Source of the DNA: Ignavibacteriaceae bacterium
Lineage (GTDB): Bacteria; Bacteroidota; Ignavibacteria; Ignavibacteriales; Ignavibacteriaceae
Assembly (NCBI GenBank): GCA_013359345.1
Contig: JABWCA010000002.1
Span: 740-64,739 of the forward strand
DNA: 64,000 nucleotides
Reading direction: 5' to 3'
Part shown: one piece after another, positions 1 through 64,000 of the stretch
How positions within the stretch are numbered: the stretch's first letter is position 1
Layout of the letters: each line of letters starts with the position of its first letter
Translations under genes and position numbers: made by a program
Notes under the pieces: model-generated
The model's input: only the letters and a program-made list of their open reading frames with translations
Database searches by the model: none
Told to the model about the DNA's origin: nothing

Positions 1-527
1 GAGGCCATCTCACCAAATGCAATACCGATTCTCCCGGCACCTATAATCCCGGCGGTTTTACCTTTGAGGCCTGTGCCAAGCATTAATGAAGGCATCCAGC
101 CCGTGAATTTTCCGGCTCTCATGAACTTGTCGCCCTCTGCTATTCTCCTGGCACATGCAAGCATCAGAGCAAGGGCTGTTTCGGCGGTGGCTTCTGTCAG
201 AATACCCGGGGTGTTTGTTACCACAATGTTTTTTGAGTAAGCATAATCAACATCTATGTTGTTGTAACCCACAGCGTAATTAGCTATTATCCGGCAGTTT
301 TTAAGGGAATCTATCACCTCACGGTCTATTTTATCGGCAAGAAGGGTTATAATTCCGTCACACTCGCGGGCGTTTGATATAATCTCTTCCTTTATGAGAA
401 GGCGTTCTTCTGTATTGAAGCTGAGATTATATCCGGCAGATTTAAAGATCTCTTCAAAGCTGCCGTGAAGGCGGGCAGTTGAATATATATTTTTACTCAA
501 TTTAAAACTCTTTATCTTATCTGACAT
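1..527 (-). CDS. D-isomer-specific 2-hydroxyacid dehydrogenase (glyoxylate/hydroxypyruvate reductase-like); N-terminal part only, C-terminus outside window
   Basis: Not in ORF track because it runs off the window edge. Hand translation of the minus strand from ATG at 527-525 gives MSDKIKSFKLSKNIYSTARLHGSFEEIFKSAGYNLSFNTEERLLIKEEIISNARE...LKGKTAGIIGAGRIGIAFGEMA. The GxGxxG NAD-binding loop sits at the window edge. Confidence 0.8.
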   Translation of the reverse strand, partial: MSDKIKSFKLSKNIYSTARLHGSFEEIFKSAGYNLSFNTEERLLIKEEIISNARECDGIITLLADKIDREVIDSLKNCRIIANYAVGYNNIDVDYAYSKNIVVTNTPGILTEATAETALALMLACARRIAEGDKFMRAGKFTGWMPSLMLGTGLKGKTAGIIGAGRIGIAFGEMA

Positions 528-569
528 CTAATTGAAAATATTAACAAAGTAAATATAGGAATCAAGTAA

Positions 570-1070
570 ATGAGAATTTACCGCGTGCTTATACTGAGCC
601 TGATTTTATTACCCCTGTTTGCTGCCCGGGCTCAGCAGGTTTCAATTGAAACTCCCGATGCAAAAGTTCTTTCGGTCACCGGCGGGGAAGTATCCCTTTC
701 GGATTTTAAAGATAAGATAACGCTTTATGATTTCTGGGCAACCTGGTGTCCCCCGTGCCGTGAATCAATACCCCATCTCGTTTCACTGCATCAGGAATAT
801 AAAGATAAAATCAATATTGTTGGCATCTCACTTGACAGCGAGGATACCGCAGGACAGATTCCCGGATTTATAAAAAGATACAATATGGAGTATCATCAGC
901 TTCTGGGAGATTTTAAACTTACCGAGAAGTTCGGGGGCGTGAAGGCAATTCCCACCATGTTTATTGCTGATAAAACCGGAAAGATTATTTACAAGCACGT
1001 TGGTTTTTCAAACAAGGAGGATCTGCTTAAACTTCTGAGGAAACTTTTTCCGGATGAGTTTGAGGGATAA
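570..1070 (+). CDS. Secreted thioredoxin-fold thiol:disulfide oxidoreductase (TlpA/ResA-like)
   Basis: 166-aa ORF with an N-terminal signal peptide (LILLPLFAARAQQ), a WCPPC active-site motif and a redoxin-like length. Confidence 0.8.
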   Translation: MRIYRVLILSLILLPLFAARAQQVSIETPDAKVLSVTGGEVSLSDFKDKITLYDFWATWCPPCRESIPHLVSLHQEYKDKINIVGISLDSEDTAGQIPGFIKRYNMEYHQLLGDFKLTEKFGGVKAIPTMFIADKTGKIIYKHVGFSNKEDLLKLLRKLFPDEFEG

Positions 1071-1072
1071 AA

Positions 1073-1642
1073 TCAGGTAAGCGTGGTTCTTTTCAGGCTG
1101 AAAATGTTTCTTCCGTCCTGATTTGAAACAAAAGAGACATCGGAACACAGGTTTGTGATTATCAGCAGACCAAAGTGTTCCGGTATCTCATAATCTTTTT
1201 CGGGGGCTCTTTTTCTTTTCACAAATTCAAGACTCTTCTCATCTTTTACCCTGCATGCCACTTCATAATCCATATCAGAGTGAACCATGAACTCGGTTCC
1301 GTGAATTTTTTTCGGATACGGAGGCAGATATTGCGTTTTGTTCGCCTTGTTTTTAAGGTCAACCGGCTTTACAATAAACCCCGGCCCGTGAGTTATCATC
1401 TGGATATCAATGTAAGAATCTTCGAAAGAAAAATTAAAAGTGACAGAATCACTGCCTGAATGGTTAATGGCATTTGTGTAAAGTTCGTGAATAAGTATTT
1501 TGGAGTCTGAAATATACTTAAAGCCGCTCTCACGGTCACGAAGCAAGACTTTTGATTTTATTAACTGAATGAATGCTTCAGTAATAAACTGGAGATAAGA
1601 GTGGGATGCAGGCAGTGTCACTGTCACAAAGTCGCTGTTCAT
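1073..1642 (-). CDS. Anti-sigma regulatory factor / Ser-Thr kinase of the RsbW-SpoIIAB type (HATPase_c fold)
   Basis: The ORF track gives 1073..1729. The internal ATG at 1642 (MNSDFVTV..) starts 4 nt after the STAS gene stop, which removes an 83-nt overlap. N-box-like HELYTNAINHSG, G-box-like THGPGF and GLLIITNL are present. It lies immediately downstream of a STAS gene. Confidence 0.6.
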   Translation of the reverse strand: MNSDFVTVTLPASHSYLQFITEAFIQLIKSKVLLRDRESGFKYISDSKILIHELYTNAINHSGSDSVTFNFSFEDSYIDIQMITHGPGFIVKPVDLKNKANKTQYLPPYPKKIHGTEFMVHSDMDYEVACRVKDEKSLEFVKRKRAPEKDYEIPEHFGLLIITNLCSDVSFVSNQDGRNIFSLKRTTLT

Positions 1643-1646
1643 ATTT

Positions 1647-1985
1647 TCAGCCGGCCGCCAGTGCTTCACTCTTGTCTTTAAATATCTTGAAAATGTTATA
1701 AAGTCTGGTGGACTCAAAAACAGATTCAACCATGGGGTGAAGCCCGAAAACCCTGAGTTCTCCGTTTATCTGTTTTGTTTCTTTATACAATCCTACCATT
1801 GACCCGATAAAGGAACTGTCTATATAGTCAACAACCGAAAAATCAACCAGAAGAAGTTTTGGCTGCTCTTTATCAAGTAATTCCTTAACGGACTCACGGA
1901 ATTCGGACGATATAACCGCCGTTGCTTTGGAATTCAGTATCTTTATTATCTGAATGCCGTTTTCTTTATGTATTTTGAAGTTCAT
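1647..1985 (-). CDS. STAS-domain anti-sigma-factor antagonist (SpoIIAA/RsbV-like)
   Basis: 112 aa. It shows the typical STAS pattern ..LLVDFSVVDYIDSSFIGSMVGL.., with the conserved phosphorylatable Ser in DSS. Confidence 0.8.
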   Translation of the reverse strand: MNFKIHKENGIQIIKILNSKATAVISSEFRESVKELLDKEQPKLLLVDFSVVDYIDSSFIGSMVGLYKETKQINGELRVFGLHPMVESVFESTRLYNIFKIFKDKSEALAAG

Positions 1986-2089
1986 ATAGCTCTTGTTTGT
2001 TTTGTCACTCGATGATAAGGTGCAAATTAATTAATTTAGCCGTAAAGAAAAAAGATAATTCAGCACTAAAATTTTTAATTTCCAAATAT

Positions 2090-3241
2090 ATGTTAATAAG
2101 AAATAAGACAATTATTGTTGCCGACGAAAACATTGAGATGCTTCATGAGGCTTTTTCCGGTTTTGGTGAGATTATTGCAATGCCGGGAAGAGAGATCACC
2201 CCCGAAATAATCAGAGATGCTGATGTTCTTCTGATAAGATCGGTCACAAAAGCCGACGCCGCACTTCTAGAGGGGAGCAGCGTAAAGTTTATTGGCACGG
2301 CAACCATAGGCACAGATCACGTTGATACTGAGTATCTCGCAAAAAAAGGAATTGTTTTCACGGATGCCAAAGGGTGCAATGCCGATGCTGTTGCGCAGTA
2401 TTTCATTACACTCTACTCAAAATATATAGTCGAAAATGACAGACCCTCAGACCTCATTACCGGAATTATAGGTGCCGGCAATATCGGCAGCAGAATAAAA
2501 AATTTTCTTGAGGTTTTTGACAAAAAGTATATTCTTAATGATCCGCCCCTTATGGAAGCGGGAACAACTGATTTTAAGTTCAGTTCACTTAAGGATGCCC
2601 TCTCAGCTGATATAGTTACATTTCACACACCGCTGGTCACCTCAGGCGCGCATCCCACGCTCCGTCTCCTGAATGAACACAATATAAAGTACCTGAAAAC
2701 CGGTTCATACATCATCAACAGCTCACGCGGCGAGGTTGCTGAAAACAAGGCGCTGCTTGATGCCATTACCATTTTTGATTCAGTGATTTCTGCTGATGTA
2801 TGGGAGGGTGAACCTGATATTAATATACCGCTGCTGGGAAAAAGCTTTACTGCAACCCCCCATGTGGCGGGTTATTCGCTTGAAGGAAAAATTAACGGAA
2901 CCCGGATTCTTCATGAGAAGCTCGCACGTTTCCTCAAAACCGATCCATATTTTACCCCGAGACTCCCGAAAGTTGAAAATCATCTTATCGAAATAAATTC
3001 AACGCTCCCCACTGAGGAGATTCTTTACAGGATAACCAGGCATATCTATGATATTGATGCCGATACGGCAAAAATGAAAAAACTGAAGTTTCTTGCAAAA
3101 GAAAAAAGGGCGGGTTATTTTGATGATCTCAGAAAAAATTACAGCCTGCGGCGGGAGTTTTCAAATTACAATATCAAACTGACCCCGTACAACAGTTCTC
3201 TTACCGACCGGCTGAGGGCTCTCGGGTTTAAGGTATACTGA
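2090..3241 (+). CDS. pdxB: 4-phosphoerythronate dehydrogenase PdxB
   Basis: IIVADENIEMLHEAFSGFGEIIAMPGREITPE..LLIRSVTKADAALLEGSSVKFIGTATIGTDHVD matches the characteristic PdxB N-terminus. A GAGNIGS NAD loop and a C-terminal dimerisation extension are present. The start was moved from the TTG at 1997 to the ATG at 2090. Confidence 0.85.
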   Translation: MLIRNKTIIVADENIEMLHEAFSGFGEIIAMPGREITPEIIRDADVLLIRSVTKADAALLEGSSVKFIGTATIGTDHVDTEYLAKKGIVFTDAKGCNADAVAQYFITLYSKYIVENDRPSDLITGIIGAGNIGSRIKNFLEVFDKKYILNDPPLMEAGTTDFKFSSLKDALSADIVTFHTPLVTSGAHPTLRLLNEHNIKYLKTGSYIINSSRGEVAENKALLDAITIFDSVISADVWEGEPDINIPLLGKSFTATPHVAGYSLEGKINGTRILHEKLARFLKTDPYFTPRLPKVENHLIEINSTLPTEEILYRITRHIYDIDADTAKMKKLKFLAKEKRAGYFDDLRKNYSLRREFSNYNIKLTPYNSSLTDRLRALGFKVY

Positions 3242-4061
3242 AAACCACATCAAAGACGAGCTGAGAGTTTACCGGCACTCCCGCAAGTATCGCAGGGGTG
3301 AATCTGGTATATTTTACCGTCATGAGTGCTATTTCATCACACCCGTAGCCAATTCCCTCTATAAGCTCAGTGTTTGTGACAATTCCTTTTTTATCCACAA
3401 AAACCTTAATCTTTACAGTTCCCTGTATATCTTCATCGAGCGCATTTTTTGGGTAAACAATTCTTGAATAAAACTCCTCCATGCCATCTCTCGGCACGGC
3501 CGCGCTGTCAACAGTGGTGTAATATGCGGGATCATCTTCAAGCGGAACCTGTTTCTTCGTCACAACAGGCGGAACGGGCTTTGTGTCATGCACTGGGTTC
3601 CAGCTGTCGGGCTTTTCCTCGGCGGGCTTTGTATCCTCAATTTTTTTGGTTATATCGGTGATCCCAGGGTCAGATTTCTGATTAAACACATCCTCGAGTG
3701 CATTTTTATAAACCTGTGCGCCATCCTGGAAAATGACAGATTCTATATATACTCCTGCGGTGTCAAAGTAATCGGTGGGTCCGTTTCTTCTGCCGTTTTC
3801 AATCACAAACATTTCGGTGAGTTTGCCTGCTTCACTGTAAATTCTCACCGCACCCTCAATTCTTCCGGCATAATAGGTAACTTCTTTTTTAAGGGTTCCG
3901 CCGGGGTAATAAAATTGTGCAAGACCCTCTCTGAGGTCGTTATAATATGGTATTGCAGATTCTATCTGACCGTTATCAAAATATGTTTTAATCGTGTCAG
4001 TGTATGAAAATGCCTGAGCGGCAAGCACTGCAAAAAGAAGTATCGTTTTTATGCGTATCAT
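3228..4061 (-). CDS. TonB C-terminal-domain protein with N-terminal MORN/YwqK-like repeats
   Basis: It has a signal peptide, YwqK-type repeats (..GLAQFYYPGGTLKKEVTYYAGRIEG..) and a Pro-rich linker. The C-terminus YPKNALDEDIQGTVKIKVFVDKKG..FTPAILAGVPV is typical of TonB_C. Confidence 0.65.
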   Translation of the reverse strand: MIRIKTILLFAVLAAQAFSYTDTIKTYFDNGQIESAIPYYNDLREGLAQFYYPGGTLKKEVTYYAGRIEGAVRIYSEAGKLTEMFVIENGRRNGPTDYFDTAGVYIESVIFQDGAQVYKNALEDVFNQKSDPGITDITKKIEDTKPAEEKPDSWNPVHDTKPVPPVVTKKQVPLEDDPAYYTTVDSAAVPRDGMEEFYSRIVYPKNALDEDIQGTVKIKVFVDKKGIVTNTELIEGIGYGCDEIALMTVKYTRFTPAILAGVPVNSQLVFDVVFSIP

Positions 4062-4073
4062 CCGTAAAATTTA

Positions 4074-4973
4074 TTAGCCGTATCGTTTGGGTCGTCTGTT
4101 AGGGGCCTTTTTACATTCATCTGAGCAGCTGTAATCATATTTCACTTTGCATTCATGGCAGCAGACTATAATTTTATCACAATCAAGGTTATGGCAATTG
4201 ATGTGATAAGCTGTGGGAGTGCCGCAGTGAATGCATTTAGCGGTGTATCTCAGGTCTTCACGGGTATTTGCTTCAACAACTCTTCTTTCATCAAAAACAA
4301 ACATTCCGCCTTCCCAGACGGTATCGGGACACTCCTTAAGAAATGTCACTATTCCGCCGTCAAGCTGATATACATCCCTGAAACCCTGCTCAACCATATA
4401 AGCAGATGCTTTTTCGCATCTGATTCCGCCCGTACAATATGTTATGACTGTTTTATCTTTATATTGTTCCAGATTTTTAACAACCTCAGGCCATTCCCTG
4501 AAATTTGTAATTTCGGGAAGCAGAGCATTTTTAAAATGACCTATCCTGCTTTCATAGTTGTTTCTGGTATCAACTATGATAAAATCACGCCCCTCCGAAT
4601 AAAAACCGACCAGATCTTTTGGCTTGAGTCTTTTGCCTCCGTTTTTCGGAGTAAGCCCGGGAACGCCAAGATTGACAAGCTCATTTTTTATTCTTACAAA
4701 CAATTTGCTGTATGCAACAAAACCGGTGGTGTCTTCCTTAAAAATCACATCCCTGAAAAAGATTATTGATCTGATGTAATTTTTAAAATTATCAACCGCT
4801 TCTGCGGAACCTGATACCGATGCATTTATACCTTCGGATGCAACATAAATTTTACCTTTAAGTCCGTAAGAACCGCAGTAATTAAGGAGTTCTGACTGAA
4901 GCAGCAGGGTATCGTCTATATCGACGTATTTATAAAACGTCACTAATTTGTATTGTACGGAGTCCTGATTCAT
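4074..4973 (-). CDS. trhO: tRNA uridine(34) hydroxylase TrhO (rhodanese-domain UPF0176/YceA family)
   Basis: N-terminus FYKYVDI..LKGKIYVASEGINASVSG, rhodanese active-site loop CTGGIRCEKA and a C-terminal Cys-rich tail. Confidence 0.85.
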   Translation of the reverse strand: MNQDSVQYKLVTFYKYVDIDDTLLLQSELLNYCGSYGLKGKIYVASEGINASVSGSAEAVDNFKNYIRSIIFFRDVIFKEDTTGFVAYSKLFVRIKNELVNLGVPGLTPKNGGKRLKPKDLVGFYSEGRDFIIVDTRNNYESRIGHFKNALLPEITNFREWPEVVKNLEQYKDKTVITYCTGGIRCEKASAYMVEQGFRDVYQLDGGIVTFLKECPDTVWEGGMFVFDERRVVEANTREDLRYTAKCIHCGTPTAYHINCHNLDCDKIIVCCHECKVKYDYSCSDECKKAPNRRPKRYG

Positions 4974-5052
4974 TGAAGTTTAAGGGGGTTTTCAGAATTG
5001 AAATTAAAAGAGTTATGGTTCCCCGCACAAAAAGTGCGGGGCACTCATAAAC

Positions 5053-5178
5053 TTATTTTGTCTCAGCAGCTTTCTGCTGTTTTTTTAACCCTCTTTTTTT
5101 CTGCATAGAGGGGCGGCTGTTGCCGTTTGAGGCTCTGAAAATTTTACCGCGTTTTGTTCTGCGATCACCTTTGCCCAT
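5053..5178 (-). CDS. 30S ribosomal protein THX (bTHX)
   Basis: It is below the ORF-track size cut-off. Hand translation gives MGKGDRRTKRGKIFRASNGNSRPSMQKKRGLKKQQKAAETK. The MGKGDRRT+RGKI motif is the signature of Thermus/Bacteroidota THX. A GC-rich hairpin lies downstream (5021-5041) and a TAacTTTG motif lies upstream (5215-5208, minus strand). Confidence 0.8.
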   Translation of the reverse strand: MGKGDRRTKRGKIFRASNGNSRPSMQKKRGLKKQQKAAETK

Positions 5179-5269
5179 GGTTTACCTTTCTCTTTAAAAA
5201 ATGACTCCAAAGTTACGATTTTATAAGAACTTATTCAAGATCTTATAACAATATTTTATTAAAACAGAT

Positions 5270-6631
5270 TCATGAATTCATTGCAATGTACAATGAAGTG
5301 TCAAATTTTCTTTTGCAGCCGTTGTAATTCATATATCTTATTTTTCCGTACACCGGCCTTTCGGTCCAGGCTCTGTCGTGTATTCCCCCGATTGACCACG
5401 CCACTCCCGTGTATCCGTTGGGATCACGTCCGTCAAGCTCGTATTTGTCATTCAGATAAACAGCAATTCTCAGGGCCTCTTCAGGACTTTCGCTCCATTC
5501 AAGTATCTTTTTAGCCCAGTACATTCTCATGAAGCCGTGCATTTTACCTTTTTTAATCATTTCTTTTTGAGCGGCGTTCCAGAGGTCTTCGTGGGTTTCT
5601 CCCTTCTCAAACTGCGCTTCATTATAGATATAATCCCGCTTATCATCACGGTGATCATTCAGAGTCTTTTTAGCCCAGTCTTTAAATCCGTCAAAAAGGT
5701 CATATTTTTTATTAAAGTAGCAGTAATTATCAGCCAGCTCTCTTCTTACAATAAGTTCCTCCAGAAAAGCCTGCTTTGATTCTGATTCGGGAGCGCGGGT
5801 GAATGCCTCCCACGCTGCCCGCTGGGGTGATAACTGCCCGAAGTGAAAATAGGGTGAAAGATCTGACTGCCCCTTAAGCGTGGGGTCATTTCTCTCCTCT
5901 GAGTATCCTCTGAGTTTTTTTGAAATAAAAAGCTCGAGATTATTTTTCCCCTCTGCGCTTCCCGGTTTAAGCCATTTTACAGGCTTAACTTCTTTATCTG
6001 TATTGAGTGATGCAAGTATCTCTGTATAGTTATTGGCCTGTTTAATTCCGTGATTATTCAAAGCATAAGGCTCGGGTGCCGGTATATCAGTGAGGAACTC
6101 CCCCAGCTTTCTTGTTATTTTGGGCCTTATTGTGTACGCTCCGAACTCCTCCTTGTCGGTGACATGGAGAGCGGGGACCACATTGTGTGAATCAACTTCC
6201 CAGAATCGCGCTTTGGTATCCCTTGCAAAATCCCTTTTCCAGACCCTTTTTATCTTAAGCGGATCAAAATCTGAAACAACATCAGCCGCACCGGTTTCCC
6301 TGACAAACTCAGCCATTTCCTGCGGCGGATTTCCTTTCAGAACCACAAAAGGTATGTTCAGGGCTTCAAGATTTTTTTCGGTTTCTGCAAGCCCGCCGAA
6401 CATAAAATCATACTGTCTTAATGTTGCCCCGAGGAAATCACCGGCAAGGGTGAAAACCGCAATGAGAGGTTTCTGATTCTGCAGCGCAAGATTAAGTGAA
6501 AAAAGAAGGCCCCAGTTATCTTCGGCGCGTTGTTCACGGCTCATCCAGTATATTACGGGACCTGCAGCGGAACCGCTGCCATCCTGCAGGAGTCTGTATC
6601 GTGCCGGGTTTATTGTGTATTTTTCTGACAT
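5270..6631 (-). CDS. phr: Deoxyribodipyrimidine photolyase, class II CPD type
   Basis: 453 aa. N-terminus ..GPVIYWMSREQRAEDNWGLLF.. and C-terminal FAD-binding region ..MHGFMRMYWAKKILEW...DGRDPNGYTGVAWSIGG.. are typical of class II photolyases. Confidence 0.85.
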   Translation of the reverse strand: MSEKYTINPARYRLLQDGSGSAAGPVIYWMSREQRAEDNWGLLFSLNLALQNQKPLIAVFTLAGDFLGATLRQYDFMFGGLAETEKNLEALNIPFVVLKGNPPQEMAEFVRETGAADVVSDFDPLKIKRVWKRDFARDTKARFWEVDSHNVVPALHVTDKEEFGAYTIRPKITRKLGEFLTDIPAPEPYALNNHGIKQANNYTEILASLNTDKEVKPVKWLKPGSAEGKNNLELFISKKLRGYSEERNDPTLKGQSDLSPYFHFGQLSPQRAAWEAFTRAPESESKQAFLEELIVRRELADNYCYFNKKYDLFDGFKDWAKKTLNDHRDDKRDYIYNEAQFEKGETHEDLWNAAQKEMIKKGKMHGFMRMYWAKKILEWSESPEEALRIAVYLNDKYELDGRDPNGYTGVAWSIGGIHDRAWTERPVYGKIRYMNYNGCKRKFDTSLYIAMNS

Positions 6632-6825
6632 ATTGATGATCCGTTATAAAAATTCAAAGGCAAAATAATAAAACTGCAGCGCAATAATTCAGAACAAAGG
6701 GTTAAAATCAGATTTTTTTTTCGTAAATTTTGCTCCCCAAAAAATTAATGTCAGGTTCAGATAATTTAATTTGACTCAATAATAACCTCTTCTTAACTTT
6801 GACATAAGAACACGGGTGTAAAATT

Positions 6826-7058
6826 TGTGGATAACTTGTGGATATTTTCCCCGCGTGAAAATGTTTCACGATACAGAAGCAGGAATAAACGTCGTTATTT
6901 GCGATTAAACCCTGCCACATATAAGTTTATAATTCATAACTCATTATATTATAATAAGTTAAACCCTCTTAATTAATTAACATTTTTTTAACACATATAA
7001 TAAAGTTCTGAATATTCTGATTTTAATAATTTAATTAAACAGTTCAGGTTGTGGATAA
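6826..7058. other. oriC candidate, upstream half: DnaA boxes plus AT-rich tract
   Basis: TGTGGATAA at 6826-6834 and 7050-7058 is the exact complement of TTATCCACA. TGTGGATAT at 6837-6845 has 1 mismatch. A very AT-rich stretch at about 6921-7046 carries reiterated ATAATAA(A)GTT / TTAATTAA elements. Confidence 0.7.
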
Positions 7059-7061
7059 CTT

Positions 7062-8465
7062 ATGACACATGAGTCTCTTTTTACACAGGAGAACATACAT
7101 AAAGCAGCAGTTGCATGGAAAGAATGTCTTTCCATAATTAAGCCGGAGGTTCCCGAAGGAACGTTTAACTCCTGGTTCAGACCCATTAAAGCTATTGATG
7201 TAAATGACTTAACCCTCAAGATACAGGTGCCCAACAGTTTTTTCTGGGAGTGGATTGAAGGCAGGTACAGCAAACTCCTTCATAAGGCTGTAAAAAATGT
7301 GCTTGGTCACGAAGCGAGGCTTGATTACGTTATTCTTGAGGAAAAGGATTCACCGGCTCCTTATGTTGAATCTGCCCCCAAAAGCAGCAGAATCACGATT
7401 TCAGAGGAGCCTTCAAAAGCCAGCGATTATTCTGAGAGCAACCTTAAACCTAACTATACGTTTGAAAACTTTATCAAGGGCGAGGGCAATCAGCTGGCAA
7501 CTGCCGCAGCTATGGCCATCAGTGAAAATCCGGGGGGCACTCCTTTTAATCCCCTTTTTGTTTACGGCGGCGTTGGTCTTGGGAAAACACACCTGATCCA
7601 GGCTGCGGGAAACTCAATCTACGGAAACTTTCCCGAAAAAAAGATTAAATATATCTCAACCGAGCAGTTCACGATTGATTTTGTTGATGCTATCAAAAAG
7701 AATATGCATAATGAGTTTTCAAATGTGTACAAGAATTATGACGTCCTGATTCTTGATGACATTCAGCACCTTATCGGGAAAGAAAAAACACAGGATCTCT
7801 TTTTCCACATATTCAATATTTTTCATCAGAACAAAAAACAGATCATCATTTCAAGCGACAAACCGCCGAAGGACCTTAAAGGTCTGAACGACCGGCTTAT
7901 TTCGAGGTTTAACTGGGGACTCACTGTTGATATTCAGCCCCCCGATCTTGAAACAAGAATAGCCATACTCAGCAAAAAAGCCGAATCGTTCGGGATCATG
8001 CTCTCAAATGACATGGTTGAGTATATAGCAAACCATATCACATCAAATATCCGTGAGCTTGAGGGCTGTCTTATAAAGATTCTGGCGAATGTCTCTCTTA
8101 AATCAGCCGATATCAGCCTTGAACAGGTAAAAAGAGCCGTCAAGGAGGTCTCAACAGCAAAAAGAGTTAACATCTCCATTGATGTCATAACCAGAACGGT
8201 GGCCGAGTTTTTCACAATTGACGAAAAGAAAATTCGGGATAAGACCAGACGGCAGGAAATTGTTCATGCGCGGCAGGTGGCCATGTATCTTTCAAGAACC
8301 ATGACAAAATCAGGCCTGAAAAACATCGGCCTGCACTTTGGGGGCAGAGATCACTCAACCGTTATTCATGCGTGCGAGTCGGTTGAAAAGATGCTTACCG
8401 ATGATCCTTCATTCAAAGACACCCTCAATGACCTTAAAATAAAGATAGAACTGGCCTGTTCATAA
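7062..8465 (+). CDS. dnaA: Chromosomal replication initiator DnaA
   Basis: 467 aa. Walker A GGVGLGKTHL, AAA+ domain III and C-terminal DNA-binding domain (..EIVHARQVAMYLSRTMT..SLKNIGLHFGGRDHSTVIHA..). Confidence 0.98.
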   Translation: MTHESLFTQENIHKAAVAWKECLSIIKPEVPEGTFNSWFRPIKAIDVNDLTLKIQVPNSFFWEWIEGRYSKLLHKAVKNVLGHEARLDYVILEEKDSPAPYVESAPKSSRITISEEPSKASDYSESNLKPNYTFENFIKGEGNQLATAAAMAISENPGGTPFNPLFVYGGVGLGKTHLIQAAGNSIYGNFPEKKIKYISTEQFTIDFVDAIKKNMHNEFSNVYKNYDVLILDDIQHLIGKEKTQDLFFHIFNIFHQNKKQIIISSDKPPKDLKGLNDRLISRFNWGLTVDIQPPDLETRIAILSKKAESFGIMLSNDMVEYIANHITSNIRELEGCLIKILANVSLKSADISLEQVKRAVKEVSTAKRVNISIDVITRTVAEFFTIDEKKIRDKTRRQEIVHARQVAMYLSRTMTKSGLKNIGLHFGGRDHSTVIHACESVEKMLTDDPSFKDTLNDLKIKIELACS

Positions 8466-8467
8466 AA

Positions 8468-8709
8468 TGTTGATAACTTAAAAAACAGGTGTTGGTAAAG
8501 TTGTGGATAACTTAACACTTATCCACAATGTGAATAAACTGATTTTCTGAGCCGGGTTTTCCACCCGGCTTTTTTGTTTTTTGCACCCGTAAAGCCATGC
8601 GTTTCTGTGGTTTGCGGGATTATCAACATATCCACACGCTACCAACATAATAATATTTTAAATTTTTTAAAAGAATATTAATAGATAATATGAGAGGAAG
8701 TGTGGATAA
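8468..8709. other. oriC candidate, dnaA-dnaN half: DnaA-box cluster plus AT-rich tract
   Basis: Perfect boxes: 8502-8510 TGTGGATAA, 8519-8527 TTATCCACA, 8701-8709 TGTGGATAA. One-mismatch boxes: 8468-8476 TGTTGATAA, 8620-8628 TTATCAACA, 8628-8636 ATATCCACA. An AT-rich tract lies at 8641-8695. Confidence 0.75.
8551..8580 (+). terminator. Intrinsic terminator after dnaA
   Basis: Hairpin GCCGGGT-tttcc-ACCCGGC followed by TTTTTTGTTTT. Confidence 0.7.
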
Positions 8710-8858
8710 CTCAGGGTTTTCAGTAAAGCTGTGTATTTACATCCGGTTATTATCCTTTTTAATGTGTGATATCAGAGAGTTAAGCTCATCTGTTTGCAAT
8801 CGGTTATTGAACATCTCTTAATTTTTTCGTAAATTACGCAATTGCATTCGGAGGAAAA

Positions 8859-9983
8859 ATGAAGTTTAATATTAACAGTAAAGAATTTGATAAAGTACTT
8901 TCTAAAGTGGCGCTTGCTATTCCTGCAAGAACCGTGTTACCGGTACTCTACAACGTACTCATTGATATAAAAGATAATGTTTTATCAATTACTGCTTCTG
9001 ATAACGAAAATACAATTAAAGCGGTGTTTCCCGTTAACAGTGAATCTGACATGAGCCTTCTGCTGCCCGGAAAGCTGCTTACCGAACTGGTAAGAAACCT
9101 TCCCGACAGCGCACTTACTTTTGAAAAAGTTGATGACAGCCTCCTGAAGATAACCAGTGAGAACGGTGAATATGATCTTAATTATCTCCCCGCTTCAGAA
9201 TATCCTCAGGTGCCTGAATTTTCTGATTTCGCCGATGCAGATAAAATAACTTTAAGTCCCGCAAATCTTAAAAGAATCATACATCTCACAACATTTGCCG
9301 CTTCAAAAGATCCGGTTAAGCTTTCTCTTACAGGTGTACTTTTTGACATGACCACAGAGGGAACAAATTTTGTTGCCACAGACGGCCATAAGCTTGTTCA
9401 GCTGTTCAGCCCTGTTCTGGTTCCTGAAAAGAGCGGAGATATGATCATCCCCGAGAAAACCCTGAACCTCCTTGCAAAAATCATGGACCTGGGTGATGTT
9501 GAGATATTCCATATAGGAAAGGATAAGGTCCTTTTCAGAATGGAGAATATTCAGCTTATATCAAGGCTGATCAAGCAGAATTATCCCGATTACAGAAATG
9601 TGATTCCGGCAGAGAATAACAATATTGCAACACTCAGCAAAGATAATCTCCTTTCAACTGTAAAACGCGTTTCGGTGGTATCATCACAGTCAATGGTTGA
9701 TCAGGTTAAATTTGTTTTCACGAGAGATAATCTTGAGATAACCGTGCAGGATATTTCATCCGGTTCAAAAGCGACTGAAAATATGATGATTGATTATGTG
9801 GGTCAGGATCTGACCATCGGATTCAAAAGCTCTCATCTCATTGATATACTTTCACACATGGAAGGCGATAAAATAACAGTGCATATGGATACGCCCACGA
9901 GAGCAGTTTTAATAAAACCTGTTGAGCTTAAGGAAGGAGAGACTTTACTTATGCTCTCTATGCCTATAAGGCTTAATTACTAA
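8859..9983 (+). CDS. dnaN: DNA polymerase III beta sliding clamp DnaN
   Basis: 374 aa with a typical N-terminus (MKFNINSKEF..L..V..AIPARTVLPVL.NVLI) and three-domain length. It sits directly after dnaA. Confidence 0.95.
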   Translation: MKFNINSKEFDKVLSKVALAIPARTVLPVLYNVLIDIKDNVLSITASDNENTIKAVFPVNSESDMSLLLPGKLLTELVRNLPDSALTFEKVDDSLLKITSENGEYDLNYLPASEYPQVPEFSDFADADKITLSPANLKRIIHLTTFAASKDPVKLSLTGVLFDMTTEGTNFVATDGHKLVQLFSPVLVPEKSGDMIIPEKTLNLLAKIMDLGDVEIFHIGKDKVLFRMENIQLISRLIKQNYPDYRNVIPAENNNIATLSKDNLLSTVKRVSVVSSQSMVDQVKFVFTRDNLEITVQDISSGSKATENMMIDYVGQDLTIGFKSSHLIDILSHMEGDKITVHMDTPTRAVLIKPVELKEGETLLMLSMPIRLNY

Positions 9984-9986
9984 AAA

Positions 9987-11093
9987 ATGATTGTTAATTC
10001 GTTACGACTTAAAAATTTCAGAATACATAAAAACTCAATTTTCAACTTTTCTGAAAAGCTGAACTTTATAGTTGGTGGTAACGGACAAGGAAAAACGACC
10101 ATTTTAGAATCAATTTATCTGATCTGCACAACAAAGAGTTTTAAATCATCGTCAGATTCCGAACTTGCCGGTTTTGAGAGCGAGGGTTATGAAGTCTCGG
10201 CAACGGTAAGTGAAAAAACAGAATCTGATGTTAAAGTAATCTATCTGAGGGATGAAAAGAAAAAAAGGTACCTTAGAGATTCGAAAAATATTACCCGGAT
10301 TTCTGATATAATCGGAAAATTTCCTGTTGTTCTCCTTACTCCTGCTGATTCCGAAATCACCCACGGCTACGCCACCGAGAGAAGAAGGTTAATCGATTCT
10401 ATAATTTCCCAGTCAAGCGAACTCTACTTTGAAATCCTTATGGATTATTCAAAGACGGTTAAACAACGGGCTGCCCTGCTTAACATGATCAGGGAAAAAA
10501 GGCTCAGTTATCTGTTTGATGAGCTTGATGCCTGGGATGAAAAGCTCGTTAAAGAGGGTATGGAGCTGATGAAATACCGTGAGAAATTTCTTACGGGCTT
10601 TAATGAATATGTAACAGATGCTTTCAGGCAGGTAGTTGAGCTTAAGGAAACACCAGTTATCAGGTATGATTCTATTTATGTTAATGGTTATGATACTCCT
10701 GAAAAATTTTCAGAACTCCTTAAGAAAAACCGCGATAAGGAAATTTACCGGGGGGTTAACCTCTACGGACCGCACAGAGATGAATTTCTTTTTTATCTGA
10801 ATGATAAACTGCTTAAGAGCTACGGCTCGCAGGGGCAGCATAAAACTTTTCAGGTGGCTCTCAGGTTTGCACAGTTCTTTTATCTGAAGCAGATTCTTAA
10901 CAGAACACCTGTTTTTCTGCTTGATGATGTTTTCGGGGAGCTTGATCAGAACAGATCTGTTAAGATAAGCAGTTTTCTATCTGAGATAGGACAGGCTTTT
11001 ATAACGCTGACTGATTTTTCAAATTATCAGAGCCTCGTTTCAGATACGGGTAATTCATGCTTTAACATTGAAGAAGGTAAAATAAGAGCCTGA
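9987..11093 (+). CDS. recF: DNA replication and repair protein RecF
   Basis: LRLKNFR.. N-terminus, Walker A GGNGQGKT, signature SQGQHKT and Walker B LLDDVFGELD. Confidence 0.95.
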   Translation: MIVNSLRLKNFRIHKNSIFNFSEKLNFIVGGNGQGKTTILESIYLICTTKSFKSSSDSELAGFESEGYEVSATVSEKTESDVKVIYLRDEKKKRYLRDSKNITRISDIIGKFPVVLLTPADSEITHGYATERRRLIDSIISQSSELYFEILMDYSKTVKQRAALLNMIREKRLSYLFDELDAWDEKLVKEGMELMKYREKFLTGFNEYVTDAFRQVVELKETPVIRYDSIYVNGYDTPEKFSELLKKNRDKEIYRGVNLYGPHRDEFLFYLNDKLLKSYGSQGQHKTFQVALRFAQFFYLKQILNRTPVFLLDDVFGELDQNRSVKISSFLSEIGQAFITLTDFSNYQSLVSDTGNSCFNIEEGKIRA

Positions 11094-11094
11094 A

Positions 11095-13369
<2,275 letters not shown>

Positions 13370-13384
13370 AGAATAATACAAACT

Positions 13385-15820
13385 ATGAATACACTTTTTG
13401 ATAAAATCATTCCGATAAATCTGGAAGATGAGTTAAAATCATCTTATATCGATTATTCAATGTCGGTCATTGTTTCAAGGGCGCTGCCCGATGTGAGAGA
13501 CGGTCTTAAGCCGGTTCACAGAAGGGTTCTCTACGGTATGTATGAGCTCGGGGTTCCTTATAACAAGCCGTACAAAAAATCAGCAAGAATTGTGGGTGAG
13601 GTTCTCGGTAAGTACCACCCTCACGGTGATACTGCCGTTTATGACACCATGGTCAGAATGGTGCAGGATTTCTCACTGAGATATCCGCTCGTTGACGGAC
13701 AGGGTAACTTCGGGTCTGTTGACGGCGATTCACCTGCGGCAATGCGTTACACCGAGGCAAGGCTTGCGCGTATTGCAGATGAAATGCTGCGCGATCTCGA
13801 CAAAAACACAGTTAATTTTGCACCCAACTTTGATGATACCCTGCAGGAGCCGAGAGTATTACCCTCTTATCTTCCTAATCTGCTCGTAAACGGTTCAAGC
13901 GGTATTGCGGTTGGCATGGCAACAAACATTCCCCCTCATAACCTGACCGAAGTTATAAACGGGCTTGTTGAGGTTATTGATAACCCCGCAATTACAGTTG
14001 AGGATATCATGAAGCATATATCTGCTCCTGATTTCCCCACCGGCGGTATCATATTCGGTTATGAAGAAGTTAAAAATGCCTACCTCACGGGAAGAGGCAA
14101 AATAATTCTCCGCGCCAAGGCAAACACCGAGGTTCAGAAAAACGGAAAAACAAGCATTATCATATCTGAGCTTCCTTACCAGGTTAACAAGGCCACTCTC
14201 ATTGAAAAGATAGCCATGCTTGTTAAAGAAGGAAAGCTGACAGGTATTTCAAATATACGCGATGAATCTGACCGCGATGGTATGAGAGTGGTGATTGAGC
14301 TTAAGAAAGACGGCCAGCCCGCAACTCTTATGAATCAGCTTTACAAGCACACCCAGATGCAGGTAACATTCGGCGTTATAATGCTTGCACTTGTTAACGG
14401 CGTGCCAAAGATACTTAACCTTAAAGAGATGATGACGCACTTCCTTGATCACAGAATGGATGTGCTCATAAGAAGAACAAAGTTTGATCTTGATGCGGCC
14501 GAGCGCAGAGCTCATATACTGGAAGGTTATATAATTGCTCTTGATAACATTGATGAAGTTATTGAGACAATAAAGAAATCAGCAGATGTTGAAACTGCTA
14601 AAAACAACCTTATGTCAAAGTTCGGACTTTCAGAGATACAGGCAAAAGCAATTCTCGATATGAGACTTCAGCGCCTTACAGGTCTTGAAAGAAAGAAGAT
14701 TGAAGATGAATACAGAGCAGTGATTCAGCTTATCGAAAAACTCAAAAGCATTCTTGAATCTGAAGAACTCAGAAAGCAGATCATAAAAGAAGAACTTCTT
14801 CAGCTTAAAGAGAAATACGGTGACGGCAGAAAAACAGAAATAGTTTACCAGTATGATGAATTCTCGATTGAGGATCTTATAGCCGAAGAGGATGTTGTTG
14901 TGACAATTTCTCATCAGGGTTACATCAAGAGATTCCCCGTGAGCGGTTACCGCAAACAGAAACGCGGAGGCAGAGGAGTTACCGGAGCAGGCACCAAAGA
15001 TGAAGATTTCATTGAAACGATGTTTATTGCTTCAACTCATCATTATATTCTCTTCTTCACTGATAAAGGAAAGGTCTACTGGCTTAAAGTGCATGAGATT
15101 CCGGATGTCGGCAGAACAGCAAGAGGCAAATCGGTCATCAACCTTATTGAAAAGGAAAAAGATGAGAAGATTAAAGCATTTGTGGCCGTTAAGGAATTCA
15201 GAAACGACCAGTATCTTATCATGTGCACCAAAAACGGCACAATCAAAAAAACAGTTCTTTCTGCCTACGGCAATGTGAGAAGAAATGGTATAAATGCCAT
15301 TAATCTGGTTGACGGCGATGATCTGATAGCAGCTAAAATATGTGAAAAGGGTGATAATATCATCATTGGCACACATGAAGGTCTTGCAATAAGATTTGAT
15401 GAGGCAAAAGTGCGCGATATGGGCCGCACAGCAACAGGTGTTAAGGGTATCACCCTTGAAAAAGGCGACTTTGTTGTGGGCATGCTTGTGATCAAGAGAC
15501 AGGGCACCATTCTTGCGGTTACCGATAATGGTTACGGCAAGAGATCTGATGTTTCTGATTACAGGGTTACCGGCAGAGGCGGCAAAGGTATAATAACCGT
15601 TAAAACCACCGAAAAAACCGGTAAACTCATTGCCATCATGGAAGTAACCGACAGCGAAGAGCTTATAGTCATAACTATTCAGGGTATGGCAATAAGAATG
15701 TCAATGAAGGATATCCGTGTGATGGGCAGAAACACCCAGGGTGTCAGGATAGTAAACCTTTATGAGGGTGATAATATCTCTGATATTGCCAAGTATGTGC
15801 CCGAGGATGATGAAGAATAG
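13385..15820 (+). CDS. gyrA: DNA gyrase subunit A
   Basis: DGLKPVHRR, active-site [10 protein letters not shown] and C-terminal beta-pinwheel repeats. Confidence 0.98.
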
Positions 15821-15840
15821 TCTTAATATTTAAGATGCGA

Positions 15841-15875
15841 AAAAAAAGGCGGGTCACCCCGCCTTTTTTATTTTC
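15841..15875. terminator. Hairpin terminator after gyrA; copy 1 of a 35-bp direct repeat
   Basis: AAAAAAAGGCGGGtcacCCCGCCTTTTTTATTTTC. A 6-bp GC stem is flanked by an A-run and a T-run, giving a bidirectional design. It is identical to 16565-16599 except at 1 position. Confidence 0.75.
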
Positions 15876-15962
15876 AGCATGAATCTGCAGTTTTATTGAT
15901 GATGAATAATTGAAAAAAAATTGATATTTTTAATAATTTAAGAGTCAGAATGAGGTGTGGCC

Positions 15963-16199
15963 ATGGAAGGATTAAATTTTATTATTGATAAAAACGGAAA
16001 AAAGATAGCTGCGGTACTCGATTATGAAAAATATAAAGAGGTTATCGATAACCTGATAAAAAAAGAAAAAAAGAAGAAAAAAACCCGCATCAGTGATTTT
16101 GCGGGATACATAGAAAAAGATCAGTTAAAACAAATTTCTGATGCCATTTCAAAAGATTGTGAAAAGGTTGACGGGGATGAGTGGCAGATAACTTCTTGA
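15963..16199 (+). CDS. Putative type II antitoxin (partner of the degraded PIN toxin)
   Basis: MEGLNFIIDKNGKKIAAVLDYEKYKEVIDNL.. has the N-terminal beta-strand/helix pattern of Phd/YefM-like antitoxins. A Lys-rich linker follows. The stop overlaps the start region of a PIN ORF. The track start at 15957 is GTG; the ATG at 15963 is preferred. Confidence 0.5.
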   Translation: MEGLNFIIDKNGKKIAAVLDYEKYKEVIDNLIKKEKKKKKTRISDFAGYIEKDQLKQISDAISKDCEKVDGDEWQITS

Positions 16200-16566
16200 T
16201 ACAAACATCATTATTGCATTATTTAATAATGAACAGGAAATAGTTGAGAAACTTAAATCATCAGATTACTTTGCGGTAAGCAATATCAGTATGGGAGAAT
16301 TATTTTATGGAGCTGAAAAATCTGAAAAATCGAAACAAAACATAAAAAAAATAAATGACTTTGCTGAAATAGCTTAGCTATTGGAATTAAATCTTATTAC
16401 AGCTGCATATTATGGCAAAATCAAGAATAATTTAAGATTGAAGGGTAAGCCAATTCCTGAAAATGATATTTGGATTGCGGCAGCAGCACTTCAAAATAAT
16501 TTAACAGTTATCACAAGAGATAAACATTTTCTGGAAATTGATTTAATAAAATCAGAAATCTGGTAA
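16177..16566 (+). pseudogene. vapC: VapC-type PIN-domain toxin interrupted by two in-frame stop codons
   Basis: A single frame reads ATG(16177) MSGR-TAA(16189)-LLDTNIIIALF..MGELFYGAEKS..FAEIA-TAG(16375)-LLELNLITAAYYGKI..PIPENDIWIAAAALQNNLTVITRDKHF... PIN acidic residues (DTN, E, ND, TRD) are all present and there is no frameshift. Confidence 0.75.
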
Positions 16567-16599
16567 AAAAAGGCGGGTCACCCTGCCTTTTTTATTTTC
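16565..16599. terminator. Hairpin terminator; copy 2 of the 35-bp direct repeat, overlapping the glgA stop
   Basis: AAAAAAAGGCGGGtcacCCTGCCTTTTTTATTTTC. The C-to-T change relative to copy 1 gives a G:U pair in the stem. The glgA stop codon (16592-16594) lies inside the repeat. Confidence 0.7.
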
Positions 16600-18070
16600 T
16601 CTTTGCAATTGCGTGATGGTACATCAGTTCATAGCGCTTTGCAGAAACCTCCCATGAATAGTCTTTGGCCATTCCGTTCAGCATAAGCTTGTGCCATGCA
16701 TCCCTGTGATGGTAGGTTTCAATAGCCCTTTTAACAGTGGAGACAAGAGCCGGTCCTGTGTAATCATAAAATGAGAATCCGGTACCGTCCTGTGCCCCGA
16801 AATGTTCATGCCAGTCCATTACTGTATCTGCCAGTCCGCCCGTTCTTCTTACCAGCGGCACAGTGCCGTATTTAAGGCTGTATATCTGATTAAGTCCGCA
16901 GGGTTCATAGAGAGACGGCATAAGGAACATATCAGAACCCGCCTCAATAAGGTGAGCAAGCTCCTCGTTTTTTCCTCTCCAGATACCCACTTTGTCAGGA
17001 AATTTATGATGGAGCAACTCAAAAAGATCTTCATATTTCTGCTCGCCGCTGCCAAGCACCACAAACTGAGCGGGGAGCTGCAGAAGTTCTGCCACCGCAT
17101 CGGCTATAATATCAAAACCTTTCTGCCCCACAAGCCTTGAAACCATTCCTATTACAGGAGTGCCGTGGTGAAAAGGCATATGAAAATATCTGAGAAGGTA
17201 TTTTTTGTTTTCTGTTTTGCCTGAAAGGTCATCTCTTGTGTAGCGGTATGGGATCATGGGATCGCGGTCAGGATTCCATACAGAATAATCAACACCGTTG
17301 AGTATCCCGAAAAAGTCATTGATCCTGTAATTAAGCACTCCCTGCAAACCTTCGCCGTAATCAGAGGTGGTTATCTCACGGGCATATGTCATGCTTACGG
17401 TATTGATAACGTCAGAATACATCAGACCCGTTTTCAGAAAACAGAAACTCCCCCATACTTCAATGGGGCTGTTCTGATAAAAGAGTTCCGGGCGTATCTC
17501 GGCCTTATAGATAGTATCTTTTGAAAATCTGCCCTGATACCCTATGTTATGAATAGTTATTGCTGTGGCAGTTTTATCAAAAAAACGGTCCCAGCTGTAA
17601 TTATCCCTGAGCAGCAGCGGAATAATAGCTGTTGGCCAGTCGTTAACGTGAAGAATTTCAGGCGCCCATTTCAGCCTCTGGATTGTTTCGATAACCGCTT
17701 TTGAAAAATGGATAAATCTTTCATCTTCATCACCCTGGCTCGTATAGATAAGGTGTGTGTTTTTGTAGTCTTTCCTGTGATAATAGTGGGGGCAGTCAAT
17801 CAGATAAACTTCAACCGCTGAATCGGGAAGGTTAGTCTTAAAGACCCTGGTAGTATGAGTGTTTCCGGCAACTCTTACGGGCATTTCTCCAACCTGATGA
17901 ACATATTCAATATGGTGCCCGAACTCGTTAATTGCAGAATATCGGGGCAGAAACACTTTCACATCGTGACCCAGCGATGTAAGAGCTTTCGGAAGGGCAC
18001 CTGATACATCACCAAGACCGCCAACCTTTGCAAAAGGGAAAACCTCAGAAGAGGCAAAAGCAATTCTCAT
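16592..18070 (-). CDS. glgA: Glycogen synthase GlgA
   Basis: MRIAFASSEVFPFAKVGGLGDV N-terminus (KxGGL motif) and GT5 family length of 492 aa. Confidence 0.95.
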   Translation of the reverse strand: MRIAFASSEVFPFAKVGGLGDVSGALPKALTSLGHDVKVFLPRYSAINEFGHHIEYVHQVGEMPVRVAGNTHTTRVFKTNLPDSAVEVYLIDCPHYYHRKDYKNTHLIYTSQGDEDERFIHFSKAVIETIQRLKWAPEILHVNDWPTAIIPLLLRDNYSWDRFFDKTATAITIHNIGYQGRFSKDTIYKAEIRPELFYQNSPIEVWGSFCFLKTGLMYSDVINTVSMTYAREITTSDYGEGLQGVLNYRINDFFGILNGVDYSVWNPDRDPMIPYRYTRDDLSGKTENKKYLLRYFHMPFHHGTPVIGMVSRLVGQKGFDIIADAVAELLQLPAQFVVLGSGEQKYEDLFELLHHKFPDKVGIWRGKNEELAHLIEAGSDMFLMPSLYEPCGLNQIYSLKYGTVPLVRRTGGLADTVMDWHEHFGAQDGTGFSFYDYTGPALVSTVKRAIETYHHRDAWHKLMLNGMAKDYSWEVSAKRYELMYHHAIAKRK

Positions 18071-18074
18071 AAAA

Positions 18075-19457
18075 TCATACCTTTTTATCTATATGGTTTT
18101 TTATTCTGCCGAAAGTTTTTTCCGCATTTCTGATACATTCCCCAACCGGCACCCCGCCTGTAAAGGTGCCTGTGGCAAAAAAGCCCCTGTTAATCTCTTC
18201 AAAGTCATTAAGATTCCGGAGAATTTTATCATAACCTTTGTGATACCGTGGAACGGCGTTTTTCCAGATCCTGAGATTGGTTGTAACAGGCTTGTTTTTA
18301 ATTTTCAGTATACCGCTGAACGCGCTTATAAGTTCTTTCTTGATTTCGGCCGGCTCCTTTTTCAGCAGGTCTCCGTTATCTTCCCCTCCGAACAATATAG
18401 TGAACGCCGATTCATCAGGCGGTGCAGAAGCCGTATTAATTTCAGAATTGCACAGCACTGTGAGAAACGGCATCTTTTCAGCACCCGGAATCATGATTGC
18501 AGAACCGTCAAAAGGTATTCCCAGATCTGCTTTCTTAAAAGTTACAAACAGAGAACCAAGAGAGCTGTATTTTATTTTCAGGAGATCTTTTTTCAAATTA
18601 GAGTAATTTTCGCCTAAAACCGCAGAAAGGGCGTACGCAGGAAGCGCCGAAACAACGTAATCACAATCATATCTCTTTTTGCGGCCGGTATGAAAAAAAC
18701 TGACCGCAAAACCATCCTCATTTTTTGTGACGCTTTCAACCTCTGCAACTGTTGTCAGGTTTATCCCCAGTCTTGAAATCAGAGCATTTGTAAATACACT
18801 CATGCCATTCTTAAAAGTGATATAATTACCCTGAAACCCGGAACTCCTGTTTGATTTCTTTTTTGATTCAGCGAGCGCCTTCTGTATTCCGGCAATTATG
18901 CTCCCGTATTTCTGCTCAATTGCAAAAAGATCGGGATAAGAGGAGGCGATATTTATATCTGCACCGCTGCCTGCATAAACGGAGCTGACAAACGGCTCAA
19001 AATAATAGTCAAAAAATTCAGGCCCCAGCCTTCTGGTGATAAAATCCTGAACTGTCACCGCGTAGCCGTTTTTTGTTCTGGGCACAAAAGGCTCGGCAAG
19101 AATTTTCAGCTTGCTTTTATAATTAAAAAGAGGGGTTGAAAAAAAATCGGTAACGGTTGAAGGCATCGGGAAAAGAGACCCGTTTTTAAGAACAAACCTC
19201 TTAAAAGCAGAAACTGAAACGAGTTCATTTTTAAGCTGAAGGTCTTTAATCAGTTTTAAAGTTGCGGGAGTGACGTCAATAAATCCGGCTGCCCCTTTGT
19301 CAATCACATAACCTGATTCCCTCGTTGTTTCTATCATACCGCCGGCGGTGCTGTTTTTCTCAAATACCGTAACTTCATAACCTGAAGAGAGTAAAAGGTA
19401 CGCAGTTGTAAGCCCCGTTACACCCCCGCCGAGAACAGCAATCTTGGGTTTGTTCAT
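18075..19457 (-). CDS. FAD-dependent amine-oxidase-fold oxidoreductase, protoporphyrinogen oxidase (HemY/PPOX)-like
   Basis: IAVLGGGVTGLTTAY...VTVFEKNSTAGG dinucleotide-binding motif. At 460 aa, the overall layout resembles HemY. The family assignment is not verifiable here. Confidence 0.55.
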   Translation of the reverse strand: MNKPKIAVLGGGVTGLTTAYLLLSSGYEVTVFEKNSTAGGMIETTRESGYVIDKGAAGFIDVTPATLKLIKDLQLKNELVSVSAFKRFVLKNGSLFPMPSTVTDFFSTPLFNYKSKLKILAEPFVPRTKNGYAVTVQDFITRRLGPEFFDYYFEPFVSSVYAGSGADINIASSYPDLFAIEQKYGSIIAGIQKALAESKKKSNRSSGFQGNYITFKNGMSVFTNALISRLGINLTTVAEVESVTKNEDGFAVSFFHTGRKKRYDCDYVVSALPAYALSAVLGENYSNLKKDLLKIKYSSLGSLFVTFKKADLGIPFDGSAIMIPGAEKMPFLTVLCNSEINTASAPPDESAFTILFGGEDNGDLLKKEPAEIKKELISAFSGILKIKNKPVTTNLRIWKNAVPRYHKGYDKILRNLNDFEEINRGFFATGTFTGGVPVGECIRNAEKTFGRIKNHIDKKV

Positions 19458-19674
19458 AAAATTTAATTAAGGGAAAATGGAAAAATGATAAGATATGAAC
19501 AGTTAAATGTCCGTTAAATTTTCTTTTATCTAAAATTTTGTAATGAAAATTAACATTTTTACTAAAAAGATTTGTAATTTAGTAACCTATTTTTGCAGGT
19601 TTAACGGGTTTTAATTCATTTACGCCCAATTAATTGCATAATCAACCTCGTTCAAAAATATAAATACAGAGAAG

Positions 19675-21429
19675 ATGAGCTACTATCATAACAATCAAGG
19701 CCAGAACTTCGATTGGGAAACCCATTTCGAAAAAAGCGGCTACCTGGAAACCCCATCTTATAACACGACAATTGAATATTTCACGAGACTGGCCGATAAA
19801 TCCCCCTTCGCAAAGATTGTAAATTTTGGTGTAAGCCATCAGGGCAGGGATCTTAAATGTCTCATTTGCTCAAGCACAAAAGAAATTCAGCCGAAAAAGG
19901 CTAAACGAAGCGGACGTGCTATTATTTTTATTCAGGCCGGTATTCATGCTGGTGAAATTGAAGGCAAAGATGCCTCAATGCTCCTGCTGCGTGATATAAT
20001 AGTCACCCGTGAAAAAGAGCATCTGCTTGAAAATACAATTCTCGTTGTTATTCCGTGTTTAAATCCTGACGGACACGAAAGAATGGGTGCTAATAACAGA
20101 CCAAATCAGCTGGGTCCCACCCTCTCGGGCTGGAGAACCAACGCGCTTAATATTGATCTCAACAGGGATTATACTAAGGCTGATTCGGCTGAAATCAAAT
20201 CGCTTCTCAGATTATGGTCAATATGGACACCTGATTTTTATATAGACACACATACAACCAATGGTCTGGATTATCAGTATCATCTGTCATACGGAATTGA
20301 AAGACATCATAATCTTGACCCGAGACTGGTGCAGTTCGGCAACGAAATGATGATACCACAGGTAATTAAGGGAGTTGAAGACAAAGGATTCCTTATCTCA
20401 CCCTATATTGAGCCTGTTTCCGAAAATATCACAGACGGCATCACAAGCTGGTCATATGAACCGCGCTATTCAACAGGTTATGCAGCAGCCCAGAACAGAC
20501 TCGGCCTTCTGGTTGAGGCGCATTCTTTAAAACCCTATAAAGACAGGGTTTTTGCCACCAAAGCCATTCTTGAAGAAACAATTGAGTATATCAACACTAA
20601 TTTCAGGGAACTGAAAGATCTTAACAGGTTTGCTGATAAAAGAGCGGTTCAGAAATTCTTCATGGAGAAAAAGAGATATCCCATTCTGCTTGAAGGAAAT
20701 TCTGAAAATGAACCTTTCCTCTTTAAAGGCTACAAAACAAGTGAAACCGAAAGCATTATCACCGGCAAAAAGGTAATTCAGTACACTGATGAAAAAACCG
20801 AATTTGAGATACCTCACTACAATAAAACCGAAGTGATAAAGACCGTAAAGGTTCCTGATGCATATCTCATTCCGGCTGAACTGAAATGGGTTCCGCGGCT
20901 CTTAAAGCTTCACGGAGTTATATTTAAGGTGCTCGACAGAGATATAACCTGTGAAGTTGAAAAGTATATGTTCACTAACGTGAAGTTTAAAAATTACCCG
21001 AGCGAAGGCAAGATGCAGGCTGATTTTGAAGTGATCGCATTCCAGGATACTGTTAAAATTCAGCGCGGCTCATACATGGTTCCTCTCAGCCAGAGAACTA
21101 TAAGGGTGCTGCTTAATCTGCTTGAACCTCTTGGCCCTGATTCACTTGCAAGATGGGGCTATTTCAATTCATGCATGGAAAGAAAAGAATACGTTGAAGA
21201 TTTCGTATTTGAGCCGATTGCCAGAGAAATGCTTGAAAAAGATGACCGTCTGAGAGAAGAGTTTTACTTTACATTAGAGGAAAACCCTGAATTCAAGGCT
21301 GATTCAACAGCAAGGCTTGATTTCTTTTACTCAAGATCAGAATTTGCAGATAAAAACGAAAACGTTTATCCTGTTATGAGGCTTTTTGAGGCAAAACGTT
21401 ATTTCAGCTACTTTGACAGAGTACAATAA
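19675..21429 (+). CDS. M14-family zinc carboxypeptidase-like protein
   Basis: IQAGIHAGEIEGKDA (HxxE zinc ligands), ..NPDGHE.. and ..DTHTTNG.. (third His) in the M14 arrangement, with a long C-terminal extension. Confidence 0.6.
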   Translation: MSYYHNNQGQNFDWETHFEKSGYLETPSYNTTIEYFTRLADKSPFAKIVNFGVSHQGRDLKCLICSSTKEIQPKKAKRSGRAIIFIQAGIHAGEIEGKDASMLLLRDIIVTREKEHLLENTILVVIPCLNPDGHERMGANNRPNQLGPTLSGWRTNALNIDLNRDYTKADSAEIKSLLRLWSIWTPDFYIDTHTTNGLDYQYHLSYGIERHHNLDPRLVQFGNEMMIPQVIKGVEDKGFLISPYIEPVSENITDGITSWSYEPRYSTGYAAAQNRLGLLVEAHSLKPYKDRVFATKAILEETIEYINTNFRELKDLNRFADKRAVQKFFMEKKRYPILLEGNSENEPFLFKGYKTSETESIITGKKVIQYTDEKTEFEIPHYNKTEVIKTVKVPDAYLIPAELKWVPRLLKLHGVIFKVLDRDITCEVEKYMFTNVKFKNYPSEGKMQADFEVIAFQDTVKIQRGSYMVPLSQRTIRVLLNLLEPLGPDSLARWGYFNSCMERKEYVEDFVFEPIAREMLEKDDRLREEFYFTLEENPEFKADSTARLDFFYSRSEFADKNENVYPVMRLFEAKRYFSYFDRVQ

Positions 21430-21440
21430 ATAAATTTTTC

Positions 21441-21468
21441 GGGGTTAATTTTCACTTAACCCCTTTTT
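21441..21468 (+). terminator. Intrinsic terminator after the M14 peptidase gene
   Basis: GGGGTTAA-ttttcac-TTAACCCC followed by TTTTT. Confidence 0.7.
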
Positions 21469-21471
21469 CCC

Positions 21472-21500
21472 TTGACAGATTAATTGTCAGGGTTTATATT
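21472..21500 (+). promoter_or_regulatory. Promoter of the metY leader
   Basis: TTGACA (21472-21477), a 17-nt spacer, then TATATT (21495-21500). The same site reads TAtaTTTG, the Bacteroidota-type -7 motif. Confidence 0.5.
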
Positions 21501-21519
21501 TGTGACACAAAAATTGAAA

Positions 21520-21679
21520 ATGTATCAAGAGTTTTTTCCCTTGCGGGAGAAACAGCAACCGGGTTACGGGCCCACGGTGCTAAAATGATACGCAGATGAT
21601 ATCTGAAATAAACCCGGTTTAACAAAGACCGCACATTCATGATGTCATCTGAAAGACATCCCGGATGTGCGGTTTTTTT
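21520..21679 (+). promoter_or_regulatory. SAM-clan riboswitch (SAM-I/IV- or SAM-IV-like architecture) with intrinsic terminator
   Basis: P1 GUAUCA (21522-21527) pairs with UGAUAC (21586-21591). SAM-I core strings AUCAAGAG, CAGCAACC and GGUGCUAAA are present. The P2 hairpin UUUUCCC-uugc-GGGAGAA has no kink-turn. There is no P4 inside the junction; instead a 3' hairpin CAGAU-gau-AUCUG is followed by AACCCGGUU (21611-21619), which is complementary to AACCGGGUU (21557-21565) in P3 and could form a pseudoknot. The terminator is CCGCACAU..AUGUGCGG (21629-21672) plus U7. It lies upstream of metY-metX-thrA. Confidence 0.6.
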
Positions 21680-21737
21680 ATGGCCGCAGTGGAATTTGTG
21701 CCGTATTGCACCACTTAAAAAATGCTAAAAAGGTTGT

Positions 21738-23153
<1,416 letters not shown>

Positions 23154-23163
23154 TGAAATAAAA

Positions 23164-24162
23164 ATGATAAAAGGTAACTACAGGGCTGAAAATCCTTTCA
23201 TTACAGAAGGCGGCATTGAAATCAGGGAGCTGAATATCCGCTACACCACTTACGGTAAGCTAAGTGAAAAAGAAGATAACGTTATATGGATTATTCATGC
23301 TTACACTGCAAACTCGGAAGCACATGACTGGTGGAGCGGACTGGTGGGAGAGGGTAAACTCTTTGATCCCGGCAAACATTTTATTGTATGCGCCAATAAC
23401 CCCGGCTCCTGTTACGGAACCACCGGACCAACTTCCGTCAATCCTGCTACAGGTAAAGTTTACGGAAAGGATTTTCCCCTTGTTACCGTGAGAGATTCGG
23501 CCAGGGTGCTTGATCTGCTGAGGCAGCATCTCGGAATAAGTAAAATAAGGCTTGTTACGGGAGGCTCAATCGGCGGGCAGATAGCTCTTGAATGGGCGGT
23601 GATTAAACCTGAATTATTTGATTACCTTGTTCCCATAGCAACAAATGCCAAACAATCTCCCTGGGCAATTGCCTTTAACGAGGCTCAGCGCATGGCTCTG
23701 GAGGCCGGCTCTTACGGGTTGCAGGCTGCACGGGCTGTAGCGCTTCTTTCATACCGGGGCTATTCAGCTTTTAATCTTACTCAGTCAGAAACAGAAGAGA
23801 AAACAAACGGATTCAGGGCTGCTTCATACCAGAGATATCAGGGTAAAAAGCTTACAGACCGTTTTGATTCAGAAACTTATTACACGCTCAGCAAAGTGAT
23901 GGATTCTCATGACCTTGGCAGAGGGAGAGGCTCCCTGGCAGATGTGCTAAAATCAATAAACGCTCAGACCCTGGTTATTGGTATAAGCTCCGATATACTC
24001 TTTCCCGTTTCTGAGCAGAAGTTTCTTGCCGATAATATCCCCGGAGCCCGGCTTGAAGTGATTGATTCAGATTTTGGCCACGACGGATTTCTTATTGAAA
24101 ACGATAAACTCACAGCCCTGATCAGGGATTTTACAGAAGAGAAGGCACAGAACGATGAGTGA
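23164..24162 (+). CDS. metX: Homoserine O-acetyltransferase MetX
   Basis: Alpha/beta hydrolase with nucleophile elbow GGSIGG. ..NVIWIIHAYTANS..WW..L.G.GK.. is typical of MetX, and the C-terminus carries SDFGHDGFLIE. Confidence 0.9.
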   Translation: MIKGNYRAENPFITEGGIEIRELNIRYTTYGKLSEKEDNVIWIIHAYTANSEAHDWWSGLVGEGKLFDPGKHFIVCANNPGSCYGTTGPTSVNPATGKVYGKDFPLVTVRDSARVLDLLRQHLGISKIRLVTGGSIGGQIALEWAVIKPELFDYLVPIATNAKQSPWAIAFNEAQRMALEAGSYGLQAARAVALLSYRGYSAFNLTQSETEEKTNGFRAASYQRYQGKKLTDRFDSETYYTLSKVMDSHDLGRGRGSLADVLKSINAQTLVIGISSDILFPVSEQKFLADNIPGARLEVIDSDFGHDGFLIENDKLTALIRDFTEEKAQNDE

Positions 24163-26638
24163 AAAGTTTAACAGAATCAAAATTATTAAGTTTGGGGGTT
24201 CATCTGTTGGCTCTCCGGCCAGAATACGTGAGGTTATTCAGGTGTGCAAAGATCTGATAAACAACGGTGAAACTGTTTCTGTCGTTTTCTCGGCATTTCA
24301 GGGTGTTACCGATACACTTATCAGAACAGCCCAAACTGCTGCCGCCGGTGATCACTCTTACGTTAATGAGTTTGAATCGCTGAAAAAAAGGCATACTGAC
24401 GCCTGCCGTGAGCTCGCCGGAGAAGATGCGGCAAAAGAGGAAAAATTCAGCGGGCTCCTGAACGATCTTGAACAGGTGCTTTACGGCATTTATCTTCTGA
24501 AGGAATTAACCCCCCGGAGCCTTGATTATGTTATGAGTTTCGGAGAAAGGCTCTCATGTCTTATAATTTCCGAAGCGTTTAATGCCTCGGGGCAGCAAGC
24601 CGTTTACACAGATGCCCGCCTTCTTGTTAAAACAGATGCGGCTTTCGGCTATGGCAAAGTGAATTTTCAGGAAACCAACAGACTTATAAGAGAATATTTT
24701 GCCGTATCACCGGGGCTTAATATTATCACCGGGTTTATCGGGAGCACGGCAAACAATGAAACCACCACGCTCGGCAGGGGAGGTTCAGATTACACGGCAG
24801 CAATTTTCGGTGCGGCACTCAGAGCCGAAGAAGTGCAGATATGGACCGATGTTGACGGAGTGCTCACGGCTGACCCCAGAAAAGTTAAGGCAGCTTTCAC
24901 GATTGATAGCATCAGCTATTATGAAGCAATGGAAATGTCCCACTTCGGGGCAAAGGTTTTATACCCTCCCACTATTCACCCAGTGCTTCATGATAATATT
25001 CCTATAAGAATCAAGAACACTCTTAATCCTTCACACCCAGGAACCCTGATCACGGGGTCTGATTCAAGCGGAAAAAGGAAAGTGACCGGCATATCATCAA
25101 TTGATAAAGTCACGCTTTTTAAGATAAGCGTCACTGGTCTCGCCTCAATAACCGATATAACTTCAAGAATATTCAGCGTTTTATCTTCAAGATCTGTCAG
25201 TGCACTTCTGGTATCGCAGGCATCATCAGAACAGTCTATCTGCTTTTCCGTTTTACCTGAAAACACCGAAAGAGTTACTGAACTTGTTCAGAATGAACTC
25301 AGGCATGAAATGGCAGATGGCTACATACGTGAATTTATATGTGAAACTGGGGTTTCGCTGCTTGCCGTTGTCGGCGAAAACCTGCTTAATAATCCCGGCA
25401 TATCAGGACAGGTGTTTCAGGCTCTCGGAAAAAACGGCATAAGCATTCTTGCTGCAGCGCAGGGTTCTTCCAGACTGAATATTTCAACTGTCATTAAAAC
25501 GGAAGACCTCTCCAAAGCGCTTAATGCCATTCATGATACATTCTTTCTTTCAGACCGTAAAAGAATTAATCTTTTTATTGCCGGTACGGGACTCATAGGG
25601 AGAACTCTCTTCACTCAGATCAGAAATCAGCTTAATTTCCTTCTTGAAAACCTGAACACAGATCTGAGGATTATCGGTATAGTAAACACACGTAGAATGC
25701 TTATTGATCAGGAGGGAATTGATGTGAATGAGTGGGAAGAAAGGTTTGAAAGGGAAGGAGTTGAAAGGCAGAACGGTGCCTTTTTCAGCAGGATGATATC
25801 ATCCAATCTGCCAAACTCCATTTTCGTTGACTGCACCTCAAGCAGTGAAGTGATGGAAAAATATCTGCAGGTGCTTTCGGCTTCAATATCAATAGTCACT
25901 CCCAACAAGAAAGCTAATTCAAGCTCTTATGACTATTATCTGCAGCTTAAAAAAGCGGCAAGACAGTATAACGTTAAATTTCTTTATGAAACAAATGTGG
26001 GCGCAGGTCTGCCGGTTATAAACACAATAAATGATCTGGTGCTCAGCGGCGACAGTATCCTCAGAATAGAGGGTGTTCTTAGCGGAACCCTAAGCTATAT
26101 TTTCAATAAATTCTCTGAAGGAGGGCGTTTTTCGGATATCCTTAAAGAGTCGCATAAAATGGGATACACCGAGCCTGATCCGCGGGAGGATCTCAGAGGC
26201 ATTGATGCTGCAAGAAAACTTCTGATCCTGGTGCGGGAGGGAGGATACAGGCTTGAGCCTGAAGATATTCAGACAGAGAATCTTATTCCCCCGGGAATAA
26301 GTCCGGATATAACGTCAGAGGAGTTTCTTGAAATTCTTCCCCGCTATGATCACATCTTTGATGAGCTGAGAGAAAAGGCCCGTTCTTCAGGGGGTGTTCT
26401 GAGATATATTGCATCATGGGAGGAGGGTAAAGCTTCTGTAAAACTGAGAGTTGTTGATAAAACTCATCCGTTTTACTGCCTCAGTTCAAATGATAACGTT
26501 ATTTCTCTTAAAACAGTCTATTACAATGAGCGCCCCATGATTGTTCAGGGACCCGGAGCGGGTGCCAGGGTTACCTCAGGCGGTATCCTGGCAGATATTG
26601 TCAGGATTGCAAATTACCTGCAGAATAACGGTTCATGA
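24155..26638 (+). CDS. thrA: Bifunctional aspartate kinase / homoserine dehydrogenase
   Basis: KFGGSSVG aspartokinase motif, ACT region and C-terminal homoserine dehydrogenase (GTGLIG..; ..GAGLPVI..; ..QGPGAG..). 827 aa. An 8-nt overlap with metX suggests translational coupling. Confidence 0.92.
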   Translation: MSEKFNRIKIIKFGGSSVGSPARIREVIQVCKDLINNGETVSVVFSAFQGVTDTLIRTAQTAAAGDHSYVNEFESLKKRHTDACRELAGEDAAKEEKFSGLLNDLEQVLYGIYLLKELTPRSLDYVMSFGERLSCLIISEAFNASGQQAVYTDARLLVKTDAAFGYGKVNFQETNRLIREYFAVSPGLNIITGFIGSTANNETTTLGRGGSDYTAAIFGAALRAEEVQIWTDVDGVLTADPRKVKAAFTIDSISYYEAMEMSHFGAKVLYPPTIHPVLHDNIPIRIKNTLNPSHPGTLITGSDSSGKRKVTGISSIDKVTLFKISVTGLASITDITSRIFSVLSSRSVSALLVSQASSEQSICFSVLPENTERVTELVQNELRHEMADGYIREFICETGVSLLAVVGENLLNNPGISGQVFQALGKNGISILAAAQGSSRLNISTVIKTEDLSKALNAIHDTFFLSDRKRINLFIAGTGLIGRTLFTQIRNQLNFLLENLNTDLRIIGIVNTRRMLIDQEGIDVNEWEERFEREGVERQNGAFFSRMISSNLPNSIFVDCTSSSEVMEKYLQVLSASISIVTPNKKANSSSYDYYLQLKKAARQYNVKFLYETNVGAGLPVINTINDLVLSGDSILRIEGVLSGTLSYIFNKFSEGGRFSDILKESHKMGYTEPDPREDLRGIDAARKLLILVREGGYRLEPEDIQTENLIPPGISPDITSEEFLEILPRYDHIFDELREKARSSGGVLRYIASWEEGKASVKLRVVDKTHPFYCLSSNDNVISLKTVYYNERPMIVQGPGAGARVTSGGILADIVRIANYLQNNGS

Positions 26639-27896
26639 TAAGATCGTAGTACTTTTTATCGGCTTTAAATGAGATAATCACTTTATCTTCGTCATACTGT
26701 GTGTCCAGAACCTTGGCGACTTCATGAATGGTTGATATGGTTTTATAATCATTCATATTTATGCTGAGAGTCTCCCTGAAAAAGTTCTGCTCAGAGGCTG
26801 TGAGGATTTTATCTTTCAGCTTTGTAACCCCGAATCCCTTTGTGGCGGATATCAGGATACTCTCAGGATATTTGTTTCTGAGGTAAGAAAGTTTATCGCT
26901 GTCATCAATAAGATCTATTTTATTAAAGACTTTAATTATGATTTTATCCTCACACCCCAGATCTTTAAGTGTCTGATTCACAACGTTGATATGGTCTTCA
27001 TAAAACTCATGGGGGGTATTGATTACATGAAGCAGAATATCAGCCTCTCTCACTTCGCTCAGAGTGCTTTTGAATGAAGCCACAAGGTGATGCGGCAGCT
27101 TTCTGATGAACCCGACAGTATCGCTCAGGAGCATATTCGCGTTTTTCTCGAGATTTAGCTGACGTGTGGTTGAATCAAGCGTTGCAAACAGTTTGTCTTC
27201 GGCAAGAATTCCGGCATCGGTCAGCAGATTAAAAAGAGTTGATTTGCCTGCATTAGTGTAACCCACCAGTGCAATTTTGGTATAATCTTTTCTCCCTTTA
27301 GTCTGCGTGAGGCGGTTTTCTTCAATCTTTTTTAATCTGTCTTTTAACACTTCTATCTTATCGCGAATAATACGGCGGTCTGTTTCAATCTGGGTTTCAC
27401 CGGGTCCTTTTGTGCCGATGCCGCCGTACTGCTTTGAAAGGTGGGTCCATGCCCTTGTCAGTCTGGGGAGCATATACTCAAGCTGGGCAAGCTCCACCTG
27501 ATTTCTCGCTTCCTTTGTTCTGGCTCTGAGTGCAAAAATATCAAGAATAAGACCGCTGCGGTCAAGCACCTTTTTGTTGAAAAGCCGTTCAAGGTTTCTG
27601 ACCTGCACCGCAGAAAGATCGTCATCAAAGATTACGAGATCGATATCATTTTCATCAATATAAAGTTTTATCTCTTCAGCCTTCCCTTTTCCGATGTAGA
27701 AGGCTGAATCAAAGTAGCTTCGGTCCTGAATAATTCTTAATACCGCTTCACCGCCTGCGGTTATTGTCAGTTCTTCAAGTTCATCGAGGTGATCATTCAC
27801 CAGTTCATCGCTGATATCCCTTGTTTTGACCGCAACCAGTACGGCCTTCTCTTTTTTCTGGCTGATTATTTCTATCATATATTTGTGTTCTGTCAA
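26601..27896 (-). CDS. hflX: GTPase HflX
   Basis: N-terminal HflX domain with ..DRSGLILDIFALRARTKEA..QVELAQL... G1 GYTNAGKST, G3 DTVGF and G4 NKID. The alternative start MIEII.. is 6 codons downstream. Confidence 0.93.
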   Translation of the reverse strand: MTEHKYMIEIISQKKEKAVLVAVKTRDISDELVNDHLDELEELTITAGGEAVLRIIQDRSYFDSAFYIGKGKAEEIKLYIDENDIDLVIFDDDLSAVQVRNLERLFNKKVLDRSGLILDIFALRARTKEARNQVELAQLEYMLPRLTRAWTHLSKQYGGIGTKGPGETQIETDRRIIRDKIEVLKDRLKKIEENRLTQTKGRKDYTKIALVGYTNAGKSTLFNLLTDAGILAEDKLFATLDSTTRQLNLEKNANMLLSDTVGFIRKLPHHLVASFKSTLSEVREADILLHVINTPHEFYEDHINVVNQTLKDLGCEDKIIIKVFNKIDLIDDSDKLSYLRNKYPESILISATKGFGVTKLKDKILTASEQNFFRETLSINMNDYKTISTIHEVAKVLDTQYDEDKVIISFKADKKYYDLIMNRYSAGNLQS

Positions 27897-27902
27897 AAAT
27901 CC

Positions 27903-30473
27903 TTATTTAAGTAAAACCATTTTGATAACTGATTCGCTGCCGCCGGATATCAGTCTGCAGAAATACACTCCTGAGTTAAGTGAAGCTCCGCTGAATGTGA
28001 AGCTGTGCGATCCCGCTTTCAGATACCCGTTATGCAGCAGTGCAACTTCACTGCCCGCCACATCATAAACCCTGATACTGGTTTCGCCCCCTTTAACGAG
28101 ATCAAGCCTGATGGCTGTTGAAGGGTTGAAAGGATTCGGATAGTTCTGATAAAGCCTGTATGACTTTATGCTGCTTTCCCCGTCCTCAATACCCAGCAGA
28201 GGCGAAATATCTGCCATATACATTGATCTTCCGTGAGTTGCAGCCACAAGTTTTTTAGTCGGTTGATGCAGTATCAGATCAAATACGGGCGAATTCGGCA
28301 GGCCTATACCGGCAACGCTCCATGTCGTGCCCAGGTTTTTAGTGTAAAACACACCGGCATCAGTACCGACTATAAGCAGTGAATCAGATGAAAAATCGAC
28401 CTGAATTGAGTTCACAGGTATATCGGGAAGGTTGCCGCTGATATCGGTCCAGGATGCTCCGTAATCTGTTGTTCTGAACACATGCGGGTTTGTGTTATCA
28501 AGGTTGTATCCTGAAAGAGTGACGTATGCTACCGCGGGGTTTCTTCTGTCAGCCACCACATCAGTGATGTAACGGTTCGGAAGATTGCCCGTGACATCGG
28601 TCCATGTCGAACCCGAGTTGGTTGAGACCGATACTTTGGCATCGTCGGTGCCGGCATAAATAACTCTGGTCTGGGTTGATGGGATCAGCTCTGCAGAGAT
28701 TGTGGTTATTGTTCCGAGTCTGCCGTTTGGACCGCGGGTAAGATCGGGGCTTATTGCAGTCCAGCTGTTTCCGCGGTTTGTTGTTTTGAATAATTTGTAT
28801 GAACCGAAGTAAAGTATGGTCGGTTCGGCGGGGTCAATGATATAAGGTGACGACCAGTTTGTTCTGGTGAGGTCGAGTCCGCTGGTGATTGAGCTGAAGT
28901 TGCTGCCTCCGTCTGTGCTTCTTCCGAGACCGCCAAACTGATACTCCGCATAAATTATATTTGAATTAGTATAGTCAACCTGGGTATGGAAGCCGTCACC
29001 GCCATAGATAAAATCCCAGTCTGAAAGTCCTCCGGTCCATGTTCTCATGGTGCCGTTGTCCTGGGTTCCTCCGTAAAGTCTGTCGGGATTCAGATAATCA
29101 ATTGTTGCGGCATAAAACTGAGAGATGGGCAGGTCATATTTTTTATTCCAGATATTACCGCCATCGGTTGAAATAAAGAACCCGCCGTCATTTCCGACAT
29201 AAATCACATTGGTGTTCTGAGGATTGATCCAGAACGGATGCTGATCGGGGTGCTGCTGTTCAAAAGTGCCGCTATAAGAGTTGGTTATGTTTATCCATGA
29301 AGTGCCGCCGTCGGTGCTTCTCAGAAGATCAATTTCTCCTAATATAATCTTATTGGGATCATCAGGGTAAACCTCTATTTCGCCGAAGTACCAGCCGAAG
29401 TTTGAGAACTCGCCCGGCAGAATTCCGTTTGGCATTCTGGTCCAGCTTGCTCCTTTGTTGGTTGATTTATAAAATCCGTAGAATACATTTATCGTGCCGT
29501 TTGCAGAATTTGAAGTTTTGTAAAGTGCATAAACAATGTTGGGGTCAGAAGGTGCAACAGCAATGCTTATTCTCCCTATTGTATTGTTATTGACGGGTAA
29601 GCCTGTTAACTGGTTGGTCCATGTGGTGCCGCCGTCGGTCGACAGATATATTGATGAAGATGCTCCTGCCGCTTTACGGAATGTCGGACCTCTCAGCCTT
29701 TCCCACATGGCGCAGTAAATTCTGTTGGGGTCAGTGGGGTCGAGTTCAACGTCAATTGCTGAAGTTGAATCATTAACGAATAACACTTTGTTCCATGAGG
29801 CGCCCGCATCGGTTGATTTATAGAGGCCCCTCTCGGGGCCCTTTGAATAAAGCCCGCCTGAAACTGCAGCATAAACAAGATTTGAGTTTAACGGATGTAC
29901 TTTTATTTCACCGATGTGCCGGGAGTTTTCAAGCCCCGAAAGGAACCAGGTTTCACCTGCATCAGTTGATTTCAGCATTCCGAATCCCGCGTATGAATCT
30001 GTACTGATATTTGCCTCTCCGGTTCCGAGGTATAAAACGGAGGGGTTATTGGGATCAATTTCAAGCGCGCCCACAGAAAGGCTGGGGAAAAAGTCAGTTT
30101 TGGGTATCCATGTATTTCCGCCGTCAGTTGATTTAAATAAACCGCCCGCCGCAGCGCCTATGTAAATGGTGTTTATATTCGTGGGGTCAACTGCAAGGCC
30201 TGTTATTCTTCCGCCTATGTTATATGGTCCTGCGGGCAGCCATTCAACTGTTGAAATCCTGTCGGCCTCCCTTACCATTTTTTCTTTATCCTGCATTGCT
30301 TTGAGATATCTTTCATGAGGAATCTCTGTTCCGGGATAAGCTCTCTGATAATGAAACCATTCAGAGGGGATAAATTTTGCTTCGGCAGGCTTTTTATATT
30401 CCGTGTTTCTGATTAAAAATAAAGCCGGCAGCAGAATCAGTACCGACGCAAGGAGGAGCACAGTTTTTTTCAT
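27903..30473 (-). CDS. Secreted multi-BNR/Asp-box (sortilin/VPS10-like) beta-propeller protein with T9SS C-terminal sorting domain
   Basis: It has a signal peptide and many SxDxGxxW boxes (STDGGNTW, STDAGETW, STDAGASW, STDGGTTW, STNKGASW, STDGGTSW, STDGGNIW, STDGGSNF, TTNRGNSW, STNSGSTW, TTDYGASW..). The C-terminus ..LYQNYPNPFNPSTAIRL..VYFCRL... has the form of a Por secretion tail. Confidence 0.8.
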   Translation of the reverse strand: MKKTVLLLASVLILLPALFLIRNTEYKKPAEAKFIPSEWFHYQRAYPGTEIPHERYLKAMQDKEKMVREADRISTVEWLPAGPYNIGGRITGLAVDPTNINTIYIGAAAGGLFKSTDGGNTWIPKTDFFPSLSVGALEIDPNNPSVLYLGTGEANISTDSYAGFGMLKSTDAGETWFLSGLENSRHIGEIKVHPLNSNLVYAAVSGGLYSKGPERGLYKSTDAGASWNKVLFVNDSTSAIDVELDPTDPNRIYCAMWERLRGPTFRKAAGASSSIYLSTDGGTTWTNQLTGLPVNNNTIGRISIAVAPSDPNIVYALYKTSNSANGTINVFYGFYKSTNKGASWTRMPNGILPGEFSNFGWYFGEIEVYPDDPNKIILGEIDLLRSTDGGTSWINITNSYSGTFEQQHPDQHPFWINPQNTNVIYVGNDGGFFISTDGGNIWNKKYDLPISQFYAATIDYLNPDRLYGGTQDNGTMRTWTGGLSDWDFIYGGDGFHTQVDYTNSNIIYAEYQFGGLGRSTDGGSNFSSITSGLDLTRTNWSSPYIIDPAEPTILYFGSYKLFKTTNRGNSWTAISPDLTRGPNGRLGTITTISAELIPSTQTRVIYAGTDDAKVSVSTNSGSTWTDVTGNLPNRYITDVVADRRNPAVAYVTLSGYNLDNTNPHVFRTTDYGASWTDISGNLPDIPVNSIQVDFSSDSLLIVGTDAGVFYTKNLGTTWSVAGIGLPNSPVFDLILHQPTKKLVAATHGRSMYMADISPLLGIEDGESSIKSYRLYQNYPNPFNPSTAIRLDLVKGGETSIRVYDVAGSEVALLHNGYLKAGSHSFTFSGASLNSGVYFCRLISGGSESVIKMVLLK

Positions 30474-30740
30474 TTAGATTTAAATCCGTTAATTTTTTTT
30501 ATGTCAGTGTTAAATTTAATCATCTTGGTACAAATTATTTTGGGATTAATTAATGAACCTCAGTGAAATATCAGATCCGGCATTACTCCGTATAATAAAT
30601 GCTTTCAATGGCTGCAGATAAAATCAGGTCGCCATCTTATGCGTATACCTGATAACAGAAATCAGCAGAAGATTTTTATTAAAAACAGAATAATCCTTCT
30701 TAATTTTGTTTATCTCAAATAAATATTGCGGGTAATCTTA

Positions 30741-31289
30741 ATGAACCTTGATCAATTGCTGGCTTCGGTCAGAGAGCAGACCGGATATAATCTTAAACGG
30801 CTGGAAGAAAAATTTTCCGGTATGGATGAAGAAACTCTTAATAAAAAACCTTCGGCAAATAGCTGGAGTCCGGCTGAATGTTTTAATCATCTTATTGTAT
30901 CAAACCACCTCTATCTTAAACACTTTCCCGGTATAACAGATAAAAACAGGGATAAAATGAGGACCTCATCTGAATACAAGCCGACGCTCACCGGTAAGAT
31001 TCTTGTTTCAATGGTCAATCCGGAAAATGTTAAAAAAGGAAAAGCCCCGGGATTCATGGATCCTTCAAAAAGCACTGTTAAGGCAGGTGTTGTTGAAAGG
31101 CTGCAGGAAGACTGTAAAAAGATACTCAGCATTGCTGATGTTTCAGAACAGCTGGATCTTAATAAAATCAAAGTGCCTCTGAGTGTCACATCGCTGATAA
31201 AGCTTTCTCTGGCAGACACCCTCCTGATGCTGGCTCACCACTGCACAAGGCATATTAACCAGGCTGAGCGTGCGGCAGGAATCAAGTAA
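30741..31289 (+). CDS. DinB-family (four-helix-bundle, metal-binding) protein
   Basis: ..WSPAECFNHLIVSNHLYL.. and ..LAHHCTRHINQAE.. form the conserved His triad pattern of DinB_2. The ATG at 30741 is preferred over the TTG at 30726. Confidence 0.65.
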   Translation: MNLDQLLASVREQTGYNLKRLEEKFSGMDEETLNKKPSANSWSPAECFNHLIVSNHLYLKHFPGITDKNRDKMRTSSEYKPTLTGKILVSMVNPENVKKGKAPGFMDPSKSTVKAGVVERLQEDCKKILSIADVSEQLDLNKIKVPLSVTSLIKLSLADTLLMLAHHCTRHINQAERAAGIK

Positions 31290-31320
31290 AAATTTATTAA
31301 GAGCAGGAAGTCTTTAAAGC

Positions 31321-31351
31321 AAAAAACCCCGGCATGACCGGGGTTTCTTTT
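31321..31351. terminator. Bidirectional hairpin terminator between convergent genes
   Basis: AAAAAA-CCCCGG-catga-CCGGGG-TTTCTTTT. Confidence 0.7.
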
Positions 31352-32387
31352 ATCTCATAAACTTTGGTTCTTCAAGAGTCAGGATCAGGGAAATACGATG
31401 GCTATCGGGGAGCCTTTCATTTTCAGACATATTGAATCTTGCGAAAGAGTAATCTATATTCAGTTTGGGGAGTTTAACGCCGGCACCTATAGTGAACTGT
31501 TTAACGTCGTTATAACCGGCTCTTATCATGAAGAGGTTTTTGAATGAATATTCAAAGCCTATATGGGGATCAATGCTCACGGGACCAAGGTTAAACTGTG
31601 AAGCAAAATTTCTTCCTTCAAATCTCATATCAAGATCAACCGAAGGCATAAGCACACCGCCGGGCACATTCAGTCTGTAAGCAGCACCTATTTTTGCTGT
31701 CGGGCTTACCAGTTCATTTCTTCCTGTGCTCCATGCCACCAGCGTGGTGGTTGCGTCCTGCAGATTGGCGCCCAGATAGAGATTTTCCATCGGCATGTAG
31801 ATTGCACCCACATCAAAACCGAATCCTGTTGCGCTGAATTCTGCGATGTCTCTTTTAACCACCTTAAGGTTAACGCCAAGATAAAGCTCGTCACTTATTC
31901 TTTTTGCACCGGTTAAATAGATTGCCCAGTCCTGATTGCTGAATTCGGAGATTTTGGAGTAATCTAGCCTGTCATCTTTGTTAATATCAAGTATGCCGTC
32001 GCCATTGGCATCATACAGAGCGTTTCGTGTGTCTTTTATTCCGTCAACGGCAAGCCTTACTGCGCTTACGCCAAAAGAAAAATCTTTGCCGTATGGAATT
32101 GCAACTGCACCATAATTGTAATTTACAAGGTTTCCGTAGCGCTCGTCATGCATAAGCGAAAGCTGCGGATAATTGATGTGAGCAAGCCCTGCCGGATTGT
32201 AATAACCAGCAGTGATATCATTGGCAACGGCAACAAATGCTCCGCCCATTCCGAGCGGCCTTCCGCCGACACCGATAGCCATGAACTCACCGGCATATTT
32301 ACCGATCACAGTCTGCGCCTGCAAAGGAATTGCAAAAAACAGGCTTAATATTAACAGGACTTTCTTACTGTTCTTTAAGAACATCAA
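31350..32387 (-). CDS. Outer-membrane beta-barrel, PorV/PorQ-like family
   Basis: Signal peptide, then ..GEFMAIGVGGRPLGMGGAFVAVANDITAGYYNPAGLA.., the characteristic N-terminal motif of PorV/PorQ/UPF0164-type barrels. Alternating beta-strand pattern throughout. Confidence 0.55.
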   Translation of the reverse strand: MMFLKNSKKVLLILSLFFAIPLQAQTVIGKYAGEFMAIGVGGRPLGMGGAFVAVANDITAGYYNPAGLAHINYPQLSLMHDERYGNLVNYNYGAVAIPYGKDFSFGVSAVRLAVDGIKDTRNALYDANGDGILDINKDDRLDYSKISEFSNQDWAIYLTGAKRISDELYLGVNLKVVKRDIAEFSATGFGFDVGAIYMPMENLYLGANLQDATTTLVAWSTGRNELVSPTAKIGAAYRLNVPGGVLMPSVDLDMRFEGRNFASQFNLGPVSIDPHIGFEYSFKNLFMIRAGYNDVKQFTIGAGVKLPKLNIDYSFARFNMSENERLPDSHRISLILTLEEPKFMR

Positions 32388-32511
32388 ATCTCCAAATGAT
32401 TATTATCAGGGGTGTTAAGTTTCAGAATTTAAAGTTAATAGTCAAGTCTTTAAAACAGTATTCATGAAACTAAAATAATTAAATCTCATCTAACGGACAA
32501 TAAAGAATTTA

Positions 32512-32730
32512 ATGGTACAAATGAGAAAACACTTAACAACCAAAAATATACTGAGAACTCTGGCAATTCTTGGCGGTGCCGCAGCCGGTTATGCATACTA
32601 TTATTTCGTCGGATGTTATAACGGCTCATGCGCAATTCAGAGTAATCCCTGGTTTTCAACCTTTTACGGCGCGTTCATTGTGGCCGTTTTAGTGATACCC
32701 GTTAAGAAAAAGAGCAGCCCGCAGACTTAA
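32512..32730 (+). CDS. Small two-TM membrane protein with a CxxGxC motif (hypothetical)
   Basis: 72-aa ORF with two hydrophobic segments flanking YFVGCYNGSCAIQSNPW. No function can be assigned. Confidence 0.4.
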   Translation: MVQMRKHLTTKNILRTLAILGGAAAGYAYYYFVGCYNGSCAIQSNPWFSTFYGAFIVAVLVIPVKKKSSPQT

Positions 32731-35700
32731 CCCTCTGCGGCTTCTCCCCTCACTTTTTTATCTCTCAGTTCCAGCAGTTCAGATATCTCAGCAATAAATC
32801 TGGTTACATACTCAATCATTTTTTCGGGCGACTCAAATTTAGCGTTTATAACCAGTTTTACAGATTCTTTTTCCTGCCTTATTTTAACCGTGCTGTAATG
32901 ACGCTCCATGATGTGTTTCATCACCACCGGGAAATCCAGTTTGTAAAACTCTTCTTTATCTGCAGAGGGAAGAACTATGATGATTCCCTGTCTCTGCAGA
33001 ATCACCCTTTCGAGCTGAAGTTCTGCCGCGTGAAACTTGATCACTGCTACTCCCATGAGCCTTCTTAAGTTTACGGGCATCGGTCCGAATCTGTCCGTGA
33101 GTTCTTCTTTAATATCTTCGAGGTCACTCAGATTCTGAAGACTCAGAAGGGCGGTGTAGAAGCTGAGCCTGTCTGTCTGCTCGGGCATATAATTAGCCGG
33201 AATGCCGATATCAAAGAAGGTGTCGATCGAAGGATCTGTTTTCTGCTTCTGCTTCGGTTTGTCTTTGAACAGATCATAAAATTCCTGATACTTCAGTTCC
33301 TCAACCGCCTCATTCACGAGCTTCATGTACATATCAAAACCGACTTCATTAATGAATCCGCTCTGCTCTGTGCCAAGAAGGTTTCCTGCTCCGCGTATTT
33401 CCAGATCACGCATCGCAATGCTGAATCCGGAGCCGAGATCTGTGAATTCCTCAATAACCTTCAGCCTCTCAATTGTCTTCTTCTGAAGTCCGCTGAATGT
33501 CGGTACAAGAAAGTATGCATAAGCCTGACGGTCAGATCTGCCAACCCTTCCCCTTAACTGGTGAAGTTCAGCAAGACCGAATCTGTCTGCACGGTTCACA
33601 ATTATCGTATTTACATTAGGGATATCAATTCCCGACTCAATGATTTTGGTTGAGAGAAGAATGTCATACTTTCTGTTCTGAAATCCGTGGATCACATCCT
33701 CAAGCTCAAGGGGTTTCATCTGTCCGTGAGCAATCCCCATTTTAATTTCGGGAATGTGTTTTTTCAGATAGTCTGCAAATCTGTAAATTGACTGAATGCG
33801 GTCATGAACAATATAAACCTGTCCGTTACGCTTCATCTCAAAGTGAATCCATTCCCTGATCTTTTTGATATCAAAGACCGCAACCTTTGTGTAAATGGGC
33901 TGCCTGTTAGGAGGAGGAGTTCCGATTATGGATAGATCCCTTGCTCCGTGCAGTGAAAAGTTCAGAGTTCTTGGTATGGGTGTCGCAGTGAGAGTCAGGG
34001 TATCAACGTTGAGCTTTTTCGATCTGAGGTTCTCTTTTGCCTTAACCCCGAAACGGTGTTCTTCATCTATTATCAGAAGTCCGAGGTCATGAAAGGTCAC
34101 ATCTTTTGATAACAGCCTGTGTGTGCCCACAAGTACATCAACCTTGTTTTCCTTGACACCCTGAACTATTTCCTTTTGCTTCATTTTGGTCTGGAACCTT
34201 GAAAGGCACTCAACCCTTGCCGGAAACTGTGAAAGCCTGTCTCTGAATGTATTGTAATGCTGCTCGGCAAGGATTGTTGTCGGTACCAGAACAGCAACCT
34301 GTTTTCCGTCCTGAACAGCCTTGAACGCGGCGCGCACAGCAATTTCAGTTTTACCAAAACCGACATCACCGCACACAAGCCTGTCCATCGGACTTGGTGT
34401 TTCCATATCTTCCTTGACTTCGGCCACCACCTTTATCTGATCAGGAGTGTCTTCATAAATAAAGCTTGCCTCAAGCTCTTTCTGCCATACTGTATCTGTG
34501 CTGAACTGAAAACCCTTAGCTGATTTTCTTCTCGCATAGAGTTCAATGAGATCCCGTGCGAGCTCCTTGATTTTTTTCTTTGTTCTTGCCTTGGCGTTAA
34601 GCCAGGTGTTTGAACCAAGTGTTGAGAGTGAAGGAACAGCCCCTTCTTTTGATGAATATTTTTTAACGAGATGGAGATAGTTTAAGTTTACGTATACAAT
34701 TCCAGCTTCATTAAAAATCAGTTTCATTGTTTCCTGCTCGGCTTCGCCTATTTTTATCTGGCTCAGCCCGGCATATTTTGCAATGCCGTATTCTTCGTGA
34801 ACAACAAAATCACCGGGAACAATTGAAAGAAATTCTTTTTTCCTTGATTTCTTTCTGTTTTTGATGTTCGGAATTTTAGTGCGGTAAGGTTTCCCGAAAA
34901 TCTGGTAATCGGTCAGGAAAAGCATTTTTTCAGATCTTGATGTGAATCCTGATTTCAGCGGGAGTGTTTCAAAATGAATCGTTCCGTCTGTTATAAAGTC
35001 GGCAAGTTCCTGTCTCAGTTCCGTGAAGAGATCGCGCAGACGACCCGTCTGAATATCATTTTCTGCAGTGATAATGATTTTGAAATTTTTATCAAGGAAT
35101 CCTTTAACCTGCCCGAACAACATTTCATAACTTGAATTTATTGAGGGGGCAGATGAAAACCCGAGATCATATTTCACACCCGGTTCGCTGATTTCACTAA
35201 TCAGAATCCAGCGGCAGTTATTTCTTGAAAGGACGTAACTGATAAGTTTTTGATCTGATACCTGAATGTCATCTTCTTCACCGTCTGATAAATCATCATC
35301 ATCCGGAAAATCATCAAGATAGATGTTTTCATCTGTTTTCCCCCCATCCTGCGGTTTTTCTTCTTTTTCAGGGAGAACATAGTCTGTCAGCGACCGGTCA
35401 AACTCATGTTTATGAGCAACGGTAAGTAATTCATCAATATATTCAAAGATGTCAGATTTTTCCTGATTTTCATCAAGGAAGAGTTTTTCCATATTTTCGG
35501 AAACCACGGATTCATCAATCTTTTCAACTGATCTCTGGCTCTCCGGATCAAAAACTCTGAGCGATTCCACAAAATCACCGTCGAACTCAATTCTTACCGG
35601 GTTTTTTTCGCTGTAAGACCAGAGGTCAATGATTGAACCTCTTACCGCATAAGTGCCCCGCTCTGCGACAAACTTCTCTGACCTGTATTCGAATTTATCA

Positions 35701-36137
35701 AGCAGATCTGTGAGATAAGAGTATTCAATATTTGCACCCATTTTTATGGAATACAAATTTTGCTCAACCTGTTTACGGGGAGGGAGTTTTACTGTCAGCA
35801 GCCTGAAAGTGGATATGATAAGCGCTTCTTCAGATTTAAGAATTTCGCTTATTTTTTCCTGGATTGCTGTTACTGTGAATTCATCAATCTGAATTATCTT
35901 TTTATCAGGATAAAGAAGAGTTAATTCAACTGCGAATTCATTTACGGTTAGCTGCTTTTCAAAAAGAAAAAGTATTTTATCATATTTACTGATCAGCGAG
36001 CCTGCAAGCAGTGCGTTTGAGGATCCGCTTACACCTGTAACTTCAAATACTTTTTCTGTGCTGTCAGTTAATCCGGTGAGAAATGATTTTACTTCCGGAA
36101 GATAACTGAAGTCATTCAAGATGTTAAATTTTTTCAT
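32727..36137 (-). CDS. mfd: Transcription-repair coupling factor Mfd
   Basis: 1136 aa. RNAP-interacting/CarD-like region (GDFVVHEEYGIAKYAG), SF2 helicase motifs (GDVGFGKTE, DEEHRFG, TATPIPRT) and the TRG motif region. Confidence 0.95.
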   Translation of the reverse strand: MKKFNILNDFSYLPEVKSFLTGLTDSTEKVFEVTGVSGSSNALLAGSLISKYDKILFLFEKQLTVNEFAVELTLLYPDKKIIQIDEFTVTAIQEKISEILKSEEALIISTFRLLTVKLPPRKQVEQNLYSIKMGANIEYSYLTDLLDKFEYRSEKFVAERGTYAVRGSIIDLWSYSEKNPVRIEFDGDFVESLRVFDPESQRSVEKIDESVVSENMEKLFLDENQEKSDIFEYIDELLTVAHKHEFDRSLTDYVLPEKEEKPQDGGKTDENIYLDDFPDDDDLSDGEEDDIQVSDQKLISYVLSRNNCRWILISEISEPGVKYDLGFSSAPSINSSYEMLFGQVKGFLDKNFKIIITAENDIQTGRLRDLFTELRQELADFITDGTIHFETLPLKSGFTSRSEKMLFLTDYQIFGKPYRTKIPNIKNRKKSRKKEFLSIVPGDFVVHEEYGIAKYAGLSQIKIGEAEQETMKLIFNEAGIVYVNLNYLHLVKKYSSKEGAVPSLSTLGSNTWLNAKARTKKKIKELARDLIELYARRKSAKGFQFSTDTVWQKELEASFIYEDTPDQIKVVAEVKEDMETPSPMDRLVCGDVGFGKTEIAVRAAFKAVQDGKQVAVLVPTTILAEQHYNTFRDRLSQFPARVECLSRFQTKMKQKEIVQGVKENKVDVLVGTHRLLSKDVTFHDLGLLIIDEEHRFGVKAKENLRSKKLNVDTLTLTATPIPRTLNFSLHGARDLSIIGTPPPNRQPIYTKVAVFDIKKIREWIHFEMKRNGQVYIVHDRIQSIYRFADYLKKHIPEIKMGIAHGQMKPLELEDVIHGFQNRKYDILLSTKIIESGIDIPNVNTIIVNRADRFGLAELHQLRGRVGRSDRQAYAYFLVPTFSGLQKKTIERLKVIEEFTDLGSGFSIAMRDLEIRGAGNLLGTEQSGFINEVGFDMYMKLVNEAVEELKYQEFYDLFKDKPKQKQKTDPSIDTFFDIGIPANYMPEQTDRLSFYTALLSLQNLSDLEDIKEELTDRFGPMPVNLRRLMGVAVIKFHAAELQLERVILQRQGIIIVLPSADKEEFYKLDFPVVMKHIMERHYSTVKIRQEKESVKLVINAKFESPEKMIEYVTRFIAEISELLELRDKKVRGEAAEG

Positions 36138-36147
36138 CCTCGGAGAA

Positions 36148-36915
36148 TCAGTTAATCGGGATTGAAATTCTGAACAGCGGCGGGGGAGGAGCCGCTTCTT
36201 TTTCTTTTAATTTATTTTTATGGCGATCATTAATAAACTGAGCCGTCAGATATCCTATCGCTGAGCCCATAACGGTGTCGCTCAACCAGTGAACGTTATT
36301 GTATACGCGTGCAAAAGCCCCGAGAGCCGCAACAGTGTATAATGCCGTCTGAAAGTATGGGTCACTGTTTTCGCCGGCAAGTATCCCCGCAACAGCCCAG
36401 ATAAAATTGCTGTGGCCTGAGGGAAAGGAAGTTTTTTCCCAGCTTGTCTGAAAAAAATTAAACTCACCGTTATCATCTGTCTTAAACGGCCTTGTTCTCC
36501 CGGCGGTCATCTTTATTATGTTTGTTATAAGTGTTGAGTAGACTATCGATTCGCCTAATCTCAGGCCAAGCGACTGGTTCTTCCCGTTACCGGAAATAAG
36601 TCCGTGAAGATAGAGAAGAGCAGTGCCTGCTCCCAGCACTTCGATGTAATATTTATCGAAAACAAAAACCGCATCCAGAAACGGTGTTTTATTATTCTGT
36701 GTGAAATGCTTCATTTCTTTATCTATGAAATACGAAGCAGTGGTAAGTGAAAGAGTTGTAAGATACGCTATCGTTTCCTGCTGTTTATCCGGCGGAATCT
36801 CTTTTAACAGATCCGCACCTGTATTTCCGAACTCTTTCAGATCCTCACCGAATGACTGACTGTATGTCTCTCCGGCGGCGAGAATAAATACCAAAACTAA
36901 AAAGTATGCTCTCAA
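36148..36915 (-). CDS. PAP2-superfamily phosphatase (membrane)
   Basis: The tripartite PAP2 motif is present: KMTAGRTRPF, PSGHS and RVYNNVHWLSD. Confidence 0.8.
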   Translation of the reverse strand: MRAYFLVLVFILAAGETYSQSFGEDLKEFGNTGADLLKEIPPDKQQETIAYLTTLSLTTASYFIDKEMKHFTQNNKTPFLDAVFVFDKYYIEVLGAGTALLYLHGLISGNGKNQSLGLRLGESIVYSTLITNIIKMTAGRTRPFKTDDNGEFNFFQTSWEKTSFPSGHSNFIWAVAGILAGENSDPYFQTALYTVAALGAFARVYNNVHWLSDTVMGSAIGYLTAQFINDRHKNKLKEKEAAPPPPLFRISIPIN

Positions 36916-36916
36916 A

Positions 36917-37852
36917 TCAGACCGTCATCTCAATTGCGTTTCTTACAAAACCATCGCTTAACTGAAGCCTTCTTCCGGCTTCTTCTTTCGTTACGCCGGC
37001 CTTAATCATAACCAGTGCTGTTTTTACATGCCAGTCTGCCGCGTTCAGGTAAGAGGTTGATTCTTCATAAGAGAGACCGGTAATTGTCATGACAACTCTC
37101 TTAGCCCTTTCAACAAGCTTCTTGTTTGTCATCTGGAGATCAATCATCATGTTCTCGTATACCTTGCCGAGCCTTATCATTGAAGTTGTTGTCAGCATAT
37201 TCAGTACCAGTTTCTGAGCGGTGCCGCTTTTCATTCTCGTTGAACCCATGACAACTTCAGGTCCCACATAAGGACACATTGCAACATCAACGCCCTCAAT
37301 GTTAAAGCTTTCTCTGGGTGTGCATGTGATATACAAAGTTACAGCACCAAGCTCTTTGGCTTTTTTGATTGCCCCGACAACATAAGGGGTTCTTCTGCTT
37401 GCGGCTATTCCGCAAACCACATCTTTTGATGTAACACCGGCAGCCACAACGTCTGCTGCTCCGCTTGATTCCTTATCTTCGGCGCCTTCCTGTGCCTTGA
37501 ACATTGCCTCCTTGCCGCCTGCTATAAATCCCTGTACCATCTCTGGAGGTGTTCCGTAAGTGGGGGGGCACTCTGATGCGTCCACCACTCCTAAACGTCC
37601 GCTGGTTCCCGCACCGAAATAGAGAAGCCTGCCTCCGTTTTTAAATGCCTTTACAATATGGTTTACTGCTTCTTCAATGTAGGGAATTTCATGCTCTACA
37701 GCGAGAGGTACTTTTTTGTCTTCGCTGTTTATTATCTCAAGAACCTCCCTTACAGATTTTGCATCAATTTCCATTGATGCGGGATTTCTTTGTTCTGTTG
37801 CAAGGTTCGCAATTTCGTGAAAAAAACTTTTATTGTGCTCAGAAGAATTCAT
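36917..37852 (-). CDS. murQ: N-acetylmuramic acid 6-phosphate etherase MurQ
   Basis: ..LATEQRN.., SIS domain GAGTSGRLGVVDASECPPTYG and ..GSTRMKSGTAQK... Confidence 0.9.
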   Translation of the reverse strand: MNSSEHNKSFFHEIANLATEQRNPASMEIDAKSVREVLEIINSEDKKVPLAVEHEIPYIEEAVNHIVKAFKNGGRLLYFGAGTSGRLGVVDASECPPTYGTPPEMVQGFIAGGKEAMFKAQEGAEDKESSGAADVVAAGVTSKDVVCGIAASRRTPYVVGAIKKAKELGAVTLYITCTPRESFNIEGVDVAMCPYVGPEVVMGSTRMKSGTAQKLVLNMLTTTSMIRLGKVYENMMIDLQMTNKKLVERAKRVVMTITGLSYEESTSYLNAADWHVKTALVMIKAGVTKEEAGRRLQLSDGFVRNAIEMTV

Positions 37853-38532
37853 TTATTGATCTCAAGAAGAACAAGCTTCTTGCCTTTCACATTTTTAAGA
37901 TTAGTGGGCTTGTAGTGTAATTCATAAACTGTGTGCTTTTTGATGCAGTGCTTGAACTTCAGATACATGGCATCAAACTCTTCGGCTATGTCGCCGCCCT
38001 TCATGGCGAGAACCCAGGCTTTCTGTTTAATTAAAGGGAGAGCGTAACGCATAAGTACTATGAGAGGTACAGTTGCCCTTGATACGACAAGATCAAAGGA
38101 ACCGTGATGACGTGCAATGAATTCAGGATCTTCAACCCTTGAGTTTTCCACCTTTACATTGATGAGCATGAGTTTTTCTATGAACTCTTCAACTGCCGTT
38201 GTTTTTTTTGCAATTGAATCAACGAGCACTCCCCTCATTTCCGGTTTTACGATTGCTACCGGGATTCCGGGGAAGCCTCCTCCGGTTCCGATATCGATAT
38301 AACTGAAGCACCGTTCAGGAATAAATTTGCTGATATATGCCGATATGAAAATGTGATTTTCAATTATCGACTGGATATCCTTTCTGGACACCAGATTTAT
38401 AACGCTGTTTTTGTTTATAACGAGTTCTGCAAACTGGATCAGTCTTTCAATCTGTTCCTCATCGGGGCGAAGGTCATTTTCCCAGTAAAATGTTGTTAAC
38501 TGGCGGTAAAGATCCTGCTCCTGTACTTCCAT
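37849..38532 (-). CDS. rsmG: 16S rRNA (guanine527-N7)-methyltransferase RsmG (GidB)
   Basis: SAM-binding DIGTGGGFPGIPVAI. Its position is immediately downstream of mnmG. Confidence 0.9.
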   Translation of the reverse strand: MEVQEQDLYRQLTTFYWENDLRPDEEQIERLIQFAELVINKNSVINLVSRKDIQSIIENHIFISAYISKFIPERCFSYIDIGTGGGFPGIPVAIVKPEMRGVLVDSIAKKTTAVEEFIEKLMLINVKVENSRVEDPEFIARHHGSFDLVVSRATVPLIVLMRYALPLIKQKAWVLAMKGGDIAEEFDAMYLKFKHCIKKHTVYELHYKPTNLKNVKGKKLVLLEINK

Positions 38533-38554
38533 CGTTCTCCCGGAATAATTCAGA

Positions 38555-40435
38555 TTACTTGCGTAAATATACCAATAAAATACTAATGTCTGAGGGAGTA
38601 ACCCCTGAAATTCTGCTTGCCTGACCTATGGATCTTGGCTTATGTCTGATCAGTTTTTCTCTTCCTTCTGCCGAAAGTGCTTTGATCGTTCCGAAATCAA
38701 GCTCCGACGGAATTCTGAGATCCTCATATTTTTCAAGCTTTGCAACCGCCTCATGCTGACGCATAATGTAGCCGTTATATTTGACCTCAATCTGAATCTG
38801 TTCGCAGATTTCATCATCCGCCAGAATTTCAGTGAGTTCACCTGATCCGTTCCTGTTGCCTAGCAGACCCCTTATATCCGAGAGTTCCACTTCCGGTCTT
38901 TTGCTTAGTTTTTCAAGCGTCTCTGAGAATTCTATTTCTGATGTTCCTTTTTCCTTCAGATAGTAATTAACTGCCAGCGGTTCCAGTTTTACTTTTCCGA
39001 GCAGATCAAGTCCTGAGATTATCAGTTTTTCCTTGGTTTCAAGTCTCTCCAGCTCATCGTCACTTACAAGCCCGATTTCATGTCCGTAGCGTGAAAGGCG
39101 TCTGTCTGCATTATCGGCCCTCAGCAGAAGCCTGTGTTCTGCCCTTGATGTGAACATTCTGTACGGTTCATCCGTTGATTTATTAACCAGATCGTCTATG
39201 AGTACACCTATGTAGGCCTCACTTCTTTTCAGAACAAAATCTGGTCTTCCCTGAATTTTAAGTGCCGCGTTTATTCCGGCAATCAGGCCCTGGGCGGCCG
39301 CTTCCTCATAACCTGAGGTTCCGTTGATCTGACCGGCAAAATAAAGGCCTGATACCATCTTGGTTTCAAGCGTAAGATCAACCTGATGAGGAGGAAAGAA
39401 ATCATACTCCACCGCATAACCTGCTCTGATCATTTCAACTTCTTCCAGACCCTTTATAAGCTTAAGCGCTTCAAGCTGTACTTCCGCAGGAAGCGAAGTT
39501 GAAAAACCATTCACATATATAAGATCAGTGTCAAGACCTTCCGGCTCAAGAAAAAGCTGGTGTTTTTCTTTATCGGCAAATCTTACAATTTTATCTTCAA
39601 TAGAAGGGCAGTATCTGGGACCAACACCTTTTATCAGACCCATAAACATGGGCGATCTGTCAAAACCCGTTTCAAGAATTTTGTGGACTTTTTCATGAGT
39701 GTAAGTAAGATGGCAGTTTACCTGCGGCAGAAAGGGAAACTTACTCTTATCAGTTTTATGTGAAAAAGGTTTCGGATCTGTATCTCCCGGCTGTTCTTCA
39801 AGAATGTCCCAGTTTATTGAATCTTTCTTTAACCGCGGCGGAGTGCCCGTTTTTAATCTTCCTGATTCAAAACCTGCTTTAACCAGGCTCTCTGTTATTC
39901 CCGTTGCGGGATTCTCCCCGAATCTTCCACCTTTTACTGCGCTGAGGCCTGTGTGCATAAGTCCGTTAAGAAAAGTGCCTGAACATAAAACAACCGCCCG
40001 GGCCTCAATTATTTCCCCTTCGGCTGTTCTTACTCCGGTTATTTTATTGTTTTCAATTTCAATACCTGTTATTGATTTTGCCGTTATATAAAGGTTTGGT
40101 ACTGATTCAACATATTTTAATGCTTCGGAGCTGTATATTTTCCTGTCATTCTGGCTTCTTGGTGACCAGACAGCCGGTCCTTTTGATCTGTTTAACATCC
40201 TGAACTGAATACCGGAGTTGTCTGCAATTATTCCCATAGCTCCGCCAAGGGCATCTATTTCTCTTACGAGGTGGCCTTTAGCGGTGCCTCCTATAGCAGG
40301 ATTGCATGACATTCTCCCGATCGCATATTTATCCATCGTTACAAGAGCGGTTACACAACCCATCTTTGCGGCTGCAGCTGCAGCTTCAATTCCCGCATGG
40401 CCGCCGCCTATAACAATCACATCAAACTTGTTCAT
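38555..40435 (-). CDS. mnmG: tRNA uridine 5-carboxymethylaminomethyl modification enzyme MnmG (GidA)
   Basis: [16 protein letters not shown], ..[22 protein letters not shown].. and ..[11 protein letters not shown]... Confidence 0.97.
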
Positions 40436-40447
40436 TAATTCTTTCTG

Positions 40448-40466
40448 TGTTTCACGTGAAACTATT
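40448..40466. promoter_or_regulatory. 19-bp element TGTTTCACGTGAAACTATT, copy 1 (perfect 14-bp palindrome core at 40449-40462)
   Basis: It is identical to 40579-40597. It lies 13 nt upstream of the mnmG start codon, downstream of a TAtaTTTG -7-like motif (40497-40490, minus strand). Confidence 0.5.
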
Positions 40467-40578
40467 TAAACTTGATTTTTTGAATCTGCAAATATACTAA
40501 ATAGTGAACAGCCGAAAGGTCAAAATAATTTCAGAGGGATTGCGAAAAGTGCCAGGTGCAGAAAATTACACCTGACAC

Positions 40579-40597
40579 TGTTTCACGTGAAACTATT
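40579..40597. promoter_or_regulatory. 19-bp element TGTTTCACGTGAAACTATT, copy 2 (palindrome core at 40580-40593)
   Basis: Exact copy lying 12 nt after the mnmE stop codon. It is preceded by hairpin CAGGTG-n10-CACCTG (40553-40574). Confidence 0.5.
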
Positions 40598-40608
40598 ATA
40601 AACGGAAG

Positions 40609-41967
40609 TTATTTGCCTATGCAGAAGTTTAGGAAGATGTTGTTGAGAATGTCATCTGTTGAGATGGCACCAACAATCTCTGCCAGGGCAGCTTCTGAAT
40701 TTCTTATATCAACCGAGATAAACTCACCAGTTAAGCCAGCACGGACGGTTTCTTTTGCAGTTATGAGGTGCTGACGGGCTCTTTTAAGGCAGTCAAGGTG
40801 ACGGGCAGAGGTAATAATTGCAGTTTTTTCTGTGTAGGTGGTTTGTCCGCTCACTTTATTTCTCATGTAGTCAAAGAGGTGATTAATGCCGGTTCCGTTT
40901 TTAACGGAGATATAAATATCAGCATCAGGAAGTGTTTCACCCCCCGCAAGATCTGTTTTATTCATTACCCGTATGACATTTGAAGGATCAGTTAGTGAGG
41001 TCACCTCCTGATAAAGTGTGCTGTTAAACTGCTGAACAACATCACTGATGAAAAGAACGAGATCAGCGGAACTGATGGTTTCACGGCTCCTGATAACGCC
41101 TTCGCTTTCTATAACGTCGGATGTTTTCCGGATTCCGGCAGTATCAAAAAGGCGGTACATAATACCGTCTATCACAACATCCTCCCTTATAATATCTCTG
41201 GTCGTTCCGGGAATCTCACTTACTATTGCTCTGTATTCCTTGAGGAAAAAATTAAGGAGTGAAGACTTCCCAACATTCGGCATGCCGACAAGAGCCACAT
41301 TCACGCCATCTCTCAGCACTTTACCGTATCTGAAAGAGGAAATAAGAATATCAAGCTCTTTTACCACGTTATCAATTTTTCCGGTGAGAATATCTTCAGG
41401 GACAAACTCAAGATCTTCCTCGGCAAAATCCAGCTCGAGTTCAACCAGTGAAGAAAGATTAAGGAGCCGCTCTCTCAGATCGTTAACTTTAGATGAAATA
41501 AACCCGTCAATCTGATTTCGGGCGCCTCTTAACGATGCTTCACCAGATGACTGAATCACTGAAACCACAGCCTCAGCCTGGGAGAGGTCCATTCTCCCGT
41601 TAAGATAAGCTCTTTTTGTAAACTCCCCCGGCTCTGCCTGTCTTGCACCTGCTTCAAGAAGCAGTGAAATAATCTTCTGCACAATGAGAGGTGAACCGTG
41701 GCAGCTTATCTCAGCAGAATCTTCACCGGTATAAGAATGGGGTGATCTGTAAACAGAAACGACAACATCATCAACAGTTATCCCCTCACTGTCAGTGATT
41801 TTTCCGTAATGAAGGGTATGGCTTTTACACGCGGCAATTTTTTTTCTGCCGCTGAAAATTTTATCGGTAACCGCAAATGAATCGGGACCCGATAATCTTA
41901 TAACCGAGATTGCCCCCACTCCGGCGGGAGTGGCAAGCGCAACAATTGTTTCTTCTTGTTTTTTCAT
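40609..41967 (-). CDS. mnmE: tRNA modification GTPase MnmE (TrmE)
   Basis: ETIVALATP.G.GAISVIR.SG N-terminus, G-domain GMPNVGKSS / DTAGIR / NKTD and the C-terminal CIGK tetrapeptide. Confidence 0.97.
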   Translation of the reverse strand: MKKQEETIVALATPAGVGAISVIRLSGPDSFAVTDKIFSGRKKIAACKSHTLHYGKITDSEGITVDDVVVSVYRSPHSYTGEDSAEISCHGSPLIVQKIISLLLEAGARQAEPGEFTKRAYLNGRMDLSQAEAVVSVIQSSGEASLRGARNQIDGFISSKVNDLRERLLNLSSLVELELDFAEEDLEFVPEDILTGKIDNVVKELDILISSFRYGKVLRDGVNVALVGMPNVGKSSLLNFFLKEYRAIVSEIPGTTRDIIREDVVIDGIMYRLFDTAGIRKTSDVIESEGVIRSRETISSADLVLFISDVVQQFNSTLYQEVTSLTDPSNVIRVMNKTDLAGGETLPDADIYISVKNGTGINHLFDYMRNKVSGQTTYTEKTAIITSARHLDCLKRARQHLITAKETVRAGLTGEFISVDIRNSEAALAEIVGAISTDDILNNIFLNFCIGK

Positions 41968-42039
41968 AACCGAAAATTAGTCAAGGATACACTCATTAAC
42001 AAAAAAGGAACATTTGTAAAAGAATTTTTGTCTTAATGA

Positions 42040-42053
42040 TGTATAATTATACA
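42040..42053. promoter_or_regulatory. Perfect 14-bp palindrome TGTATAATTATACA upstream of vapB (probable autoregulatory operator overlapping a TATAAT hexamer)
   Basis: Read directly. It lies 9 nt upstream of the ATG at 42063. Confidence 0.45.
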
Positions 42054-42062
42054 TTGGCTGAC

Positions 42063-42290
42063 ATGAAAAGAACTCAAATATACCTTGATGATGATATTTA
42101 CGAGATACTCAAAATAGAGAGTAAGCTGAAAAAGAAAAAAATTTCATCACTGATAAGAGACGCATTAAATGAGAAATATATCGGCAGGAATGAAAAAAGC
42201 GATATAATCGGGAATCTCTGCGGAATCTGGAAAGAGAAGCCGGGTGAGCCTGAACATCTCACGGATAAAATGAGACGGAGTAAAAGCTGA
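42063..42290 (+). CDS. vapB: Ribbon-helix-helix (CopG/VapB-type) antitoxin
   Basis: MKRTQIYLDDDIYEILKIESKLKKKKISSLIRDALNEKY fits the RHH beta-alpha-alpha pattern. The start is set at ATG 42063, since the track's 42036 start would include the operator palindrome. The stop overlaps the vapC ATG by 1 nt. Confidence 0.7.
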   Translation: MKRTQIYLDDDIYEILKIESKLKKKKISSLIRDALNEKYIGRNEKSDIIGNLCGIWKEKPGEPEHLTDKMRRSKS

Positions 42291-42661
42291 TGGAAATCAT
42301 TCTTGACAGCGACGTAATTATCTCTCTCTTAAAGGGAGAGCGTATCGTTACCGGCAGATTCATGGATATTCTGAACGGTAACAGGGTTTTTGTGAGCGCA
42401 GTTACTGTTTCAGAGATCATGTCAATTTCAGAAGAGAATGAAGCTGCCGTGATAGAAAAACTGTTTGAATTACTGAACGTACTTGAAGTGAACAGGGAAA
42501 TAGGGAAACTTGCGGGCAAATTTCTGCGGGAAAGCAGATTCAGTGACGTGCATATCAGCACCGCGTTAATTGCCGCATCATCTGCTTACCACAGGTTTCC
42601 GGTGTGGACTCTGAAAAGGGACAGATACCCTATGCTTGAAGAAACACTTATAGTCTTATAA
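42290..42661 (+). CDS. vapC: PIN-domain toxin VapC (intact)
   Basis: [16 protein letters not shown].. places the first PIN Asp near the N-terminus. ..VSAVTVSEI.. follows. Size 123 aa, directly coupled to the RHH antitoxin. Confidence 0.75.
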
Positions 42662-42678
42662 GAAAAGGAATAACCGAA

Positions 42679-45300
42679 ATGGCATTTAACTTTAATAAAC
42701 TTACAATAAAAGCACAGGAAATGGTGCAGGAAGCTATTGAAACTGCACAGAATTATCAGAATCAGGTAATTGAACCGCTTCACATACTGGCGGCAATGAT
42801 TCATGAACGCAGTGGTATAACTGATTCAATAATCAAAAAAACAGGAGCAAACACTGACCGGCTCAGAATAAATGTGGCCGGCGCGCTTGAAAAGCTATCT
42901 AAGGTATCGGGAAGCACAGTTGGGCAGGCATCGCTCTCGTCGAACTCGGCGGTATTATTTGATAAAGCAGCCAAAGAAGCTTCGGCGCTTAAAGATGAGT
43001 TTATTTCCACGGAACATATACTGCTTTCTCTTACAACTGATAGTTCGCAGGCAGGAGAGCTTCTGCGTGAAACGGATGTCACCAAAGATTTTGTGATGAA
43101 GGCGCTTAAGGACGTCAGAGGCAGCGCAAGAGTGACTAATCAGAATGCTGAAGATACTTACCAGTCGCTTAAAAAGTTCGGACGCAACCTTAATTCTCTT
43201 GCGCGCGAAGGTAAACTGGATCCCGTGATAGGGCGTGAAGACGAAATAAGAAGGGTGATGCAGGTTCTGTCAAGAAGAACAAAAAATAACCCTGTCCTGA
43301 TTGGTGAGCCCGGGGTTGGTAAAACCGCCATAGCAGAGGGCATTGCGCAGAGAATTGTATCGGGAGATGCACCTGAAACACTTAAAACGCGTGAAATAGT
43401 GGCGCTTGATATGGGAGCGCTTATTGCGGGAACGCAGTTCAGAGGCCAGTTTGAGGAGCGCCTTAAGGCAGTGATCAAGGAGATTCAGGATTCAAACGGA
43501 CAGGTGATTCTGTTTATTGATGAGCTGCATACGCTTGTGGGAGCCGGCAAGACAGAGGGCGCAATGGATGCTGCAAACATTCTGAAACCCGCCCTTGCAA
43601 GAGGCGAACTGCACTGCATAGGTGCCACGACACTGAATGAGTATAAAAAATACATAGAAAAGGATGCTGCCCTTGAAAGAAGATTTCAGCAGGTGCTTGT
43701 TTCTGAGCCCAATGAAGAGGATTCAATCTCGATTTTAAGGGGTCTGAAGGAAAAATATGAGGTTCATCATGGTGTCAGGATAACAGACGGCGCCATAGTT
43801 TCGGCCGTGCAGCTTTCCCAGCGCTATATAACCGACAGATTTCTGCCGGATAAAGCCATAGATCTTATAGATGAAGCGGCATCAAGACTCAGAATTGAGA
43901 TTGATTCAATGCCCGAGGAGCTGGATAATTACGAAAGAAAGATAAAACAGCTTGAAATAGAGCGCGAAGCTTTGAGGCGGGAGAGTGACGAGGCAAGTAA
44001 AAAGCGTCTGACAGACCTGGAAGCAGAGCTGGCTGAGTTAAGCGAAACCAGAAATCAGATAAAACTTCAGTGGGCAGGTGAAAAAGAAAGAATTCAGCGT
44101 ATAAGAACAATAAAATCAGAGATAGAACAGTATAAATCTCAGGCTGAAATTCTTGAAAGAGAAGGTAATCTGGGCAAGGTTGCAGAGATAAGATACGGTA
44201 CACTTATAAATCTTGAACGTGAACTCAAAAAGGAAACGGAGGAGCTGAGCAGGCTCAAAAAGGAAAAACATTTCCTTAAAGAAGAAGTTGAATCGGAAGA
44301 AATAGCCGGAATTGTATCAAAATGGACAGGAATTCCCGTATCGAAAATGCTGGAATCTGAGCGCCAGAAGCTTCTCGGACTCGAAAAACAGCTTCACGGA
44401 AGGGTTGTGGGTCAGGATGAAGCGGTATCTGTTGTAGCAAACGCGATAAGAAGATCAAGAGCCGGGCTTCAGGACAGTAACCGTCCCATCGGCTCCTTTA
44501 TTTTTCTGGGAACCACAGGGGTGGGTAAAACTGAGCTTGCAAGAGCGTTGGCGCAGGCACTTTTTGACGATGATCATGCCATGGTGCGTATAGACATGTC
44601 TGAATATATGGAAAAGCATGCTGTTTCAAGGCTGATTGGCGCTCCTCCCGGCTACATCGGATATGAAGAAGGCGGTCAGTTAACCGAGGCGATAAGAAGA
44701 AGACCCTATTCTGTGATTCTTCTTGATGAGATAGAAAAGGCGCATCCGGATGTCTATAATATTCTGCTTCAGGTGCTTGATGACGGAAGGCTGACAGATA
44801 ATCAGGGGCGTACTGTAAATTTCAAAAATACGATCATAATAATGACTTCAAATCTCGGTTCACATCTTATTCAGGATAAACTCTTCACTCTTGAAAACGA
44901 TGATGCAATTGATGCAGCCATGGGTGAACTGAGGGCACAGATGAGTGAGATGCTCAGAAAAACCATCAGACCGGAGTTTTTGAACAGAATAGACGAGGTT
45001 GTTCTTTTCAAGCCGCTTAAGAGAAAAGAAATAAGAGGAATTGTTGAAATACAGCTGAATCATCTGTTTGCCATGCTCAGAGGAAGAGAAATAACCCTGA
45101 AAGTTGATGAGGAAGTTATGGACTGGCTGGGTGATCTGGGTTATGATATATCGTTTGGGGCGCGTCCCTTAAAGCGTACTATTCAGAAATATATCATTAA
45201 TCCGCTTTCACAGGAACTGATTGCAGGTAACATTTCTGACGGCGACTCAGTAAGGGTGAGTCTCACTGATTTCGGCAGGATTCAGTTCACAAAGGAATAG
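42679..45300 (+). CDS. clpB: ATP-dependent chaperone ClpB
   Basis: Clp N-domain, NBD1 GEPGVGKTA, a long coiled-coil middle domain, NBD2 GTTGVGKTE and the sensor-2 region GARPLKR. 873 aa. Confidence 0.97.
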
Positions 45301-45401
45301 TACATTTAATCAGTAATTAATGCCGTTTGTAACATTAAAAAGACTTTAACAGACGGCATAGCTATCTTTGTACCAGATAATTATTAATTCAGAGGTGCAA
45401 A

Positions 45402-46319
45402 ATGAAAACGGTAAGGAACTCATTAACAATTCGTCTTTCAGCTTTGATTCTTCCAATGCTGTTATTTGTTGCCTGTTCAACAAATACGGTGGCAGATGAT
45501 GTAAAAGTTATTGCAAAAGGCGAGTATACCGTTTCCGCAGGCGGCAATCTTAAGGTAAGCGCCCCGAGCGGTAATGTGACCATTAATTCATGGAATCAGA
45601 ACAAGGTTGAAGTGAAAGTATACGGCAATGAAGTTGCTGAAAAGTATATTGATACACGCCTGGTTCAGGATGGAAATGATATAACGGTAAAGCTTGAATG
45701 GAAAGGCGGAAACAATTACGGCAGAAATCTTGAAATAAGTGTTTCAGTTAACGTGCCGGAAAAGTATAACACCAAAGTGAATACTGCCGGCGGAAATCTG
45801 AGCCTCACAAATATCAGCGGAGACCATAGCCTGACCACCGCGGGCGGAAATATTTCACTTTCCGGAATGAGCGGAACAATGAACTCAACCACCGCAGGAG
45901 GAAATATTTCTGTAAGCAAATTTACAGGTGAACTGAAGGCAACCACCGCGGGCGGAAACATTTCCCTCTCCGGTGTAAAAGGTGATACAAAAGTATCAAC
46001 CGCAGGCGGCAATATGGACATTGAAGTTGCTGACGGTGAAGTTGAAGCAGCAACCGCAGGCGGAGAAGTTACAATGCGCTATTCAGGAACGGTAAAAGGA
46101 ATTGATATTGCCACCATGGGCGGTGATATTGATCTTTATCTCCCTTCGGACGCAAAAGTAACCCTTAAATGCGCGACAATGTCGGGCGAAGTTAATACTG
46201 CATTCTCAGGAGATTTCAAAAAGACCGAGACAAGCCTGAAAGGTGATATTAACGGCGGCGGAGCAAAAGTTGAATGCTCAACCATGGGCGGAGATATCAG
46301 GATTAAAAAAGGATCATAA
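45402..46319 (+). CDS. DUF4097-type beta-repeat lipoprotein (putative adhesin / LiaG-YvlB-like)
   Basis: Lipobox LLFVAC|S. Reiterated units ..TAGGNISLS.., ..TTAGGNISVS.., ..STAGGNMDIE.. and ..TMGGDI.. are typical of DUF4097. Confidence 0.7.
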   Translation: MKTVRNSLTIRLSALILPMLLFVACSTNTVADDVKVIAKGEYTVSAGGNLKVSAPSGNVTINSWNQNKVEVKVYGNEVAEKYIDTRLVQDGNDITVKLEWKGGNNYGRNLEISVSVNVPEKYNTKVNTAGGNLSLTNISGDHSLTTAGGNISLSGMSGTMNSTTAGGNISVSKFTGELKATTAGGNISLSGVKGDTKVSTAGGNMDIEVADGEVEAATAGGEVTMRYSGTVKGIDIATMGGDIDLYLPSDAKVTLKCATMSGEVNTAFSGDFKKTETSLKGDINGGGAKVECSTMGGDIRIKKGS

Positions 46320-46338
46320 GTTACACACTCCGGAAAAA

Positions 46339-46365
46339 GGGAGACAAGTTGTCTCCCTTTTTTTT
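46339..46365 (+). terminator. Intrinsic terminator after the DUF4097 gene
   Basis: GGGAGAC-aagtt-GTCTCCC followed by T8. Confidence 0.75.
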
Positions 46366-46920
46366 GTCCACGCCCTGATTTAAGCACCTCTGCAGAACTA
46401 CCATCCAATCAGAATTTTCTGACCCCCGGTATCCGGTATCAAAGAAAAAAAAGATAAATGCATTTTATAACAACAAAAGTGTTAATGACCTTTCAATATG
46501 TTAACGATAACAAAAGGCATTTGCCGAAGCGGGTGTTTACAAAGGTTTGTTATGACGGCAGCAAAACGTGCTGTTATAAGGTATAAAATTACATATTGCC
46601 ATTCGGGGGAAGCTTCCACCGAATAGTTAACCAACGTTAAAATGCGCATTTTGAGGATAATGTAAAATTTTTTGCAGTCAGCTGAAGCAATCGGCAGGAA
46701 TATACGGCCTTAAAATTAAATCAGGTCTTGTGATCACACAACAGGGTTGTTCAGAAGTTCACAGTGATTTGCCACAGCGAATTCAGAAGCCACCCGCTTA
46801 GAGAGCAGTAAACATCAGCAATCCTGCGAGCAGTATCTTTCAGTTGCTGCATCCTGAATCAACAATCTCGTTTATCCTCATTTTCCAGTTTAATACTGCT
46901 TAAAGAAGCACCACGCACTC

Positions 46921-47051
46921 CTGCACAAAGAACGTTTTACCCGTCTGAGCTGCTTAACTAAGTACACAGCACGCCAGCACGAAGAACGTAGTACCCGTCT
47001 GAGCTGCTTAACTAAGTACGCAGCACACCTGCACGAAGAACGGTTTACCCT
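46921..47051. repeat. 54-bp tandem repeat, about 2.4 copies
   Basis: Unit 1 spans 46921-46974 and unit 2 spans 46975-47028. They match at 48 of 54 positions by hand alignment. A partial third unit runs from 47029 and matches for about 23 nt. The shared core is GAAGAACGnnnTACCCGTCTGAGCTGCTTAACTAAGTAC. Confidence 0.85.
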
Positions 47052-47089
47052 GTGCTTCACGATAACTTTTTACACAGAATCAGCAGATA

Positions 47090-48475
47090 CTATTTCAGCA
47101 GAATCATCTTCTTGGTATCGGTGAAAGTTCCTGCCTGAATCTGATAATAGTACACACCGGAAGGCAGGTGAGATGCATTGATTTCAATTTCATTTTCACC
47201 CGGTTGTTTTTCTTCATTCACAACCGACATGACAAGTTTTCCCGCAGCATCAAAAATCTTAAGTTCAACATAAAGCAGACCGGGCCCGGCTTTGAGGCTT
47301 TTTAACTCCGGCACGGTGAACCGTATCTTTGTAACAGGATTAAAAGGATTGGGATAGTTCTGCGATAATTCAAAATCTGAGGGAGCGGCAGGATTTTCTT
47401 TCACTCCGGTGGAAAGCTGACCTGTGTATTTATAGATGGTCTGTCCCGAGGCAAACCCTGAAAGCTCATTGATAAAGAAAAACCTGTTAATCCTGACCCC
47501 GAAATTAGCGGGTTCCCAGGTGTCGCCGCCATTGGTGGACATCAGTGTGGTCTGAATGCTGTTGCCCCCTATCCATCCGAGAGTATCATTAACAAATCCG
47601 ATCCCCTGCGAATAGTAGTTGGTCGGGTAGAACTGCTTTTCGAAAAATGAGGTACCCCCGTCAGTTGTCTTAATAAAATTGCAGGGAGATCCCTGATTTC
47701 TCTGCAGGGAGATGTAACCGGTGTTTCTTGAGGGAAATGAAATTTTCCAGCACCATTCACCTGCACGGGATGACGAGTATTTTGTGCTCCAGTTTTCACC
47801 GCCATCAGTAGTATACAACACCACTCCTCTTGACTGTGCGTGCTCAGAGTTTGTTAAACCAACCGCAATCCCGGTATCAGGGCTGAAAAAATGAACATCA
47901 ACAAGTCCTGCGGCCAGAGATGACATATCTTTTGATGTCCAAGATAAACCGCCATCGGTGCTCTTCATAAAGACGCTCGGGCCTCTCACCCTGCCTACCG
48001 CAAATACGAGATTGCTGTCAAGGGCATGCATTCCGCAGACACCCCTGCCAAGCGGACCGCTGATATTTGTAACCGGTCTCCATGTTGTACCGCCGTCAGA
48101 GGTTCTGTATATCAAGGTAGGATCTGTAATGGAAGCTCCGCCGTATTCATCGGGTCCCAGATTACCAAGAAATCCGATACGCTCATTACCAAAAGCCACG
48201 CTTCTGAAAAAGGTTGAATCACTGTAGAACATACGCGTCCAGGTAACCCCGGCATTGGTTGTTCTGTGAGCCTCACGCGCTCCCGAAGCGGTAAAACCCA
48301 GCTGAGGAGTAACAAAAACGAGATCATTTTTCCTTGAACCGAAAGGGGCGTTAGGAACATCGCTCCACGAGGGGATGATCTGTGAATAAATTAAACAGGT
48401 GCTTAAGAAAAAAAGAGCTGTAAAAAGAGAAATTCTCATTATAAATCCATTATAAAAATTAATCGGTGTAAACAT
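47090..48475 (-). CDS. Secreted BNR/Asp-box beta-propeller (Ycf48/photosystem-II-stability-factor-like fold) with T9SS C-terminal domain
   Basis: Signal peptide. Asp-boxes TSDGGTTW, STDGGLSW, TTDGGENW, TTDGGTSF and STNGGDTW. The C-terminus ..LSQNYPNPFNPVTKIRF..GVYYYQI.. has the form of a sorting domain. Confidence 0.75.
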   Translation of the reverse strand: MFTPINFYNGFIMRISLFTALFFLSTCLIYSQIIPSWSDVPNAPFGSRKNDLVFVTPQLGFTASGAREAHRTTNAGVTWTRMFYSDSTFFRSVAFGNERIGFLGNLGPDEYGGASITDPTLIYRTSDGGTTWRPVTNISGPLGRGVCGMHALDSNLVFAVGRVRGPSVFMKSTDGGLSWTSKDMSSLAAGLVDVHFFSPDTGIAVGLTNSEHAQSRGVVLYTTDGGENWSTKYSSSRAGEWCWKISFPSRNTGYISLQRNQGSPCNFIKTTDGGTSFFEKQFYPTNYYSQGIGFVNDTLGWIGGNSIQTTLMSTNGGDTWEPANFGVRINRFFFINELSGFASGQTIYKYTGQLSTGVKENPAAPSDFELSQNYPNPFNPVTKIRFTVPELKSLKAGPGLLYVELKIFDAAGKLVMSVVNEEKQPGENEIEINASHLPSGVYYYQIQAGTFTDTKKMILLK

Positions 48476-48759
48476 AAAATAGGAATAAATATGATCAATG
48501 GCTATATCCCGGATTTAATCTGAGAAGAGTTATAAGTAAGCCTGAGGGAACAGAGCTGAAGAATCGGGTTGAAGACGTTAATAAGATGTGATAAAAGTCG
48601 GTAAAAGCGCAAAAAGAGCTCAAAAAATGCGCAATAAGTTCAGAGTCTGTCAATTTTTGATTAAATTAATTCTGTCTGATAAAAATTTGCTTTATTACAG
48701 CCACGGCATCAGAAAATTAACAGAATGCACAATCACGGTAACAGAAAACCTGGTGAAAA

Positions 48760-49224
48760 TTGACTGAAAAAAAACAGCTCCTTTTATTCCGGAACGAAGG
48801 AAAACTGCTTGCCACGGATATCGAAAATGTTATTCGAGTACTGAAGGCGGTTTTCATAACCCCTCTTCCTGATGCACCGCAGCATTTACGGGGAATCATC
48901 AGATACGGGGAGGAGGTTTTGCCGGTCATAGATGTATCTGTTAAACTGGGCGGGGCGAAAAAGAAAGTTGATTTATCAGACAATATAATACTGATTAAGA
49001 ACAGCAGAGGAAAGTTTGCACTGCTGGTTGATGAAGTTGAAGGTATCACGACCGCCGGAGAGCTTACAGGTGATGAAAAGACCTTCTCTAAAGGTGACCT
49101 GATAAAGGGTGTGGCGGTTTCGGGTGAGGAGTTAGTGTTCCTTGGTGATTCAGAAAAGTTCTTCATTGAAAGCGACCGTGTTCTGGTTGATGAGGCAGCA
49201 GAAAAAGTGACGGTAAGGTTGTAA
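48760..49224 (+). CDS. cheW: CheW-like coupling protein
   Basis: 154 aa (TTG start). ..LLLFRNEGKLLATDIENVIRVL....PLPDAPQHLRGIIRYGEEVLPVIDV.. is a typical CheW domain. Confidence 0.85.
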   Translation: MTEKKQLLLFRNEGKLLATDIENVIRVLKAVFITPLPDAPQHLRGIIRYGEEVLPVIDVSVKLGGAKKKVDLSDNIILIKNSRGKFALLVDEVEGITTAGELTGDEKTFSKGDLIKGVAVSGEELVFLGDSEKFFIESDRVLVDEAAEKVTVRL

Positions 49225-49842
49225 ATGGGAGACAAAGGAACTGATATCACAAAAAACCTGCAGAGTAAAATCAAGCGACTTAAAGAGGAACTGAAATATA
49301 TTACTCTTTCAGGCAGGGAATATTCTGATTCAGAAACGGAAAGCATACTCAGGAAACGTGCCGCGGAGCTGTATGAATCGGGTTTTGAAAATACTGAATC
49401 TGAAAACGGAACTGAGGCAATAGTATTTAAGACCGGTAACGAAACCTACGCGGTTGATACAAACTATCTTTCGGAAGTGTTTCCTTTCAGAGAGATAACC
49501 AAGATTCCTTGCACGCCTGCATATATTCTGGGAGTGGTTAATTACCGTGGCAAAATAATATCGGTTACTGACCTGAAAAAGCTGTTTGACATTCAGGGTG
49601 ACTTTCTGAATGAAAAAAACAGGATTCTGATCCTGAAAAAGGATAAGATGGAGCTGGGTGTTTTTGCAGACGAAGTTATCGGGATGATTTTAATTGATGA
49701 AGATAAGCTGCAGAGGTCTCTTTCGTCTCTGAAAGGAATCAGGGAGCGGTATCTCAAAGGCATAACCCCTGAAAGAATTGTTTATCTTGATGCAGGCAAA
49801 CTGCTGGGGGATCCAAAACTGATTGTGAACGAAACCATTTAA
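49225..49842 (+). CDS. cheW: CheW-like coupling protein with an N-terminal extension of about 60 aa
   Basis: ..AIVFKTGNETYAVDTNYLSEVFPF..ITKIPCTPAYILGVVNYRGKIISVTDL... Confidence 0.85.
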   Translation: MGDKGTDITKNLQSKIKRLKEELKYITLSGREYSDSETESILRKRAAELYESGFENTESENGTEAIVFKTGNETYAVDTNYLSEVFPFREITKIPCTPAYILGVVNYRGKIISVTDLKKLFDIQGDFLNEKNRILILKKDKMELGVFADEVIGMILIDEDKLQRSLSSLKGIRERYLKGITPERIVYLDAGKLLGDPKLIVNETI

Positions 49843-49863
49843 TAAAGCAATAGATGCGGAGAA

Positions 49864-51618
49864 ATGATGAAATTCTTTAATAATCTGAGCACAAAAATAA
49901 AACTGTTTGTCAGCTTCGGAGTTATCATAGTGATTTTTATATCACTGGAGCTTAACAAGACATTTCAGACCGATGTTATCTGGGAAAAACAGCAGAAGAT
50001 CTCTGAACAGTACTTTGAAGAAGTGATAAAGATCTCCAGCATAAAAACCAATCTTGATAAAATTAAAACCTCCGGTCTTGAACTTGTTCTTTCATCTGAG
50101 ATGGATGCAAATGTGAAAGTTGCTGAAATACAGAATATTGCGCTGCTTCTTGAATTTGAGAGTCAGAACCTGCTGCAGACCATCAGCCCTTCTTCCGCAT
50201 ATTCGGATGAGGTAAGAGCCCTGCTGAGTGAAATTAAAATTTATGCAGATCAGTTTAACCTTGAAATCATCCCCCTGGTTAAATCGGGTAAAAGCGCAGA
50301 CGCAATAAGGCTGGAGCAGAAATACCGCAATGAAACAAACACAAAACTCAGCAAGCTTGTTGACACGATAATAAATTCAATAAAAAATGAAACCGGCACA
50401 AACCTCACGCAGAGCAGAATAGATCTTGACAGAACCGAGTTCATTTCACTTATTCTGATGCTGGTTTCAATACTTCTCAGCATTTATCTTGTGATCTTCT
50501 TAAACAGCTCAATATCCGCACCGCTGAAAAAAATTGCTTACGATTCAGACAAGCTTGCACAGGGTGATCTGGATGTGAGCCTTGAATCAGAAAAGAGAGC
50601 TGATGAAATAGGCACGCTCACCGAAAGTTTTGGCAAAATGATCAGTTCGCTTCAGGATGTGGCTTCCTTTGCCGGAAGAATTGCCAAAGGTGATCTTACG
50701 GCAAAGCTGGATTCAAGATCAGAGAGAGATATTCTTGCCAATTCACTCAACATGATGGCAGAAAATCTGAAAAATATCACAAAAGAACTTCTGCAGGCAG
50801 TGAGCGTTGTTTCATCTTCATCTTCAGAAATTCTGGCGGGCACATCTCAGCTTTCGGCAACCGCAACAGAAACAGCCACTGCTGTGAGTGAAACCACGGC
50901 AACAGTTGAAGAAGTGAAACAAACCTCATTTGTAACGCGCAACAAGGCGAAATTTGTAGCAGAAATCTCACAGAAAGCGGTTGAAGTTTCGATCTCGGGA
51001 AAAGATTCAACCCAGGCAACAATTGAAGGAATTCATAAGATCGGCACTCAGATGGAGATGATAGCAGAGAGCATTATCAAGCTGAGTGAACAGAGCCGAG
51101 CCATCGCTGAAATAATATCTGTCGTTAAGGATATCGCCGAGCAGACCAACCTTCTTGCGGTTAATGCTTCAATTGAAGCCGCAAGAGCAGGAGAACAAGG
51201 AAAAGGCTTTGTTGTGGTTGCTCAGGAAATCAAGAGTCTTGCCGATCAGTCGAAACTGGCCACTACTCAGGTAAGAACAATTCTTAATGAAATCCAGAAC
51301 GCCATCTCGGCAACAGTAATGGCAACAGAGCAGGGCAGCAAGACCGTTGAAGCAGGAATAAAGCAATCAACCATTGCGGGTGATTCAATAAGAACCCTCA
51401 CAGATACAATTGAAGAAGCCGCACAGGCAGCATTTCAGATTGAGGCATCAAGCCAGCAGCAGTTTCTCGGTATGGATCAGGTGGTTGCAGCCATGGAAAA
51501 TATTAAAGTTGCAAGCTCACAGAATGCATCAACCACACATCAGCTTGAAGGCTCGGTGCAGAATCTGAAATCGCTTGGTGAAAATCTCAGAAAACTTACG
51601 GATCAATTCAAAGTTTAG
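49864..51618 (+). CDS. Methyl-accepting chemotaxis protein (two TM segments, periplasmic helical sensor, HAMP, signalling domain)
   Basis: Conserved signalling hairpin ..QTNLLAVNASIEAARAGEQGKGFVVVAQEIKSLA.. and a HAMP region after TM2 (..SAPLKKIAYDSDKLAQGDLDV..). Confidence 0.93.
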   Translation: MMKFFNNLSTKIKLFVSFGVIIVIFISLELNKTFQTDVIWEKQQKISEQYFEEVIKISSIKTNLDKIKTSGLELVLSSEMDANVKVAEIQNIALLLEFESQNLLQTISPSSAYSDEVRALLSEIKIYADQFNLEIIPLVKSGKSADAIRLEQKYRNETNTKLSKLVDTIINSIKNETGTNLTQSRIDLDRTEFISLILMLVSILLSIYLVIFLNSSISAPLKKIAYDSDKLAQGDLDVSLESEKRADEIGTLTESFGKMISSLQDVASFAGRIAKGDLTAKLDSRSERDILANSLNMMAENLKNITKELLQAVSVVSSSSSEILAGTSQLSATATETATAVSETTATVEEVKQTSFVTRNKAKFVAEISQKAVEVSISGKDSTQATIEGIHKIGTQMEMIAESIIKLSEQSRAIAEIISVVKDIAEQTNLLAVNASIEAARAGEQGKGFVVVAQEIKSLADQSKLATTQVRTILNEIQNAISATVMATEQGSKTVEAGIKQSTIAGDSIRTLTDTIEEAAQAAFQIEASSQQQFLGMDQVVAAMENIKVASSQNASTTHQLEGSVQNLKSLGENLRKLTDQFKV

Positions 51619-51627
51619 GTCTGAATA

Positions 51628-54057
51628 ATGAGCCCCCAGAATGAAGAATTTCTGAAAAGACTTCGTGCAACGTTCAGGATTGAGGCAAGAGAACATCTTG
51701 AAACAATCTCGGCCAGTCTCCTCGGGCTTGACAGCCTTGCCCCGCAGGAGATCACCGGAACGGTTGAGCTCATTTTCAGGGAGGCTCACAGCCTCAAGGG
51801 GGCAGCGCGCGCCGTAAATGAAAATGAAATAGAGCTGGTCTGCCAGTATATTGAAAGCATCTTCTCACTCCTTAAAAAATCGGAAATCTCTTACTCGCCT
51901 TATATTAAGGATATGCTTATATCTGCCGTTGATCTGATGACCATTTATATGAATCTGACCGAACCGGAAGATCAGAAGGCGCACGGTAAAGATCTGAAAA
52001 ATCTGGCCGAACAATTAAAGAGCTTTGCTGAAGGCGGTCATCAAGTGGCCGGGGTCCACGCTCATAAGGAGATTCCTTCCCACAGGCCTGTTGAAATGAC
52101 AGGTGAAAAAACTCCTCCCGTTAAAAGGGAGCTGAAAAAAGTGGTGATTGGTTCTGCAAGGGTACCGGCAGCTAAAACTCAGCCCGTATCAGCAGAAAAA
52201 CCCGCAGAACCCCGCCCCGCTCCGGCTGAAACCATTCTGCCCGCAGAGAAACCGGCCACCGCAACAGAAAGGGAGAGCGTAAGGGAGACGCTGAGAATTG
52301 CCTCTGAGAAAATTGACACCCTGCTGCTTAAGACTGAAGAGCTGCTCAACATTAAGCTGATGATCGGCGAGTATGAGAAACAGCTTAATGATTCCCTCTT
52401 TTATTTTCAGCCCTGGAAAAAAGAATGGGAAAAAATACAGACAGAACTCAGATATCTGAAAAACAGAATCAGTCTTAATGACGGAATGGATTACAGAGAC
52501 AAAAAAGCAATCACAGAAATTCTCAATTATATTGACTGGAACCATTCGCTCGTCTTCGTTGTAGATTCAAAACTCTCAAAATCTGCCAAAGACCTCGCCA
52601 GAACCAGGCACTCCGTCTCACAGATGATAGATTCAACGCTTACCGATGTAAAAGATATTATGATGATGCCTGCCTCGTCAATGCTCAGCATACTTCCAAA
52701 AATGGTTTATGACATTTCAAGAGAACTCGGTAAAGTGGTGGATCTTGACATAAAAGGGGGCGATATTGAAATTGACAGGAGAATTCTTGATGAACTTAAG
52801 GATCCTCTCATACACCTTGTGAGAAATGCGGCTGACCACGGACTTGAAAAACCCGAAATAAGATTAAGAAGAAAAAAAAGCGGAGCGGGAAAACTTAGGG
52901 TGATTCTTTCCAACATTGACAGCAGCAAGTTTGAGATTCTCGTTGAAGATGACGGTAACGGAATTGATGTTGAAAGGGTAAAGGAGAAGGCGGTTAAAAA
53001 CGGTCTTATAACCCAGAAAGAAGCCTTTGAAATGTCGCTCACAGATGCATACGCCCTGATTTTTAAATCTGATATTTCAACCAGTCCCGTAATCACCGAT
53101 CTTTCAGGCAGGGGGCTGGGCATGTCGATAGTTCTTGAAAAAGTTGAAAAGCTCGGCGGAAACATAATCACAGAATCAGAACCGGAGAAATTCACAAGAT
53201 TCAGGCTGATTCTGCCGCTTTCGGTGGCAACTCTTAGAGGAGTTCTTGTAAAAACCGGAGAGGATCATTATGTTATTCCCTCATCGGGGGTTGAAAAAGT
53301 GCTGAGAGTGAAAAACAATGAGATAAAGTCGGTTGAAAACAAGGAAACGGTTTTTTACTCAGGTAAAACCATACCCCTTGCCCCGTTAAGGGGACTGCTT
53401 GAGCTGCCCGATACCCACAGAAAGGAAGAGCCGGTGCATACAAATGTGATGGTTCTGTTCAACTCTGAGAATATGGTGGGAGTTTCTTTTGATGAGCTTG
53501 TGGATGAAGCCGAGTTCCTGATAAAGCCCTTTAACCGTCAGCTCCAGAGAATCAGGAATGTTTCTGCGGCAACGGTTTTGGGTTCAGGCCAGATAGTGCC
53601 CGTGCTGAATATATCAGATCTTATAAAGTCATCTCTTGAATTTGCGGGAGAATTAAGAGTGCGGAGCAAAGCGGCAGAACAGCCAAGCCGTGAGGAACAC
53701 AATATCCTTGTGGTTGATGACTCAATAACCTCACGAATGCTGCTTAAAGATATTCTGGAATCGGCTGGGTATAATGTTAAAGTCGCCATTGACGGGGTTG
53801 AAGCCCTCACTGCTCTCCGGTCTGATAAGTATCATGCCGTGGTCACTGATATTGAAATGCCGAGAATGAACGGGTTTGAGCTGACCTATCAGATAAGAAA
53901 AGAAGAAAAACTTAAAAACACACCTGTTGTACTGGTTACGGCTCTCTCTTCTCCCGAAGACAGGGAGAGGGGTATTGAAGCCGGCGCCGATGCATATATA
54001 GTTAAAAGCAGTTTTGACCAGAGCAATCTGCTTGATATTGTTGAAAGACTGATATAG
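51628..54057 (+). CDS. cheA: CheA histidine kinase fused to a C-terminal receiver domain (CheA-REC hybrid)
   Basis: HPt FREAHSLKGAARAV, a Pro-rich linker, N-box HLVRNAADHGLE, G1 DDGNGID and G2 GRGLGMS. The P5 CheW-like domain is followed by REC ILVVDDS..VVTDIEMPRMNG..VLVTA. Confidence 0.93.
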   Translation: MSPQNEEFLKRLRATFRIEAREHLETISASLLGLDSLAPQEITGTVELIFREAHSLKGAARAVNENEIELVCQYIESIFSLLKKSEISYSPYIKDMLISAVDLMTIYMNLTEPEDQKAHGKDLKNLAEQLKSFAEGGHQVAGVHAHKEIPSHRPVEMTGEKTPPVKRELKKVVIGSARVPAAKTQPVSAEKPAEPRPAPAETILPAEKPATATERESVRETLRIASEKIDTLLLKTEELLNIKLMIGEYEKQLNDSLFYFQPWKKEWEKIQTELRYLKNRISLNDGMDYRDKKAITEILNYIDWNHSLVFVVDSKLSKSAKDLARTRHSVSQMIDSTLTDVKDIMMMPASSMLSILPKMVYDISRELGKVVDLDIKGGDIEIDRRILDELKDPLIHLVRNAADHGLEKPEIRLRRKKSGAGKLRVILSNIDSSKFEILVEDDGNGIDVERVKEKAVKNGLITQKEAFEMSLTDAYALIFKSDISTSPVITDLSGRGLGMSIVLEKVEKLGGNIITESEPEKFTRFRLILPLSVATLRGVLVKTGEDHYVIPSSGVEKVLRVKNNEIKSVENKETVFYSGKTIPLAPLRGLLELPDTHRKEEPVHTNVMVLFNSENMVGVSFDELVDEAEFLIKPFNRQLQRIRNVSAATVLGSGQIVPVLNISDLIKSSLEFAGELRVRSKAAEQPSREEHNILVVDDSITSRMLLKDILESAGYNVKVAIDGVEALTALRSDKYHAVVTDIEMPRMNGFELTYQIRKEEKLKNTPVVLVTALSSPEDRERGIEAGADAYIVKSSFDQSNLLDIVERLI

Positions 54058-54064
54058 GAAAAAA

Positions 54065-55105
54065 ATGATCAGAGTACTGATTGCTGATGATTCTGCAGTA
54101 TCACGTGATCTCCTGAGTTATATACTTGAATCGGATCCGGGAATTAAAGTGGTTGGCACAGCCGTCAACGGCAAAGAGGCCGTGGATCTCGTAAAAGAAT
54201 TGCAGCCCGATATCATCACGATGGATATTGAGATGCCGGTTATGGACGGGGTGGAGGCAACCAGAAGGATTATGGCAAACAACCCCCTGCCGATAATCAT
54301 AGTAAGTTCTTTCTGGAACACAGCCGATGTCAACCTCAGTTTCAGGGCACTTGAAATCGGGGCAATTGCCATTGCGGATAAACCAAAGGGACCCGGAGCC
54401 CCTGAGTTTGAAGCTGAGTCAAAAAAGCTGATAAAAACAGTGAAACTGATGTCGGAGATCAGGGTTGTAAAAAGGATCTATAAGCATAAACAGGAGAGCA
54501 TTAAATCTGTAACCGGTGCAGCGGGAAAAGCAATGCCTCCGGAAAGAAGCATTAAGATTGCCGGAATAGGTGCCTCAACCGGAGGTCCGCAGGTTCTTGA
54601 AAAAATACTCAGGGGGATCAGGAAAGATCTGAGCATACCCCTGCTGGTGGTGCAGCACATAACTCCCGGATTCACGCAGGGCTTTATAACCTGGATGAAC
54701 CAGTCATCGGGAATTCCGGTAAAACTTGCAGAGCACAATGAAAAATTAAAAGGCGGTGTGTGTTATGTGGCTCCTGATCACAAACATATGCTGCTTGAGA
54801 GCGGCTGGCGGGTATATCTTTCGGACGGGCCTCCGCTTAACAGTCACAGGCCATCCGTTTCGGCACTTTTCGGATCCCTTTTAAAGGAGGCAGGCGCCGG
54901 AGCCATGGCGGTTCTCCTGAGCGGCATGGGTAAAGACGGTGCGCAGGAAATGAAAAAATTAAGAGACGCAGGAGCAACAACTGTTATACAGAATCAGGAG
55001 AGCTGTATAATATTTGGTATGCCGGGTGAAGCTAAAAAACTCGGCGGGGCTGAGTTTGAACTGACGCCCGACCGTATAACGGATTACCTGAATCAACTGA
55101 ACTGA
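54065..55105 (+). CDS. cheB: Protein-glutamate methylesterase/deamidase CheB
   Basis: REC (VLIADDS..ITMDIEMPVMDG) plus a methylesterase domain with catalytic contexts GASTGGP, QHITPGF and GMGKDGA. Confidence 0.93.
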   Translation: MIRVLIADDSAVSRDLLSYILESDPGIKVVGTAVNGKEAVDLVKELQPDIITMDIEMPVMDGVEATRRIMANNPLPIIIVSSFWNTADVNLSFRALEIGAIAIADKPKGPGAPEFEAESKKLIKTVKLMSEIRVVKRIYKHKQESIKSVTGAAGKAMPPERSIKIAGIGASTGGPQVLEKILRGIRKDLSIPLLVVQHITPGFTQGFITWMNQSSGIPVKLAEHNEKLKGGVCYVAPDHKHMLLESGWRVYLSDGPPLNSHRPSVSALFGSLLKEAGAGAMAVLLSGMGKDGAQEMKKLRDAGATTVIQNQESCIIFGMPGEAKKLGGAEFELTPDRITDYLNQLN

Positions 55106-55133
55106 GATCACCACATTTAACCGAAAGGCAAAA

Positions 55134-56444
55134 ATGCAGTCGGAAAAATATATTTTAATCGTTGAAGACAGCCCTACTCAGGCTGAAAAACTAAGATTAA
55201 TTCTTGAAGACAGCGGCTACAATGTCAAAACCGCATACAATGGTGTGGCAGCCCTTGAGATTATCAGGCTGGAAAAACCGCTTATAATCATCAGTGATGT
55301 CATTATGCCCGAAATGGACGGCTATGAACTCTGCAGAACCTTGAAAGACAGTGATGAATTCAGGAATATTCCCTTCATACTCCTGACAGCCCTTTCGGAT
55401 CCCAAAGATGTTGTAAGGGGACTTCAGGCCGGAGCTGATAATTTCCTGACTAAACCTTATAACCAGAAGTTTCTTCTCTCAAGGGTGCAGTATATACTTG
55501 CAAATCTTGATCTCCGTAAGAATATGGTTTCGGATATGGGGATTCAGGTGATGTTTGCCGGTCAGAAATATTATATCAACTCCGACCGCATCCAGATCAT
55601 TGACCTTCTCCTCTCCACTTATGAAAATGCGATTCAGAAAAATGACGAGCTTGCCATTGCCAACCAGGAACTTATGGAAATTCAGAGGGAGATGGCCATT
55701 AAAAACAAGGAGCTTGAAAAACTGAATGCTGAAAAAAACAAGTTCATCGGTATTGCGGCTCATGATCTGAGGGGAAGCATGGGGAGCATTCTTTCATCAA
55801 GTATTCTGCTTGAACAGGAATTTGACACAATTGACAGAGAAGAAGCCATTGAGTTTCTTAAACTCATACGTGATTCGAGCGATTTTGTTCTGGGTATGAT
55901 TAATGAGCTTCTTGATGTCTCGGTCATTGAATCGGGTCAGCTGAAAATGAAGCTGACAGAGTTCGATCCGGTTGAACTTCTTATGAAAAATCTTCAGCTG
56001 CACAGGCATGCTGCCGAGCAAAAACAGATCACCCTTAATTTTTACACTTCTGATAATGTAAAGACAATCATTGCAGATCATAATAAGCTTGAACAGGTTT
56101 TCAGCAATCTGATTTCAAATGCGATCAAGTTTTCTTTTCAGGGGAAAGAGGTTGATGTCACGCTTGAAGATTCAGGTGAAAAACTCCTTCTCACCGTGAA
56201 GGATCAGGGGCTTGGAATACCTAAAAATGAGATCGGGCTTCTCTTTAAGCCATTCCCTAATACATCGGTAAGGGGTACTGCAGGTGAAAGAAGCACGGGA
56301 CTCGGTCTTATGATCGCAAAAAAGATTATTGACGCGCACGGAGGCACAATCTGGGTTGAAAGTGAACAGGGCAAGGGTTCGGTTTTTTATGTTGAGCTGC
56401 CCTATGAGGCGTTCACTTACGAAGATATGCTCAAATACGACTGA
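55134..56444 (+). CDS. Response-regulator receiver fused to a histidine kinase (REC - coiled coil - HisKA - HATPase_c)
   Basis: REC ILIVEDS..IISDVIMPEMDG..ILLTA. H-box IGIAAHDLRGS, N-box NLISNAIKFS, G1 KDQGLGI and G2 GLGLMIAKK. Confidence 0.9.
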   Translation: MQSEKYILIVEDSPTQAEKLRLILEDSGYNVKTAYNGVAALEIIRLEKPLIIISDVIMPEMDGYELCRTLKDSDEFRNIPFILLTALSDPKDVVRGLQAGADNFLTKPYNQKFLLSRVQYILANLDLRKNMVSDMGIQVMFAGQKYYINSDRIQIIDLLLSTYENAIQKNDELAIANQELMEIQREMAIKNKELEKLNAEKNKFIGIAAHDLRGSMGSILSSSILLEQEFDTIDREEAIEFLKLIRDSSDFVLGMINELLDVSVIESGQLKMKLTEFDPVELLMKNLQLHRHAAEQKQITLNFYTSDNVKTIIADHNKLEQVFSNLISNAIKFSFQGKEVDVTLEDSGEKLLLTVKDQGLGIPKNEIGLLFKPFPNTSVRGTAGERSTGLGLMIAKKIIDAHGGTIWVESEQGKGSVFYVELPYEAFTYEDMLKYD

Positions 56445-56448
56445 AAGT

Positions 56449-57414
56449 TTATTTGTTGTCAATTGAGAGGCTGATCTCAACGCCCAGGTTGAATCTTTCC
56501 TCTTCAGCAATTATGGGTTTGAAGAACCATGATATTTTACCGTCGGAGGTTATGGGTCCTTCAAACTCGAGGGTAAGTGAATGCCCGAACACATAAAAAT
56601 CATCAGTCAGCTCACCCCTTAATCCTATTTTCTCATCGGTATAGTTATAATAGGCAATCATTGTTACATAGCCGGCAAGGCTGCTGTGGATATGAACAAG
56701 CGGATCGGTTGCCAGGGTAAGTCCGTATGACCACTTCTTTGTGCCGGTGTTGTGAAGCCCCTCGGCTGTAAGAACCAGTTCGTCTCTTTTACCCGGCATG
56801 AAAGTATATCCCGCTTCAGATCTGAGATACGTTTCTTCGTTAAGTTTTTCAAAAGAAAACTCACCCTTAAAATTATCGGAGGGAGTGAAATTAAGTTCGG
56901 TTTCAGTGAAATTCAGAACCATCTCCCTTTCAAACAGATTCGGCTGATTAAAATCGGCTTTGCTTCCTGCCAGAAATTCGATGCTTGCCCAGGGCAGTTC
57001 ATAAACAATTCTGCCGCCGTCAATCCAGCCGTTGCTTGCAAGGCCGGTGCTTGAAACTCTCCCTTTCACGGGCGGAATTGCTCCCAGCTGAACGCGTCCC
57101 CATGAAAAATCTCTCTGGAGATAAAGCTGCCTGAGGTTAAGCTTGAATGTTCTGAATTTTGAGGGATCATTAAAATTTCTGATCGTTTCCCATCTTGATG
57201 TGAATCGGCTTCCGCTTGAAAGGAGGTTTATCAGCTTTATATCTTCAAAAAGGTTAATAGTAAAGTTCAGTCTTAAGGCAGCCTCAAGCCTGTTTTCTCC
57301 GCGCCCGCTTTCAATGTTATCATATCTGGTTTCCCAGGTGAAACGGACTCTCTCAAGGCACTGTGAATAAGCCGCGGTGGCTGCGGTAAGTATAATTAAA
57401 AATACAAGAAACAT
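56449..57414 (-). CDS. Hypothetical outer-membrane beta-barrel protein
   Basis: Signal peptide (..TAATAAYSQ) and alternating amphipathic strand pattern. No recognisable family motif. Confidence 0.35.
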   Translation of the reverse strand: MFLVFLIILTAATAAYSQCLERVRFTWETRYDNIESGRGENRLEAALRLNFTINLFEDIKLINLLSSGSRFTSRWETIRNFNDPSKFRTFKLNLRQLYLQRDFSWGRVQLGAIPPVKGRVSSTGLASNGWIDGGRIVYELPWASIEFLAGSKADFNQPNLFEREMVLNFTETELNFTPSDNFKGEFSFEKLNEETYLRSEAGYTFMPGKRDELVLTAEGLHNTGTKKWSYGLTLATDPLVHIHSSLAGYVTMIAYYNYTDEKIGLRGELTDDFYVFGHSLTLEFEGPITSDGKISWFFKPIIAEEERFNLGVEISLSIDNK

Positions 57415-57654
57415 ATTTCTTTGATCGCTGTGTTAAGATTAATATTTGAAAATGAATCAGCCTGATCCGGTGATCAGATTGATTTAAAGAAGCTGCATAA
57501 TCAGATAACAAAAATAGTGCATCCATTAATTCATTATTGATGCGGCATGGGCAGGAAAGGTTTTGAGGATAATATGATCCCGGTTTGATCTGTGCGGAAC
57601 AGCCACAGAGAAAGGAACTGAGTATTGCCGGGACTTATTTATTAGCTCTGAATG

Positions 57655-58014
57655 CTATTTTGTCAGATCGATGATATAGTTCTGTTTTGCGCTTACCGAT
57701 ATTTCTTTTCTGATCGGTTTACCCGCATTGTCAGATGATATCAGGATGTATTCACCTTTTGGTAATCTTATGACCGGCGGAGTATCGAATGTGGAACCGA
57801 GTTTTATCACCCGTCTCTTCTCATTATCCAGAATCTCAACGCCCTTATATAAGATTCTTTCGACTCCGTCATCATAGACATAATCTGAGGGAGTCACAAT
57901 CTCAACTATTGAGAATGTGCTGTCAGGAAGAACTGCGGCTGCCTGACTGGCATTTGCCGGTAAAAAAAGATAAAACAGTGGGATGAAGCCTGAAAGCAGC
58001 CTCTTTAATTTCAT
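57655..58014 (-). CDS. Hypothetical small secreted protein
   Basis: 119-aa ORF with a signal peptide (..LFLPANASQAA). No recognisable motif. Confidence 0.35.
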   Translation of the reverse strand: MKLKRLLSGFIPLFYLFLPANASQAAAVLPDSTFSIVEIVTPSDYVYDDGVERILYKGVEILDNEKRRVIKLGSTFDTPPVIRLPKGEYILISSDNAGKPIRKEISVSAKQNYIIDLTK

Positions 58015-58271
58015 AAAATAAACTCCGGATTATATGCTGCAAAGTTAATCTCACAGTATTAACAAAATGTTAGGGTGCTGTTAAGTGAGTGTTAAATCAT
58101 CAGGCGGATTCTGCACAGGGTGGGAACAGAATACCGTCATTTATAGATTAAAAACTATTTTTTTGATTAAAAACAGGCCGTCAAAGATAATTCTTATTAA
58201 AAACCCGGTTGATATAGAAATTAAAAACTGTAATTTTAAATCTGAATTTTAATTATTACAGGCCTTTATCA

Positions 58272-59372
58272 ATGAGCCGGATATCAGAATTGAAAATCCA
58301 GACACTTCTTACAACACTTGTCGTTTTATTAAGCGGAAGCCTCGGGGCGCAGGATCTTGTTAATCCGCTGAGGATATCAGGTCTGGTGTTCGGGGATTAT
58401 TTTTATAATCTGAAACGTGATGCAAATATTATTCAGGCAAAAGATGTTGCAATCGGGGGTAATGCAAAATTTAACGGATTTCAGTTCAGGAGAATAAATC
58501 TCACCTTTGATTATAACATTTCATCAAGATTTTCAACCCGGCTAAGATTTGAGGCCGACCAGCAGTCAAACACATCAAATGGCAGGATAGGAATTTATGT
58601 AAGGGATGCCTTTATAAGATGGAATGACATTTTTAAAGGGAGTGATCTCATTCTCGGAATTCAGCCGGTTCCCGCTTATGAGATAAGTGAATCATTCTGG
58701 GGGCACCGCTTTATAGAAAAAACCATTATGGACCTTCGGGGGGCCGTCTCTTCCCGTGATTTTGGCCTTTCGCTAAGAGGCAGGATAACTCCGGGCGGTT
58801 CATTGAACTATGCGGTTATGATCGGTAATAATTCAGGTAACAGGCCTGAATACGATAATCATAAAAGAATTTATTCTCACATACAGTTCTCCCCTGATGA
58901 AAACTTTTCTCTCACCGCTTACGGAGATTACAGCTCCTCCGATCAGATTCGTTATCAGGTCGGCAATGAATTAATGATGTTCAATGCCGATGGTTATACC
59001 ATGGCTCTTTTTGCGGGTTACCGTAAAAGGGAAAAAGTTTCTGCCGGTGCAGAAGTTTTCAGGCAGACAGTTATGAACGGTTTTAAGCAGAACGAAACCG
59101 TCAAAGATAAAAATATGCACGGCGTTTCACTGTTCGGTACATGGTTTTTTAATAATACACTGAGCCTTGCCGGCAGATATGATTACTTTGATCCAAATTC
59201 AGATACTGACGGCGATTCAAGAAACATCTGGATGGTTTCATTTGACTACACCACTGAAGAAAGAATAGTTATCTCACCAAATGTCATTTATGAGACTTAT
59301 GAGGAACCCGCTCCCGGAGTGAATACCGACCCCTCGCTCACTCTGAGAGTGACATTCTTTTATACATTCTGA
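58272..59372 (+). CDS. Putative outer-membrane porin (beta-barrel)
   Basis: Signal peptide, alternating strand pattern and the C-terminal aromatic signature ..RVTFFYTF. Its general resemblance to OprO/P-type porins is unverified. Confidence 0.45.
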   Translation: MSRISELKIQTLLTTLVVLLSGSLGAQDLVNPLRISGLVFGDYFYNLKRDANIIQAKDVAIGGNAKFNGFQFRRINLTFDYNISSRFSTRLRFEADQQSNTSNGRIGIYVRDAFIRWNDIFKGSDLILGIQPVPAYEISESFWGHRFIEKTIMDLRGAVSSRDFGLSLRGRITPGGSLNYAVMIGNNSGNRPEYDNHKRIYSHIQFSPDENFSLTAYGDYSSSDQIRYQVGNELMMFNADGYTMALFAGYRKREKVSAGAEVFRQTVMNGFKQNETVKDKNMHGVSLFGTWFFNNTLSLAGRYDYFDPNSDTDGDSRNIWMVSFDYTTEERIVISPNVIYETYEEPAPGVNTDPSLTLRVTFFYTF

Positions 59373-59599
59373 TTTAAAACCCTGACTGCACAGTTCATTG
59401 AAGGCCCGGCAAATACCTGCTCCCTGCCAGGTTGACATCCCGGGTGATTTTTCATTAAACCACATCATTCCCCTGATCAGACCACTTTATATTTGAATAA
59501 TTGAAATATTAATTCATTAAAATGAACTCATCGTTATTGCAGACGGTTAAAATTTATACTCTCCCTCTTAAACTTTTTATAACAAAAAACCGGTAACCG

Positions 59600-61159
59600 A
59601 TGAGCGAAAAAAATGATGTGAAAAAAATACCTGATGCAGGTATTGGTGAAAAGGTTTTAAATCTGGTGGAGCGGCTTGGTAATAAACTGCCTGATCCTGC
59701 CATTTTATTTCTTATATCTCTGCTGAGTGTATGGATTCTTTCAGCCTTATTATCACCTGTGGTGTTCAGTGAAATAGACCCGAGAACAAAAGAACCCCTT
59801 AAGATTGTTAATCTCCTTTCCGGTGAATCGCTGGTTGCGTTCCTTTCAAATATGGTGACCGTATTCACGGGATTTGTGCCGCTCGGGGTTGTGTTAGTGG
59901 CAGTGCTGGGGGTTGGTATAGCGGAACAGTCGGGTTATGTGAATACCGGACTTAAGCTGCTGATGAAAATCACCCCGAGAAAACTCCTCACCCCTATGAT
60001 AATATTGGTTGCTATTGTATCACACACTGCGGTTGACAGCGGTTACGTTATTGTGATTCCCCTTTCGGGACTTATATTTTATACAGCAGGCAGGCATCCC
60101 CTTGCAGGTATTGCAGCGGCTTTTGCCGGAGTATCGGGCGGATTCGGAGCTAACTTTGTTCCCTCTGGAATTGACCCGCTGCTTCAGGGTTTCACACAAT
60201 CTGCCGCAAGAATAATAGACCCTGAAATATTGGTTAACCCTCTTAACAACTGGTACTTCACAGCGTTTTCATCCGTCTTTATAATCTTCCTCGGCTGGTT
60301 CATAACCGACAGAATTATAGAGCCCAGACTCAATTCAAAGTTTAAGTATGAAAGCGCCGGGGAAACAGAATCAGACATGAGTACAATAACACCAAAAGAG
60401 AAAAAGGCATTTTACCTTTCATCCCTTCTGATGATCAGTATGCTGATTGTTCTGGTTGTGACTTCAATGAGTGGCGATTCTCCATGGCGTGATAAAGACG
60501 GCAACATTTCGTCATTCAATGCCCCCCTTATGAAATCAATTGTTCCGCTGATCTTCCTGATTTTTGCTCTGCCCGGTGCGGCATACGGATATATCTCAGG
60601 GTCATTTAAAAAATCCAAAGATGTCATAATGGCGATGGCAAAATCCATGAACGGCATGAGCTATTACATAGTGATGGCATTTTTCTGTGCGCTTTTCATA
60701 GATGCATTCTCAAAATCAAACCTCGGAGCTCTTCTGGCGCTTAAAGGTGCGGAAATTCTGAAGCAGCTTGCCCTGCCGGGTCAGCTTACTATTATCGGAA
60801 TGATTCTGCTCACCGCTCTGGTGAATATATTTGTAGGGTCGGCTTCAGCCAAGTGGGCGCTCATGAGCCCGATAATCGTTCCCATGCTGATGGGACTCGG
60901 TATTTCTCCCGATTTAACTCAGGCAGCGTACAGAATCGGTGATTCATCCACAAATATTATCACACCGCTCCTGGTTTATATGCCCCTTATAGTGGTTTTT
61001 GCACAGAAGTATGTAAAGGAGACAGGCATAGGCACGCTTATATCAATAATGCTGCCCTATTCTATTACATTCATAATCGGGTGGACAATCTTCCTGCTCG
61101 TTTACTGGACCCTGGGTATCCCGCTCGGCATACAGGCTGTTTACACCTATACACCATAA
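59600..61159 (+). CDS. abgT: AbgT-family transporter (p-aminobenzoyl-glutamate / antimetabolite efflux family)
   Basis: The N-terminus ..LNLVERLGNKLPDPAILFL.. is characteristic of AbgT. It has many TM segments and is 519 aa. Confidence 0.85.
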   Translation: MSEKNDVKKIPDAGIGEKVLNLVERLGNKLPDPAILFLISLLSVWILSALLSPVVFSEIDPRTKEPLKIVNLLSGESLVAFLSNMVTVFTGFVPLGVVLVAVLGVGIAEQSGYVNTGLKLLMKITPRKLLTPMIILVAIVSHTAVDSGYVIVIPLSGLIFYTAGRHPLAGIAAAFAGVSGGFGANFVPSGIDPLLQGFTQSAARIIDPEILVNPLNNWYFTAFSSVFIIFLGWFITDRIIEPRLNSKFKYESAGETESDMSTITPKEKKAFYLSSLLMISMLIVLVVTSMSGDSPWRDKDGNISSFNAPLMKSIVPLIFLIFALPGAAYGYISGSFKKSKDVIMAMAKSMNGMSYYIVMAFFCALFIDAFSKSNLGALLALKGAEILKQLALPGQLTIIGMILLTALVNIFVGSASAKWALMSPIIVPMLMGLGISPDLTQAAYRIGDSSTNIITPLLVYMPLIVVFAQKYVKETGIGTLISIMLPYSITFIIGWTIFLLVYWTLGIPLGIQAVYTYTP

Positions 61160-61199
61160 CAGAGGATAACCAGTCTTTAACCACCCCTTAAATTAAAAG

Positions 61200-61224
61200 T
61201 GCCGCTCACAGCGGCATTTTTTTT
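61200..61224. terminator. Intrinsic terminator after abgT (possibly bidirectional)
   Basis: TGCCGCT-cac-AGCGGCA followed by T8. The opposite strand has CUUUUAAUUU after the stem. Confidence 0.75.
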
Positions 61225-61281
61225 GCTAATGATAATAACTGCACCGCCAGTTAATTCCTGTACTACTGTAAAAAATTGTTT

Positions 61282-61309
61282 ACACTGCCGAAAAGCGTTT
61301 CGGCAGTGT
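61282..61309. other. Strong stem-loop (12-bp perfect stem, 4-nt loop)
   Basis: ACACTGCCGAAA-agcg-TTTCGGCAGTGT. On the minus strand it is followed 7 nt later by U6. Confidence 0.7.
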
Positions 61310-61400
61310 GTAAAGGCTACGCATGGCAGTGTGCAAAGGCTGCCCCCGGGCAATATTAAAAGGTTACCCCAGAGCAGTGTGTAATGGCTGCCCGGCAGTT

Positions 61401-61805
61401 AATTCCTGAATCCCGTATTCCTGCGTCCTGAATCCCGTATTCCTGCGTCCTGAATCCCGTATTCCTGTGTCTTGAATCCTGTATTCCTGAGTCCTGAATC
61501 CCGTATTCCTGTGTCTTGAATCCTGTATTCCTGCGTCCTGAATTCCTGCGTCCTGAATTCCTGAGTCCTGTATCCTGAATTCCTGTGTCTTGTATCCTGA
61601 ATTCCTGAGTCCTGTATCCTGTATTCCTGTGTCCTGTATCCTGTATTCCTGTGTCCTGTATCCTGAATTCCTGAGTCCTGAATCCCGTATTCCTGTGTCC
61701 TGAATCCTGAATTCCTGAGTCCTGAATCCCGTATTCCTGTGTCCTGAATTCCTGTGTCCTGTATCCTGATTTCCTGTATCCTGTGTCTTGTGTCCTGTTT
61801 TCCTG
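61401..61805. repeat. Array of 55 contiguous 7/8-nt units NN(T)TCCTG (22-bp super-period); minus strand reads CAGGA x45, CGGGA x6, CAAGA x4
   Basis: Parsed by hand unit by unit. There are 20 octamers and 35 heptamers, which sum to exactly 405 nt. Most units follow an 8+7+7 pattern. There are no unique spacers. Confidence 0.9.
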
Positions 61806-61823
61806 TTTACTAAGCCGAAGGCG

Positions 61824-61851
61824 TTTCACTGCTCACTACTCACTGTTCACT
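61824..61851. repeat. Four tandem heptamers NNTCACT between the array and the ppc stop
   Basis: TTTCACT GCTCACT ACTCACT GTTCACT, in register with the adjacent 7-nt periodicity. Confidence 0.8.
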
Positions 61852-61852
61852 G

Positions 61853-64000
61853 TTATCCTGTATTCCTTATACCGGCAGAAATACCGTTAACTGTTGAGCG
61901 GAGCAGGGTAAGAATCTGTTCATCCTTCTTTTCGGGGTTGCTGCGGTATTCACGTATAAATCTGAGCTGGATGAAGCTGATGGGATCAAGATAAGGATTC
62001 CGTAGTAAAATGGTTCTCTGAAGAGCTTTATCGCTGTCAAGCAGGTACTTGTGACCGGTGATTTTAAGAACGGCGCTCACAGTTAAAAGGTACTCTTCCT
62101 TTATACCGGAAAAAATCCTGGCTGAGCCGGGTGAACTGCACAGAGCCGCATACTCCTCGCCGATTATGAGGTTGGTTTTTATAAGAATCATCTCAAGATT
62201 ATCGGTAAGAACCTTGAAAAATTTCCAGCTCCTGTAAATTTCCTTCAGCTTTTCCCAGGTGGTGATATTTTCATTTACCGCATTGTGAATTGCAGTACCG
62301 AAACCATACCAGCCGGAGATTGTCTGCATATTCTGATTCCACGAAAACACCCACGGAATTGCCCTCAGGTCTGAAATTTCCTTTGTTTTCTTTCTTGCGC
62401 TCGGCCGTGAGCCTATTTCAAGCTGTTCAATGATATCAATAGGAGTGGCTTCCCTGAAATAACCGATAAAATCATCATCTGTTACAAGAGAGCGGTATTT
62501 CTCAAAAGCTGACTGCGAAAGACCTGAGAAAAGTTTATAGTACTCTGCCGGTGCCCCTCCGGTTTTTCTGCTGAATCTGGAATTATAGGAGGCTGAAATA
62601 ACAGCCGAAGTAATCATTTCCAGGTTTGAGAGAGCAAGATCAGGCAGAAGATACTTTGATGAAATCATCTCTCCCTGTTCAGTGATCTTGATTTTGCCGT
62701 TAACCGTACCAACCGGCTTGGCGAGAATTGAATCATACACGGGTCCGCCGCCGCGTGAAATAGAGCCGCCCCGGCCATGAAAGATGATCATTTCGATCCC
62801 GGCTTTTTCAGAAACATCCCTCAGGTTCTTCTGTGCCTCAATAAGCTCAAAGTTTGAAGTGAGATACCCGCCGTCTTTGTTGCTGTCGGAGTAACCTATC
62901 ATTATTTTCTGAATATTACCCCTTGCGTTCAGCTGACTCCGGTAGAGAGGAGTGCTGTAAAGTTCATCCATTATATCATGGCACTCCCTGAGATCGGAGA
63001 TGGTTTCAAACAGAGGCAGTATATTGATGACAGAAGATGCAACCCCGTTTCCTTCAATTTTCACGAGTCCAGTTTCCTTGGCAATGAGCATGGCCGAAAG
63101 GACATCGCTCACACGGGAGCAGTTGCTTATGATATAATCTTTTCCCGCCCACACAGAGATTGTCTCATCCGCCCATTTAATGAGTGAAAACTCCTCCATT
63201 ATCTGCAAAGTTTTCTGGGAAAGAGATGAAAACTGATTAACCAGGGGTCTGGGGCTGCTTATCTCATTAAGAAGTATCCGGTTTTTCTCAAACTCCTCAA
63301 AAGAGGAAAACTTTCTGATTCCGCAGCTTTTATCCAGTATTTCCTCAACCGCAGCCCTTATTAACGCCGAGTTCTGCCTTATATCGAGTTTGGCAAAATA
63401 AAAACCGAAAGTTTTAACTTTATAAATCAGGGGCAGAACTATAGTTTCGGTAATCTCGCGACCCTTGTTTTCAAGCAGAGAGTCATAAATAATCTCAAGA
63501 TCATCAATAAGTTCATCTTCATTTTTATAAGCCGCGGGGTCATTTTTATCAATACCGTTGAGTTTGGAATATATAAAAAAGAGTTTGTGACGGTAAACTT
63601 CGCCGGGATCTGTAAACCGGGATGCTTCTGAAACATCAAGCAGTTTCTGGTCTCTGGCTATCGATTCCTTTAATGCGGGTGATGCGCTGGTCTGATGCAC
63701 TGAACTGCTGAGGTAGATATAAAGAGTATCGAGTTCAGCCTTATAAAGCCTGATTATCTGATCACGGTTCTGCAGAAGAGTCTCGCGCGTTATTTTCGGG
63801 GTAACAAACGGATGCCCGTCGCGGTCACCGCCTATCCATGACCCAAAACGAATAAGCACAGGGGATATCCCTTTTTTAAGGCCTGCTTCTTTAAGATGAT
63901 AATTTATTTTAGAGTAAAACCTGCCTATAACAGGATAAAGAACATCCTTGAAGAAAAACAATCCGCGCTGCACCTCATCCTGGATAGTGATTTTATGAAA
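61853..64000 (-). CDS. ppc: Phosphoenolpyruvate carboxylase; C-terminal part of about 715 aa, N-terminus outside window
   Basis: GYSDSNKDGG and FHGRGGSISRGGGP catalytic motifs and the universally conserved C-terminus ..IRNTG. The track's M at 63973 is an internal GTG; the frame stays open to the window edge. Confidence 0.95.
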   Translation of the reverse strand, partial: FHKITIQDEVQRGLFFFKDVLYPVIGRFYSKINYHLKEAGLKKGISPVLIRFGSWIGGDRDGHPFVTPKITRETLLQNRDQIIRLYKAELDTLYIYLSSSVHQTSASPALKESIARDQKLLDVSEASRFTDPGEVYRHKLFFIYSKLNGIDKNDPAAYKNEDELIDDLEIIYDSLLENKGREITETIVLPLIYKVKTFGFYFAKLDIRQNSALIRAAVEEILDKSCGIRKFSSFEEFEKNRILLNEISSPRPLVNQFSSLSQKTLQIMEEFSLIKWADETISVWAGKDYIISNCSRVSDVLSAMLIAKETGLVKIEGNGVASSVINILPLFETISDLRECHDIMDELYSTPLYRSQLNARGNIQKIMIGYSDSNKDGGYLTSNFELIEAQKNLRDVSEKAGIEMIIFHGRGGSISRGGGPVYDSILAKPVGTVNGKIKITEQGEMISSKYLLPDLALSNLEMITSAVISASYNSRFSRKTGGAPAEYYKLFSGLSQSAFEKYRSLVTDDDFIGYFREATPIDIIEQLEIGSRPSARKKTKEISDLRAIPWVFSWNQNMQTISGWYGFGTAIHNAVNENITTWEKLKEIYRSWKFFKVLTDNLEMILIKTNLIIGEEYAALCSSPGSARIFSGIKEEYLLTVSAVLKITGHKYLLDSDKALQRTILLRNPYLDPISFIQLRFIREYRSNPEKKDEQILTLLRSTVNGISAGIRNTG

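Follow-up and report, generated by a model that had tools for sequence, protein, structure and literature searches.

A hypervariable heptamer/octamer repeat array downstream of ppc in an Ignavibacteriaceae species, probably a simple-sequence repeat

The spacer between abgT and ppc and its repeat array

The window, by which we mean the whole 64-kb stretch of DNA that was analysed, closes with two convergent genes, an abgT-family transporter gene and the 3' part of ppc. The intergenic spacer between their ends measures 693 nt and contains a long array of short tandem units. Its features, together with the two genes, are the following:

59,600-61,159, plus strand: abgT-family transporter gene, convergent with ppc (Pfam ABG_transport, E 2.2e-191)
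61,195-61,221, both strands: bidirectional terminator hairpin 3' of abgT, an inverted repeat whose stem is preceded by an A-run and followed by T8, with a terminator-like match on the minus strand
61,270-61,309, minus strand: putative intrinsic terminator of the ppc transcript, a perfect 12-bp stem (61,282-61,293 with 61,298-61,309) followed by AAACAATTTTTT on the minus strand
61,302-61,393, minus strand: three copies of a motif of ~20 nt, GCAGTGTGYAAWGGCTRC on the plus strand, at 61,302-61,320, 61,326-61,345 and 61,374-61,393
61,401-61,805, minus strand: the array, with units CAGGA(A)NN on the ppc strand, variants CGGGA (six) and CAAGA (four), and a prevailing order of 8+7+7 that gives a 22-nt super-period
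61,806-61,824, minus strand: linker ACGCCUUCGGCUUAGUAAA, non-repeated, with a weak hairpin of 3-4 bp and no T-run, kept in all strains
61,825-61,852, minus strand: heptamers CAGTGAA/CAGTGAG/TAGTGAG/CAGTGAA directly after the ppc stop (Tandem Repeats Finder, period 7 x 4.3)
61,854-61,867, minus strand: 14-nt stretch, TATCCTGTATTCCT on the plus strand, comprising the ppc end and part of the stop, identical to a pair of array units
61,853-64,000, minus strand: 3' part of ppc (phosphoenolpyruvate carboxylase; Pfam PEPcase PF00311, E 3.9e-226), continuing beyond the window end

The ppc stop codon, TAA, occupies 61,853-61,855 and follows, on translation, the final codons AGG AAT ACA GGA (R-N-T-G; 61,856-61,867); the protein encoded in the window is 99% identical to the 925-aa protein P0001. 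P0126 is an N-terminal ppc fragment. An exact database look-up of the AbgT protein of the window and of P0122 returned no record.

How far would a ppc transcript extend into this spacer? A terminator scan found no terminator-like site between the ppc stop and the array, as had already been claimed in an earlier reading of the DNA, made from the letters alone (the sequence-only reading). The same reading had placed the array between the ppc stop at 61,853 and a 12-bp hairpin at 61,282-61,309, and this hairpin is real. It just fails the rule of the terminator scan, its T-run beginning too far beyond the 12-bp stem, and is by its sequence probably the intrinsic terminator of the ppc transcript; the final copy of the ~20-nt motif, as read on the ppc strand, is fused into it. 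Since a terminator is absent before the array and the first good hairpin with a T-run follows ~90 nt beyond it, the array most likely lies in the ppc 3' UTR. The GGA-rich strand of the array is the ppc sense strand and lies upstream of that hairpin, so that the 3'-UTR option raised earlier is the natural one to draw. The region between ppc and abgT is best read as a spacer without a promoter.

Re-parsing of the array reproduced exactly the 55 units and the endings that had been given for it. The 405 nt at 61,401-61,805 divide into abutting units without spacers, 35 of them 7 nt and 20 of them 8 nt long, which end on the plus strand in CCTG (45), CCCG (6) or CTTG (4). The 8+7+7 order and the 22-bp super-period described earlier find their counterpart in the output of Tandem Repeats Finder, which reports a single array at 61,404-61,806 with 18 copies of a 22-nt period, along with periods of 44 and 66, and no second long array anywhere in the 64 kb. 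We counted 51 GGA on the minus (ppc) strand, in line with the approximately 51 GGA-type motifs noted before, and 45 CAGGA; the GGA are spaced by 7 nt (27 times), 8 nt (19 times) or 14 nt (four times). The base composition of this strand is 39% A, 29% G, 18% C and 14% T (A/G/C/T of the window, 29/22/21/28). Nearly all unit variants are seen at least three times and identical 22-mer blocks recur, for example three consecutive ones at the abgT-proximal end, which argues for recent amplification.

The RNA of the array folds better than shuffled versions of it, with a minimum free energy of -58 as against -32.5 kcal/mol (z -6.6), because GAAUUC and GGAUUC are (quasi-)palindromes. The minimum-free-energy structure consists of scattered pairs between them and holds no stem-loop that presents a GGA, and the centroid structure, at -16 kcal/mol, is almost unpaired. 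The earlier statement that the GGA motifs lie outside hairpin loops stands, with the correction that the strand, for which a complementary UCCUG had been said to be lacking, does have some self-complementarity. Two further structural readings can be set aside at this point. A CRISPR array is built of repeats of at least 23 nt with unique spacers of similar length between them; the units here are contiguous and spacers are lacking, for which reason the CRISPR reading is rejected, as it had been from the letters. A G-quadruplex calls for no fewer than four G-runs, each three or more bases long. We reject this reading too, as GGG occurs in only 6 of the 55 units and the others have GG; quadruplex formation by the array is unlikely.

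From where could such an array have arisen? The 14-mer TATCCTGTATTCCT at the ppc terminus is the longest word of the array that recurs elsewhere in the 64-kb window, and with both strands searched it is the sole array 13- or 14-mer to do so. It lies 48 nt from the array, in the same orientation. Other strains carry AGGAATACGGGGTAA at the ppc end, which has 11 nt in common with the commonest unit pair, CAGGAATACGGGATT. The uniqueness of the match points to the 3' end of ppc as the likely seed of the array, as far as sequence identity can tell.

Variation among strains and occurrence elsewhere

The array was found in every conspecific assembly examined, despite 2-3% divergence of the flanks, whose nucleotide identity is 96.5-98.5% at 99% identity of the ppc protein. 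Its length differs strongly among them. The window allele has 55 units in a ppc-abgT spacer of 693 nt, L203 (NCBI MAG contig JAKLJK010000012.1) has ~30 units in 512 nt, and L201 and L202, two independent Logan assemblies that are identical here, have ~12 units in 329 nt, the distal ones degenerate (CAAGATA, CAGCATA, CAGGTAT). The shorter alleles come from short-read assemblies in which partial collapse is possible, yet two independent samples, L201 and L202, agree exactly. The order of the units differs as well, with at least four distinct orders among the window, L203/L205, L206 and L207, and the super-period of 22 nt in the window gives way to a mixture of 15 and 22 nt in L203. Common to all conspecific alleles is a unit of 7 or 8 nt with a C(A/G)(G/A)GA core. 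Five short-read contigs stop inside the array, 61-134 nt past the ppc stop; we attribute the breaking of short-read contigs right after ppc to the hypervariable array at this place.

The terminator downstream of the array is identical between alleles, its hairpin (61,282-61,309) being kept in L201, L202 and L203. The ~20-nt motif is present twice in L201 and L202, and in L203 Tandem Repeats Finder gives a period of 24-25 x 2.9; of the heptamers of the CAGTGAA type after the stop, L207 has three, compared to four in the window.

Outside the species, the array was absent 3' of ppc in all 79 of the 79 other Ignavibacteria/FCB ppc loci (≤57% identity). In the closest other species, whose ppc is 84% identical (L001), the contig ends 3 nt past the ppc stop. 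By these sequence comparisons the array is confined to one Ignavibacteriaceae species. The sequence-only reading had named wild length variation and absence from relatives as observations that would speak against its own proposal, and this is what the alleles present: ~12, ~30 or 55 units in differing order, and no array in more distant relatives. The hypervariable VNTR, which it had listed as an alternative, is the reading that these results favour.

Weighing the explanations

In our judgement the array is probably a hypervariable heptamer/octamer simple-sequence repeat (minisatellite/VNTR) that rides along passively within the ppc 3' UTR. Its starting point would have been a quasi-repeat of 7/8 nt formed by the last codons of ppc, which are conserved (R-N-T-G: AGG AAT ACN GGN), and the bases after the stop; slipped-strand mispairing together with unequal recombination would have multiplied this seed on the 3' side of the stop. 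The array would continue to grow, shrink and reshuffle in blocks of 15, 22, 44 and 66 nt, and would be transcribed passively within a long ppc 3' UTR, of ~580 nt in the strain of the window. The persistence of the CAGGA core would follow from a turnover of whole units, by duplication and deletion, that outpaces point mutation. A sequence-specific function need then not be invoked to account for the existence of the array. Against a neutral repeat it can be held that loss in some lineages might be expected, yet array and core are kept; with the unit and its CAGGA core in every allele, a motif-dependent role is possible.

The foremost such role is that of a sponge, and a CsrB/Rsm-like sponge RNA had indeed been the headline of the sequence-only reading, which our results do not bear out. 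Whether left within the ppc 3' UTR or released from it by processing, the array would titrate a CsrA-like protein, or another protein that binds single-stranded RNA, by means of its ~51 CAGGA/CGGGA motifs, with the copy number of each strain setting the capacity. What makes this attractive is the density of GGA on the ppc sense strand, with 51 of them within 405 nt, the position of the array without a terminator before it and with a hairpin and T-run after it, the largely unpaired RNA in the centroid, the core kept in all alleles, and chemotaxis proteins in the window (CheA/CheW, CheB, MCP domains), csrA being a frequent companion of flagellar genes. Units such as AUACAGGAU resemble the CsrA high-affinity consensus RUACARGGAUGU, and the units are close to the SELEX-type motif (A/U)ACA-GGA-U of CsrA, the GGA strand being the transcribed ppc strand. 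However, the Rfam search that had been proposed as a check matched no family: cmscan of the array against Rfam 15 gave nothing at the gathering score or at E ≤ 10, CsrB, CsrC and RsmX/Y/Z included. Upstream of the array on the minus strand we found neither a sigma-70-like promoter nor a Bacteroidota-type promoter (TAnnTTTG), and the GacA/UvrY box TGTAAGN6CTTACA, which classical CsrB-type promoters carry upstream, has matches at chance level, none of them upstream of the array; an RNA derived from a 3' UTR does not require a promoter of its own. The GGA motifs are placed outside hairpin loops, and their spacing of 7-8 nt is tighter than the >7 nt cited for CsrA sites (PMC4679880). There is a four- to five-fold difference in length among conspecifics, other genera are without the array, and units that have lost GGA (CAAGA, CAGCA) persist and are amplified. 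Regarding the partner, tblastn with the CsrA proteins of E. coli and B. subtilis as queries found no csrA, either in the window itself or among 1.7 Mb of retrieved loci, a literature search brought up no report of CsrA in Ignavibacteria, and CsrA genes are scarce in Bacteroidota (in the GTDB sense) according to one study (PMC13443453). The organism also makes little use of Shine-Dalgarno sites, with 9 of 39 starts having one against a background of 11%. We therefore consider titration by the array improbable. A working, multivalent and unstructured decoy in the ppc 3' UTR, with up to 51 (A/U)ACAGGA(U/A) sites sequestering a CsrA-like or other GGA-binding protein in an FCB lineage and its capacity tuned by repeat number, appears quite improbable; if true, it would be the first such sponge RNA outside Proteobacteria and the first with a dosage set by a VNTR, and would bring the FCB group within the range of sponge-RNA regulation.

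The remaining explanations turn on the neighbouring genes, on the DNA itself or on translation. Changes in array length might alter the length, stability or termination of the 3' UTR and so produce heritable, reversible differences in the level of PEP carboxylase. For such contingency tuning of ppc speak the location inside the probable ppc transcription unit and the high polymorphism of copy number, but the downstream terminator is the same in all alleles; the contingency loci known in bacteria work through the promoter, the 5' UTR or the reading frame, and belong to surface or restriction genes rather than to the 3' UTRs of central metabolic genes. We give this reading little chance, while noting that one paper describes intergenic SSRs that modulate expression post-transcriptionally in other bacteria (PMC12721329). 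An antisense insulator is very unlikely. Here, the plus-strand RNA (T 39%, C 29%, G 18%, A 14% in the DNA), U/C-rich, G-poor and unstructured with UC/CC every 7-8 nt, would act as a rut-like Rho-loading tract that halts read-through from the convergent abgT before ppc. Rho does favour RNA that is unstructured, rich in C and poor in G, with YC dimers at intervals, and it keeps antisense transcription down, but abgT already possesses a strong intrinsic terminator at 61,195-61,221 (12-bp stem, T8), followed by the hairpin at 61,282-61,309, and length variability and species restriction count equally against this function. The 22-bp super-period of the window array, equal to two helical turns, and its regular AATT/GAATTC could suggest an element acting at the DNA level, be it an iteron-like array of binding sites or a phased curved tract. 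The mixture of 15 and 22 nt in L203 indicates, however, that helical phasing is not maintained, no gene for replication, partition or a regulator is adjacent, and a spacer between two gene ends offers no promoter to regulate; iterons are rejected on anatomy, and we rate a DNA-level element as highly improbable. Finally, a minus-strand ORF of 157 aa with a 22-residue repeat is open at 61,356-61,829, matches Pfam Pentapeptide_2 (E 4.5e-8) and overlaps the place where the MAG annotation of L203 calls a 122-aa gene over the array. Yet none of the three frames of the CAGGA strand is interrupted, simply for want of stop triplets in the units, and a frameshift would follow wherever strains differ in length by 7 or 8 nt. 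Among 5.8 billion proteins only two hits were obtained; both are weak and belong to a crustacean-metagenome contig that is unrelated. The Pentapeptide_2 match reflects N-T-G codons (AAY ACN GGN) that are common by chance to the array and true pentapeptide repeats. With these irrelevant protein matches and compositionally open frames, a protein-coding array is rejected, its probability being next to nil; the ORF is a compositional by-product and the array is non-coding.

Relation to known repeats and regulatory RNAs

As a simple-sequence repeat, the array is best read as a new case of a known and unexplained bacterial class to which the cyanobacterial STRR, the Xanthomonas GGGAATC and the TAACTGA repeats belong. 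STRR heptamers occur in heterocystous cyanobacteria. Heptameric SSRs are over-represented in bacterial intergenic regions and vary in length between close relatives; they are found preferentially 3' of ORFs, their G-rich strand being the coding one, are under-represented between divergent genes, break assemblies and have no established function (PMC4692102, PMC4679880). The intergenic heptamers GGGAATC of Xanthomonas and GGGGA(C/T)T of Nostoc (Rehm et al. 2015, PMC4692102), like those of STRR, share with our array a make-up of 7-nt units set head to tail, each with a G-G-A core between variable positions, the non-coding nature, the G-rich strand on the coding strand 3' of an ORF, and the varied length and sequence between close relatives; the array units CGGGATT/GGGATTC are nearly the Xanthomonas unit. 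On the other hand, the array mixes 7 and 8 nt in a 22-nt super-repeat, has 55 units rather than mostly 4 and at most 26, is made of GG runs with GGG in six exceptions only, resides in an Ignavibacteriaceae host and is traceable to the codons with which the neighbouring gene ends. The TAACTGA direct repeats of Beggiatoaceae, Cyanobacteria and some Bacteroidetes (MacGregor 2015, PMC4679880) are likewise intergenic heptamer arrays in FCB-group genomes, with up to 43 copies, are missing from the corresponding spacer of the nearest relatives, and contigs of relatives stop inside them; a role with an RNA-binding protein was proposed for them without demonstration (PMC4679880). They differ in lacking GGA and in lying mostly just upstream of start codons in forward orientation, whereas our array is found 3' of a gene. 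The Xanthomonas, Nostoc and Beggiatoaceae motifs recur at many genomic loci; the CAGGA array is single within the 64-kb window. It represents an unusually long and clean example of these over-represented, unexplained heptamer repeats, documents the class in Ignavibacteriaceae, and its birth appears traceable to the conserved terminal codons of the neighbouring gene.

With CsrB, CsrC and RsmX/Y/Z the array has in common the size of ~400 nt, the many (C)AGGA motifs and a transcribed strand that ends at a hairpin terminator. It departs from them in having neither Rfam homology nor a detected promoter of its own and in placing its motifs outside the loops of stem-loops, in a spacing of 7-8 nt where CsrA dimers use roughly 10-60 nt, and in being hypervariable within the species and absent in related genera, with a partner protein that is only putative in Ignavibacteriaceae. 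The case advises caution, as slippage or N-T-G codon repeats can produce a dense CAGGA periodicity with no CsrA-type biology involved. Such codon repeats are represented by the pentapeptide-repeat arrays (N-T-G-x-x; PF01469-like) of AT-rich, phage-like metagenome contigs, in which recurring AAY-ACA-GGA codons likewise bring about CAGGA every 7/8 nt. Theirs is a strict 15-nt period of five codons in long ORFs with coding flanks, while the array of the window, flanked by the stop codons of two genes, has a 22-nt period that is not divisible by 3. In a metagenome scan with TCCTGNNTCCYGNNTTCCTGNNTCCTG, which matched at least 120 loci, these 15-nt-period coding repeats (NTGxx) in AT-rich ORFs made up the majority of the matches listed; we reject them as kin of the array and regard them as look-alikes. 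None of the matches listed was at the same ppc locus, and the minority are non-coding heptamer arrays on unrelated contigs with a GC content of 0.43-0.68.

The ppc-abgT spacer and its repeat array

The array lies in a 693-nt spacer between the convergent ends of ppc, a minus-strand ORF with its stop codon at 61853-61855 (Pfam PEPcase, E 3.9e-226) whose product ends in ...GIRNTG*, and abgT, the plus-strand ORF 59600-61159, which encodes an AbgT-family transporter.

Elements of the spacer, read from the ppc stop
61825-61852, ppc strand: four CAGTGAR heptamers, first after the stop
Between these heptamers and the array, ppc strand: 19-nt linker with a weak hairpin
61401-61805, ppc strand: 55-unit array, after the linker
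61302-61393, between array and terminator: three copies of a ~20-nt motif, GCAGTGTGYAAWGGCTRC on the plus strand
61282-61309: perfect 12-bp hairpin, then AAACAATTTTTT on the ppc strand
61195-61221: bidirectional abgT terminator, the last element

One copy of the ~20-nt motif makes up the region of the 3' arm in the 12-bp hairpin. The sequence-only reading had placed the array between the ppc stop and this hairpin with no terminator intervening, and both the inverted repeat and a terminator scan, which found no terminator-like site from the ppc stop to the array, bear this out. The ppc strand has neither a sigma-70-like nor a Bacteroidota-type promoter motif ahead of the array. The natural inference from the sequence is that the array would be transcribed within a ppc 3' UTR of ~580 nt.

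By unit parsing, 61401-61805 is filled by 55 abutting units, 35 heptamers and 20 octamers, which end in CCTG (45), CCCG (6) or CTTG (4). Their minus-strand sequence is CAGGA(A)NN, with 51 GGA and 45 CAGGA motifs at spacings of 7 nt (27 times), 8 nt (19 times) or 14 nt (4 times); unit parsing and motif counts thereby reproduce every number of the original description. Tandem Repeats Finder reports one array at 61404-61806, the sole long tandem array within the 64-kb window, whose best small period is 22 nt (18 copies), with periods of 44 and 66 nt at higher order. Almost all unit variants are present at least three times and there are runs of identical 22-mers, which is the pattern expected if duplication turnover outpaces point mutation, so that the core appears conserved without invoking selection.

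A 157-aa minus-strand ORF (61356-61829) covers the array and matches Pfam Pentapeptide_2 (E 4.5e-8). It is a by-product of the repeat: all three CAGGA-strand frames are stop-free because the units contain no stop triplets, strain length differences of 7 or 8 nt would shift the frame, and only two weak matches were obtained among 5.8 billion proteins (one unrelated crustacean-metagenome contig).

Variation among strains and origin of the array

A protein search yielded the ppc cluster P0001, 99% identical to the window protein, whose members were traced to nine contigs. The flanks of the conspecific contigs show 96.5-98.5% nucleotide identity to the window, and the linker and terminator hairpin are kept among them, but the array is not.

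Spacer and array length in conspecific contigs
Window: ppc-abgT spacer 693 nt, 55 units
NCBI MAG contig JAKLJK010000012.1 (L203): spacer 512 nt, about 30 units
Two independent Logan assemblies (L201 = L202): spacer 329 nt, about 12 units

The arrays of the window and of conspecific contigs (L203/L205, L206, L207) have a common start, CAGGAAAA CAGGAC..., and then a different unit order; the super-period differs as well, 15-nt and 22-nt periods being mixed in L203. L201 and L202 have degenerate distal units, and a deletion there also takes out one downstream copy of the ~20-nt motif. This motif has only two copies there and a period of 24-25 nt (2.9 copies) in L203. Three CAGTGAR heptamers, rather than four, follow the ppc stop in L207, and five short-read contigs (L204-L208) end inside the array, 61-134 nt past that stop. 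The sequence-only reading had taken absence of the array from close relatives, or wild variation of its length among them, as the mark of a neutral microsatellite, and conspecifics with ~12, ~30 and 55 units vary in just this way; its alternative of a hypervariable VNTR is favoured by their differences in length and unit order. The spacer comparison that it proposed speaks against a conserved element in these two respects, while the 7/8-nt unit and its core are kept in all alleles.

The window derives from an Ignavibacteriaceae bacterium, of the class Ignavibacteria in the FCB group. When one genome per species was scanned with the ppc fragment, Ignavibacteriaceae, Ignavibacteriales and Melioribacter MAGs matched, the best match (L001) being 84% identical and all others at most 57%. 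The L001 contig stops 3 nt past the ppc stop (2786-2792), which might, but need not, reflect an assembly break at a repeat; at all 79 more distant ppc loci an array after ppc is absent. Another Ignavibacteriaceae MAG carries CTCATCA in 9.3 copies ~660 nt downstream of ppc (L010, 8806-8870), and short 7- or 14-nt arrays of other kinds are present in three further loci (L028, L019, L042); within the class Ignavibacteria, heptamer repeats are therefore found in more than one species.

Where did the array come from? The longest array word elsewhere in the 64-kb window, on both strands, is one unique 14-mer (61854-61867), made up of the last ppc codons AGG AAT ACA GGA (R-N-T-G) and two stop bases; it is 48 nt away from the array and oriented alike. 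In other strains and L001 the ppc terminus reads AGGAATACGGGGTAA, with 11 nt in common with the commonest unit pair CAGGAATACGGGATT. Protein function holds the RNTG terminus constant, which makes it the most plausible starting point of the array. A 7/8-nt quasi-repeat already present at the ppc end would first have been amplified by slipped-strand mispairing, and unequal recombination of 15-, 22-, 44- and 66-nt blocks may have continued the process. At its two final ppc codons the window has ACA GGA, as in the repeat units; all other strains and the sister species have ACG GGG, except for L207 with ACA GGC. The differences are synonymous, and gene conversion between array and ppc terminus, in one direction or the other, might underlie them.

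Decoy RNA or passive repeat

The array had been proposed to act as a CsrB/Rsm-like sponge, its RNA titrating a CsrA-like or other GGA-binding protein. We consider such a GGA decoy improbable, and a VNTR-tuned one in an FCB-group bacterium a shade more so. The centroid fold of the array RNA is largely unpaired, a point in favour of a decoy. Against a decoy, GGA is not presented in hairpins, the very difference from CsrB that the proposal had conceded. While AUACAGGAU resembles the CsrA consensus, and GGA density, strand and position ahead of the terminator suit a decoy, units that lack GGA have been kept and multiplied, upstream scans for a promoter and for a GacA/UvrY box found neither, and the Rfam search returned no family even at E<=10. 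Array length varies four- to five-fold inside the species, and the array is missing in other genera. AGGA, GGAG or GAGG stands upstream of 9 of the 39 gene starts in the window, against a background of 11%; Shine-Dalgarno sites are thus little used, as in Bacteroidota, which also argues against a decoy. No csrA was found in the 64-kb window and 1.7 Mb of compared loci, CsrA is reportedly scarce in Bacteroidota (PMC13443453), and the motif spacing is tighter than described for CsrA sites (PMC4679880).

Heptameric SSRs, on the other hand, are over-represented in bacterial intergenic DNA (PMC4692102). Those of Xanthomonas (GGGAATC) and Nostoc (GGGGAYT) are non-coding, show a preference for sites downstream of ORFs, the G-rich strand being the coding strand, are under-represented between divergent genes and mostly transcribed, vary in length and sequence among close relatives and have no assigned function (PMC4692102). 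Some Bacteroidetes carry TAACTGA heptamer arrays with as many as 43 copies; these are absent from the same spacer of the nearest relatives, and assemblies break there (PMC4679880). The window array has several features in common with the Xanthomonas and Nostoc repeats and fits the heptameric class on each feature that could be tested, but differs from known members in its mixture of 7- and 8-nt units, its exceptional length, its lack of G-quadruplex potential and an origin traceable to the ppc terminus. Real and striking as it is, the array is probably a hypervariable simple-sequence repeat of heptamers and octamers that the ppc 3' UTR carries as a passive load, which would place it in an already known, functionally unexplained repeat class.

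Similar arrays elsewhere and other elements of the window

When metagenomes were scanned for a degenerate pattern of four units, at least 120 loci matched. Most of the listed matches are long CAGGA-unit arrays of strict 15-nt period, whose flanks place them inside AT-rich ORFs encoding N-T-G-x-x pentapeptide repeats (AAY ACA GGA ...); these coding look-alikes were rejected as relatives. Twelve contigs (L092, L093, L097, L099, L118, L134, L137, L140, L145, L171, L197, L200) hold 15-38 copies, and the downstream protein segments look conserved; the ORFs probably represent one family of repeat proteins of phage or virus-like type. A minority of the listed matches are non-coding heptamer arrays (CAGGAGT, CTCAGGA, AGGAATC, TCCTGAT and others), some as inverted pairs, in contigs with a GC of 0.43-0.68; arrays of this type therefore arise in many unrelated bacteria. 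In two high-GC contigs (L114, ~716-873; L188, 1223-1414) CAGGA-type and then TCCTG-type arrays stand back to back and could form very long hairpins. CAGGAAA(C/T) heptamer/octamer arrays, present in several contigs of one metagenome (Ga0265295), adjoin a conserved ~40-nt element, GGGTCGYCAACAAAAWWTCGGAC...AGAGACA, in L128 (5851-5975), L132 (8906-9035) and L196 (1855-1990), with no Rfam match; in L132 an inverted TTTCCTG array seems to begin on the opposite side of the element.

Within the window, a 54-nt tandem repeat (46896-47050; 2.9 copies, 84% matches) immediately follows the 3' end of the minus-strand ORF 47090-48475, in an intergenic region of 770 nt, and has no Rfam match at E<=1. A chemotaxis cluster at 49864-56444 comprises an MCP (HAMP + MCPsignal), a CheA-CheW-receiver fusion, CheB and a hybrid response-regulator/histidine kinase, with domain assignments taken from the syntenic conspecific locus L201. 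A SAM-I/IV riboswitch (RF01725, 54.7 bits) at 21517-21621 (+) precedes the 439-aa ORF 21834-23153 by ~210 nt.
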